Source: Eledone cirrhosa
Taxonomy: Eukaryota
Assembly: GCA_964016885.1 (NCBI GenBank)
Contig: OZ024740.1
Span: 145,886,001-145,950,000, forward strand
DNA: 64,000 nucleotides
Reading direction: 5' to 3'
In this document: piece by piece, positions 1 through 64,000 of the stretch
How the letters are laid out: each line of letters starts with the position of its first letter
Numbering within the stretch: the stretch's first letter is position 1
Notes under the pieces: model-generated
The model's database searches: none
Told to the model about the DNA's origin: nothing
What the model saw: the letters and a program-made list of their open reading frames with translations, nothing else
Translations under genes and position numbers: made by a program

Positions 1-3000
1 AACTGCTGCGCCGGTAGCTGCCCCTTACGAGTAGAGGCGCTGCCCGTGGTGAAAGTCTTCGTGAGGGGAAAGCCACAGCGAGCCCTCGTGGACACGGGCT
101 GCATGACGACGCTGGTGACCGCGGGGGTGGCACAGAGGTGGAGAGGGAAGAGCAGCGTAAGGGCAGTCGACGGTAGGAAAATTGAATGCCGAGATCGCAG
201 CGAGGTGGAGATGGCGGTACAGGGAAAGAAAATAAGGCTTTCTGCCATCGTAGTCGACAACGTGGTGGATGGGATCGGCGTAGTTATGGGCATGGACGCA
301 AATGGCCGTCTAGGAGGCGTCACAGTGAACAATGTCGGTGTCTCGTTTGGCGGCGCCGCATCGGTATGCGCTGTGAGTACGCGACAGGAGAACCAGAAGG
401 CCCACGAGGAGAAATACCCCGCTTACACTGTACAGGACAAAGACGTCAAGGCCGTGTTCGATGGGCAACGATGGATTGTTGAGTGGTACTGGAAGGGAGA
501 ACCACCAACACTGAAGACCAAAGTGGGCTGCTATCAACACACATTGAAGGGAGACATTAAGAGCGAGTTCGAGCGAGAGGTAGAGAGATTGATTGAAGAG
601 GGCATACTGCTTCCCTGGAAAGAGGAGGTGAAGTGTGGAGTATTGCCGTTAATGGCGGTGGCGCAACCCACGAAAAACAAGGTGAGGCCGGTACTGGACT
701 TTCGGGAGCTGAACGAGCACGTGTCATGCCACACGGGTGGCGAGGTTACGGATGTCTGTGGGGAAACCCTGCGTGAGTGGAGACACATGACAGGGGCTTC
801 CGCAATCGTCGATCTAAAGTCGGCATACTGACAATTACACATAGATCAGAAGCTCTGGCAGTCTCAGCTGGTCAGGTATAAGGGCCGGACATATTGCCTG
901 ACCAGGCTCGGTTTCGGGCTGAGCTCTGCACCGAAGATCATGGCGGCGGTCCTCAAGACCATTCTGGGAAAGGCCGACAAGATGAAGAGGGCCACTAATT
1001 CCTACATTGACGACATCCTAGTGGACGAGTCTGTAGTGTCGGCGGCGTAGGTCACGAGCCATTTACAGGGGTATAGACTGGCTGCGAAGCCGTCAGAAGC
1101 GTTGGAGCCGCGCTGGGACTTAGGCTACGGCGAGACAGGACGGGCGTTAGTATTCCAGAGGGGAAATGAAGTTCCAGAACTGGGCCCAAGTATGAGTAGG
1201 CGGGAGCTTTTCTCGGCGTATGGAAAGTTGGTGGGTCACTACCCGATTGCTGGGTGGCTCGGGACGGCATGCAGCTATGTCAAGAAACGAGCGGGCAGGA
1301 TGACTTGGAGTGACAGAGTGGGAGAGAGGACGGTGGCCATGATGCAGGGGATCGTGGAGAGGGTGAAGGTCGACGACCCAGTGCGGGGACGCTGGTATGT
1401 TCCCAAATCGCAGAGCGGGACCGTATGGTGCGATGCCAGCAGCATAGCGCTAGGTGTCACGTTGGAGATCAAGGATGCAGCCTGGCTTAGGAAGAAGGAT
1501 GACTGCAACCACATCAATGTGGCCGAACTGGACGCAGTGTTGAGAGGGGTGAACCTCGCCCTGAAGTGGGGCCTGCGCACCATCGAGATTCGCACCGACT
1601 CGGCTACTGTACTCGGATGGGTGAGATCAGTGCTCACCAGTGAGAAGAGAGTGCGAACGAGAGAGGCGGCGGAGATGCTGATAAAGCGCCGCCTGGGAAC
1701 TTTAGGAGAGCTGGCCATCGAGTTCGACCTGAGGCTGAGCGTAGTTTTCGTGCCCTCAGAGAAAAATAGGGCGGACGTTTTAACCAGGGTGAAGAAGCCT
1801 GGATGGAAACGCCGGATGATGTAGAAGAGGAGATAGCTGCCATGTGTCGGCTGACCGAGTCGGATCTGGAAGGGTTGCATGACATGCACCACATGGGAGT
1901 GGATAGGACTCTGTTCCTAGCCAGGAGAATCGACTCGGACGTTAGCAGACATAGTATTCAAAGAGTGGTTAGAGGCTGCATCCGATGTCAGTCCATTGAT
2001 CCCGCCCCAGGTGTGCACGAAACGGGAAGCCTCCCGGTGGATCGCGACTGAAAGCGATTTGCGGTGGATGTAACACACTACCGACAGGGAACATACCTCT
2101 CAATGGTCGACTGTGGACCGGGACGGATGGCGATATGGAGGGAGATGAAGACTGGAACGGCCGAGAAAATCACGCGGACGTTGGGAGAGGTGTTCTTGGA
2201 GCGGGGCCCTGTGGACGAACTGAAGGAGATGCTCGATGGATGGAAGGTGGACCGTTTCTTCAGAGCAGCATACAGGCCGAGCGGAAATGGAATCGTGGAG
2301 CGACACCACCGAACGATCAAAGCAATGGCGGAGCGGGGCCACATCTCACCAATGGAGGTAGTGTTCTGGTACAACATGTCTCCTCGGGTAGGACAGGTTG
2401 AGGAATCGGTTCCACACAGAGCAGTATTCAGATACGAGTGGCGGCACCCGTGCACGCCACCACAACGGCTAGTGGAGAGAGAGAATGCATTCGTGCAGGT
2501 GGGCGAAGAAGTCTGGGTTAAGCCTCCAGTTGCACATCTCAATGGAGAAGGGGAACGGTGACGGCCGTAAATTCTCAGAACAATGTGTCCGTGGACGGAG
2601 TACCACGTCATGTCCTGGATGTCCATAGAATTACTGTGTCAACGGACTCTGAAGAAGAGGAAACCCAAAGTGCCGCCCCAGCACTGCGGAGATCGCAAAG
2701 AAGTCGCAAACCACCAACCTGAACAGCAGATTTTCATATGCATCAGGACGGGGGGGGAATTTGATCCTTCAGATCGGGGGGGGGGGGGGTATGGTGTGGT
2801 GTGCAGTGGCCGGAGGCTGGGAAGTGCTTGACCGGAAGGGTGCTCGACCGGAAGGGCCAGCAGGTCTGCTTTTCTCTAGCGTGGTCAGCGAAAGTGGTGG
2901 ACGTCAGTTTTGGAGCTCCCGGTTAACGAGTTGGATTGTATGCACGTGGGAAAGGAGAAACCAGCCATTGGATTACCGTGCCAGCAATAAGCGGTAAGTG

Positions 3001-3021
3001 AAGTAGCTTTTTCTATCCACA
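1..3021 (+). mobile_element. Decayed Ty3/Gypsy LTR retrotransposon, 5' end outside the window: protease-RT-RNaseH-integrase, G-rich PPT and probable 3' LTR (~2795-3021)
   Basis: ALVDTG protease, RPVLDFRELN and YIDD (~1003) RT, WCDAS/AELDA/RTDS RNaseH, H-H-C-C zinc finger and AYRPSGNGIVER integrase in PR-RT-RH-IN order. In-frame stops at 829, 1048 and 2049 plus frameshifts. Poly-G at 2776-2789, then TGTGG...CCACA. Confidence 0.93.
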
Positions 3022-3844
3022 GTTAGAAGAGATAACATGAATATAATATAAGGAATAATAACTGTTTCTACTTCAGGCACAAGGCCAGCAAATACCCAGT
3101 ACATTACTGGTACTGGAATAATAACGTGAATATAAAGAATATAAGGAATATAGGATTTGGTTATATATAGTTTACTTCACGTGAATCTTTTAATAAGTAC
3201 ATAAAAACAGTTACCAAGAGTTGTTAAGGTTGTTATCGTTTCTGATGTGAGGTTGTTGTTGGTGGTGTTAAAACAGCGAGTTACAGATAATTGTTGTTGT
3301 TGGAATTCGTGGTAATAGTTGTTAGACCGTGTTAGTTAGAGAGTATGGTATGTATAGCTCTGAATGGTCTGTAGTAACTGAGAAATACCGTGAACTGCAT
3401 ACAGCGGTGTGGTCTGTAGTAACAGAGGTTCCAATCTGTGTGTGTGTATCTGTAGACTTCGTGGGGTCTGTTAATAGCAGTAATCCTTACATAGTTAGTT
3501 GTATATCCTATCGCTTCGATGTCTCTGTGTGGAATTGGCCTGATACAGGCCCTATATATAGCTGTCACTTCCAGTCCCCCTTTCTGAAAGGACAGCCCAC
3601 GCATGAACTTGTTAACACAATAAATGTAGTGACCTAAAATTTAACCTTTACGTATCACCCAAAGTTCAAGGCGCGGATAGATTTCGCTACATATATATAT
3701 ATATGCGAATGATTGTTTAACCATCGTCTCAGCGTGTTTGGCCTTTAACATTTGTTATAACTCTGGTTCATCTGAATCATTGAGCACTTGCCACACATCT
3801 CGAAGGTTGTTTTTCGAAATGCGATTCTCGATAATTTATGTTTG

Positions 3845-3890
<46 letters not shown>

Positions 3891-3922
3891 AAGGTGTCTG
3901 TGACCTATATGCACTGGTCACA

Positions 3923-4011
<89 letters not shown>

Positions 4012-5171
4012 TTAGAAACCCTTCCTATTTGCAGGAAATATTAGGCACACACATTATTATAATACATATGACTTAATATTTAGTTACCAAATTCGAGTTA
4101 GATACAGTAATGTTGTATTCGATTCTTTGAAGTCACCTATTATAATTTCATCCAACAACAACACCATCTCTCTCTCTCTCCCAAGTTCCTTATCTCCATC
4201 TCTCTCTCTATATATATATGTCTCTCTTTCAATCTACTCTCTCACAACCACTATCTCTTTCTCGCTATCTTTCTGTCTCTCGATTTATGAAGGTACCCGG
4301 GAAAACCCTGTGTCTCAGGAAATCCTGCTCTGATTTACGCGAAACTTGTTGTATTCCATTTGTATTCCCATTTCAGGGGCAACTTCCTTTCAAAGTATTT
4401 TCCCATTATGCGCTGTTTTGGCTGTATTAAATTACAGACAAGCACACAATCACATAATTTTAATAGTATATAGATAGTTAGACCCCGTAATCAAAATATT
4501 GATTTACAAGAACAATGGACAGTGATGAGTCTTTGGTCAGCATATCTAACGTTGAAGTCAATGGCTGATCATCAAATGATCTGATAAGATGCCAAATAGT
4601 GAACAAGGGTGCTCTGCCTAAACAGTACATGGAAATATAATATCATTGACAAACGATAATAATTATTTCTACAGTTCGAAATGTTTAAAATATATTGCTG
4701 AACTACTTGTCCAAGATTTGAATCTGGATCAACAAATGCATTTCTGTACGGGAGCAAATAAATTGTATGTTACGATGGACTGAACCAAAAATAAGTTCAT
4801 CGATCACTGTAAAAGGTTGTGTGACCCAGACAAAAGAAATTTGTTGACAATAATAAATTTCTCTTACAATAACTGACACCACAAAAGTAATAACATCTGA
4901 AGGAAATTGGCAACAGAGGCTATAATGAACTGGAAGAAGAATTACTGCCGTCATGATATATGCGCAGGCACTGATGTAGCGTGGGGTTTGGTCGCACATT
5001 CCTTAAACGTAATAAGCAGAGTCGTTAGAACGCCGTACGTATAGAATGCTTTGGAATATTCGTTCCGGCTCTGTGATCTAAATTCAAATCCCGCCGAGGT
5101 CAACTTTCATCATTTCGAGGTCGATAGAAAAGTACCAATCCAGTACTGGGATCGATTTTTCTCTATATCAC

Positions 5172-7289
5172 TGTAGCGGTTGTCTCCCTTGTTTTGATTG
5201 GGATCTAGACGGGAGGTGGAACCCTTTCTGCGACTTCCGGTCAGAGCCCTATAAAACTAACAACTTTAAGCTTCCTTTCTCTCTTTGCCTTTTCGGCACC
5301 TGGTCAAGAGCCTCTCATTTGGCTCTGCCATTAATTTGGCCAACAGGCGCCTGGCCTTAGCCAGGCACTCTCTGCCAGCCGCGTTTGCCTGGCAATCAAA
5401 ACGGTAACTACTAACTTTGTTTCATTCTAACATCTATATTTGACATGTCAAGTATTCTATCTACCGTTAATTAAATATTATATACACAAACCATGTCTCG
5501 TTTTGTTACATTCATACAACCTCAGTAACCTCGCTATATTGGTGACCTTAACGTGATACGAACACGCAGCCGTTCATCGCTATAAGTGGTCACCCCCAAA
5601 AAAAGAAAAAAATAGCACATCTGGTTTTGTGAGTAACATTACGAATACACAGCAAATTTAGCGACAAACTATGAAAATACTCAAGGACACGCACACACGC
5701 ACATGTGGAATTCGCACAGACAGACTTTTTCTCTCACGCATCAATTAACTGTCGCATTTCACCAATATATATATATGTTTCTCGTTTCTTACAACGAACA
5801 CTTTCAAAACAAAAAAAAAAACAAAAAAAAAAAAACATTTCACGATATATATATATGTTTCTCGTTTCTTACAACGAACTCTTTCAAAACAAAAAAAAAA
5901 AAAAAGAAATTTGATATTCTTTAAAAAAACATTTCAACAGGAACATTTATTTTCGATGAACCATTGCCTTTTTGTTCATCGTTTTCTTCATCGTTCAAGT
6001 TTTTTGTTTTTTTTTTCCAAAGTTCACACCAATAATTATGCTGAGTGAAGCCTTTCTTTTTCATCATTGTCACTTTCAACATTGCACTATCATTTTCTCG
6101 CGCGTTAGAAATATTATTTTTTTTCAACCTTGTATTGGCACGTGTAGGCAGCACAAATTCTCGATTCACAGAGATGTCTCTACTCACAGACAGCCGCACG
6201 CCATTTATCACCAGGGATTCTTCAGCCTTAAGCTATATTCTTCTATTTGCCGGTTTATAAATTTACAATGTAAATTTACAGTTGATAACCGCGCATTTAT
6301 TAAGAATGCTTATTTCTCTGGTCGCTGGCCTCTTGACCCTTCCAGGTCAACGCATTCTCAACATCGACCATCAACTTCGGCTGCTATTTCTAGCACTTTG
6401 CGCAACTCATTTTTTCTAAATAAATTTTTTTTACTGTGAATTTAAACACCGAATACGCTCACTCAGCGAGACAACAGCAGCAGCAACAGCAATATAACAG
6501 CAACAGCAATACATCAATACAGCTTCACCAAAGCCAGAGAATTCATTTTTGCAGCACTCTCCCTGTGAGAAAATCCATTCGGAGGTTGGAAATTTCACGA
6601 TATACCACAGAACAGAAACCACCTGCATTCATTCTCTGGAACACACTTTCTTTCCTGCTGTCATGTGATTGCACACCTGTGAACTATATTTTGAACTTTG
6701 AGCTCTTCTATTACTTTTACTTTATTACATTGTATCTTTGGGTGATGGATAGATGGATGTCCAGTCGTTCTCTGGCCAAGAGCGGTTGGCTACCTTGATA
6801 TCTATCATTGATTTTTCCAAACATTCTTTTGTCGTAATTTTCATGCCTGTTACAACATTCTCGCCAACTTGCTACATATTTTCATTTCGATTTTTATACA
6901 CTAAAATTCTGGCGGGAGGTTATGTAGCGGTTGTCTCCCTTGTTTTGATTGGGATCTAGACGGGAGGTGGAACCCTTTCTGCGACTTCCGGTCAGAGCCC
7001 TATAAAACTAACAACTTTAAGCTTCCTTTCTCTCTTTGCCTTTTCGGCACCTGGTCAAGAGCCTCTCATTTGGCTCTGCCATTAATTTGGCCAACAGGCG
7101 CCTGGCCTTAGCCAGGCGCTCTCTGCCAGCCGCGTTTGCCTGGCAATCAAAACGGTAACTACTAACTTTGTTTCATTCTAACATCTATATTTGACATGTC
7201 AAGTATTCTATCTACCGTTAATTAAATATTATATACACAAACCATGTCTCGTTTTGTTACATTCATACAACCTCAGTAATCTCGCTATA
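5172..7289 (+). mobile_element. Non-autonomous LTR retrotransposon (TRIM/LARD-like); LTRs at 5172-5538 and 6923-7289
   Basis: Two 367-bp direct repeats (2 differences seen) with TGTAGCG...CGCTATA termini; TSD TCAC on both sides; PBS TGGTGACC... at 5540; PPT GGCGGGAGG at 6911; no pol ORF inside. Confidence 0.92.
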
Positions 7290-7847
7290 TCACTTTCTCA
7301 CTTCCACTCAATCGCTCTCTCTCCCATTCTCTGGAAGAAATCCGCTTGGTTCAGACCTGGGATTTGTTGGGCTTCACCAAGTTTAATATGCCCAACACAT
7401 CCTATATATAGGACTCCACCAGGAGTTACGGGACCATACATACCTTCGACTACAGCAAACACAATTGACTGGCCACCCCATCCGGCCTCTAAAATGGCCG
7501 CCCTGTGCGATCCGCTCATACTACGCCATTGTGCACGGCGTATTTTATTCCAAATTCAATTCAATCGGTATCATCGGTGTCATTGAAATTGATGAGCATA
7601 CATTTTGTCAAACGTAGACACAATGTATGCCACTTCGTGAAAATTTGTGAACTTTTTAAGTTCTTGAAGTTGGTCCTAGAAGGAGTTTCTAGTTGAGACA
7701 GATGGTAACTGTTATATGTACTACAACTGGCCTTGTGCCAAAAGTAGAAACAATTATATTTTACCAAGAGCAGCAATTGTAATAGGTTTTTGGGCGTCAT
7801 TCACCTCTATCAAATTGGTTTTCAGTTTGGTGATACATGTATGCATA

Positions 7848-8562
7848 TGTAACGGAATATTATGTGTGGTTGTAACGACAAGTGGATGGATGGATGTAAC
7901 TGTTGGTATGGTGGTTTCAGTGTAAATAAAAATACCAGGAGTGTTGTTACAAAGTTTATTTTATTACAACAATATTCAATTTGAATATTGAATGATAAAA
8001 TAATTGACATAAAATATTCATACAATAATTTGGTGGCTCTTCGAGCCACGTAAATTCAAATATCACAGAATACGATTATAATATGTGTAAACAGAAATGA
8101 ATGGTGCGTGTACAAATGTTGGACTCACTATGAATTGCGTGTGTGCGTCGTATCAGTATATTTACTTATTTGTATTGCAGGAGTCAGCGATCAGCCAGGA
8201 AGGTGAGAATAAGTGGTAGACTGGTTTTCGTGACGAGAGCCTGTAAATGAGACTCGTCTTGTCTGTATCCACTGTTTTTCTATTTTTGGCGTAAACAATC
8301 CCTCTATTTATAAGAGTTGAAGTTAGAAGGATAGATATATCCTCTGAACTTTGGTTAGTCTCCCAAGGGATTAGTTTGCCAAGCGTAAACAAGTCAGAAA
8401 GATGGATATATCCTCTGACCTATTTTCTGTCAGGCGTAAACACCTCTGACCTGTGTTTAGCCTCTCCCAAGGGGTTAGTCTCTTGAGCGTAAACAAGTTA
8501 CCACGGCTTGTCCCAGAGGCGGGAAAGCTCAGATTCGGTTTCGAATCTTCGCCGCCGTTATA
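7848..8562. mobile_element. Solo LTR (715 bp)
   Basis: Inverted termini TGTAACGG...CCGTTATA; 4-bp TSD CATA at 7844-7847 and 8563-8566; short internal tandem repeats at ~8330-8500. Confidence 0.75.
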
Positions 8563-8816
8563 CATACAACTATAAACCATGTTGAATCACTATAGAATTG
8601 TGGAAAAAAAGAAATAATAAAACTCCTATTTAATCGCGATAATATGGTGTTATGCCTTTCCTGTTGGCGGATTTGAACAATCATTTACAGACATTAGATC
8701 CGTTTATCATTTATGTGAAGATAATAAAACTTTCCACTTTTTTGAGCAGAAAAAACATTTCACTTTTTGTCTTCAAAAACGCCACCATATGTAACTTGGT
8801 GAATATTATATTTTCA

Positions 8817-8960
8817 TCCAGTATAGTTACGTCCCTTTACGATCTGAGTTCAAATCCTGCCGAGGTTGACTTTGCCTTTCATCCTTACGGGGTCGATAAA
8901 ATAAAGTACCAGTAATGCACTGGGTAATTGCTGGCCTTGTGCCTAAAGTAGAAACAATTA
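8817..8960 (+). mobile_element. tRNA-derived SINE (5'-truncated)
   Basis: Same family as 12312-12500. Confidence 0.85.
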
Positions 8961-10313
8961 TATTTTCATGAATTCTTGGAAACTAAGTAATGTCAAAATT
9001 TGTTATGACGTACAAAAGCAAACAGTTTCTTCTTTTTCCTTTTCTTTTTTCTTTTTTCTTTTTCTTTTTCTTATTACTTCCCCACTTATTCCTGGAACGG
9101 TCGTGGGAGCAGAGTCCTCGTGCACGCCTTCCAGCGGATCCTGTCAGAAGCAACTGTCTCCAATAGATCCTGCTGGATCCCCAACTGAGACAAACCGAGT
9201 TCATGGATGTCATTTAACCATTTTTCTCAGGGTCTACTTCAGGGTCTCCTGGCAGTTGGTTTTGCCAGGAAGCTAAGGTCACCAGAACTCAAATGTGGCA
9301 AGGCCTCCGGGGAGGATGAAATTAGATCCGTGGTGTTAAATGCCTTAATTAGAGAAGGTATTCTCTGACTGAGTTGTGTGTGCCAAGTGGCCTAGATCTT
9401 TGGAAAGGCTGTGTGTGCCAAGTGGCCTAGATCTTTGGAAAGGCACTTATGTAGTAGCAACGTTAGGAGTATCACGGAAGTAATTCTTCCAGTTCACTAT
9501 AGCGTCAGTAAAATCTGTCCAGCGATTCTTTCCTTTGTCATTCTGACCACATGTCCGTAGTATCGAAGCTGTGACCTCTCAATTCGAGGAAGTAGCGACT
9601 CTACCTGGAGCAACTTCCTGATCTCAGAGCTAACTAAGCATTTGGGCATCGAGAATTGTGAAGCTAGTAACAAGTGACATAGCGAGTTATAAATCACCAT
9701 TGAATGAGTAATAAAATTATCAATGGTAAAAAGAGGAGTGCACTAGCTGAAAAAATTGAATCATTCAGAAAGAAGTTAAATAATTTAATTTCAGAGTGAT
9801 ACTGGGTTGTATTGGCGGTCATTACCCTGGAACACCCAAGCTTTTAAGAATAAACTCTCCTCGCGTAGTCGTATGTTAGTTGTGGGCGCCCGTGTATGTA
9901 CATTTATGTTGCGCCCCGTTATACCCTGTAAGTTTAACAAATGGATATCAATAATATGAATACCAGTTTGAAATAAGTTCTGGGTTCCATATGATCAACT
10001 AGAACCTTGAAGGCAATGTTCTAACATGGCCGCAGTGGAATGGGCACAGACCAATTACTGAATCTAGTAAAGGTGTGTATATATATATATATATATGAAA
10101 AATTCAGGACCCCACGGCGGAGCTCCGGCCGTTTCAACAGCTAGATCCGAATATTTATATAAACATATATATATTTTTTTTTTTTCTTCCTAATAATCGT
10201 CTCTTTCTCCCTGTTTTCATATATATATATATACCACCACCCCTCTCTCAAGAGCGTGAAACTAATAAACCTTTGTTCGTACTGCCTCTCTGCTTTGTTC
10301 CCGTTCAATTTTT

Positions 10314-10378
<65 letters not shown>

Positions 10379-10382
<4 letters not shown>

Positions 10383-12786
10383 GCAGCATGGTGTATAAAT
10401 GTTACTGAGACACGAGTAACATAATAATGATGTCAACAGCAGAAATTAGAGATGAAATGTATGTTTATTTTTGTTGTAGCACAAATAATGTTTGTTAACT
10501 TGTATGGTTGAAGTTACACATAAAATGAGGTTACAAAAGGGAATGTGCCATTGTGCCGGAAAGCCGGCAGGCCAAAGTGCAAAATCTCACCGTCACATGT
10601 TGTACGTGTTGCTGGTTCGAAGTTCCGGGTGCGAGAGAGAGATTCTTCAAATCTTCGCGGGTATTTTCTCCCTCAGGGCGTGTAGGGATACATCCTCTTC
10701 TACTGGCGCTGATTGGCTGAGCTGAGCGAAATCACGCACAGAGAATGTATGTGAGCCCGCGGAATGTAGGTCACTACAATACTCCCCCTCTAGACGGAAG
10801 ACAATACAGATTATTGAATCAGCAAGAAAAAATGCTGAAAGAGCACATCAGTGAAAAAATAATTAAGCAGAAGGATGCATGCAAGAAAAAAAATGAGGCG
10901 CTAAGGGCCGTGTTGAGCCGCTGTGTCAAATGACTAGCTGTTTTGTAGTTTATACGTGACCACCAAAGGTCTAACAGAAAACGGATAAAGTCTGACAAGT
11001 TGCTGTTCTTGCATTAAATGTTAATGGTAAGTGTTGTACCAGTAGCTGTGGATGAAACTATTATGGTAGTTTACCAGTGCTGGCAAGAAGATGATGGGTA
11101 GGCGAGAAAATGTCGGCCTCCCAGATGTATTGCCGAAAGTGCTAGGGAACCAGGAAAAAATGGCTGGTTGCTTTGAAAAGAAAAAAGCAAGTTGAATCTG
11201 TAGGTGGGAAGTAGTTGCAGTGTAAATTCCATAATTCCGGCGAATCCACAGAAGTTCTGGAAATGCTGACAAGTCCAGTTCTATTTGTTGTTTTCCCAGT
11301 GAGTCGGGTAAGGTAACAAGACGGAGGTTGTTATGGACGATGAGTGTGCAACGAGATGCGAAACTGTTTGAGTTCAGCTGCAATTAACATTCTCGTGTTG
11401 CGGTGCCTGTTTGAATCCAGGTGAATTAAGCTCTATGAGTCGCTGGCATGTGACGGCACCTCAACCAGGTGAAAAGGGATTTCGTAGAATATTACGTTTG
11501 AAGAACATATACTAAGAACAACATGTTGGTGGGTGACAAAGAAATGTGTGCATATGCAGGCATGTAAAACAGCAAATAAATGTGTGGGTGCAGTCATATA
11601 TACAATGATAAAGAAAATGATGCAGTCATATATACAATGATAGAAAAAAAATGAATTTCCATATAATACAGTTTTTAAAAAATAAATGTCCAAAATAAAT
11701 GCCTGAAAAAAAAAGGAAGAAAGAAAGAATTGTTTCTTTTCTTTTAACAAAAAGTTCGCTTTTCTTTTCTTTGAAATTTCTTTGGGATCGCTCTTACTAG
11801 GGAGCTAGTAGAGTTGTTGTTGTTGTTGTTGTTAAAGCAAAGTCACAATGAATCTTCTGTAGAGTCGAAGTCGAGCGTTGAAGAACCTAGAGTCACCAAT
11901 ATGGCAGCCACGTCTGACGCCATAGTGGTGAGAAGATTAATGTCTTAATTTCTCGAGTCCTTGTGGTAACGAGACAGAAGGTATGGTGGTTGCGTCGGTA
12001 AAGTTACAAGCCATTCCCTGGTGTTGGTTAATAGTTAGCCATGTGTTGCTGCTGATGGCTGGTACTTGGTGGTAGCCGTTTTGAAATTTCCTCGTCGCGT
12101 AAATTTTTTTTTTTTTTTAAATTCATACACTGCCAATTTTAATTTTATTTCAAAAGGAATATTTTGAACTGAAAATATTCATCACGTCGGGTTCACCACT
12201 TTTAGCAGCATGGTGTATAAATGTTATTGAGACACGAGTAACATAATAATGATGTCAACAGCAGAAATTAGAGATGAAATGTATGTTTATTTTTGTTGTA
12301 GCACAAATAATTGTTTCTACGTTTGGCACAAGGCCAGCAAATACCCAGTGCATTACTGGTACTTTATTTTATCGACCCTGTAAGGATGAAAGGCAAAGTT
12401 ATCCTCGGCGGGATTTGAACTCAGAATGGCAAGGACCGTAACTCTATACATCAAAGCATGGCGGCCGACCCTCTACCAATACTGCCAATCCACCGCCCTA
12501 TAATGTTTGTTAACTTGTATGGTTGAAGTTACACATAAAATGAGGTTACAAAAGGGAATGTGCCATTGTGCCGGAAAGCCGGCAGGCCAAAGTGCAAAAT
12601 CTCACCGTCACATGTTGTACGTGTTTCTGGTTCGAAGTTCCGGGTGCGAGAGAGAGATTCTTCAAATCTTCGCGGAGATTTTCTCCCTCAGGGCGCGTAG
12701 GGATACATCCTCTTCTACTGGCGCTGATTGGCTGAGCTGAGCGAAATCACGCACAGAGAATGTATGTGAGCCCGCGGAATGTAGGT

Positions 12787-12793
<7 letters not shown>
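10379..12793 (-). mobile_element. Non-autonomous LTR retrotransposon inserted in (TA)n; 3' LTR 10379-10778, 5' LTR 12201-12793 (SINE-interrupted)
   Basis: 400-bp direct repeats. Minus-strand PBS TGGTGAACCCGACGTGAT (12181-12198) matches the tRNA-Trp 3' end; PPT GAGGGGGAG abuts the 3' LTR; (TA)n on both flanks. Confidence 0.92.
12312..12500 (-). mobile_element. tRNA-derived SINE inserted into one LTR
   Basis: B-box GTTCAAATCC and core CTTTGCCTTTCATCCTT..GGGTCGATAAAATAAAGTACCAG; absent from the sister LTR; short ATAAT duplication. Confidence 0.9.
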
Positions 12794-14900
<2,107 letters not shown>

Positions 14901-15004
14901 GTTAGTGCTAACAATATATAGATATCACCCAGCATACCGCCAACGGACGCAATTAACATGCACCTTAACACACTCACACACACACGCACACATATATATA
15001 TATC

Positions 15005-16890
15005 AGCATCATCATCATCATCATCATTATCATCATACTGTGTATGTGGTTCAGCTTCGGCCTGTGCCTGTGGGAAGTCGGGTTTTCTGTATAACTGCGC
15101 AACGCTAGAGATCTTGGTCCTGTGTCATCGCCTTTGAGAGGTGCAATTCGGCGAGTTCAGCTTTTATCACCTCATCCCAAGTCTTCCTGGGTCTCTCCAC
15201 TCCAAGGCTTCCATCGACTTTAAGCGCCCTGCACCTTTTTGTACAGCTGTCATCTTTCATACGCATCACATGTCCATACCAATGTAATCACTCCTGCACA
15301 CTGCATTTGATTCCTCTTATGCCTAGTTTCTCAGTTCGTTTATGATTTGCCGTTCACGTATATTACTATTACACATTCATCGGAGCATGCAAACTTTATT
15401 TATTTCCAATCTACATAAGGCTTCTGCACATAGCGCCCAGATCTCATGACCATGCATCATTGCCGTTCGTATGCATGCATCTTACAGTCTGCTTTTCATT
15501 TTGCGGGAAAAGCCTTTTGTAGCTAGCAGTGGTACTAGCTCCCTAAACTTCATCCATCCCCTTCTTACTCTGGCTACTGTACTTTCAGAACACTCACCTC
15601 TGATGCTATTACCACTCAGGTAGCAGAAGCTGTCTACTGTTTTTACTGAGCTCTCCCAGGATTTGGTAGCAGTTGTTTCCTGTGGTCGTTTGCTACTTAC
15701 TGTCCCGGTGCAACTTCTACATGTAAAGCCTACATTCTTAGCTAAACCTCTTGAGATCCCACCACATTTCTTCTGTACCCATAGTTTGTATTTGGGGCAG
15801 AGATTGCAATTTCTACCTACACCTTTCCTACATACTGAGCAAGGTCATTTCCCGGGGGGGGGGGGGGTTCTGTTTTCTCTTCTACTTACTAGGACCTTAG
15901 TTTTTGTTAGGTTGACTTTAAGGTCCCTTCTTTCTAGGCCCTGCTTCAATGCTTGGAATTTCTTCTCTAGTTCCACTATAGATTCTGCTATAAGTGTAAG
16001 ATCATCCGTGTACAGAAGTTCCCATGGGCATCCGGTCTTAAACTCCTGTTATAACCTGCAATCCGATAATAAACAGGAGAGGGCTAAGAACAGAGCCCTG
16101 GTGGATGCCAACATGTACGCTAAATTCCTCACTATAGTCATCGTTAACACTAACTCTGCTGACTGCTTCCCTATACAGCCTTCACAAGCCATTCATCTAC
16201 TCATAGTTTTCTAAGAGCCCACCAGATTATGGCACGGGGCACTCTGTCGAAGGCTTTTTCCAGATCTACAAATGCCAGGTAGAGCAGCTTACTTTTAGCT
16301 AGGTACTTTTCCTGTAACTGCCTCACAAGGAAGAGAACATGAGTGGTACTTTTTCCTGGCACAAACCCAAACTGCATCTCATTTAGTTTTACCTGGTCCC
16401 TAATCAACTGTGTTATAACTCTTTCTGTTACTTTCATGACCTGGTCCATCAGCTCTATAACTCTATAGTTTCCTCTATCTAGTGCATCACCTTTACCCTT
16501 GTAGCAGTCGACAATGATGCTGCTGCGCCAATCATTTGGTATGACGCCCTCTAGTATTACTTTGTTAACAATATGAGTGGTTATGGTGTGACCTTCCGAC
16601 CCAGATGCTTTCAGCATCTTTGTAACTATACCGGGTGCTTTTCCAGTCTTCATATCCTTAATTGCGTTACTTACTACACTGTTACTGGCTTGTCCTGCTG
16701 AGCCCTCTATGGGATCCGCTGGGGGTAGGGTCTCTTTCTCCCATCCATTCTCCTCATTCAGTAATCTTTTATAAAGGCTCTTCCATGCAACTTTCTTCTT
16801 GGCACTTGTGAGGGCAAGTGCACTTTCATCATCCCGGACACATTTCTCGCCAATGACATCGCAATTTTCTCTAACACCCTGTCTTGCAAT
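15005..16890 (-). mobile_element. RTE-type LINE, 5'-truncated and decayed
   Basis: ORF 16201-16959 has KGKGDALDRGNYR, QFGFVPGKST and AFVDLEKAFDRVPR; ELLYTDD further downstream; (GAT)n tail at 15005-15035. Confidence 0.9.
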
Positions 16891-16970
16891 CCTACACACA
16901 TACACACACGCACACGCACGCACACGCACACGCACGCGCATACACGCACACGCAGGCATGCACGCACACG

Positions 16971-17082
<112 letters not shown>

Positions 17083-17342
17083 ACATATATATATTTATTG
17101 AAGACAAAGCGAAATTTCACATTAAGGTTTTTATTGATTATACACAGTTACGAACGTTTCACAGATGGGTGTTTTTTACACAACTCCGCCAATATATATT
17201 GTTCAGTGTATGTATATGTCATATAAGATATATATTGTTTAGTATAGGTGCAGGCGTGACTACGGAGATAAGAAGGGCGCTTTACAACGACATGGTTTTA
17301 GGTTGAATTTTTTAACGCTTTTTCCACAACTCTATCAATATG

Positions 17343-18599
17343 CGAGGTACACTCAAGAAGTTTTGAGACAAACCTTTTCAGGTACTTTTAATTGACCTAC
17401 GTAATTGTTACACTAATACATCCTTGATATGGTTATAATAAGCTAATATAATCTATTTCTTCCAGGTTAATGATTCGGGCCGCTACAGCACTTTAAACAC
17501 TACCCGTCATACACGTCTTGTCACAGTAGTCGGGATATGAGGACAACTTGGAAACTCGATATGCAATAAAGTTTTGTGTCAAGCTCGGCAAAAATGCTAT
17601 AGAAACCTACGAAATGGTCAAAACTGCTTACGCGCTAACTTTGATGAGCCGAGTGACTGTTTTCTGCTGGCACAAGAGGTTTCAGGAGGGCAGAAAGCAG
17701 GTAAGGGACGACGAGAGGTGTGGCAGGAAGAGGAACATCAGGACACCTAAGCTAGTCTTCAAAATTCGCAAATTTCTGGACGAGGACTGTCGTACGTCTT
17801 TTCTGACGATTGTGGCTGAGGGCATTGTGCACAGTCGTTCATGACAATCTGAACATGCGCAAAGTTTATTCCCAGGGTGCTCAATAAAGATCAAAGTCAG
17901 AGGCGCGTTGATGACAGCTTCGAATCCAAATGTCCTTGAATCTCTATTAACCTGTGACGAGGGCTGGGTTTACTGTTATGATCCAGAGACCAAGAGACAG
18001 AGTGCCCACTGAAAACATTATGACTCCCCAAGACTAAAGAAGGCCAGGAAAAGCAGGTCCACTGGGAAGCTCATGATGACCTCATTCTTCGACAGCGAGG
18101 GCGTCAATTACATCCACTGGGTCCTCCATGGCCAGGAAGTCAACAAAGATTACTATGTAGAGATTTTCAGGCAGTTCAGAAATATATTTTATCGCAAGAG
18201 ACCAGAACTCTTCAAGTTTGGTCAGTGACACTTGCATCAGGTGAATGCTCCCTACCACAATCCATCCTGGTGACCAACTACTTGGCTGATATGAGGATCA
18301 AGACTGTTCCTCATCCTCCCTACAATCCAGATTTATCCCCATACGACTTCTGGGTTTTCCCGAGGCAGAAGAAGCTTAAGGGTATCCGCTTTGAGAATGA
18401 GAAGGAGATGAAGGAGACTGTGACAAGCGTCCTGGACACCTTTACGTTTTGGGGACTACAAGGGGGTCTTCCTGGAGTGGCTGGGGCGCTTCAACAAATG
18501 CATTGAAGTTGAAGGACCCTACTTTCAGAGTTTTGTGTTGATCTGAGTTAAATAAATGTCTCTCTGATAAAAGTCTCAAAACATCTTGAGTGTACCTCG
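17343..18599 (+). mobile_element. Full-length mariner DNA transposon with pseudogenised transposase
   Basis: TIRs CGAGGTACACTCAAGAAGTTTTGAGAC and GTCTCAAAACATCTTGAGTGTACCTCG; TA at the right end; motifs TCDEGWVYCYDPETK and HPPYNPDLSPYDFW; stops and frameshifts. Confidence 0.93.
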
Positions 18600-19618
18600 T
18601 ATATTGTTTCATGTATAAATAATTTACATGTATCGTTTGATATAGGCGTAACAGTCACAGTGATTCCGAAAGGTGCTGATAAGATTCCAGATTCGTAGAA
18701 GTATCTTCTATTATAGCTTCTGATTGACCAGCACATTGAGATTGAAACTTAGAAGACAGAAACTGTACGGAAGTAGTACCGTACAGCACACTGGGCGGAG
18801 CGGAATCCCACATATCTAAAGGCCTAAAACATTGAACCACGCTATGCTAGAGCTGCTGTGAATTAATCTGAGCAGGCCAAATTCGCACTATATGCAAATG
18901 AGTATCACCAGCAGATATTTCATACGTAAAAAGGCATATAAGCTATAGATTTTTTTTTTTTATTACCGAGTGACTAAATATCACTGATGATCAATAAATA
19001 TCCAGAAACACATGTGTGACATTCTCCCACGGTTTCTAATATAGTTGTGATATGATTCTAGCTTGAAATATTCATAGCGAGACTCTTGTTTGTTTATTAT
19101 ACATAAACATATCGTATATGCCTTTATGTGCACATTTATCACCGTAGCTTATTATTGGAAAATAAATATTTATTTTTAACACGAGTAGCTTAATTTAAAG
19201 TTCAATACTGTTAGTTGGCTTGATTTTTAGAATAGATTTTTCTTGTCCAGACGACAAAAATGAAGCGTATTGTTTTAAGTGAACATATAAGAGGAAAAGA
19301 ACTGCAGATATGAAGGACAAACTTCGAAAAGAATATCATGCTGGTTCTCCAAGTGTAATGACTGCCACTAGTACTATAAAGCAGCTAAATGATTTTGCTG
19401 TTGAATCCTTTTGTAGCCTCCATGTACTGAAATATCCTGTTTATGATTGGTAGATCCTTAACAATATATTGCACCCCAATCTTGGTATTTTTTTAAAAAC
19501 CAGCTTCAAGATGTCCTCTCTCTCCGACTGATAGTTTTTACATTGAAACAAATAGGACCATAGAGAATATAGAGGTGATTCTCTATGACTTGTTCTTAAT
19601 ACATTTTAAACGTTAATA

Positions 19619-21010
19619 CGGTGTTTCTCAACGGGAGCCCTAGGGCTCCCCTGGTGGTCATATGGAAATGGGGGGGGGGGGGGCATATGAAATTTTGGGT
19701 GGCCATATGATATTAATGGAGCATTTGAAACAATGTGTGTTCTTAATTTAGGGAGAAATTTTGCTGATCTGATTGAAAACTTGCTCACGTATGCACGCTT
19801 TCTGTCTGCATATCCACCCACAATGCGTGACCTTGACCGTAACGTTGGGAAAATTTCCGGCCAATTTGTAACGTCAACCTGTGGCTGCAGCGCATGAATA
19901 TCGATTGGCCTGCTTAGACGACTGCTATTGTGTCATTATTACATCACATTTCACACATATAACGATCGTCCATAACAGTGGAGACATTTAACATCTGATT
20001 GCTGACAAATATCTTACCTATGGCATCAAATAAGAAGAAAGTGCGCCAATATAGCGACGATTATTTGAAATTCGGTTTCACTGAGGCACCTCATGATTCT
20101 CGATTGCTTGTGTGTCTTCTCTGTCATCAAACACTGAGCAATGACCCCATGAGGTCTGGGCGACTCTTACAACACTTCAATGCGAAGCATGGAGACAAGT
20201 CATCGAAGCCGCTTTCATACTTCCAAGATCTTCAAAGGAAAGTTTGCTGCCAGTCTACACTATCTCAATGTTTTTCTAAAGTAGCCGAAAAGCAGGATAA
20301 ATCATTAATAGCGAGCTACAAACTTTCAAAATTGATTGCCAAGTGTGGAAAACCTCATACGATGGGTGAGCAGTTAATTAAACCAATCATTTCTGTGTTT
20401 TTACAAACTGTTATGAATCACATAGACAACTCAGTGGTCCAGCTTATGCCGCTCAGCAATGATATAGTACGGCGACGAAATGATGAGATGTCCATTGATA
20501 TGGAACAGCAGCTTCACAGATAGACCTTTGAGAAAGACCTTTTTCATTTCAGCTCGATGAGTCAACCTTTTGTGGAAGCCGGTCTGTACTTCTAGCATAT
20601 GTCAGATTCCAAGACAATGTTGCTTTTCACGAGGAAATGCTTTTTTTTTTGTTGTGCTTTTGAAACTACGACAGCTTCCGATATATACGACCTTGTGATG
20701 TCGTACTTATCAGAAAACAAGATTCTTATTACATCCGTTACATCATGTGCAGCAGACGGCGCACCTGCAATGATGGGCAGACAGTGGATTCCTTAAGCGA
20801 CTTAAAGATGATAACCTATTGATTTTGACAGTACACTGCGTCCTTCATCGGGAAAACTTGGCTTCCAGATGTCTTTCACCAGAATTACAGGAAGTAGTGC
20901 ATGCTGTTGTGTCGTACGTAAATTTAATCTAGGCGAATCCCAAGACTGATCGTCTTTTTCAGAAATACTGCAAGGACATCGACAAACAACATGTCAATCT
21001 TATCCTACAT
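19619..21010 (+). mobile_element. hAT (Charlie/Buster-like) transposon, 5' fragment, decayed
   Basis: TIR-like CGGTGTTTCTCAAC; RQYSDDYLKFGF, BED-type CxxC..H..H, KPHTMGEQLIKP, FQLDEST, DGAPAMMG, HCVLHRENL; disrupted and 3'-truncated. Confidence 0.88.
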
Positions 21011-21309
21011 GGTTAGAATCAAACGTTATTTAAATTAAATTTCTTGAAAATGTTATAGAATTCTTTTCGAAACCTGTCAGTTTTTATTTGAATTAATAGA
21101 CCCTCATTCCTTCGAAGACCACCATGAATATAAAAAGAAAGGTTAAGATATATAATTTAACAATATCCCCAATATCTGCCACGTCCCTCACTCTTGTATT
21201 AACATGGAAAGGAACTTTAAAATGGTTTTGTTTGGTGTGTGTGCGGGCGGGGAATATAAAATATTCAAAACCAAACTTACTTTATATTGAATCGTTCCAG
21301 TAGCTTGAT

Positions 21310-22420
21310 CTGCTTCCGGTACAGGACCCACCTTTCAGCTTCGCAGAGGAGGGTAGTGATTACAACAGCTCTGTAGTCTCTGATCTTTGGGATGAGGCGT
21401 AGAGAGTGGTTCTGCTACACGCGTTACTGCAAGCGTCTGAATGAGCTGCTGGCCTGGGCAATGCGGTTGTCAATGTCCTTTGCTGAGGTAGCGTCGTTGG
21501 TAATGACGCTTCCCAACTATGTGGAGTGCTCCACTGCACTGAGGGGGTCCCATCGATGTTAATCTGCGGAGGGTGGTACTCTTCATTTGTTGGCTTCTGG
21601 GACATGACTTCAGTTTTCTTGAGGCTGATGGTCAGGCCAAAGGCCTTGGCTGCCCGGGCAAAGAAGCTGACCGCTACCTGGAGATCTTCCTCCGTGTGTG
21701 CCAGAAGGGCACATTCGTCTGAGAACAGCAGATCCAGGATCAAACTCCTCCAGTGTTTTGGCGCGGTGAGCAGTCGTCGCAAGTTAAGCACACTCCCACC
21801 AGCACGGAACCGGATGTAAATTCTCCCCACCCCCACTCGGCCGATCTTTCTTTGCTTCGCAGAGCATCATGTTGAAGAAGATTGCAAATAGGGTTGGGCC
21901 AAGGACACAGCCTTGTTTCATGCCATTCTCGATGGGGAATTGATTGGAGAGTCTACCATTGTGCTTCACCTGTCCTTACTGTCCTGTGTGGAGTTGCTCG
22001 AGCATGGTCAGGAATTTTGGCAGACATCCAAGTCTGCTGAGGATCTTCCACAATCCACCCCTACTGACTGTATCGAATGCATTCGTCAGTTCAATGAGGG
22101 CAGCGTACAAGGCAATATTTTGTTCTCTACATTTTTCTTGGATCAGGCAGAGGACAAAATCCTGTCCGTGGTGCCGCAGTTGGCACGGAACCCACATTGG
22201 CTTTCTAGGAGGACATCCTCTGCAATGACTGAGATGAGTCTATTGAGCAGAACACCAGCTAGAAATTTGCCTGCGGTTGAGAGTAACGTGATGCGATGGT
22301 AGTTTGAGCAGTCTGATTTTTTACCTTTGTTCTTGTACAGAGACACTATCACGGCATTTCGGGGGTCTGTTGGTATCACTCCCTTTGACCAGCAGTGTAC
22401 GAACGGGTTCGTGAGCTTCA
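21310..22420 (-). mobile_element. RTE (BovB-like) LINE RT fragment
   Basis: DCSNYHRITLLS, ESQCGFRA, AFDTVSR, KQGCVLGPTLF, LLFSDECAL, FGLTISLKKTEV spread across frameshifts. Confidence 0.9.
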
Positions 22421-22523
22421 AAAAACAGCAAAAAAACATACATACATGCATACATGATGGTTGCCCCTTCGTTATCGAGTATGGCCATTGCACGATATAC
22501 CATTATTAATAATTATTAATTAA

Positions 22524-22706
22524 TTGGATTGGCAGCATCGGTAGAGAGTCGGATGCCATGCTTTCCAGCATAGTTACGTCCCTTTACGGTCTGAGTTCAA
22601 ATCCCGCCGAGGTTCACTTTGTCTTTCATCCTTATGGGGTCGATAAAATAAAGTACCAGTAATGTACTGGGTAATTGCTGGCCTTGTGCCAAAAGTAGAA
22701 ACAATT
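22524..22706 (+). mobile_element. tRNA-derived SINE
   Basis: A-box-like TGGCAGCATCGG, B-box GTTCAAATCC and the family core. Confidence 0.9.
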
Positions 22707-22896
22707 AATTAATTCTATCGTGCAATGCCTGTGCGTGAAGATATTTTTTAAAGTGAGGAAAGACTGTGCACTGAGCCAATCCCACTCTCTGAGCGTCTGA
22801 GCGACAGTAGCTATAACCCGAAAAAGAAGAAACATACATACATACATACATACATACATACATACATACATACATACATACATACATACATACATC

Positions 22897-23487
22897 ATGG
22901 TGGCTGCCAACTCGTTTTCGAGTACGGCCACTACTTTATATCCATGTAGGAGAACCCCTACCGATGCGCTGAACGAGTGTGACTTTTTAGTCCAGCCAGC
23001 GACTTGAAAACTCTGGTACAAACACTACACTTGTGACAATTATTGACACATAGTGCTGGACCCTTGGTACCATGTGACGACAAGTGCAGAGAGATCTCCA
23101 GATATAAAGCAATGCCTGTGCCGTGAAGCTTTTATAGTGAGCAAAGGCACTGCACAAAGCCAGTCCCACTCTCTTAACCAAGATGATATTTACCAAAAAG
23201 AAGAACAAGTCAACATCATTGAATACCATCAAGGTTGCAGGTGTTATATCAGAGTTTTCCTTCTCCTAGAATTCTGCCTTGACAAAGGCTAAGGGGTCAT
23301 CTCTCCCGGTGATTTTGGATGGCCATTGACTCTTAAGAGCTCCTTTGCCCTTTGACAGGTTTTGTTTTTAGTCCTGCAGGATGTCCAAAGTCACCCTCCT
23401 CATCAAGAAACCTTGGTGGGGTTGCCAGTTTAGTCGCCAACGACCCGACCATGAGACAGGTTGTACTGGGATACATGTTACCAGGGA
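22897..23487 (-). mobile_element. Short non-coding retroelement, copy A, with (ATGT)n tail; probably an internally deleted RTE derivative
   Basis: Near-identical to 24081-24690. Minus strand has TAGGAGAAGGAAAACTCTG (RTE 5'-UTR-like) and a terminal CTCG-AAAA-CGAG stem-loop before (ATGT)n. Confidence 0.7.
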
Positions 23488-23559
23488 TACATACATACAT
23501 ACATACATACATACATACATACATACATACATACATACATACATACATACATACATACA

Positions 23560-24058
23560 TAGAATATATTGAGACAGATGGCACTAAGGAATACTGGTGG
23601 AACCTGAAAATAAAAACTGCCACCAGATTAAAGCACAACCGGCCTGATATTGTAGTTTAGGACCACACATTGAAAACGTGTTCTGTTGTGGAGATCAGCT
23701 GCCCACTTGATGTAAACGTTGTCAGAAAAATACAGGAGAAGGAGGACATCTACGGACCATTGATGAGGAGTTTACAAATCCAGTATCCAAGATACACCTT
23801 TAGCTTCATACCCATCATTATTGGTGCTACGGGTTATATACCAACCCGCTTGGACCAAAGTATGACTGAACTTGGATTTGCGGACAAAAAGCGCAGCTCC
23901 CTAATTCATAGTCTACAAATGGCTGCGATAGCTGGCACCTTCAAAATTTGCAAAACATTCTTGCGATTCAAGGGATGACAATTTCTTTTCTTTTACAACC
24001 TTGCCACCAGGAAGGTGGCCGGTCAAAAAAATATACTCAAAATTAAGAGAAAGAGAAA
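23560..24058 (+). mobile_element. 3' fragment of an RLE-type (R4/Dong-like) non-LTR retrotransposon within (TACA)n
   Basis: KHNRPDIVV...VVEISCP...EKEDIY...IPIIIGATG is a PD-(D/E)xK restriction-like endonuclease domain; one in-frame stop; 3' UTR runs into (TACA)n. Confidence 0.85.
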
Positions 24059-24080
24059 ACATACATACATACATACATAC

Positions 24081-24690
24081 ATGGTGGCTGCCAACTCGTT
24101 TTCGAGTACGGCCACAACTTTATATCCATGTAGGAGAACCCCTACCGATGCGCTGAACGAGTGTGACTTTTCAATCCAGCGAGCGACTTGAAAACTCTGG
24201 TACAGACACTACACTTGTGACAATTACTGACACATAGTGCTGGGCCCATGGTACCATGTGATGACAAGTGCAGAGAGATCTCCAGATATAAAGCAATGCC
24301 TGTGCCGTGAAGCTTTTATAGTGAGCAAAGGCACTGCACAAAGCCAGTCCCACTCTCTTAACCAAGATGATATTTACCAAAAAGAAGAACCAGTCAACAT
24401 CATTGGATACCATCAGGGTTGCAGGTGTTATATCAGAGTTTTCCTTCACCTAGAATTCTGCCTTGACAAAGGCTAAGGGGTCATCTCTCCCGGTGATTTT
24501 GGATGGCCATTGACTCTTAAGAGCTCTTTTGCCCTTTGACAGGTTTTGTTTTTAATCCTGCAGGATGTCTAAAGTCACCCTCCTCACCAAGAAACCTTGG
24601 TGGGGTTGCCAGTTTAGTCGCCAACGACCCGACCATGAGACAGGTTGTACTGGGATACATGTTACCAGTAGCACCAACTGGTGACCTGAC
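24081..24690 (-). mobile_element. Short non-coding retroelement, copy B
   Basis: Second copy of 22897-23487, flanked on both sides by (TACA)n. Confidence 0.7.
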
Positions 24691-24948
24691 ATACATACAT
24701 ACATACATACATACATACATACATACATACATACATACATACATACATACATACATACATACATTCTTCTATTTTATTCATGTATTGGTTTTTGACGTTA
24801 GTCCGAAGGCAAGCTGGGGCCCGACCTTGAAGAGATTTATTCAATCATGTCGACTCCGTTACTTAGTTTTCCAAGTCCGACTGCGGAACAGAAACAGTAA
24901 ATGTAAACACAATTATGGACACGGGCACAAGCTCACACACACCACGCA

Positions 24949-25023
<75 letters not shown>

Positions 25024-25226
25024 AAACAAACACTCACACACATATATAGAATATAAATATATATATGTGTGTGTGTTAAGGTTTGCTCCCTTCCTTTGGG
25101 ATCTCGGGATGCGCAATCTTTGTTCGTCCATCTAACGCCTTCCGGGACAGGTCGCAGGCTCATCCCAGTTTTTGCGGCATGGAATGGAGACCGCAATATA
25201 TTTTTCGAACCGGCCCTCTATCTAAG

Positions 25227-25262
<36 letters not shown>

Positions 25263-25418
25263 CGAAGGAAGTGTGGTAAGGAACCAGATGGACCATAATG
25301 CACTAGAATACTCAATACTTAGGGAAGTAGAGTGGGTAATAGGAAAATGTTTAACCCCGACGGCAGAAATAGCCGTCGAAACGGCTTGAGCTCTGCCGTC
25401 GGGGTTAAAGATTTTCAT

Positions 25419-25451
<33 letters not shown>

Positions 25452-25482
25452 CAGTACATAATATATGTTCAAACACACACTC

Positions 25483-25513
<31 letters not shown>

Positions 25514-26099
25514 TACATATATATATTTGTTTGTGCGTGCGTGTATGCATGTATGTATGTATTCGATAAATATGTTTAATTGGTAAAAAGTTCCTTTCAA
25601 TAAATTACAAATACACAGAAAAATAATAATTCTGTTATATTCAAAATGACCATTTGCTTCTTTCGAGAAATAACATTTTTCTTTTCGTAATGAAATAAAC
25701 ATGAAAATGAAGGAAATGTGTGAATGGACTGAGGACCACCTCTAAACATAAAGTAAATGGCATAGGAGGGATATATTGGTATATTACAATTGCTAGACAG
25801 TATTTAACTCATGTAGTTGGTAGATAGGGGCGGTGGTAGATGTACTGAGATGTTTAAGGGGGCGGTTATCAAAGTTTACTCGATTACAAAACCTGATTGC
25901 AGTTTAGTAATACTTCAACCACTACGATTCTTTACGCATTAATAAATAATTTATATTTTTTACCAATAATGTTAACAAAGTTTGGATCATTTTAAAATAT
26001 ATGGATTAATTTACTGTTTCGACATATAGAATACTAGTTAGCGTAAGGAGCGGTCCCTAGCTATCGTTTATTAGAACTGTATGAAGCTATATGATTTGG

Positions 26100-26540
26100 T
26101 GTAACGGGAATGTCGTCAGAGCGGCGGGAGGGAGTCCGTTCATTCAACAGCACCAATGGCGGAACAGCAGTGCTCCTGCATTAACTGATGATTCGTTGTC
26201 CATTGCCCGTTGATTTCCATAGCCAATCACCATGAATAAGTGTGAATTTAACCCAATGTAAGTCCTCAAATTATCTTTTTATTGACGCTACTTTAGTAAA
26301 GGTGATTTTCTGCCTCAATCAGTAAATTATAGATAAAAGGGGATGAAACATTATTAGAAACACAGCCCGTTAAAAAAATAACGAAGTGGAGAAGCGAAAA
26401 AACTCTTTAGTGCTTTTTTTATTTACTTATAATTTTATTTTTCTTGTTGGTTTTTGTTTTTATATTCAATCCTCTCTTTTAGTTCCGTTCTCTTGCAACA
26501 AAGAAAGAACTTTCTGATTCTGCATTTATTGATTGGAAAT
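26100..26540 (+). promoter_or_regulatory. Probable NF-YA promoter with clustered CCAAT boxes
   Basis: CCAAT at 26153, 26223 (AGCCAATCA) and 26253; ATTGG at 26532; GC-rich patch GCGGCGGGAGGGAG; unique sequence upstream of the first coding exon, which is preceded by a splice acceptor. Confidence 0.55.
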
Positions 26541-27496
26541 ATCTATTTTTTTTTAATTTGGTTATTTTTTCCTTCATGACCCATGTCTAGAATAGGTGTT
26601 TCTTATTTCTTGTTTATCGATTCTATATTTTACATCTTGCTATAGTACATACATACAATCCTGCAATTGTCATCTCTTCCGCTGTCTATTTACATTTATC
26701 CACTAATTACACGGAGATCGTTATGTAAACAGAGATCTATGTACTCTTGTCCAAGATAGTTTCATGAGAATATGAATATTAACATCTTTAATTACTTTAA
26801 AATATATTCATTCGCATTACTAAAATATTAATAAAGCTAGTATATTCTGCTTAAAAACCAGTTCATTGTCTTCACCAGCTTCCTTGTGATATTATAAACA
26901 TGCGAATAGGGAACTTCCATGTTTGCCAAACTAACCGATATTCTTTAAATATATTTTTTGCAAAACCTGTTCGTGTTATTCTCGATTTTCTTTAAACCAA
27001 AACACCAAGGTATTTGTTTTATAGATTCAACAGAAACTATCATAAGTGGGGAAAAGGACAATCAAAGAATGGAAAGTATGAGAACAAAGAAAAGATTTTC
27101 CTTGAAACTTGTCAAAAGGAATATAGTTTTTTATTTGGTTTGTTCTTTTAGAATATATTCATTTGATGAGAAAAATAGAAATTCTAATTAATTCCATTAA
27201 ATATTGTCAACGGTTAATACATAATATCTACTTAATGATCCGTAAGGTTTGATTCCAATACTTTTGCTATATTTGCAGAAGACTAGAGGGGAGCTCCTCT
27301 GTTAATCTGAGTCTTGCATCTCGGGTTCGATTTCTGGTCGTTAGCCTTTAACTTCTTTGCTATTTATTTCATTGTTTCTTCCATATATCAGAAGCTTTCG
27401 TTTCCTTCTCCTAGTCAATAATCTAATATTAATCGTAACCTATACCTTTCTGTTCCTTTTAACGCAAGATAATTCGTCAATTTGTAACAAGCATTG

Positions 27497-27681
27497 AGGA
27501 TTGGCAGTACCAGTAGAGGGTCGGACGCCATGCTTTGACGCATAGAGTTACGGTTCTTGCCATTCTGAGTTCAAATCCCGCCGAGGTTAACTTTGCCTTT
27601 CATCCTTTCGGGGTCGATAAAATAAAGTACCAGTAATACACTGGGTTAATTGCTGGCCTTGTGCCAAAAGTAGAAACAATT
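27497..27681 (+). mobile_element. tRNA-derived SINE
   Basis: Same family. Other copies lie near 3060-3115(-), 5013-5156(+), 31612-31755(-), 38829-39025(-), 42892-43012(-), 58790-58940(-) and 63103-63270(+). Confidence 0.9.
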
Positions 27682-28699
27682 AATGAACTTATAATCAATT
27701 AAAACTTTTTCAGTCATTGTATTCAATTATTTCTCCAAGACTACGATATGTTCCCGATGGTGGTGGACGGGAAATGTAAATTATAAAGAAAAATGCGAGA
27801 AAAGTGAAAATAATAAGTCAAGGGGTGGGGGGATTATTTAAATATGAAAATATTCGTCAGTTTTCTGATATTGATAAATAAAACTTTTGTTTTTGCGACG
27901 AAGCTGGGAATATCAAATCTTCAGTTATGTATCGAATATCGAAAAACCATTGTACCAATATCATCATACAAACATAAGTGTGTGGGAGGTTTGTAAATTA
28001 TTGTCTGCACAAAAAAATCAATAACGAATAAATAATCAAATATGTATGTGTGAATGTTTATTCAAATAAAAGCACATATTTTTTTTTTTTTTATTCCTTA
28101 TCAGCTCTGATCAAAGACATTCTAGTTGTGACCATCTTTTCTTTATTTCCGACCCAGTATATCTAGAACACATTGGTCTGTTTTAGGAGATAGTAGTGTG
28201 CGATTTCAAGATTTGGCTAAAAAGCATACGTAGTAGTGTATATTGTATAAATATAAGCGCAGCTGCTATAATGTTCATTCAAAAACAATATAAATTATAG
28301 ATCACTACCTTATTGTTAGCGTATTTTATTTATTTTTGTTTTGTTTTTTGTTATTTTTTATAATGTCATAATTTGAAAGATTTTTTTTTTTAAAGAATCA
28401 AGAATTGAAGGAGGTGCCAGAAAAAATTGCGATTATTTACGCGACTAAATATGTAGGCCTTATTTGTGAGCATCTTTTAGATCCGAAAATTCTTGCTGGG
28501 ATGGGAAAAGACTGAAGAAAATGTTAAAACATCGCGTGCCTGTCACTCACGCAGTGAAAACATCTCAATAAAACGTGGTGAGGTGTAATAAAAGATGCAT
28601 GTCATTGTTTCTAAAATAGACCCCCTCTCTCTCTCTCCTATATATATACATACATGTATAATATTAGAGAGAGTTGTATGGGTCAGGTACCAGTAACTC

Positions 28700-29815
28700 A
28701 TGATGGAGTCGTAAGGGCGCCATGGTGATATACGACCGGTTTTGTCCAAAGAGAGAGAGAGTGAGAGAAAGAGATATACGGGAAGAATCGATGTCAGTAC
28801 TGAACTGGTATTTTTTAATCAACCTCGATAGGAGATCAGAGACAATAACAAAATCAATTATTGATCTATCCCCGATTTCCCTCATACTATGTGTATTCAT
28901 GGATGTCTTTGTGCTGGAAGAAGGCATTAACAATAGAGAACCCATTACTAGAACAGAAGTTTAATAAGGCCTCGCCATTCGTATTTACATCAGGATTGCT
29001 GTTCCTTCCAATCAATCCTTTCCATGTCAGGTAATCAGTGCAAACATGTGATTGATGTCTCCTATTTAGGATATATGACTCAGTCTTAACTACATCTAAT
29101 GCTGCAGTGACTTTGTCAAGGAAAGATCTGGACTCGGACTCTCAGTTTGGTGCATACACTTGCACCACCCACAGACCTTTCTTTCAGACTAAGCTTCAAG
29201 ATGCAAGTTCTACCTCCCAATGGGATCCAGTTCATAACATATTCTGACAGCTTGGTACGTGTGGATATCCCCACTCCCACCTGTGCAGTCATTTCTGGCA
29301 TCACACCTGAATTGTGGAGTTTCAATCCTTCGTCCAAATCTACAGTACCAGAGCTATGGAACTTTGTTGAGAAAACTCCGACTATATTTAACCAGTAGCA
29401 TATGGCCTCTTCCACTAGTTAGTTTGCGAATACAAGCAGCCGAATGGGGTTCCTTCACAAGGTCTTTGCAGTAATGTTACCTGATAGAATGAGTAGTTAG
29501 GAAAGCAGAGAGTCACTCCAGGTTCAGCTGCTACTTCTCTGAATTGAAAGATTACAGCTCCGATACTACAGACAGGGTTAGAATGTCTTAGGAAAGGATC
29601 GCTGGACAGATTTTATGGGCAAAACCAACCAACAGGAGACCCAGGGGAAGACCCCAAGCAAGATGGTTGGATAACATCCATGAGCTTGACTTGTCTCACT
29701 TGGGGATCCAGCCAGATCAATTGGAAACAATTGCTTCTGACAGGACCCACTGGAAGGTGTGCTTGAAGACTGCTCCCATGACCCTCCCAGGAATAAGTGT
29801 GCAAAGAAGAAGACC
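28700..29815. mobile_element. LINE relic: minus-strand AP-endonuclease fragments joined to a plus-strand 3' end
   Basis: RSIIDFVIVS and WIPLGGRTCILKL on the minus strand; 29430-29815 matches the LINE 3' end at 63520-63910. Confidence 0.65.
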
Positions 29816-29882
29816 TCAACATACCATAAAGCATTCTACCTGTTGTTCTAATAGCTCTGCCAATTTGCCACCTACATACATA

Positions 29883-30028
29883 CTGTACTTCCCAGCGCCA
29901 AGGGCACATCCTAATTTTGACAACCAAAAATTTGAAAAAAAATAATAACAACCTTCGGCCTCCAGGATGCATGGTAGATTTTTGAGACTTTAGGTGAAAA
30001 GTAGCATCTTTGATGCCGGGAAATACGG
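29883..30028. mobile_element. Pogo/Tigger-like MITE
   Basis: Imperfect TIRs CTGTACTTCCCAGCGCCAAG and CTTTGATGCCGGGAAATACGG with TA flanks. Confidence 0.65.
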
Positions 30029-31045
30029 TACATGTGTGTGTATATGTATCTATAAATGTATGCATGCATGTTTTTCTATGTATATTTTACGCAGGTATTC
30101 CTGCAATAACAGAAACGTTGCATTCTTGAGAACCCTGCCATGACATAAAACCCATTTCTCGTTAATTTTCATATTATAAATTGAGTTGAGTTCCAATAGA
30201 ATTATTGAAAGAAAAGAATACAACCACATTTATGCATAAAAATAAAAAAAAATTAAGCACACACAATACAGTGTGTATTGATAAAATACATGTGAAGAGA
30301 ATAGAGTTGAATGGACCCAAGATCAGATTTAGACCTTGGGGAACCCAGGGCTGTTCAAATAACAAGACACACATATATATATTATATCATCACCATCACC
30401 ATTTAATGTCTATTTGCCACACTAGCATGGGTTAGACGAGTTGTCGCATTTGAGACAAATCAAGTCAAGTGACCGTGTCATGCTCATACAAAACTGTTTT
30501 TGGCTTGGTTTCTACAGCTGGACGCCCTTCCTAACGCCAACCACATTTGAAGTGTGGATTGGGTGCTTTTTATCGTGGCACCAAAACAACCACTTTACAG
30601 TGTGGGCTGGGTGTTTTTTGTTGTGACACCAACACCACCACTTTACTATGGGCGTTTTTTTTTGTTGCTGCACCAAAACAATCACTTGACAGTGTGGGGG
30701 GGGGGGGTAAGGACATGGATGAAGGGTAGGGTGTTAGGATGTGAGTGGAGTGTTAGGGTATGGGAGGATAGGAGAAAGTGGTGCATACTAGATGTATGCT
30801 TCAACCCGTGTACATGTATGTATATAAAGAGAGACACATAAGGAGGGAGAGAGAGACAATAGAGAAGAAAAGATTTGAATTTCTTCAAATACATCAGTCT
30901 ACTACCAGGTAATGAGGTTATATAATGGAGGTAGCAAAGGAATGCTCATCGTGTACATACACACACACAAGCATATAACCACACATACACACTCATAGAT
31001 ATATATACATATCAAGCACCACCATTGATAAGCTATATATATATA

Positions 31046-31144
31046 CAGGGTGTCCCCAAAACTGTATACACACTTCAACAGCATTCTAATAAATATTGCC
31101 TGTAGAGGTGATCAAAGTGTGTATACATTTTTTGGGACACCCTG
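31046..31144. mobile_element. Tc1/mariner-type MITE (99 bp)
   Basis: TIRs CAGGGTGTCCCCAAAACTGTATACACACTT and AAGTGTGTATACATTTTTTGGGACACCCTG; TA flanks. Confidence 0.85.
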
Positions 31145-32643
31145 TATATACATATACATACACATATACATATACACCGTATACAGCAGCTCCCTCTACT
31201 TTCACCAACTGGTATCACTAAATAAAGTAAAAAAATTTTGATAAATTGGCACCAAAGCAACATCAATTACATCTTAAAAACATACTCTCTGATAGATAAA
31301 ATTATGTTTATGATCAGTGTCCCGTTTTTAAAAGATAACAGGAGTGGGAACTCTGTTTGGTGTAGGCTTAAACTTTATATGACATACACAATGTAAATCC
31401 TGGGTACACAAGAGATGTAGGAGGATAACAGGTAGATAAACATCTTTAATCTCTACAATCGTTTATATGTATATAATCATTTTTACATCTATTTTCCATG
31501 TTCTCTTGGATTTTACAGGTCTAATTCTGGGCTTATACAGGGAGTGTCCATCTTTCTCAGGGTTTGTCTATAGCTGATTTCTTTTAGAAAGAGAGAGATG
31601 AAGAATAGACTCCAGTACTGTACTGGTACTTTATTTATTAATCCTGAAAAGCAAAATTGGACCTGGTGGGATTTGAACACAGAAGGCAGAGTGTGAGAAT
31701 GAATACTGCAAAGCATTCCCTCCAATGCTTTTGTGGCTCTGTCAATTTGCCACCTCTTATATATGTGACTGAATACCATCTTTAACCATTCATAGAGACA
31801 CTGCTAATGAAATCCCAACACAGAATTTAAACTGTTCTAGCTGATTCCTATTTTTCTGTCTATAAATATATTGTATGTAAAAACAAAGAATTTATATCTG
31901 TCTGTATATACAGTGTTAGTTAAAAATATATAGATATATCATATAGTAGAGAATAGCATTAAAGCAAAGCCCTGTTATCATACCACCAATTTATCAAAAG
32001 AAAGTAAAGTGTGTATTTATGTATTTTTCAATGTCTTTGCAGATTACTGAAAAAGTATGTTGTAAAATCACAATTCACAAAATGAAGACAAAACGGTATT
32101 TGGAAAATTATCAATATCGTAGATTTTGTACAATTGGTAAATATCTTAAAGCGTCATTAGAATTTGGGAGTAGTTTTTCTCTCCATCACATTTATTTAAT
32201 GTACAGTTTCCGAAATATTCAGTAGTGAAATAATCTCTATAATAATGATTGTACTGGATTTTTGTCTGTCTGTCACACAAACGCTATGATCTTACTAAAT
32301 GTGTAAGGGGGACAAGCGTTCTAAAACACTCTATGCCAATAGTGTTGTCTATTTATCTAGCTATCAAGTTTTAGTAGCATGGGCGGATGGATGCACGGTG
32401 ACACTTCATAGAGTGTGTGGTGGGGGGAAGGATTTAGGAGAGGTTGGGATTAAGGGTGTACAGGAAAGCTGAGAATAGCTACTACAAGGGGGCTTGGAGG
32501 AATGAATGTGGGGGCAAGAGGTGTTATAGAGTGATGATGATGAAAACAATTATACTAATTTACTAACTTTCTCTTTAATTCAATATTTTTGTTGGATTTT
32601 TCAGTCATTTCAGGAAGGATGACATGTAAATCTGCTGAGTAAA

Positions 32644-32841
32644 ATGGAGCAGTGTCAGTTGACCACAAACTTACTTAATGCAGCAGCAGCTGCTGGCTGT
32701 GATGTTGTTGATGCTGCTCAACAGCAACAGATCCAGCTTCTTGCAAATCAATCTCTTTTATCCGCCCAACCTCAACAGCTAACTTTTGTTCAAAATGTTC
32801 CTAGTGGTGCCGTCCAGCTTCAACAAGCCATGCAACCTCAG
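32644..32841 (+). CDS. NFYA: NF-YA coding exon 1 (Q-rich activation domain)
   Basis: AAAATGG start; MEQ...AMQPQ; donor CAG|GTCAGT; acceptor TTTCAG upstream at 32604 or 32613. Confidence 0.85.
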
Positions 32842-32919
32842 GTCAGTTTACTCATAAAATTTTATAATTTATCATTAATTGTCCCTACCATCATTAATTG
32901 TCTCTACCATCATTATATA

Positions 32920-32953
<34 letters not shown>

Positions 32954-33304
32954 CCATACATGGCAGTAAGAAACATTTATTCAAGTATTCTGCTAATTTA
33001 CGAAGCAAACTACACCTCTAGATTTTTTTCTTTGCACATATTAGGTCTTTCTGTTGTGATAAATGATGAATTACATCTTTTTACTCTATCTACAAACTTA
33101 TAGCTGTAACTCCATTGAACATTTGTCGCTATCATGTCTTTCTATTTATAATTGTAATATTAGCTCATAATTTTTTTTTTATATTTATATCTCCATCCAC
33201 AGATTTATATATATCTCAGTTTCAAATCCCGTATAAGGAAGAAAGCAAAAATTGTTTGTTTAAACTTTTAATCTGTGCTAATAATAAATGTATATATACA
33301 TATT

Positions 33305-34600
33305 AGCGCAACTAATTAGAGAAAGGGTCAAACTAGATGAGATGCAGTTTGGTTTTGTGCCTGGGAAAAGTACGACAGGTGCCCTCTTCTTAGTGAGATA
33401 ACTACAAGAGAGGTTCTTAGAGAAGAATAAACCACTATATTTAGCTTTTGTTGATCTAGAGAAGGCCTTTGATAGGGTACCCTGATCTGTCAGCTGGTGG
33501 TCCCTAAGGAAACTAGGTGTAGAGGAATGGCTTGTGAAGACAGTGCTGTCAGTAAAGTGAGGGTAGGAATGGAGTTTAGTGAAGAATTCCAGATACAAGT
33601 AGGAGTACATCAGGGTTCGGTCCTCAGCCCGCTCTTGTTCATTATAGTCCTCCATGCCATAACAGAGGAGTTTAAGACTGGCTGCCCATGGGAACTTCTC
33701 TATGCTGACGATCAGGTTCTTATAGCAGAATCAGTAGAGGAGCTAGAGAATAAATTCTGGCTGTGGAAACAGCAGTTGGAATTAAGAGGACTGAGAGTGA
33801 ACCTAGCTAAGGCAAAAGTGTTGATAAGTAGAAAAGAGGACAAAACTCTGATTCCACCAGGGAAATAGCCATGTTCGATATGTAGGAAAGGAGCTGGCAT
33901 AAATTCTATAAAATGTACACAATGCAGATCTTGAGTACACAAAAGATGTAGTGGGATAGCTGGCAAACTAACAGGTAGGGAAAACTACGTATGCAGTAGA
34001 TGCACAGGGAAATTTGACAGTAGAATTCGCAGTGATAGACACATTTTTCAAATGCAGGTGGGTGATCAGATTAGCATGGGAGGGGATTGTTCCAAGGCCA
34101 TAGTATCTAGAATAAGGGTGGGTTGGAAGAAAGTTTAGAGAGCTGCTTCCTCTGCTGACAAAGAAGGGTTTCTCCCTGCATATGAAAGGTCGGTTGTATG
34201 ATTCCTGTGTGAGATGCGCGATGCTGCATGGTAGTGAGACATGGGTAGCAACTGCAGAGGATATGCGATGGCTGGAGAGAAATGAAGCAAGCATGCTCCG
34301 TTGGATGAGTTGAGAGAGAAACTGTATAAGAGGGATAAGTTGTAGTGTGCGGGAGAGAAGACTACGATGGTATGGACATATGATGCGCATGGAGGATGAC
34401 CGCTGGGTAAAGAAGTGCCAAGTAATGCCTGTAGAGGAAGACCATGAAAAACATGGGTGGAGGTGGTGAGAGAGCGGACCTCACATCGCTTCAGCGATGT
34501 GAGGAGATGACGAAGGACCATGACAAGTGGAGAGATGCTGTGCTGAATAGAACCCGTCCCACCCTTACAAGCAGGGAAAAGTGGACGTAAAATGATGATG
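33305..34600 (+). mobile_element. RTE-type LINE fragment in an NF-YA intron
   Basis: Same family as 15005-16890; GVHQGSVLSPLLF and ELLYADD; (GAT)n tail near 34592. Confidence 0.9.
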
Positions 34601-35278
34601 ATATATATATATATATATTATATATGTGTGTGCGTGTTTGTATTAATGAAAGTGTATGCCTCTCACTTCAAAACGTCTTATCAATACCTTTTATAAAATG
34701 TCAGCAGTGACATTATTATGTCCCCATAAACAATGCATCCTGCAGTATAACAGTTCAACAAATGCTAGTAGTATACACCATACTTAGAAATAAGGTATTG
34801 GTTGGCATCAAGCCATAGCGAACCTGCCTCAAAAAGTCTCTTCCCAACCCATGCAAACATGAAAAATGGATATTAAAAAATCCTCTGTTTAAAGCCCATT
34901 TTGGATTTTTTTTTTTATCACATTTCAAATATTGCTTATCTTTATATAAGATCAGTGATGTTTACCATCCCACCTTGCTATAAATATGTACTATGGGAAA
35001 ATACACTTCACTGCTATAAGCAGTAGAACACTGTATGATTGATAAGTATTTTATTAGCTTTCAGTGCTCAATTCGTATATTGATTAGTGATAGATGGTTC
35101 CTTTTAATCTAAGCCCTGGATATATGAAAATAGTGCTTAGTTTACCTTAAATTTATTACTTTTACTCATTGATTGTAAATGCAATGTAACAATATATTTT
35201 GTATCATAGTTGTCATTTTAAATGAAACTATATGCTCTTCTTAAATTTCTTTTTTCTTATATATCACTTTTTATTCAG

Positions 35279-35434
35279 ATGATTCAGATAAATCAGGGTG
35301 CATTAGTAAATGCCCCTAATCAACAACTTATGTTTCAAGCTCTACCTCAAGCAGCCAACACACAAACAATCCCCGTACAAACTGTACAAGGAGGTCAACA
35401 CCCAGCAATTGCTTCAGCACAAGCATTGCAGGCA
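35279..35434 (+). CDS. NFYA: NF-YA coding exon 2
   Basis: TTCAG|ATG...GCA|GTGAGT; 156 nt; Q-rich; phase 0-0. Confidence 0.85.
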
Positions 35435-36079
35435 GTGAGTAAACATTTCATAATTTTTGTTAACCCTTTTGATACCAAACTGCCTGAAACTGACCCTTGT
35501 TCTACAATACAAGACTGTTTATTTAAAAGTTTTTTATATTTATCTAGACATCTTCCATTATAATTTTATTTAAAAACATTTGTTTTGCTAAGTAATGAGA
35601 AAGTTACCTATATTACTAAATATCTCAAAATTTCTGAATATTTTCAAAATTGTTTAACAAAAGGCTTATCGTCACACCATTTGTGCAGTATCAAAAATAT
35701 ATTTATCGACTAATAGTCAAAGTAACCAAACTTCAACTTGTATAGTTGATATATTTAGTTGATTATATTGCATCTATATTGTAATATGCAAAATGACATG
35801 TTAATGTTGTTTGCTAAGAAAGGCAGTAGTTGAAAATTGAGGTGTTATAGTGATCAGTGGGAGGTAAGTTTGATTTAGATATAAAGAATAAGAATAGCAA
35901 CCAATCACTGTTTTCAGCATATGAGCAAATGTATCAAACGTTTTTCAGCTTTTTATGTAATATAGGTTCTGTAGCAATGAAAATACTGTTTTTCATAAGA
36001 TCACCTTAGCTAGATATTATGAAGCTGGTGAATTAAATGAACAATTGTTAGAGAAATCTAGTTACTAACAACATATGAT

Positions 36080-37230
36080 CTTTTTAACTGGTTGAAATCC
36101 TTCATTCTCAGCCGAAAAGAGGTAGTCACGGTTCTAGGACAGCATTCTTCACCATATGAGATGTCATCTGGTGTACCACAGGGATCTGTTCTTGGTCCCC
36201 TTTTGTTTGTGGCATATATTAATGACATAGATGCCAACTTAAAGAATGCCACGGTACTGAAATATGCAGATGACATCAAGCTGTACCTTGAAATCAAAAG
36301 GACTGATCCTGAAATCTACAACTCTTTCCTACAATCAGACCTGGACACAATGCAGCAATGGATCACAGACTGGCAACTGAAGCTGGCTGCGGACAAGTGT
36401 ACCAACGTGCATTTTGGGAGGAAAAATCCAGCGTCAACATACTCCCTCCACAACACTGATATCAAGAAGTCTTCTTGTGAACGTGACCTGGGCATTACTG
36501 TCAGCAGCGATTTGCGTTGGACAAAGCATGTCTCTAAGATTGTCAAGAAGGCCGAGGGTGTATTGGCATCACTCAGCAAGACCTTTGTTAGCCGCTCTCC
36601 AGCCATCTATTTAAAGCTGTATACAGCTATGGTACAACCACACTTGGAATTCGCATCATCAGTCTGGAACCCCTATCTTGCTCAGAACATTGACTGCCTG
36701 GAAACTATTCAGAGACGTGCAACCAAGCGAATACCCTCCATCAGACATCTACCATACTCTGAACGCCTTGTTTCCCTGGGCATGGATTCATTGAAGCTCC
36801 GACGTCTGGCAATGGACTTGGTAAACACCCACAAAGTTATTAACCATCTCGCCAACAACAACCCTGAGCACCTTTTCGATCTCCATGGGTCTAACACACG
36901 TGGACATGCATACAAAATCAGAAAACAGCACAGCTCCCATGATTTTCGGAAACATTTTTTCACGCTTAGAGTTGCTGAAGCATGGAACAAACTGCTTGCA
37001 TCAGTTGTTAGCTGCCAAGACACTGCATCCTTTAAAACCCTCATGCTTCCCGAAATTCGTCAAAACTACACCTGATGTACCCCTTCCATACACATGCACA
37101 CATGTGTATATCATGACTCATGTACTGTTCATTTTCCTGGCGTTTGTACATTACCCTATGTACTATACATACACTTTTTGATGAGTTGTTGTGCACCTGA
37201 ACACTGTACACAATATTTTCATTATCATAC
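36080..37230 (+). mobile_element. CR1/L2-group LINE, 5'-truncated, with open RT C-terminal frame
   Basis: ORF 36092-37075 has GVPQGSVLGPLLF, KYADD, ERDLG, VWNPY and TRGHAYK; short 3' UTR follows. Confidence 0.92.
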
Positions 37231-37717
37231 TGTAAAAAAATTGTAAAACACAAATTGAAACAATAATATAAATTCTTACACTTTGCATAAAATACTGATG
37301 TTATATTAACTAAACTATGTAAATTTTCTAATGAGAATATTGAAGGTTTTTAATCTTTAAGATGATTAATTGAAAAGAATAGTTGTCATAAAGTATTAAA
37401 TAAACTATTTTCTTATGTTAACTTCTACTCAAGGGTGGTAGATCTTATAAATAATTCTCATATAGTCAATATCTTTTATCCATTCATTTCTGACACTTTA
37501 AAAATCTGATAAAGGAAATAGTCTATTCCTAAAAAGAAGCAAGTCAGTTGACAACACGGACATATATCTCTCTCTGTGTAGTAGCCATTATAAATACTAC
37601 TATCTTTAGAACATTAATGCATAAAAAAACATTGTGATTATAAACAAAGAGACTATTTGTAAAAGGTTGTTTAAGAAATCTTTAAAATGTATAAATGTTT
37701 GTTTGATTTTTCTACAG

Positions 37718-37774
37718 ATTGATATGTTTTCCACTGGTCAACAATTTACCAACCAATCATTACAACCACAGCAG
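37718..37774 (+). CDS. NFYA: NF-YA coding exon 3 (57 nt, symmetric)
   Basis: CTACAG|ATT...CAG|GTAAAC; IDMFSTGQQFTNQSLQPQQ. Confidence 0.7.
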
Positions 37775-39855
37775 GTAAACAGTAGTAATTATAATTCAAA
37801 TGTTTCTATTGGTTGGTCTGGAACACTAATTTAAATTCAGAAAGTGTTGACCAATTCAATTATTTTTATTTTGCAGTTGAACATTATCTTAAAGAGGAGT
37901 GCTTGCCTCAGTCATTGTTGGAATGAATATTTCAACATGGCTCCTTGCTATCTTGTGGGCTAACACTTTCTCTATTTTGTCCACTGGAACCACAAGACAG
38001 CTGGCACCTGGGGTTCTGATCTCTGAGTGCAAATCCTATTGAGGTGTCAACTTTACCTTTAGGAGTCAATGAAAAAGTATTTGCTCAGGGTAGTGTATTA
38101 GCAGAATTGTTAGAGCATCTGTTCCCTCTCTCTCTCCAGTTTAAATCCCATCTTAGAGTAACATGATAGGAATCACTAAAACACCCCAAAACCTCCTATA
38201 AGATGCAGCCTCATAGGGAGCTAGCTGAACCTGTGTAACTGACAACCATGACAACACATAAATATTAATTGCTGACCTACTATTTGACAAGGATAAGGCA
38301 ACATCAATAATAACATAGGACAACATAGCTGATTAGATTATGTTGAAGTAAAAAAGAATGTTCATAACATTTAGAAATTATTACAGAAATATTACTGATT
38401 ATTGATTACGTGAATGATGTTATTACTTGTTATACAAGATACAACAGAATTAATTTACCTTCTTTACTAGAAACAACCTTTTCATGCTATTTCTGTACTG
38501 TTTTATGTTTATCAATGTAAACATGATTCTCGCCTTCTCCCGTATTTGATCATCTGTGGTCATGTCATTCAGTAAGCCATGGTTTTGATATTGTTATATC
38601 CTTTGGTTGAATTCTTCTTGATCATCTACTGATATTACTATTGCTTTTACATTTATTTTTCCATGCTTGCATGGGTTGGACAAGATACTTTCCTGGCATG
38701 TTTACAACAGCCAGATGCCTTTTCATATCTCTACAGTCTTTTCTGCCAACACTGTCATGCTATACTCTAATGTAGTAATCTTTATAATCGGTATTTATTA
38801 AACTAAATAACTCTTTCTAATATTTACCTAAGGCCAGCAATTTAGAGGAAGGGGAAAGTCGATTATATTGACCCCAGTAATGAACTGGTACTTTATTTTA
38901 TCAACCCTGGAAGGATGAAAGGCAAAGTTGACCTTGGTGGGTTTTGAACTCAGCACATAAGAAGTCGGAACAATTACTGCAAAGCATTTTATCTGACATT
39001 CTAATGATTCTGCCAATCCACCACTCTATTAAACCAAATAATGATATCAGTTTCTAAACTACAGATTTTATTAGGTTCTCAGTGTTTATATACATTCTCT
39101 GGCACCCTCCATATGCATAGGGCTCTTGTGAACTCATACCATATATCTTGAGCCATTTCTTCCCTGTCTATCCCATTTTATTCAACTTCTCTCATCAACA
39201 TTCTTAGCCATGTTTTTTTCAGTTTACCAAGGCTTCTCCTTCCTGCAGGTCATCAATTGAAAATTTACTTTTAAAAACTTCCTTCTCTTCTAAATTAATA
39301 GCCCATTTCCATCTTGAAATTTCATCAAAAATATTTAATTTCTCTTGCCTAACCCTTTTTTTATGGAAGCATTAGTTATGTGATGTTGCTAACTAATCCC
39401 CCATATTCTCTTCAAAGCTTTATTTTCAAAAGTCAGAAATTTTACATTGTGCTTTTTGAAAATGAATATCTATAGGTTAAAATGGTTCATACAAGAGTAA
39501 CAAGGTTTTATTTTTGTATGTGCTGATATTTTATTTGAAATGCATACATATGTAATAGAAATCATTGCTTGTTCTTTAGCCTCTCTTGAAATAACATATC
39601 TTACAGTTGTTTAAGCAAGGCTGAGCAATGAACATTGAGAAACATCCTGAGATGTAATCTCATAGAAAGCTGGCTAAACCTCTGATGTGAGCTGTAACAA
39701 CATATCATGTATCTCCTGTCATTCAAAGACTGATCCATCATTTACATTTATTCAAGAAAAATTTGCTATCAATATATATCGATTATTTGGGGATTTTATA
39801 TATGAATTGTTTGTGCATATTTAGATTATATTCAAACATTGTTTTCATTTCATAG

Positions 39856-40012
39856 TTTGTGATTCAACCTGCTCCTAATCAACCATTCATCTCTACTGGA
39901 CAACTTTCTGGCGGCCAGCTCATTCAGACTCAAGATGGTCAACTAATCCTTTGCCAGCCCATTTTTAATGATTTGATAAAACGTTTACAAACTCAACAAC
40001 AGCAGAGTCCAG
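39856..40012 (+). CDS. NFYA: NF-YA coding exon 4
   Basis: CATAG|TTT...G|GTGAGC; GQLIQTQDGQLIL motif typical of NF-YA; phase 0-1. Confidence 0.88.
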
Positions 40013-40387
40013 GTGAGCAATATGTGCTGAAGTATATTTTCCTTATTATTCTAAAATCTTACATAGCTGGCTAGTTTGTTATGATGTTGATTTTCTGACT
40101 AACGAGCTAATGACTTTTGTCTCATTACTAGTGTTGCTTTTTATCTCTAGCAAGGGCACTTAACTCATAATTTCTCACTGTCTACAGAAACTATAGAATG
40201 AATGAGTTTAATGGTGTCAACAAAAGCAAAATAATTGACATATATTATGTTTAAATGCTTCCATGGGTTGATGAAAACAATAAAAAAACTTCTGGATGAA
40301 TTTATCGATTATCTATTAATTATTATGTGACTTCAATACGTATTTGAAATTGTTAATCTAAGTTTGTGCTTTCTCTCAATTTTTCAG

Positions 40388-40635
40388 GTATTGTCCAGTT
40401 AAATAATGGATTAAATTTGGCCTGTCCCAGTCCAGCTCCAACTGTACAACCTGTGACAGCATTACAGACAGTTGATCAACTGGCAACAGCTATTGCATCT
40501 TCCATGACATCAGACTCGGTTGTCAGTACTGTTAATAACCATTCTCCGCCTATAACATCACCCATGCCACCAGACTGCTCATCTCCTGATATTTCTTCAT
40601 TATCTGCCGTTCCTAATGTAAATAATATAGTTATG
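40388..40635 (+). CDS. NFYA: NF-YA coding exon 5
   Basis: TTTCAG|GT...ATG|GTAAAA; phase 1-0, matching the neighbouring exons. Confidence 0.85.
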
Positions 40636-42152
40636 GTAAAACATATTCTATTCTTTAATGAACAGTCTAAGTCTCTATCAATCTTTGTTGGAAGAGTAAT
40701 CTTTAACAGTTGTTGTTTAATTGTCTAACATATAAAACTGAGTTAGAAATTGTGATAATTATTTAAATTTCTAGTTTTAATATCTGACAGACTATTTGCA
40801 CAATATCATTGAATTTTGGAATTTTTATTATTTGTCAAAAATACAGTGTCTAAGTTGTTAAGGATTTCGTCTCTTGTCCTTACTCAAATTAACTATTAAA
40901 TTCTGCTTTATTATATACAGATCCCTAGAATTAGTTCCTTACAATTACGTATCTCCTCCCATATTGCTGATCATTTCACCAGTGTCACCAAAAGCATTAT
41001 TTACTGTATAAAATTCTTGGTTTCATGATCTGCTGTCATCATCATTTAACGTCCGTCTTCTCTCCTAGCAAGGGTTGCATAGGTCTTCACAGACCAGGTC
41101 AGTATTCAGGCTGCTGACCTCAAATGGGGTGGGGGGCTACAATTCGCTTGTTTCTACACTCTACCACGTGCATTTCATCATGGCACCAGGGTGTCATGTC
41201 TTTGACAGTTTTCCCATTCTTTTGTTTGGCAAGCTTTCTACAGTTGGATGCTCTTATTATCTCCAGCCACTTTACAAAATATACTGGATGTGTTTATCAT
41301 GTAGATCACCAACAGTAGAGAGGTTGTCCTGTCTATGACACATCTGTCAATCTCCATCCAAATTGGATGGGGATTGACAGATTTATTTCGAGTGTACTTT
41401 TTAGATGACTGACATAACAACACCAGACCACTCTGTCTTGTTGCTTGTAACTTCAATTCATCTGACCTACATGCATGTTGCTGCTTGAGCTGTTGTTTTA
41501 TTCCATGGATCTTCCATTTTTCTCTTACACTGTGAATAATAGTTAATATTCATTTTATCCCAGCTCATCCAACTGGAATTAATAATCAGCTAGTTTTCCT
41601 CTAGTAACACTGCTTCCTATCTAACACATACATACATTGATGAGATCCTTCTGTGCACTTCATAATCTCTTCTCCACATACACACGTACATGCTATTATC
41701 CCTTATTTATTCCATAGGTGTTGGCTTATATTAGTTTCTTATGCTTAAGGAAATAAAGCTCAAAAACTGGAAATCTGGGGTTTATATATATATATATATA
41801 TATATAACCTTAACCCATGCTAGCGTGGAAGATAGATGTTAACGATGATGATGATGATGATGATGATATATATATAAATATAAAAATATTAGATTTTATA
41901 GAACAATGAAGGTAAAATGACAGCTCATTGATTTAATTTTGCTTAAGAATTTTATTATTAATGGATACAATTTTTTCTATCAGTCTTGGTTAACTTAGCT
42001 GTTAGGAATAGTTACTAGATCTTCTGCAAGCAACTGATATTCCTTTCCAGAGAATGATTAATCTCACGTCGACTTAATATTTTGAAACCAATGTCTGACA
42101 TTTACCTTAGCTTTGCCTATTTCACTAGTTACATTTTTTACTGTTGTTGTAG

Positions 42153-42362
42153 ATGGTACCTGCTGAAAGCTCCAATTCTACAAACTCCAATAATGGGTCT
42201 ATTGCTAGTGGAACAACTATTCAAAGAATACCTATTCCTGGTTCAGATCTTATGGAAGAAGAACCTTTGTATGTTAATGCTAAACAATATCATCGAATAC
42301 TAAAACGGCGCCAGGCTCGAGCAAAACTTGAAGCTGAAGGAAAATTAAGAAAAGAAAGAAAA
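42153..42362 (+). CDS. NFYA: NF-YA coding exon 6 (subunit-interaction helix A1)
   Basis: IQRIPIPGSDLMEEEPLYVNAKQYHRILKRRQARAKLEAEGK is the CBF-B/NF-YA signature; AG and GTAAGT junctions. Confidence 0.97.
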
Positions 42363-43197
42363 GTAAGTAAATAAAGAGAATTGGTTTGTTCTTTAGTTTT
42401 TTTTTTTTTGTACAACTGCACCCTTCTTGGTTTTAGACAACTATATCCATGGCATAAAGATAGAAAATATGAAAACGTTTTGTTAACTAGCAGACATGTT
42501 GAATGGAGGACAGGAATCAGACACGGGGTTGGTAGCTAGAGTGAGACATACACGGAAGAAGTTCTGGGAACTGAGCGGTGTGCTAATGAGGAGGGGACTT
42601 GGTGACAGGGATGCAGAAGATAAAGTAAAATGGAGAATCTTGTCATAGGGCACACATGGCTAACCCCTATTTCAGCAAGAAAAATGGCCTCAAAACATTT
42701 ATTGTTTATCCATAACAGAAAAATGGAAACAACTATTATTTGCTGTTATGCTATAAGTCTTGGTTGTCTTCATCATCATCATTATTTTTATGTCTGTTTT
42801 TCTAAGCTGTCACAGACACCCTCACAACTCTCCCTCCTTTGATCCAGTGGAACATCCAGGATGTGACAACTGGAAAGAAAGAGGGTTACACTAGCACTGG
42901 GCTGGTACTTTCTTTATCGACTCCAAAAGGATGAAATACAAAGAAGACCTTGGCAGAATTTGAACTCAGAACAAATATCCAAAGCTCTAACTACTCTGTC
43001 AAATCAACCGCCTTGTATTAATACATCCAGATAGATATTTTTAATGGATTTTCATCTTTACAATTTCTCAGCAGTTAGTCTTTGTCTATTAATTTATTTT
43101 CCCAAAAATTTAATTCACTTCAATAATCAAACTTAATAAGATGGTTTGTAATTAAACCTTTGAGACATTTTATGCAATTGTCATGTTTTTATGTCAG

Positions 43198-43320
43198 AAA
43201 TACCTGCATGAATCAAGACATCGACATGCTATGAATCGAATACGAGGAGATGGTGGTCGTTTTTATTCAATTAAGAAAGATGGGCCTTCAGAGTTTAAAT
43301 TTTCACCAAAACATGAAGAG
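43198..43320 (+). CDS. NFYA: NF-YA coding exon 7 (DNA-binding helix A2)
   Basis: KYLHESRHRHAMNRIRGDGGRF; GTCAG| acceptor and |GTTAGT donor. Confidence 0.97.
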
Positions 43321-44303
43321 GTTAGTAGAATCTTATAATTATTCTAAAATAACTATTTCTTTTAGGGAAATTACTTGAGGTAGCACAGCTCTTATTTGAC
43401 TGATAAATTTAGAAGAAATCTATTCTTGTACATACTATATCATAAAGAATTAATATACACATAATTATTAGATTGCATGCTGAAAGATAGAAGCTGAATG
43501 ATCTTTTTAAATATTGTTAGTTTGAGAAAAGATTCATTAGTTTTTAAACTGTTATAGATTGTGGATGGTTGAACAGATTTAGGATAATGTTCAATTCAAA
43601 TTTTTGTAGGAGATATGCAATTTATGAATATTAATTTTGTATGTGGTAAAAGACATAAACAGTTAATCTTTTATTTCGTGGTTCTAGCAAAAATATATTT
43701 TAACAAGAATATGAAAGGAAACTTTATTCCATAGTGGTATATATTTTCCATTTTCACACCATGCATGTCAAAAATGGCAGATATTAAAGCTTTTTAGTAT
43801 TGTGTAATTTTCATATCTAGTTGTCATGCTGTTCCTTTCCTAATGTTGTAGAGATGGTGGGATTCATATAATTCACTAAACCTTGGATACATTTCACTTG
43901 CTATCAGAGATAGGTGTTATCCACTTATCTATTACCGAAGTGTAGGTTTTACATCACACTTCTCAGACATATCTGTGAAGTGCAATCTTGAAACCCACAT
44001 TTATATAGATTTTAGTCCTAAACAATTTTCCCTGTTTTATTGTTGATATATATCTATAATCAGCACCGCTATTTTCTCTCTTTTTCTCTACATATATATT
44101 TGATGAGATTAAAGCTTGTCTGCTGCTTTCAGCAGTTGGCTTTAAAAGTAAGATCCACTCCTAACTGTATTGTCTTGAATTTTTAAAGATTTGGATTAGC
44201 TGATATTGCAGTCATCTCCTTTGCTTGTGTGTAGATTTTAAAATTGCTGCAAGGATAATTACTTTACACATACCACACACATAATAGAATAAATATATAT
44301 ATA

Positions 44304-44349
<46 letters not shown>

Positions 44350-44668
44350 ATGGAATGGATCTCGGTTGCTTTTGACAACATGCTTGTAAAATTAACATGT
44401 AAGTGGCCAAGCATTCCACAGACACGTACCCATAACGTAATTCATAGGGAGAATCAGTATGACACGCCTAACTCTTTGAATTACTATTACAGTTTTTGTC
44501 TACCCAGTTTCACTTACAAGCATGGGTTGATCCGAAGCTATAGTAAGTAACGCTTGCCCAAAATGCCATGTAGTGAGTTAAAACCCAGAGCTTAATAATT
44601 ATGAAACAAACTTCTTAACCATTCAGTTTATATTTCAAATCATTACAAAAGAAGTCTTTCTTTTTTAG

Positions 44669-44776
44669 GATGACTCGCCAGTTTGTGGTATATTGGACAT
44701 AAGTGACACTCAACTTGCTTCTGTCAATTTCCTTTCTGCAAATGGAACTACACTCTCGGACACCAAATATAATTAA
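44669..44776 (+). CDS. NFYA: NF-YA terminal coding exon
   Basis: Polypyrimidine tract plus TAG acceptor; 35 codons then TAA; long AT-rich, repeat-poor 3' UTR follows; total CDS 1257 nt. Confidence 0.75.
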   Translation, partial: DDSPVCGILDISDTQLASVNFLSANGTTLSDTKYN

Positions 44777-46668
44777 AATATACATATATTTTTATATTTT
44801 TTTATTTGTTTTTCTCATCTAGGTAACTTTTTTTTTATTAAATACATTGACTGCTTAAGAATTACATATTTTTTAGTAAAGAACATCTTAACAGTCAAGA
44901 ATAAATGGCAGCTTTGATAATTTCTGTAATAATATAAAGACTTAAATATCTTAGTTAACTAGATTATGTAGTGTTTTAAAAGCTTTCAGATTCGTATCAT
45001 ATCTTGAAAAAAATTGGTATTTCTCAGATGGACTTACCAAAATATTTTAAAAAGGTAATATGATACATTGTAGACTGTAAAAATTTGAATGTGTTTATAA
45101 AGAGAATCTACAAATATATCATGTATAAAGTTAGATGTAAACTTTACCTACATTTTTTTTATATTTGTCCTATAGACGTTTTTCCTCTTCATCTTAGCTA
45201 TGTTGTCTTCATTCTTATCATCACCATTATCATCAATATTTATATATTTATTTATTAACACTTATTTAATTTCCTTCAGATATTTCATTTTTCTGTGTGA
45301 AATGCTTTATAAATATCAACTTCAGAAGAAATTGTCTTTATAGAATGAATATTGAGTGAATGTATGCCTCCTTGCCTTCTATCAAGAAAATTTTAAATTA
45401 AATAGAGAAATGCGACCTTTGTTTCTTTTCTTCCCATTTAATCTCTTAGAGTTTTATAGTAAGTTTGTAAAGATGATAAAGCTTCTTATTTTCAGTCTAA
45501 AGAAACTATAATTTGAGAAATCTTGCAATCTCAGTTTTATATCTATATCTTCATATGCTTATATGTCTATATAGCTATATATTTTGCTTTCCATGTCAAT
45601 AGAAGGTTTTTTCCTTACTACCTAATGTTTCATGGAAGAAAAATATTTATAGTATTGCCATTTAAAAGAATACATGGAATATTCCAGCAAATTAGTTATC
45701 TGGAACAAAAAGAGCTACTTTGAACCTACGGAAATAATATTAAATTGGTTTCCATAAGCGCCTTTTCATTTGAACTACACACATAATTTCTTCACACCTT
45801 TATATTTGTTTATATGTAAAATTATGTAATTTATATTTAATCATACTGTATTTGTGCTGTATTACATATTTCACAATTTATGTCATTATATATCTTCTAA
45901 GATGTTCTCTCTTTGAAATTATTTGATAAGGAAAAAATTATTAAACAAAAGAAATTTCTTTTGCACAGTATTTATTTATCATTTTCATCTTCATGACATA
46001 ATATTCCTTTTCATTTTGACACCAAAATTAAAATCAGTGTAATTAAATCACCACAGAAAAAGAAATAAATAAATAACAGACATTATTTATTTTTCTGTTA
46101 ACTTTATTTTACTGCTAATATTTTTTATCTGTTTTTATATCTTCAAATAAAAAAAAATGATACTAGATCATAGTCTTTTATAAAATGTCTTTTTTGTTAT
46201 TTCATTCTTACTCTTAACCCTTTAACTATATTTCTAATGAAATATACTGCAAATATGTTTCAATTAGTTTTTAAAAGAATTGTAAAAAAATTTTTTTAAC
46301 GAGCAAGACACTGTCACCTGATCTGACTTATCTCAAAACGGACAACTCGTCTAACCCATGCTAATGTGGGAAAATAGATGTTAAATGGCGATGATGATGA
46401 AGCTGACGTTTTGAAGTAATTGTAATAGAAAAAACAGCCAAACCTCAAAATTAGTCTTAGGACATTGAATAAAGGGTAGATGGTTATGATTAGAATGCCT
46501 TCTGACCAACATCTTCCATACTGTTATAATTTCCGAAGACCATTGCAGCAGCTGTGTAAGTTGTTAATGCTCAGTCTTTTTCTGTTATTTTAAATATGTT
46601 GTATGAAGAAGTCTACCTAGTAGACATACTAAAACCCAAATCCTGATGAAATCTGTTCAGAATTTAGT

Positions 46669-46835
46669 TTAACCTTTTAGCATTCACATTACTCTATATT
46701 TACTATTGTAAAAGCTTTACCTTACTTACCTCTCATAATATTGAATCTCAGTACCTTACCTTATCAGTATAAGCAGCCAGGTACAGAAAGAGGTGAGAGA
46801 ATTCTAGCCAGATATGGCCAGTTTAAATGCTAAAT
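46669..46835. mobile_element. TTAA-type (piggyBac-like) MITE; relatives sit in each tandem unit at 54844-57628
   Basis: TTAA-CCTTTTAGCATTCA...AATGCTAAA termini, shared with 51572-52939. Confidence 0.65.
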
Positions 46836-46905
46836 AAAAATGAAAAAAAAAAAAGCAAAACCAATACTTTTAAGATATTTATTACTCTGAAATCAAATTG
46901 GGTCC

Positions 46906-47034
46906 TCATGGAACAAGGAGACAAGCTCCACCAGCAGCCTTGATTTTTTGTTCAGCGAGTTTACTGAAGAACTTTGCTTTCACAATAACTGGGGCTTTAG
47001 GAATCTCTCCTTTTCCAAGAACTTTAAAATAACC
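46906..47034 (-). CDS. RPL27A: 60S ribosomal protein L27a (uL15) exon 5
   Basis: [42 protein letters not shown] then stop; TTGTAG acceptor. Confidence 0.97.
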
Positions 47035-47725
47035 CTACAAAGAAAACAAATTAAAAAAATCAAACTAAATATAAAACCAAACCAAAATATCAGGATACAT
47101 ACGGATAATGTATTAATGATAAGATTTACAGAGAGCACTAAGTATGCTGAACTAGCAAACTACTGTATGCAGTTTCAGTTGTTTTGGGTACTTTGGGAGC
47201 CAAAGGATGCACAAACAATATCTCTGGAGGTAATGCAAATGAGGTTAATTTAATAGAAAAAATATGAAATTGAGGTTCAAAACATTTAATCAGCTTTCAA
47301 TATCAATCTGTCAGAAACTGTCTACGGTTGTGATGAAAAGCTATTTTCAAGTATTCATATTCGAATTATAACTTAAAAGCTAAAATATTATTTCAATTAG
47401 ATTCTAAAATTTATATTGGGTTCATAAAGCTTTGGCTTAGTAGTATATTAAAATGAAGCTTAAAAATATGTATTTAAATCTATAAAAAAAATTTAAGGCA
47501 AAATTTGATATACAAAGAAAGCTATTTAAATTGCTTGAAATGTTCCTAACATTGTTTCAAGGTATTGTCTTCGATCTTGCTCATTAGTGAACACACAAGT
47601 AGAAATATATTACAAAAACGTAATGGGTCCTGTAGAAACAAAAAAAAACAGCTATATCGCATTAATTAATTTGTTTATACTAATATTGTAGATTAAATAA
47701 AAAATGTTCGCTCTACATGACTGAA

Positions 47726-47935
47726 TACAATAAATGTAATCTGCATTTTTCGAATATTAATAACATTCGATTCGTTTGCAATTATGCAAACAAGCCACAT
47801 TTTTACATGCCAACACAAGAGCAAGAATGAAGGGTTCATTCTACTGACATGGTTTTAAAAATGAGGCTTGTTTGCATAATTGCAAACGAATCAAATGTTA
47901 TTAATATTCGCAAAACTCAGATTACAAATATTGTA
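47726..47935. repeat. Inverted repeat (~80-bp arms) in RPL27A intron 4, MITE-like
   Basis: TACAATAAATGTAATCTG...CAAGCCACATTTTTA pairs with TAAAAATGAGGCTTG...CAGATTACAAATATTGTA. Confidence 0.9.
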
Positions 47936-48159
47936 GATTGGTTGACAACAAAAGGGTCACCATCACATGATCTTTAAAAGTAGGATACATTTGTACGAGG
48001 TTGAAATAGCAACTATAAATTTAACTTAAAGTTACTTTGGATATCCCCGACATTATTGTTGCATTACATGATATACAAGTTAAAAAGTAACTTGCATTAG
48101 TTAAAAAGTAATGCATGTAGAGCATATTTTGATTTTTTTAACATTAAGCCAGAACTTAC

Positions 48160-48337
48160 ATGTTTGACACAATCAATAACTGCTGCTCTTCTATCTGGTC
48201 GACGTTGCATATAGTTAGCTCTTATATTCTCTGGTACCAAATCCCACAGTGAATCTATGTTGATGATAGGGCAATAATAATGATGTTTTAATAAATGGTA
48301 ATGCCTCATTCCAACTTTACCAAAATATCCAGGATGG
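48160..48337 (-). CDS. RPL27A: RPL27A exon 4
   Basis: [14 protein letters not shown]...IDCVKH; TTTAG| acceptor and |GTAAGT donor; 178 nt. Confidence 0.97.
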
Positions 48338-48560
48338 CTAAAAAGAAAAAAGAAAAAAAAAAATCGAAAAAGTTTAAAGAAACTCACTCAACCTGAAGCA
48401 TCAAACTTTATGAAGCACATATAAATTGATAGAAATCAGAGTACTAGAAGAATCAGGCGTGTAAGAAAGAAGACTGCATAAGATAAACCCTCTTAATACA
48501 TAATACCACATGATAAATGGTAGTCTCTTGGTAGATTTGAATCAATTTAATTATCAGTTT

Positions 48561-48675
48561 TTATGTTGTGAACATAACAAAAGACCAATTTTGTAACTGA
48601 AGACGGATCACATTTTATATAGTCCAAGTTTGTACGATAAACATTATTTAATGTTTATCACATGGAACTGGACAG
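48561..48675 (-). ncRNA. H/ACA snoRNA-like copy 8 (deletion in the 3' hairpin; likely defective)
   Basis: Homologous to the other copies; H box ATATAA and ACA kept; lacks about 12 nt (GGACCGTTACAA on +). Confidence 0.6.
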
Positions 48676-49211
48676 AAGCAATCTACAAAATTATCAACAT
48701 AATTATTTGATAATGATAAAACTAATACAAATAGTATATTTTTTACTATTAACTCACATTCCTGCTTTTATAAATTATGCCCATCTAATCTATGCCAGCA
48801 TGAAAAGTGGGCATAAAAGGTCACAAAATAATTAAATGGTGTACATAGAAAAAACAATATTTTAAAAGATGCAGGCCGTTTTTTAAGAACAATTCAGCAA
48901 AGATATTTTAAACTTGAAGTCTATCAAAAATTATACTATTGGCACATAATGTTAAACATCATTCATGCTGAAAGGGCACCATTGATAGAACTGCCTCAAA
49001 TCTTGATAAAAAGAAAAGAAATCCTATCACAAACAAAATTATAAACAGCTAAATTACCCTAAGCCAATAAAGAATCCCTAACCGGCACTCTACCCATTAC
49101 AAATACCAGTCTCAATGTCCCACTATACCTATGCTATGTTCAATATAAATTAACAGTTCTTTAAATGTAAGATACAACATTGATTTGAATTAAAAATTTA
49201 ATTAATAGTTT

Positions 49212-49344
49212 TTATGTTGTGAACATAAGGACCGTTACAAGCCAAAAAACCAATCTTGAAACTGAAGACGGATCACCTTTTATATAGTCCAAGTTTGTAT
49301 GATAAACACAATAATATTTAATGGTATCACATGGATCTGGACAG
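49212..49344 (-). ncRNA. H/ACA snoRNA-like copy 7
   Basis: Hairpin, ATATAA, hairpin, ACA+3 nt. Confidence 0.78.
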
Positions 49345-50200
49345 AAAAATGCAAAACTCAATTTGGCAGTTAATTCTCAAAACACACATCTATGAAGTTT
49401 GTCACCATTGAAAAAAGGGTGCAGCAAAAACTATTTTGACTACTAAAAACGCAAAATTAAAGACAACCGAGATAAATGAACTATCTTTAGGTTATAAACC
49501 AATGTTCTAAATATTTAATACCATCACTGTAATTTAATAAAGGCATAAGAGCAAACCATTTTTTACGCACCAAACTAAAATTTCAACACTGAAGAAAAAG
49601 CCATTTTTACATGAAACATACCAGGCCAACTTGATTAACTCAACATCCAATAAAGAGTAATCTGGCTCAAATGTTCCATGAATGACAGCAGAAAGCAATA
49701 CATTGCTATAGAGTTGTTTTAATGTTTACTGTATTCCCATTTTACATGATGTAGAAGAAAAAGGTCCTATTTTAATCAGAAGCAAAAGACTAAAGTCTCA
49801 ATCAACCAAGTCTTTCTCAACAATCAATAACAAATTACATTATCAGCCATAAATCTTTTAACAGTCTAATGTAGAAAATGATATGCCAAGATGTGAGACA
49901 ATAGTGGTTAACAACACCAACAATATCAAAAATCATGGCCTCAGCAATAAAGTCAGTTATGAACAGCAGTTAAATATTTCTTAAATAAACACTACAATCT
50001 TGTTGAATATGCAAGGTATATAATATATTTCGTGAAAAGAACAAAAAAAAAAACTTCAATTTACATCATGTAGATGCATTATCAACCACATTGATTTGAA
50101 TTATTTAATTATTCATGTAACATTACTCCAAAGACTCTTCAGAGGAATCATATTTAGCCAGCATTGTCAGCTCTCACAGCAATAAGTGTGCAAAGAATTT

Positions 50201-50331
50201 AATTGTTGTGAACATTAGGACCGTTACAATATAAGACAAAATGTTGTAACTGAAGACAGATCACATTTTATGTAGTCCAAGTTAGTATGATAAACATTCT
50301 AATATTTAATGTCATCACATGGATTGGACAG
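50201..50331 (-). ncRNA. H/ACA snoRNA-like copy 6
   Basis: GTCCAA/TTGGAC stem, ACATAA H box, TGTGA/TCACA stem, ACA box. Confidence 0.8.
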
Positions 50332-50559
50332 AAACATGAACAATATTCTGTGAGAAGATGCAATTATTTCTAATTTGATAATTATGACTATGAAATAAAA
50401 CATGTGGTGATATGGAAACAAATAGATTACGCTAAACGTAAATAAACATAAATAAGTTGTAAATACGTGTATTATCCCAAAGTGAAAAACCAAGTTTTGC
50501 ATCAACATGGTGATTTCAAAGTTTATTTATTTACACATGGTGGTGGTGATACGGAAATA

Positions 50560-53330
50560 AACGAAGGTTGACGAATGACGTCACATTCTTCTACTTTCAC
50601 TTCTGACAGTCAATTCCGTTTTATCTTACAAAGCTAGTAATATTAAGACTGAACAAGTTTGAGTAACAAATACACTGAAACAAAAGGCCCTGATCAGAAA
50701 TAGCAAAACAATTGGGAATTATTTCTGTTTTTTTAAAAGATAATTTATTCCACTCGGAAGCAACCAGAAAATTGATTACAAGGGACAGAGGACAAACTGA
50801 ACCAATATCACGTTTCAGATGTCATTCAGAATCCAGCAAGTGGCCACCGTGACTGCAACAAACTAGTCTATGTTTGGCCATTTATCAAATCAGTGATTGA
50901 TGAAGGCATGCTGCTTTCATTGGGTGACTGTTACAAACAATATATTCCACGAAAGTCCACAAAGCATGGGATAAAAGTGTGAATGCAGGCTGATCGACAC
51001 AGCTATGTAAATGACTTCCAAGTCAAGGAAAGTCCCAAATCAAACAGAACAAGGTGTTGGAGAAAGTTGTAAAGAACCTCATGAGGGACATATGGGGAAA
51101 AATTACATGTATTGTGATAATTTGTTGTCAAATTCCTTTTAATGAACTTAGACAGATCCACGTTTGTCGCACAAAAAGAAAAAAATTTTGAAGAAACATT
51201 TTATTTTACGTCCGCTTTTCCCTGCTTGCAAGGGTGGGACAGGAACTGATTCTGGCTTGATTTCTACAGCTGGATGCCCTTCCTAATACCAACCTCATTT
51301 ACAGTGAGTGCTGGGTGCTTTTTTGCCGTGGAATGATAGGCACCTCTCATTTCTACAGCTGAGTGAACTGGAGCAATGTGAAATAAAGTGTCTTGCTCAA
51401 GGAAACAACACATCACCCGGTCTGAGAATTGAACTCACAAAGTAACACAATACAGAGGCAAAAAGAGGACCTGATGACAAAAGCCTGACCACAAACTCCA
51501 GTCCCAATGATCAGGGAACACATGAATGGAGTAGACCATGCACCCCAGTTGAGAGCCAGATAGTGCATTAACCCTTTAGCATTCACATTGAATTGTCAAA
51601 TGTCATGTTCATGTATTCGCATTATTTTCACTTAATTATACTCAAAAGGGTTATCAATTTTATTTGTTTGTAATTACTTTAATTTTCTATGTGCAGACTT
51701 GCAATTTTGTCAGTAGATGTTTAAACAACTATAATTTACAATTATATATTTTTACCTGATTTTTTTTGTTAAATTTGACTTTTATGGGCAGGTGAAATTA
51801 ATTAACAGGTGTAAAAGTAATAACTTTATGGATAAACACAAAAATTTAAACTTTATCTGCCTTATCTGTTAGATGTGTTGCAAAAAAATCCAATAATGAT
51901 CTAGATGCTGATTTCCATCAATTCTAGCAGTTTCCGAACAGGTGGATTAGTACAAGGTTTTAGTCTTTCTCTACATTCCAGGCAAATATTTTCATTGAAA
52001 AAAATGTATAAAACCTTTTCACCAGTCAAAATAATATTGGCAATGCACTCTGTAAATGTATGGTGTAAAATTACGTAACAGAAAGTTCCCAATATATAAG
52101 TCCATACACACTTTTAAATTTTTCTGACATTTCAATTAATGGTCGTGTACAGTGGGTCGTAATTTGATTCATTTCTACCAGCGGCATTTGAAGTATCAAC
52201 CAGGTGCAAATACTGGTTTAATTTGATGAATCTCGTTTTTGCCATAATACTAGATATATAAGGGTCACCAAACCTTATATCAGTACTCCAATAATTCCAG
52301 TCGTGGAAATTGTTTAATACCAAACATAATATTTATGGTAAAAAACGCTTTCATTTCGGCAGAATCTGTCGGACGCCTAACAGATCGGGTTTTCCGATTA
52401 GAAATTTGTCGTTGTGCATTGCGATTTGCCAAATTCAAAGAAAGTTTGTGGTAAAAAAAAATAATAATAATCCAGTGCTTTAGCATCAGGTGGTAATGTG
52501 CCAGTAAAATCCGAAACATGTATCGATGTTTCTTTCAACCACGTTGGTGTTTTTTCAATGGTGCCAGTCAAATCTCTTTCACTTTCAAAGTGACTATCAG
52601 ATATATCAGAAATAAATATATCTGATTCGTTTGAAGATAAATCACTGATATTATCTTGTTTCTTTTTGATCTCGAATGTCGTCGGACGTAAAACCTTCAA
52701 ATTCGTTGTCGCTACTTTCGGAAGCAATGTTACACTTTCAACATTAAAAACGCGTGTTTTCGCAAGTTCTTTAACTATACTAAGAGGTAATTTTCGTGCG
52801 TAAGGGCTTTATCTCGCATCTCGAATTGACGAGATTTCGATGATGTCAATGTTTTTATTTTTAGGAGATCTCTGTTATTAAATGTCGGTTTGAATAAATG
52901 AAAGGGGACATAATCTTGTCGGTTTGAATGCTAAAAGGGTTAAAAGGAAGTCAAACAAATGGTGGGAGTATTTCCTTTTTGTTGTTGATGTAGCTATGTG
53001 TTGTCATTTATGTTAATGAAAGAATCCCAAACCAAAACTCCTGTTAAAACAAGGAAAAAATGTAGTCGGTTGGGTTTCTGGCCCACCAACCTTTTGGAAC
53101 TATTCCTATAAAAGAAGTTACTCAGGTTCAATGTGTCACACACTGGTCTGTAAACTTTGGGGAAAAGAGAATTTGCAAAACAAAATATTAAGAGAACCAA
53201 AAACAGGCGGTGAGAACAATGCAAACTAAATCTCTGTATTAACTGTTTCAAGCCCCATCATCTGGAACATTTTCATTAAAATTATGTACTTGAAGCTTTA
53301 TGAAATGTTTGGCAATACCCTTTAAAAAAT
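50560..53330 (+). mobile_element. Old piggyBac transposase relic, split by a SINE-like repeat and a nested piggyBac; boundaries approximate
   Basis: VIDEGM, KQYIPRKSTKHGIKV and HMNGVD; QLRAR*CIKRKSNKWW is rejoined across the 51572-52939 insertion. Confidence 0.75.
51572..52939 (-). mobile_element. Internally deleted piggyBac element with TTAA TSD
   Basis: TTAA-CCCTTTAGCATTCA ... TGAATGCTAAAAGGG-TTAA; remnants YWSTDIRFG..IMAKTRFIKLNQYLHL..YDPLY. Confidence 0.9.
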
Positions 53331-53563
53331 TCCGTTTGGTATGGTCTTTGGCTTAGAGAGATAATGTCAAATACTAAGAGAAGTAATCATATACGACCAC
53401 AAAGGAAATTTTTTATATCAACATTAAATATATTCACATGGAATAAATAAAGTCATTTAGGGAATCCAGCCAAATTAATTAGGTTGCACATAAAGGCATG
53501 TTTGAAGGCTCTGCCCCAACATCTCAACCAGCAGTAAGTGTGCAAAGAATTTAATTACCTTTT

Positions 53564-53690
53564 TAATGTTGTGAACATTAGGACCGTTACAATACAAGAC
53601 AAAATCGTGTAACTGAAGACAGATCACATTTTATGTAGTCCAAGTTGGTATGATAAACATTCTATTTAATGTCATCACATGGATTGGACA
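53564..53690 (-). ncRNA. H/ACA snoRNA-like copy 5
   Basis: Same architecture; closest to copy 6. Confidence 0.8.
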
Positions 53691-53699
53691 TCAATTGCT

Positions 53700-54600
53700 A
53701 GAAATGTTCAAGATGATACGGTTTGAAACAGCTGATGCAGAGGTTCACTTTGCACTGTACACATCCTGTCTTTTGGTTCCCTTCTAATGTTCTGTCACCC
53801 ACCCAGCCTACAGGCCAGTGCATGGCGCCCTGCACTATGGGAACCTTTTTGTTTTATAGGAATAGTCAGATTAGTTGATGGGCCATTCTTACGTAAGCCA
53901 ATGAAATATATCATCTTTGGTTTTTTTTGACAGGAGCTTGTGATTTGGTAACTCATCAGTACAAACGATGAACATATAGCTACATCAACAATAAAATGAA
54001 ATAGCTATTTCCACCATTTGTTGGACTTCCTTCCAATGCAATAAATGGCCCTAAGTTGGTCTACCAGTCCATACCATTTATGTATTCAGTATCATTTTTT
54101 TTATTGATCTCAAACATGGCACATTGAGATATTCGCCAGACACTTGTTAAGTTATTCAGTTGCCACTAGGTTCCCCTTTTGTTTTTAAATCAAGTCACCT
54201 AGTTTTTTGTTTTCAATTTAGTCAAGTTGATAGCTTTTGGCATGCCTCTTCTATCCACTTATGTTCATTTGCATGCAAACGAAAATAACAAACCATCTGT
54301 AAACTTCCATTACAATAGATTTATGGGTATAGATCAGATGAATTACATGATTGGTAGACCAGGTGCTGATAAATAGTTTGGTATATAGTAACATTTGGTC
54401 AGTCTCAATTCGGAGTCATTAAATAATTGGATCATTGGGAAAGAAAACCGCAGCATGTGGCTCAATACTTTAAAAGTAAATAAGTACTGAGAGTGACACT
54501 TTCCTAGATACCAAACCATGAACAGGTTCAAAAGCAATGTACCAATCTGTAATGCTGAGTAATTGTTGCAACATGAAAAAAGGAAAAAGCTTGAGATCTT
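53700..54600 (-). mobile_element. Second old piggyBac relic in inverted orientation; boundaries approximate
   Basis: Minus strand DQLRAIYCIGRKSNKWW near 54010-54065, homologous to the plus-strand relic. Confidence 0.6.
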
Positions 54601-54996
54601 GGGATAAAGGCAAAAGATAGTGAGATTCTTCTCAATTCAGCCAATCTCCATAACACAGGAGAATCAATTGTTAAAGGAGACTAGACCAAGAATGCCAACA
54701 CCAGAAAATAAAAGCTCAGAGTGGACAATCTGTCAGCTTCTTTGCATCATGCAAGATCTCAATATATAGAGTTGGGATGATTTACAACTTTCCACAAAAG
54801 AAATATTGAATTAATGTATATATAATTTTATCTGGCTTAGAATATTCCTGATGTCATAAGAAGTTTCTCAAAAGTCCCATGTAACCCATTCCAGCATGGA
54901 AACGATTAGTTTATATATTTTTTTATTTTGTGACCCTAAGACGTTATTAACTCTCTTAACCAGTATATATATGAATTATTTATATATTACGCTTTT

Positions 54997-55124
54997 TCAT
55001 GTTGTGAGCATAAGGACCGTTACAAAACAAAAGACCAATCTTGTAACTGAAGACGGATCACATTTTATGTAGTCCAAGTTTGTATGATAAACAATATTTA
55101 ATGTTATCACATGGATCTGGACAG
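54997..55124 (-). ncRNA. H/ACA snoRNA-like copy 4 (tandem unit A)
   Basis: GTCCAG..TTGGAC, ACATAA, TGTGA..TCACA, ACA-TGA; internal pockets in both hairpins. Confidence 0.82.
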
Positions 55125-55687
55125 AAACAATGAAACTGTTTGGTAGTTCTAAAAATTCAGCACATATCAATGATTATAAATGATACTGCAATGTATTTTT
55201 CGAATGGGCCCTCTATCTGAGACCTAAACGCAAAGGAGGGTTTGTTATGATTGTTTTTATTCAATCTGACCATACTTCAGTTGTTGATAGCCTTATTTGC
55301 ATCTCTCCCCGAATTGGTCATTCTCTCAGGCCCACAAAGACTAGACTTTATTAACCCTTTAGTATTTACATTACTCTATATTTACTGTTGTATTTTTGTG
55401 GTAAAGGCTTTATCTTACATAGTAGTGAATGAACGAAATTTTAATATTTATTTTGAAGAACAATGCCTTAACATCAGTATGAGCAGCCGGTTATGACCTG
55501 TTTGAACAGAAAGAGGTGAGAGATTCCTGATGTCATAAGAAGTTTCTCAAAAGTCCCATTGTAACCCATTCCAGCATGGAAACGATCTTTTCAAATTTAC
55601 TTAGTTTATATATTTTTTTATTTTGTGACCCTAAGACGTTTCTCTCTTAACCAGTATATATATTAATTATTTATATATTACGCTTTT

Positions 55688-55815
55688 TCATGTTGTGAAC
55701 ATAAGGACCGTTACAAAACAAAAGACCAATCTTGTAACTGAAGACGGATCACATTTTATGTAGTCCAAGTTTGTATGATAAACAATATTTAATGTTATCA
55801 CATGGATCTGGACAG
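55688..55815 (-). ncRNA. H/ACA snoRNA-like copy 3 (tandem unit B)
   Basis: Same architecture as copy 4. Confidence 0.82.
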
Positions 55816-56394
55816 AAACAATGAAACTGGTAGTTCTAAAAATTCAGCACATATCAATGATTATACATGATACTGCAATGTATTTTTCGAATGGGCCCTC
55901 TATCTGAGACCTAAACGCAAAGGAGGGTTTGTTATGATTGTTTTTATTCAATCTGACCATACTTCAGTTGTTGATAGCCTTATTTGCATCTCTCCCCGAA
56001 TTGGTCATTCTCTCAGGCCCGCAAAGACTAGACTTTATTAACCCTTTAGTATTTACATTACTCTATATTTACTGTTGTATTTTTGTGGTAAAGGCTTTAT
56101 CTTACATAATTATCTGACATAGTAGTGAATGAACGAAATTTTAATGTTATTTATTTTGAGGAACAATGCCTTAACATCAGTATGAGCAGCCGGTTATGAC
56201 CTGTTTGAACAGAAAGAGGTGAGAGATTCCTGATGTCATAAGAAGTTTCTCAAAAATCCCATTGTAACCCATTCCAGCATGGAAACGATCTTTTCAAATT
56301 TACTTAGTTTATATATTTTTTTATTTTGTGACCCTAAGACGTTATTAACTCTCTTAACCAGTATATATATGAATTATTTATATATTACGCTTTT

Positions 56395-56522
56395 TCATGT
56401 TGTGAGCATAAGGACCGTTACAAAACAAAAGACCAATCTTGTAACTGAAGACAGATCACATTTTATGTAGTCCAAGTTTGTATGATAAACAATATTTAAT
56501 GTTATCACATGGATCTGGACAG
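56395..56522 (-). ncRNA. H/ACA snoRNA-like copy 2 (tandem unit A')
   Basis: Same architecture as copy 4. Confidence 0.82.
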
Positions 56523-57085
56523 AAACAATGAAACTGTTTGGTAGTTCTAAAAATTCAGCACATATCAATGATTATAAATGATACTGCAATGTATTTTTCG
56601 AATGGGCCCTCTATCTGAGACCTAAACGCAAAGGAGGGTTTGTTATGATTGTTTTTATTCAATCTGACCATACTTCAGTTGTTGATAGCCTTATTTGCAT
56701 CTCTCCCCGAATTGGTCATTCTCTCAGGCCCACAAAGACTAGACTTTATTAACCCTTTAGTATTTACATTACTCTATATTTACTGTTGTATTTTTGTGGT
56801 AAAGGCTTTATCTTACATAGTAGTGAATGAACGAAATTTTAATATTTATTTTGAAGAACAATGCCTTAACATCAGTATGAGCAGCCGGTTATGACCTGTT
56901 TGAACAGAAAGAGGTGAGAGATTCCTGATGTCATAAGAAGTTTCTCAAAAGTCCCATTGTAACCCATTCCAGCATGGAAACGATCTTTTCAAATTTACTT
57001 AGTTTATATATTTTTTTATTTTGTGACCCTAAGACGTTTCTCTCTTAACCAGTATATATATTAATTATTTATATATTACGCTTTT

Positions 57086-57213
57086 TCATGTTGTGAACAT
57101 AAGGACCGTTACAAAACAAAAGACCAATCTTGTAACTGAAGACGGATCACATTTTATGTAGTCCAAGTTTGTATGATAAACAATATTTAATGTTATCACA
57201 TGGATCTGGACAG
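57086..57213 (-). ncRNA. H/ACA snoRNA-like copy 1 (tandem unit B')
   Basis: Same architecture as copy 4. Confidence 0.82.
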
Positions 57214-57969
57214 AAACAATGAAACTGTTTGGTAGTTCTAAAAATTCAGCACATATCAATGATTATAAATGATACTGCAATGTATTTTTCGAATGGGCCC
57301 TCTATCTGAGACCTAAACGCAAAGGAGGGTTTGGTATGATTGTTTTTATTCAATCTGACCATACTTCAGTTGTTGATAGCCTTATTTGCATCTCTCCCCG
57401 AATTGGTCATTCTCTCAGGCCCGCAAAGACTAGACTTTATTAACCCTTTAGTATTTACATTACTCTATATTTACTGTTGTATTTTTGTGGTAAAGGCTTT
57501 ATCTTACATAATTATCTGACATAGTAGTGAATGAACGAAATTTTAATGTTATTTATTTTGAGGAACAATGCCTTAACATCAGTATGAGCAGCCGGTTATG
57601 GCCCGTTTGAACAGAAAGAGGTGAGAGAATTCTGGCCAGATAAAATGTTAATGGGAGCCTTTCCTGAGAACCAACAGTAGCATATCACTATTTGGTTCAG
57701 AGTTGCTTATCTACGTGGCAAGAAACTATATATCTGGTGGCCATATCTATTAGCTACCACTTACAACCCATTCTCTGGCAAAACAGCCACATTTTTTTTA
57801 CCCAGTTAACTAGCTAATGTAAGAATGTTTGAGCCTCCATGACCTTGTGCTTGATTATACAGGCCCGTTTTCTAAATCAACATGGTATGGCTGCCTTCCC
57901 TCTGGCAGAGAAACTCACCACTTCAAACCATGCTTCTATTAGCAATAATTGAATGAGTTAAATACTTAC

Positions 57970-58070
<101 letters not shown>

Positions 58071-58666
58071 TTAAAATGCACAAAACTTTAACGCTTTAAC
58101 CCATTCATTACCGTATTTCTACTTTTTAAAAAACCCTAAATTTTGAAAATAACCAATAATTTGGAAGTATTTAGCAAAGCAACTCTCTCGTTATGAAGAT
58201 GGTGTTTGAAATGTAACAAAAGTTACTTAAGTAAAATTCAATGGAAGGTTTTTAGATAAATATATAGTTTTACATCATAAAACAGTTGGGTATTGAAAAG
58301 TATTAAAATGTATATCACATATAACCTTCCAGTCTCGACTTCCTGAATCCTTTGTTCATTATTTCTTAATTTAATATTCTGGTCATTGGCCATTAATATA
58401 GCCTCTTATTAATTATGTACTATTCCAACAGAATCAAAATGTGAAGAAACTTGACAAAGTTGAACTTCTGATATTGCAGTTGTTAAATCTTTGTTCCCCT
58501 TCTAGAAATAAACTACAACTCAAAGCTATAAATATGGGTTACTCTTGGGTCTCGAATAATCTGTAATATAAACAGTGGGCTAAATTGCAATTTAACCGGT
58601 AATCTTTTTCAAAATTGAATGCAGAACGAATATGAAAAAAATTCAGACAATACAGGAACGACTTAC

Positions 58667-58730
58667 CAACTCGACCATGACCGTGGCTCACGTGTCCTCT
58701 TAATTTTCTAGTCTTCTTCTTTTTTGTGGC
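58667..58730 (-). CDS. RPL27A: RPL27A exon 2
   Basis: ATKKKKTRKLRGHVSHGHGRV; CTTAG| acceptor and |GTAAGT donor. Confidence 0.97.
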
Positions 58731-58969
58731 CTAAGAAAGAAAATATGGAATGTTAAAAATTTTCTGATTCCAGTGACTACCATATTAAACTAAAGTACAG
58801 CCAGCAATTTATATGGGATAAGTTGATTACGTTGACACCAGAAGGATGAAAGACAAGTCCGACCCAGATAGTCTTTGAACTCAGAACCTAGAGCTAGAAC
58901 AAATACCATGTGGCACTTTATCCAATTATGAACTGTACATTTAATTTTTTCAACGAAAAAAATGTAAAT

Positions 58970-59150
58970 AATTGTTTCTACTTTAGACACAAGACCAGCA
59001 ATTAAACAGTACATTACTGGTACTTTATTTTATCGACCCCGTAAAGATGAAAGGCAAAGTTAACCTCGGCGGGATTTGAACTCAGACTGTAAAGGGACGT
59101 AACTATGCTAGAGAGCATGGCGTCCAACCCTCTACCGATACTGCCAATTC
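58970..59150 (-). mobile_element. tRNA-derived SINE in RPL27A intron 1
   Basis: Reverse complement of the same family core with B-box. Confidence 0.9.
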
Positions 59151-60573
59151 AACAACCAGATTTTTTAAGTCATACGTCCTTCCACAACATACAGACCATA
59201 AATCTGAATGCAAAACTATGGTAAAAAAACGGAAAATTCCTTAATTAACTCCATCTAGGCTTGCTGGATATCCAACAAACTATACAAAATGGAAACGGAA
59301 AATTAAGACAACTAGCATTGCAGTAAATATTTACTTTGTACTGGTATTCTTCAAATGTCTGTACAAAATAATGAAAGTAATAGTCGAGTACCCATTCACG
59401 TTCTCAATACACGCACAAAATATTTACAATTCTAACAGTTGTCTTCCCTTACTATTACATCCATCTTGGAAATTTAAATACGAGCAACTGCAGATAGTCA
59501 CAATTACTGAATACAGTTACACTCAATAAAACTAATTGGTTTAACTTTTCATACAATTTATCTTGGTCTGTTGTTTTAAAGTGAATACTAGTCCGATTAC
59601 ACAAGTCTATAAATAAACACCGATCCTCCTATGCATAGCACGGACAAAATGCAAGTTCGCCTGCAGAGGATCATCGCAAAAATATATTCACGTGTATTGA
59701 ATGATTAATGGTGTGAAAATGTCAAAATCAAATCTTAAATTCTGTTATTAAAAAAATTAGTTGACACGCGACGTTATTTTTAAGGTACTGATATCTAAAA
59801 AGTTAGAATACAAAATTATTCTACAGCCATTTTTTATGGTTAATTGACTCAATATTAAAACAATACTTTATTTCGTACAAATATGTATAACAAGTATAAA
59901 ATTAAAGAAAAGCTATGTAATAAAATGGGACTAACAATAATGGGAAATTTGTCTTCTTAGGATTACTGAAACGAAGTAGAAGTGTTCATGAAGATGAGTT
60001 AAAAGGAATGTTAGACTAAGCAGTGGCTAATCGAATTGAAAGCCGCGAGACGGCGATCTGAGAAAATTGTGACTAAGTCGACATATGTGTATGTTTAAAA
60101 GGACATATAGCATAAGTAAATACAGCTAAGGACTGAACGAGAATGAATGTGCGTTAATTTAACATATGCATGCGGACTTAAATATATATCGAGAAAAATA
60201 CTTCAGACATTTTGTATTGTAATTAAACATGAAATGTTTCATAAGCCAGCGAAATTTGTAATTAGAATTAAATGGGATTGACGATAATTTAATTAAATTG
60301 TTATGTTATGTTATACTTTCATATCAAAAACCTTGCAAAACAAATTAAATTATGAACAGTCGTCAAGTTAACGTCGATATAGGGCTACATGTGTGTAAAA
60401 TGTAATAATAACTTATAAAATGAAAATCTGGGTTTAACTAAAATAAATAATTAATTTTTTAAATATAATATAACAAGATGAGTTAAAATGTAGTATATAT
60501 GGCAAAATTAATATTTCAAATCAATACGATTAAAACGGATTTCTTGTCAGATAAAATAAGACAGCGTACTCAC

Positions 60574-60576
60574 CAT
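60574..60576 (-). CDS. RPL27A: RPL27A exon 1 (ATG only)
   Basis: ATG|GTGAGT preceded by a pyrimidine-rich leader; completes a 450-nt CDS. Confidence 0.8.
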
Positions 60577-60670
60577 AATGAGAGAACTCAAAAGAAAATC
60601 TCGAAGGAAGTGAGGAGATATTTTGGCATGCTCAAAAGTCATTTCCGGTGAACGGCTTCCGTTGCACTCA
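60577..60670 (-). promoter_or_regulatory. 5' TOP/TCT-like start region and ETS-like sites of RPL27A
   Basis: Minus strand reads CTCCTCACTTCCTTCGAGATTTTCTTTT just before the ATG; CGGAA motifs at ~60642-60661. Confidence 0.55.
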
Positions 60671-63469
60671 TTGTTTTCTCTAATCTTATTGATGAAATTT
60701 AAAAAAATAAATTTAGTTAATTTTATTATGCTTTCGTTCGTAAATGTTACATAAAGTATTTTGTCTCCTGACTTTCTTAATAATTCATAATTTTTCATGA
60801 AATTTTGCAGATACATTTTTGAAGGTGTGGATTACGACTATGTTGATGAAGTTTAAAAATAATAATTCTTTTATCTTTTTTTTCTACAGAGTTGTAGAAA
60901 TGTCATTACGTTTCAGTATAACGTATATGACATTATCCTGATTGATATTATCAACCGTAATCTCCACTTTCGAAAATGTATTTCATTTTAAGAGGTTTAT
61001 GAAGGAACTAGTTATGACCGGTTCTCTCGTATACACACAGAAAAGAAAACATGAGAATTGGACAAACTATTTTTATTTTCTTGAAAAAAAAAATCTATTG
61101 ACAATGATAGCCAAATGAATATAATGGTGAAAGAGCTGTTACAATGACATCCTTATTTTAAATGGTCTCAGTCCCTAGGAACTATCGTCTAGGATGGAAT
61201 CGAAAGTGGAGAAACTTGTAATAGTGAAAGACTGCATCAATTAATTTTTTTATTAAATATACTGAAAAGTGTACGTACATTTATTATGAAAATGTTAAAT
61301 ATTTAATTAACCAATGACTCGAGTGATTCTCTCTTTGTAATAGCAGCTGTGTCGGGGTGCTTACCAAGGGTGAGGCCTAACATTCGAAACGATTGTGAGG
61401 GTTCTAGTTAAATACGATTCACGTTCAAAGTAGTTGAGGTGCGATAATGTCATATATATATTTGTGCGTATGCAATTATTGTTTTTTTTTTGTTTTTTTT
61501 GTTTTTTAAGATATAGGGGACAAGATTGCATGACCCATCTGGAGGATGTTTTCAAGGTCATGCTGATGATGCAGATGTGGTGTGAGGTGTCTAGACTGCA
61601 TGTGTATGATGCTTCAGTGCAGAAAGTTAGGGAAGAATAAAAGGTGATACTTTCTCTATAGCAGTGGGTATTGTTTAGAAACGATGGAATGTTGGCCATT
61701 GATGGAGAAGAAGAAGAGTGTGATGAAAAAATTGGAGCCCTAGGACATACCGAAGTTGATAGAATGTGAATTAACCCTTTTGTTACCAATCCAGCCAAAA
61801 CCGGGTATGATTTTATGAAATAAAATTATCCATTTTAAAGATTTCCAATTTAAAATCTTAATATTGAAATAATTGATGATTTAAGAAAATCTCTCAAAAT
61901 TATCCATTAACTAATTGAAATAAAGTCTATTTCATTAGATATATGGTTGTGAAAGAGTTAGAGAGCACTCTGTTATGACTGTGATAATGTGATCTGACAG
62001 GAAGATGCTGATCCAAGAGACAAATATAACCCCTAGCCAGACAATTTTACCTTGAGATTTGCATGCTAGACATAGTCAAAAGCTTTGCTAAGGTTGAAAG
62101 CAACAACAGATTTCACCAATATTTTCAAGAATTAGTGTTCAAAGAGAAGGGTTATCGAAGAGCAGGACGAAAAAAGCTATATTGGTAATGGATAAGAATA
62201 CTGTTAATATCTGTCTTGATCAGATGTAAGTGAGTGCATTAGGATGATCGTTGGCAGATATTGCCTTCTTGGGACATATTGTAGCATGTTTCTAAAGATT
62301 TCAAGAGAAATTGAGTTTGGTGAGGACAGGACTAATTCTAAGACATTGTTTGAGGGTAATAAAAAGAACATTATCAAGACCTTGTGGGTTTGAAGCAACT
62401 GCAAGTGCTTTTAAATTTGGTGTGAATGTATGAGATGAGTGGTGGTGAGCTTCATAGAGTGGAAAGGGATAGTTTTAAAGATTTTACTAGTGTGTGGAGA
62501 TGGAAACAAAACTAATGAGGAGACTTTCTCTTCATGAATTATGCTTGAAGAGCCATCAAGATTAGAAAGTGGAGGAAAGAAAAATTCTGCAAAGCTGGTA
62601 GATTACTTTTAGTAAGGAGCCGAAAGGATCAGCTGCAGTTTGGAAGCAGGAAAACTGGTGAGTTGTACAATGTATGGGAGCAACTTTCACAATTCAAATT
62701 CTGGTCCTGCAGGATTTGTAGAGTTGAGTAAAAATCATCCAATTTATAAAGGTTGATAATTTCCTCCTTTGTAGGCTATGTTCTTTGCTTGAATCACTGT
62801 AGTACAACTATAAGTGAACCACATTGTGGAGGGGTATGATTTGTTTTCTGTCATCTGCCTAGCTACTAATGATAGGCTATAAGCTGACTACCCTATTTTG
62901 TGTCTGAGAAAAGATAAACATCGAAACCCTGTTTATAAACTGAGGCAACTAATCAATACATTATGTTTAGATGGCATGGTTTTGAAATTCTCATGAGTAT
63001 AAAATATATTTATGCTTAAAGTTTTAAGTGTTGTTTACAGCATAGTTTTCTGTTTTACAACTCTATTATGTAATGAATCTTCATTATGTTAAGTTTCAAA
63101 GTTGGATTGGTAGTACCGGTAGAGGAGCGTCGGACACTATACTTTGTGGCATAGAGTTACTGTCCTTTATGTTCTGAGTTGAATTCCCTCTGAGATTTGC
63201 TTTGCCTTTCATCCTTACTGGATTGATAAAATAAAGCACCATTAATGCACTGGGGTTGATTTAATCGACCTTCATTGTAAATCAGCAAAATATTGACCTC
63301 AAATATAAGCTAGCCCCCCATTTTACCACTGATTTTGTTGTCACATATTTCTTGGCTTATATACAGGTATAAACAGTAAATGTAGCCTAAATATTATACA
63401 TTGACTATTGAAAAGGGAAGAAAGATATGTGTTTTGGAAAGGTATAGGATATTCAGTATTCATGCCAAT

Positions 63470-63910
63470 CCTAACCTAAGGTCATGAATCTTGAGTAATG
63501 ACCAAAAGAATATGATTGTGAATACAAGCAGCTGAAATGGGGGTTCCTTCAAAGGGTCTTTTAAGTAATGTTACTTGATAGAATGCATAACTCGGAGATC
63601 AGAGAGTAATTCTAGGTAGAGCCGCTACTTCTCCAAACTAAGAGATCACAGCTCCGATATTACAGGCATGTGTTTAGAATGTCTCAGGAAAGAAGGGCTG
63701 GGCACATTTTACAGGTAAAACCAACCAGCAAGAGACCTAGGGGTAGACCCCGAGCAAGATGGTTGAATAACAACCATGAGCTCAGCTGGTCTCCCTTGGG
63801 GATCCAGCCAGATCAGTTGAAGATTGTTGCTTCTGACAGGACCCACTGGAAAGAGTGTTTGAGGACTTTGCTCCCACAACCCACTTAGGAATGAGTGGGC
63901 GAAGAAGAAG
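63470..63910 (+). mobile_element. RTE-like LINE 3' end
   Basis: QLRYYRHVFRMSQER...KRPRGRPRARW; (GAA)n tail; related pieces at 9490-9620(-) and 29430-29815(+). Confidence 0.8.
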
Positions 63911-64000
63911 GAATGAAGTGTAGATAATGTCAGTATGTTCTGATCATATATCCTTGCTGGAAGACTAACCCAAATATTTGATACAGAGCGAACTCCCCTA

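Follow-up and report, generated by a model that had tools for sequence, protein, structure and literature searches.

The 64,000-nt window of the Eledone cirrhosa genome analysed here carries RPL27A, a single-copy gene in this genome that is spliced in run X4 (Table 1). Its third intron hosts eight copies of one H/ACA-like unit, four of them in a recent tandem array, together with transposon pieces, and a separate single H/ACA RNA, which served as a positive control, lies outside the cluster in intron 4.

Table 1. Features of the RPL27A locus; positions are those of the window
Feature	Position	Strand	Basis and remarks
RPL27A start codon, end of exon 1	60574..60576	-	sequence; pyrimidine-rich leader before, GTGAGT after
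RPL27A exon 2	58667..58730	-	translation; joint 58044-58666 spliced in run X4
RPL27A exon 3	57970..58045	-	translation; run X4
RPL27A intron 3, host of the cluster	48338..57969	-	9632 nt, GT..AG; reading frame continuous across
Copy c8	57086..57212	-	type B, in array; sequence, covariance model
Copy c7	56395..56521	-	type B, C-to-T in 3' pocket, in array; sequence, covariance model
Copy c6	55688..55814	-	identical to c8, in array; sequence
Copy c5	54997..55123	-	type B, in array; sequence, covariance model
Tandem array	54844..57642		recent; four ~700-bp units, order A-B-A'-B', periods 691/707/691
Copy c4	53564..53690	-	type A; sequence
Transposon-like relic between c3 and c4	51568..52945		TTAA-flanked inverted ends; high read depth
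Copy c3	50201..50330	-	type A, best predicted 18S match in both pockets; target scan
Copy c2	49212..49343	-	type B, stem mismatches; sequence
Copy c1	48561..48674	-	type B, 14-nt deletion taking much of 3' pocket; sequence
RPL27A exon 4	48160..48337	-	joined to exon 5 in run X4
Single H/ACA RNA, SNORA14-like, intron 4	47989..48116	-	outside the cluster; positive control
RPL27A exon 5, coding part	46906..47034	-	Pfam PF00828, E 7.8e-13; single genome locus

Each unit reads as hairpin, H box, hairpin and ACA on the sense strand of intron 3, with a length of 127 to 132 nt except for c1, which has 114 nt. An H box of the form ANANNA and an ACA are present in all eight copies, the H box being ACATAA in six and ATATAA in two, and no copy departs from the basal stems GTCCA/TGGAC and GTGA/TCAC. 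Seven of the eight copies have the complete H/ACA anatomy; the second hairpin of c1 is shortened, and this copy is probably degenerate and decaying. Two sub-types can be told apart, type A (c3 and c4) and type B (the remaining six). An earlier sequence-only reading had proposed eight 3' ends at the lower coordinates given for the copies in Table 1, on the RPL27A sense strand within intron 3, with this same layout and H-box variation, and had singled out c1 for its deletion and c2 for its stem mismatches; we located every end where it had been placed and recovered both exceptions.

When a covariance model built from the eight copies was run over the window and 9.9 kb of adjoining DNA, these eight and no others scored 119-169 bits; the next match reached 23.9 bits. 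Since this search was confined to that DNA, distant homologues elsewhere are excluded only at the sensitivity of BLAST; we queried the 3.0-Gb genome by BLAST with each of the two intact types that differ most, and either query gave at least eight copies (the counts are lower bounds), all in intron 3 and on one strand. The possibility that the unit is a repeat dispersed genome-wide in both orientations, raised along with the original proposal, thus fell away. A dispersed repeat or snoRNA retroposon fits neither these eight single-intron, single-strand matches nor the read depth, which is low over the old copies, unlike over the adjacent transposon pieces. The introns of RPS5, the one gene compared in the same genome, hold no repeated unit, and a search of this genome for RPS7 ended without a find.

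The copies differ in age. Four of them (c5 to c8, 54997-57212) are units of one array and the other four are old and dispersed, so that the cluster represents five independent lineages, not eight. Each array unit consists of one RNA copy and one TTAACCCTTTAG transposon-like end, and the junctions have a short GAAT microhomology in common. Neighbouring units differ by 6-8 substitutions as well as indels, differences that would not be expected of a duplicated read. Four of nine sequencing runs were compared with the locus. Read depth supports an array that is multi-copy in the genome, its contig in run X1 having a depth of 39.6 compared to 11-15 for unique contigs. In run X5, from a relative, depth was about single-copy at two array positions (18-23 versus 15-19), a weak hint of a recent origin. 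Run X6 held one near-identical piece at a depth of 2.4, probably mixed-in DNA, which was left out of the analysis. The relic between c3 and c4 had no Pfam match; we take it to be piggyBac-like by its motif.

Comparison of the five lineages revealed where change has accumulated. Variable columns make up 15 of 28 in the apical loop versus 12 of 99 in stems, pockets and boxes (Fisher p 1.3e-5, leaving out the deletion of c1), and identity is 77-93% in the RNA bodies versus 43-58% in flanks 61-160 nt away, against a baseline of 50 +/- 5. These counts agree with the earlier description of diverged loops and flanks around preserved boxes and most stems. The fold check proposed for the eight copies was borne out in part: it gave a consensus of 28 pairs, with 97.9% of cells paired, but no covarying pair, two-sided change being seen in 0 of 28. 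Folding stability was weak in the seven copies tested (z -0.15 to -1.96).

Rfam returned no match at the gathering threshold across the whole window, and when the intron, c8 and c3 were scanned by E-value only weak matches emerged, so the database check suggested for the unit yielded no family at its cut-off. The best weak match of c3 was snopsi18S-1854 (RF00540; 19.3 bits versus a cut-off of 40, E 0.38), which agrees with c3 in the basal stem GUCCAA/UUGGAC and in the first part of the hinge but differs in its pockets and aligns with the 5' half only. The models of SNORA4 (RF00394) and snopsi18S-1377 (RF00543) matched neither c8 nor c3, and had no match in the genome, in a search whose controls were uninformative, that for RF00394 also giving nothing. 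The intron 4 RNA reached 31.7 bits with the SNORA14 family (cut-off 36; E 8.9e-4) and a fold z of -5.55; for it, the target scan ranked first the 18S site GGTGAAAT[TC]TTGG, which we take to be the SNORA14 target. We rejected identity of the unit with SNORA3/ACA3, which gave no match at E up to 10; moreover, the best joint targets lie in 18S, not in 28S, where chicken ACA3 has its targets, leaving a link to the human guests of RPL27A unsupported. The CAB box of scaRNAs is UGAG in the apical loop; UGAG occurs in 0 of 8 copies, and a scaRNA was likewise rejected. Judged by its sequence, the unit is likely an H/ACA guide snoRNA with no counterpart in Rfam.

An H/ACA guide has a bipartite pocket some 14-16 nt from the box that pairs with rRNA or snRNA on both sides of a uridine; we scanned 18S, 5.8S, 28S and U2 for candidate targets of this kind. 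When scores were summed across the lineages, both pockets had their top target in 18S, the two sites being 59 nt apart; both top sites were this close in 3 of 200 shuffles. With Um1269, Gm1271 and ac4C1280 as anchors, the 5'-pocket site aligns with yeast U1290 (snR83), the counterpart of human 1347/ACA4. The predictions, which are suggestive only, are that the 5' pocket would guide pseudouridylation of this 18S uridine and the 3' pocket of type A that of the uridine 59 nt upstream of it. At distance 14, the 3' pocket of type A offers 5+7 Watson-Crick pairs; in c3, the 5' pocket could form 5+5 pairs with the known pseudouridine site, at distance 13. Under lenient scoring, the target scores are not individually significant and most fail the shuffle test: the score of the 5' pocket of c3 was reached by 166/200 shuffles, those of the 3' pockets of c3 and c8 by 18/200 and 121/200, and the joint scores by 82/200 and 166/200. 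A strict Watson-Crick test, devised after the lenient results and hence post hoc in its values, gave 6/300 for the 3' pocket of type A, 36/300 for that of type B and 3/300 for both, with no site for the 5' pockets of c3 and c8. We discarded a type B site at own position 5045/5046 of 28S, whose score of 12.5 was reached by 121/200 shuffles.

The 3' pockets of the two types match two look-alike 18S motifs. They differ at two positions, and both changes turn a perfect match at UAGGA-UU-GACAGA (own 18S position 1979) into a perfect match at AAGGAA-UU-GACGGA (1892), 87 nt upstream. It is conceivable, though rather unlikely, that the cluster records a target switch by duplication, with pseudouridines at two 18S sites unmodified in yeast and with release from a 9.6-kb transposon-laden intron lacking a visible cleavage signal.

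We consider it likely that one probable H/ACA guide gave rise to all eight copies by local duplication within intron 3 and that these paralogues are made from the host pre-mRNA as a cluster of the Drosophila type. In such a scheme, each intact copy would be bound by H/ACA core proteins, an endonuclease would cut the excised intron in the unprotected spacers, and exonucleases would trim the pieces to ~128-nt monomers. Activity need not be assumed for every copy, c3 fitting best. We found no conserved cleavage hairpin in the spacers of intron 3: z fell below -2.5 in 2 of ~77 windows (15 shuffles each), one of which is c8 itself.

One could instead suppose that one or two copies (c3, perhaps c4) work, that the rest are passengers or pseudogenes, and that the array reflects neutral tandem slippage with little polycistronic output. 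Copy c3 is indeed alone in matching the 5' site, and both predicted sites, without a break, c1 lacks part of its 3' pocket, c2 carries mismatched stems, and each RNA in the array was copied together with ~570 nt of unrelated sequence and a transposon end. However, boxes and basal stems persist in the type B copies c1, c2 and c8, whose distal flanks show background identity, and even a passive copy would likely recruit core proteins and obstruct trimming if its boxes were intact, so that the processing problem would remain. On balance we think this account unlikely.

We hold it to be very unlikely that the intron is trimmed from its ends only, leaving a stable RNA of ~8.7 kb with c8 and c1 as its caps, or shorter snoRNA-ended RNAs. 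Two snoRNAs in one human intron can yield such sno-lncRNAs, including the H/ACA-ended SLERT (PMC11028025), which resembles the present case in having more than one snoRNA in an intron, and the spacers show no cleavage signal. Yet SLERT has two snoRNAs capping a long RNA, whereas intron 3 has eight paralogues and nothing points to a long product; moreover, close-packed fly copies accumulate as monomers with mapped ends (supplementary part of PMC13228274). Depth in run X4, library type not on record, was 1.5-10.6 in repeat-poor bins of intron 3 versus ~3000 on the RPL27A mRNA contig, contig depth being a poor measure.

The sequence-only reading had also offered hidden non-coding exons or recursive splice sites, giving each copy its own intron. 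Each array unit does contain two YAG-GT sites with a pyrimidine-rich stretch upstream (7 of 12 in the intron), and the X4 evidence comprises 15 of 2318 joints listed. Nonetheless, a donor consensus follows none of the 12 YAG-GT sites, the intron contains no YAG-GTRAG motif, and a strong pyrimidine tract occurs only at the authentic 3' splice site. Between the copies no coding exon is required, and no splice motif was found in intron 3. In run X4, the mRNA contig extends 78 letters upstream of 48336, which would fit exon 3 (76 nt) joined directly, a joint that is not among the 15 listed. With no support in the sequence, we regard this proposal as more improbable still. Hardly credible at all is a chance H/ACA-like local repeat or an assembly artefact: the missing Rfam match and covariation and the weak fold z-scores would suit the former, and an X1 array contig with ~3-fold rather than 4-fold depth and majority letters only at the two diagnostic sites of c7 the latter, but conservation is patterned on H/ACA structure, and the depth is multi-copy in contigs that drop rare variants, which likely lowers it.

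If the favoured Drosophila-type cluster is expressed, it would give a second invertebrate lineage, besides flies, an H/ACA cluster within a single intron and add a guide RNA absent from Rfam. Its long spacers and copy-specific variants would let release be followed copy by copy, and the birth and decay of snoRNAs at several ages may be on view within one intron.

Among vertebrate and yeast RNAs, SNORA3/ACA3 is of the same class and has the same host, in chicken in introns 2 and 3; unlike the cluster, it is present there as one copy per intron with 28S targets and has no sequence match here. SNORA4/ACA4 and snR83 are, like the unit by its predicted 5'-pocket target, guides of 18S 1347/1290. However, the one ACA4 of chicken lies in EIF4A2 and guides with its 3' pocket, and snR83 has 1415 as its second site.

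The closest parallels come from flies, whose H/ACA clusters were reportedly described by Huang et al. in 2004. Among the matches listed for octopus and cephalopod intronic snoRNAs, no title or abstract names such a cluster, and the literature consulted offers no explanation of how several H/ACA RNAs leave one animal intron. In Drosophila, introns are where H/ACA loci are "generally clustered" (PMC3089462), and supplement 7 of PMC13228274 has five copies, Psi18S-1377a-e, 26-111 nt apart and all detected as RNAs at 36-114 TPM, a spacing that suggests one common intron. Fly 1377 would correspond to yeast 1290 (offset 87, fly U1356/G1358 versus yeast 1269/1271) and to the 5' target predicted here; in contrast to the fly 1377 family, the unit has no RF00543 match. 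As with Psi18S-1377a-e and Psi18S-525/640, several isoforms of one H/ACA guide, here a probable one, lie on one strand, in this case the sense strand of one intron of a housekeeping gene. The cluster differs in its spacers, of about 540-3200 nt with transposon pieces rather than the 26-111 nt of that supplement, and in owing half of its copies to a recent tandem array with ~700-bp units. Of the earlier proposal of an amplified polycistronic intronic cluster, the amplified, single-locus, intronic and H/ACA-like character stands; the surprise was overstated because it rested on the vertebrate rule of one snoRNA per intron, when fly clusters were already known. The arrangement is unusual for vertebrates and already well known from fruit flies, and is not a new kind of system.

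The eight RPL27A-intron units that the sequence-only reading had located (c1 to c8) proved well delimited, the ends of all eight 114- to 132-nt copies agreeing with its positions. A model built from them recovered each at 119 to 169 bits, and elsewhere in the 73.9 kb searched no hit exceeded 24 bits. The same reading had named a dispersed repeat among the findings that would overturn its proposal. When c8 and c3 were each run by BLAST against the 3.0-Gb genome, the same eight places came back both times, and depth in sequencing run X1 over the bins of the old copies c1, c2 and c4 was only 19 to 76, against 10^3 to 10^6 for adjoining transposon pieces, which together rule a dispersed repeat out.

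Features of the RPL27A region (window positions)
Feature	Position	Strand	Remarks
RPL27A, five exons	46906-60576	minus	reading frame; Pfam PF00828 on exon 5
RPL27A intron 3	57969 to 48338	minus	holds all eight unit copies
RPL27A exon 4	48160-48337	minus	
SNORA14-like RNA	47989-48116	minus	intron 4
Inverted repeat	47735-47926		intron 4
Spacer hairpin	53961-54080	minus	between c5 and c4
Unspliced intron 2 contig	58017-58695		run X4
Transposon-like relic, TTAA-flanked, and related short elements	51568-52945; 57440-57642; 46659-46814		

RPL27A is a single locus in the genome. Introns 2 and 4 are removed in a transcript contig of run X4 (depth ~3000; library kind not on record). In the X4 mRNA contig, 78 letters remain upstream of 48336, which fits exon 3 joined directly to exon 4, a joint not among the X4 joints listed. 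A low-depth X4 contig spans unspliced intron 2, reflecting a retained intron, pre-mRNA or DNA. Exon 4 gave no Pfam match on its own, with no second RPL27A locus found, and its second half looks diverged relative to the animal consensus.

The unit consensus reads hairpin, hinge with ANANNA, hairpin, ACA; UGAG occurs in none of the eight copies. Counting the tandem array (c5 to c8) once, the five lineages have bodies 77 to 93% identical and distal flanks at background level. Across these lineages, apical loops vary at 15 of 28 columns and stems, pockets and boxes at 12 of 99 (p 1.3e-5, c1 deletion omitted), a pattern that provides the best evidence for putative selection on H/ACA structure. Counting against such selection, the copies show no two-sided pair change, folding z-scores are weak and the unit has no Rfam match. 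We regard the single-locus cluster as real and the unit as a probable H/ACA guide outside any Rfam family.

The copy tree has one firm split, separating type A (c3, c4) from type B (c1, c2, c5 to c8; support 100/99). Copies c5 to c8 sit one to a unit in a ~700-bp tandem array. Units two steps apart resemble each other most (1 and 3 mismatches; 6 to 8 for the remaining pairs) and junctions have GAAT in common, suggesting that the array may have grown by 1-2-4 doubling through microhomology. Its X1 contig has a depth of 39.6 versus 11 to 15 for unique contigs, marking the array as multi-copy; the two private letters of c7 were not seen in that contig. Each array unit bears one end of the TTAA-flanked transposon-like type.

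For target prediction, all 2189 uridines of 18S, 5.8S and 28S rRNA and U2, taken from the same genome, were scanned. The control was a single SNORA14-like H/ACA RNA overlooked by the earlier reading (Rfam E 8.9e-4, short of the cut-off, with a fold z-score of -5.55 and 7+6 pairs to own-species 18S). Its top match was the 18S site GGTGAAAT[TC]TTGG, which we take to be the SNORA14 target. Intron 4 also carries a long near-perfect inverted repeat over which read depth is very high. It is probably a miniature inverted-repeat element, and its match to a plant miRNA model lies far under that model's cut-off. The rRNA genes are very long by Rfam bounds (18S ~2.9 kb, L013 575-3450; 28S ~6.3 kb, L013/L014 from 4795), with 18S matches on at least four contigs. 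U2 forms tandem arrays at G000:C3:307349256-307453739 (period ~2.2 kb) and C13:36171017-36183088; 48 U2 matches were scored.

Summed over lineages, the best sites were 18S 2038 for the 5' pocket and 18S 1979 for the 3' pocket. The former aligns to yeast U1290 via the anchors Um1269, Gm1271 and ac4C1280; an excerpt of the yeast modification table lists these anchors and gives snR83 for U1290 (PMC5699541), whose human equivalent is 1347, guided by ACA4 (PMC3542256, excerpt). Unbroken 5'-pocket pairing at 2038 is seen only in c3. Under lenient scoring, none of eight pocket tests was significant (best, 18 of 200 shuffles) and the joint scores were matched in 82 and 166 of 200; the only uncommon feature was the 59-nt distance between the two top sites, as close in 3 of 200. 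In a stricter, post hoc Watson-Crick test, the type A 3' pocket formed 5+7 pairs at 1979 (6/300 shuffles) and that of type B made 5+6 pairs at 1892, leaving an additional base unpaired (36/300), the two together arising in 3/300; the 5' pockets of c3 and c8 found no site. The two 3'-pocket changes between A and B parallel the differences between the 18S motifs at 1979 and 1892. A target switch between the paralogues, predicted from these matches, is possible though rather unlikely, and is the one feature able to raise the interest of the cluster. Since the pocket C/T change affects a CpG and is found again in c7, it may be a simple mutation. By distance from 2038, the two sites fall near yeast 1231 and 1144, where the table excerpt shows no modification (PMC5699541). 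Site 1979 is identical across the three 18S loci read (four stretches).

How would single guides be released? Hidden exons or recursive splicing, an option of the sequence-only reading, found no footing in the sequence of intron 3, which has neither a YAG-GTRAG motif nor a second strong pyrimidine tract. Most likely, the host pre-mRNA would be spliced first, core proteins would shield each intact copy, an endonuclease would cut the spacers and exonucleases would trim the pieces to monomers; of this, what was observed is the anatomy and the removal of introns 2 and 4, the later steps being deduced. A search for a recurring hairpin in the spacers found none. One spacer contains a stable hairpin (z ~-4.6, 15 shuffles) overlapping a decayed repeat. 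Yeast Rnt1 releases polycistronic or intronic snoRNAs endonucleolytically, and the same excerpt names no enzyme for animal clusters (PMC10557570).

The literature already names intronic snoRNA clusters as a category (PMC11028025, PMC12205218, excerpts), and Drosophila H/ACA loci are mostly clustered in introns, unlike those of silkworm and vertebrates (PMC3089462, excerpt). In S2 cells, Psi18S-1377a-e are spaced 26 to 111 nt, a spacing from which we infer a shared intron, and 5/5 were detected with mapped ends; for Psi18S-525/640, a 3.7-kb stretch takes in at least 13 entries, the majority of them expressed but some not (PMC13228274). The numbering offset places fly 1377 at yeast 1290, so the fly guide for the predicted 5'-pocket target is also a cluster; the Psi18S-1377 model matched neither the genome nor c8/c3. 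Titles and abstracts yielded no cephalopod report of such clusters (subscription papers outside scope). The vertebrate RPL27A guest ACA3 differs, with one copy per intron and 28S targets (PMC2653536, excerpt) against eight copies and a predicted 18S target here, and the fly mfl cluster has one gene per intron (PMC1821038, excerpt). PMC1821038 was otherwise not decisive for the comparison, nor were PMC12508059, PMC9997552, PMC3273799 and PMC10948791. Clustering of H/ACA guides within introns, as in RPL27A intron 3, is an arrangement already known from flies.
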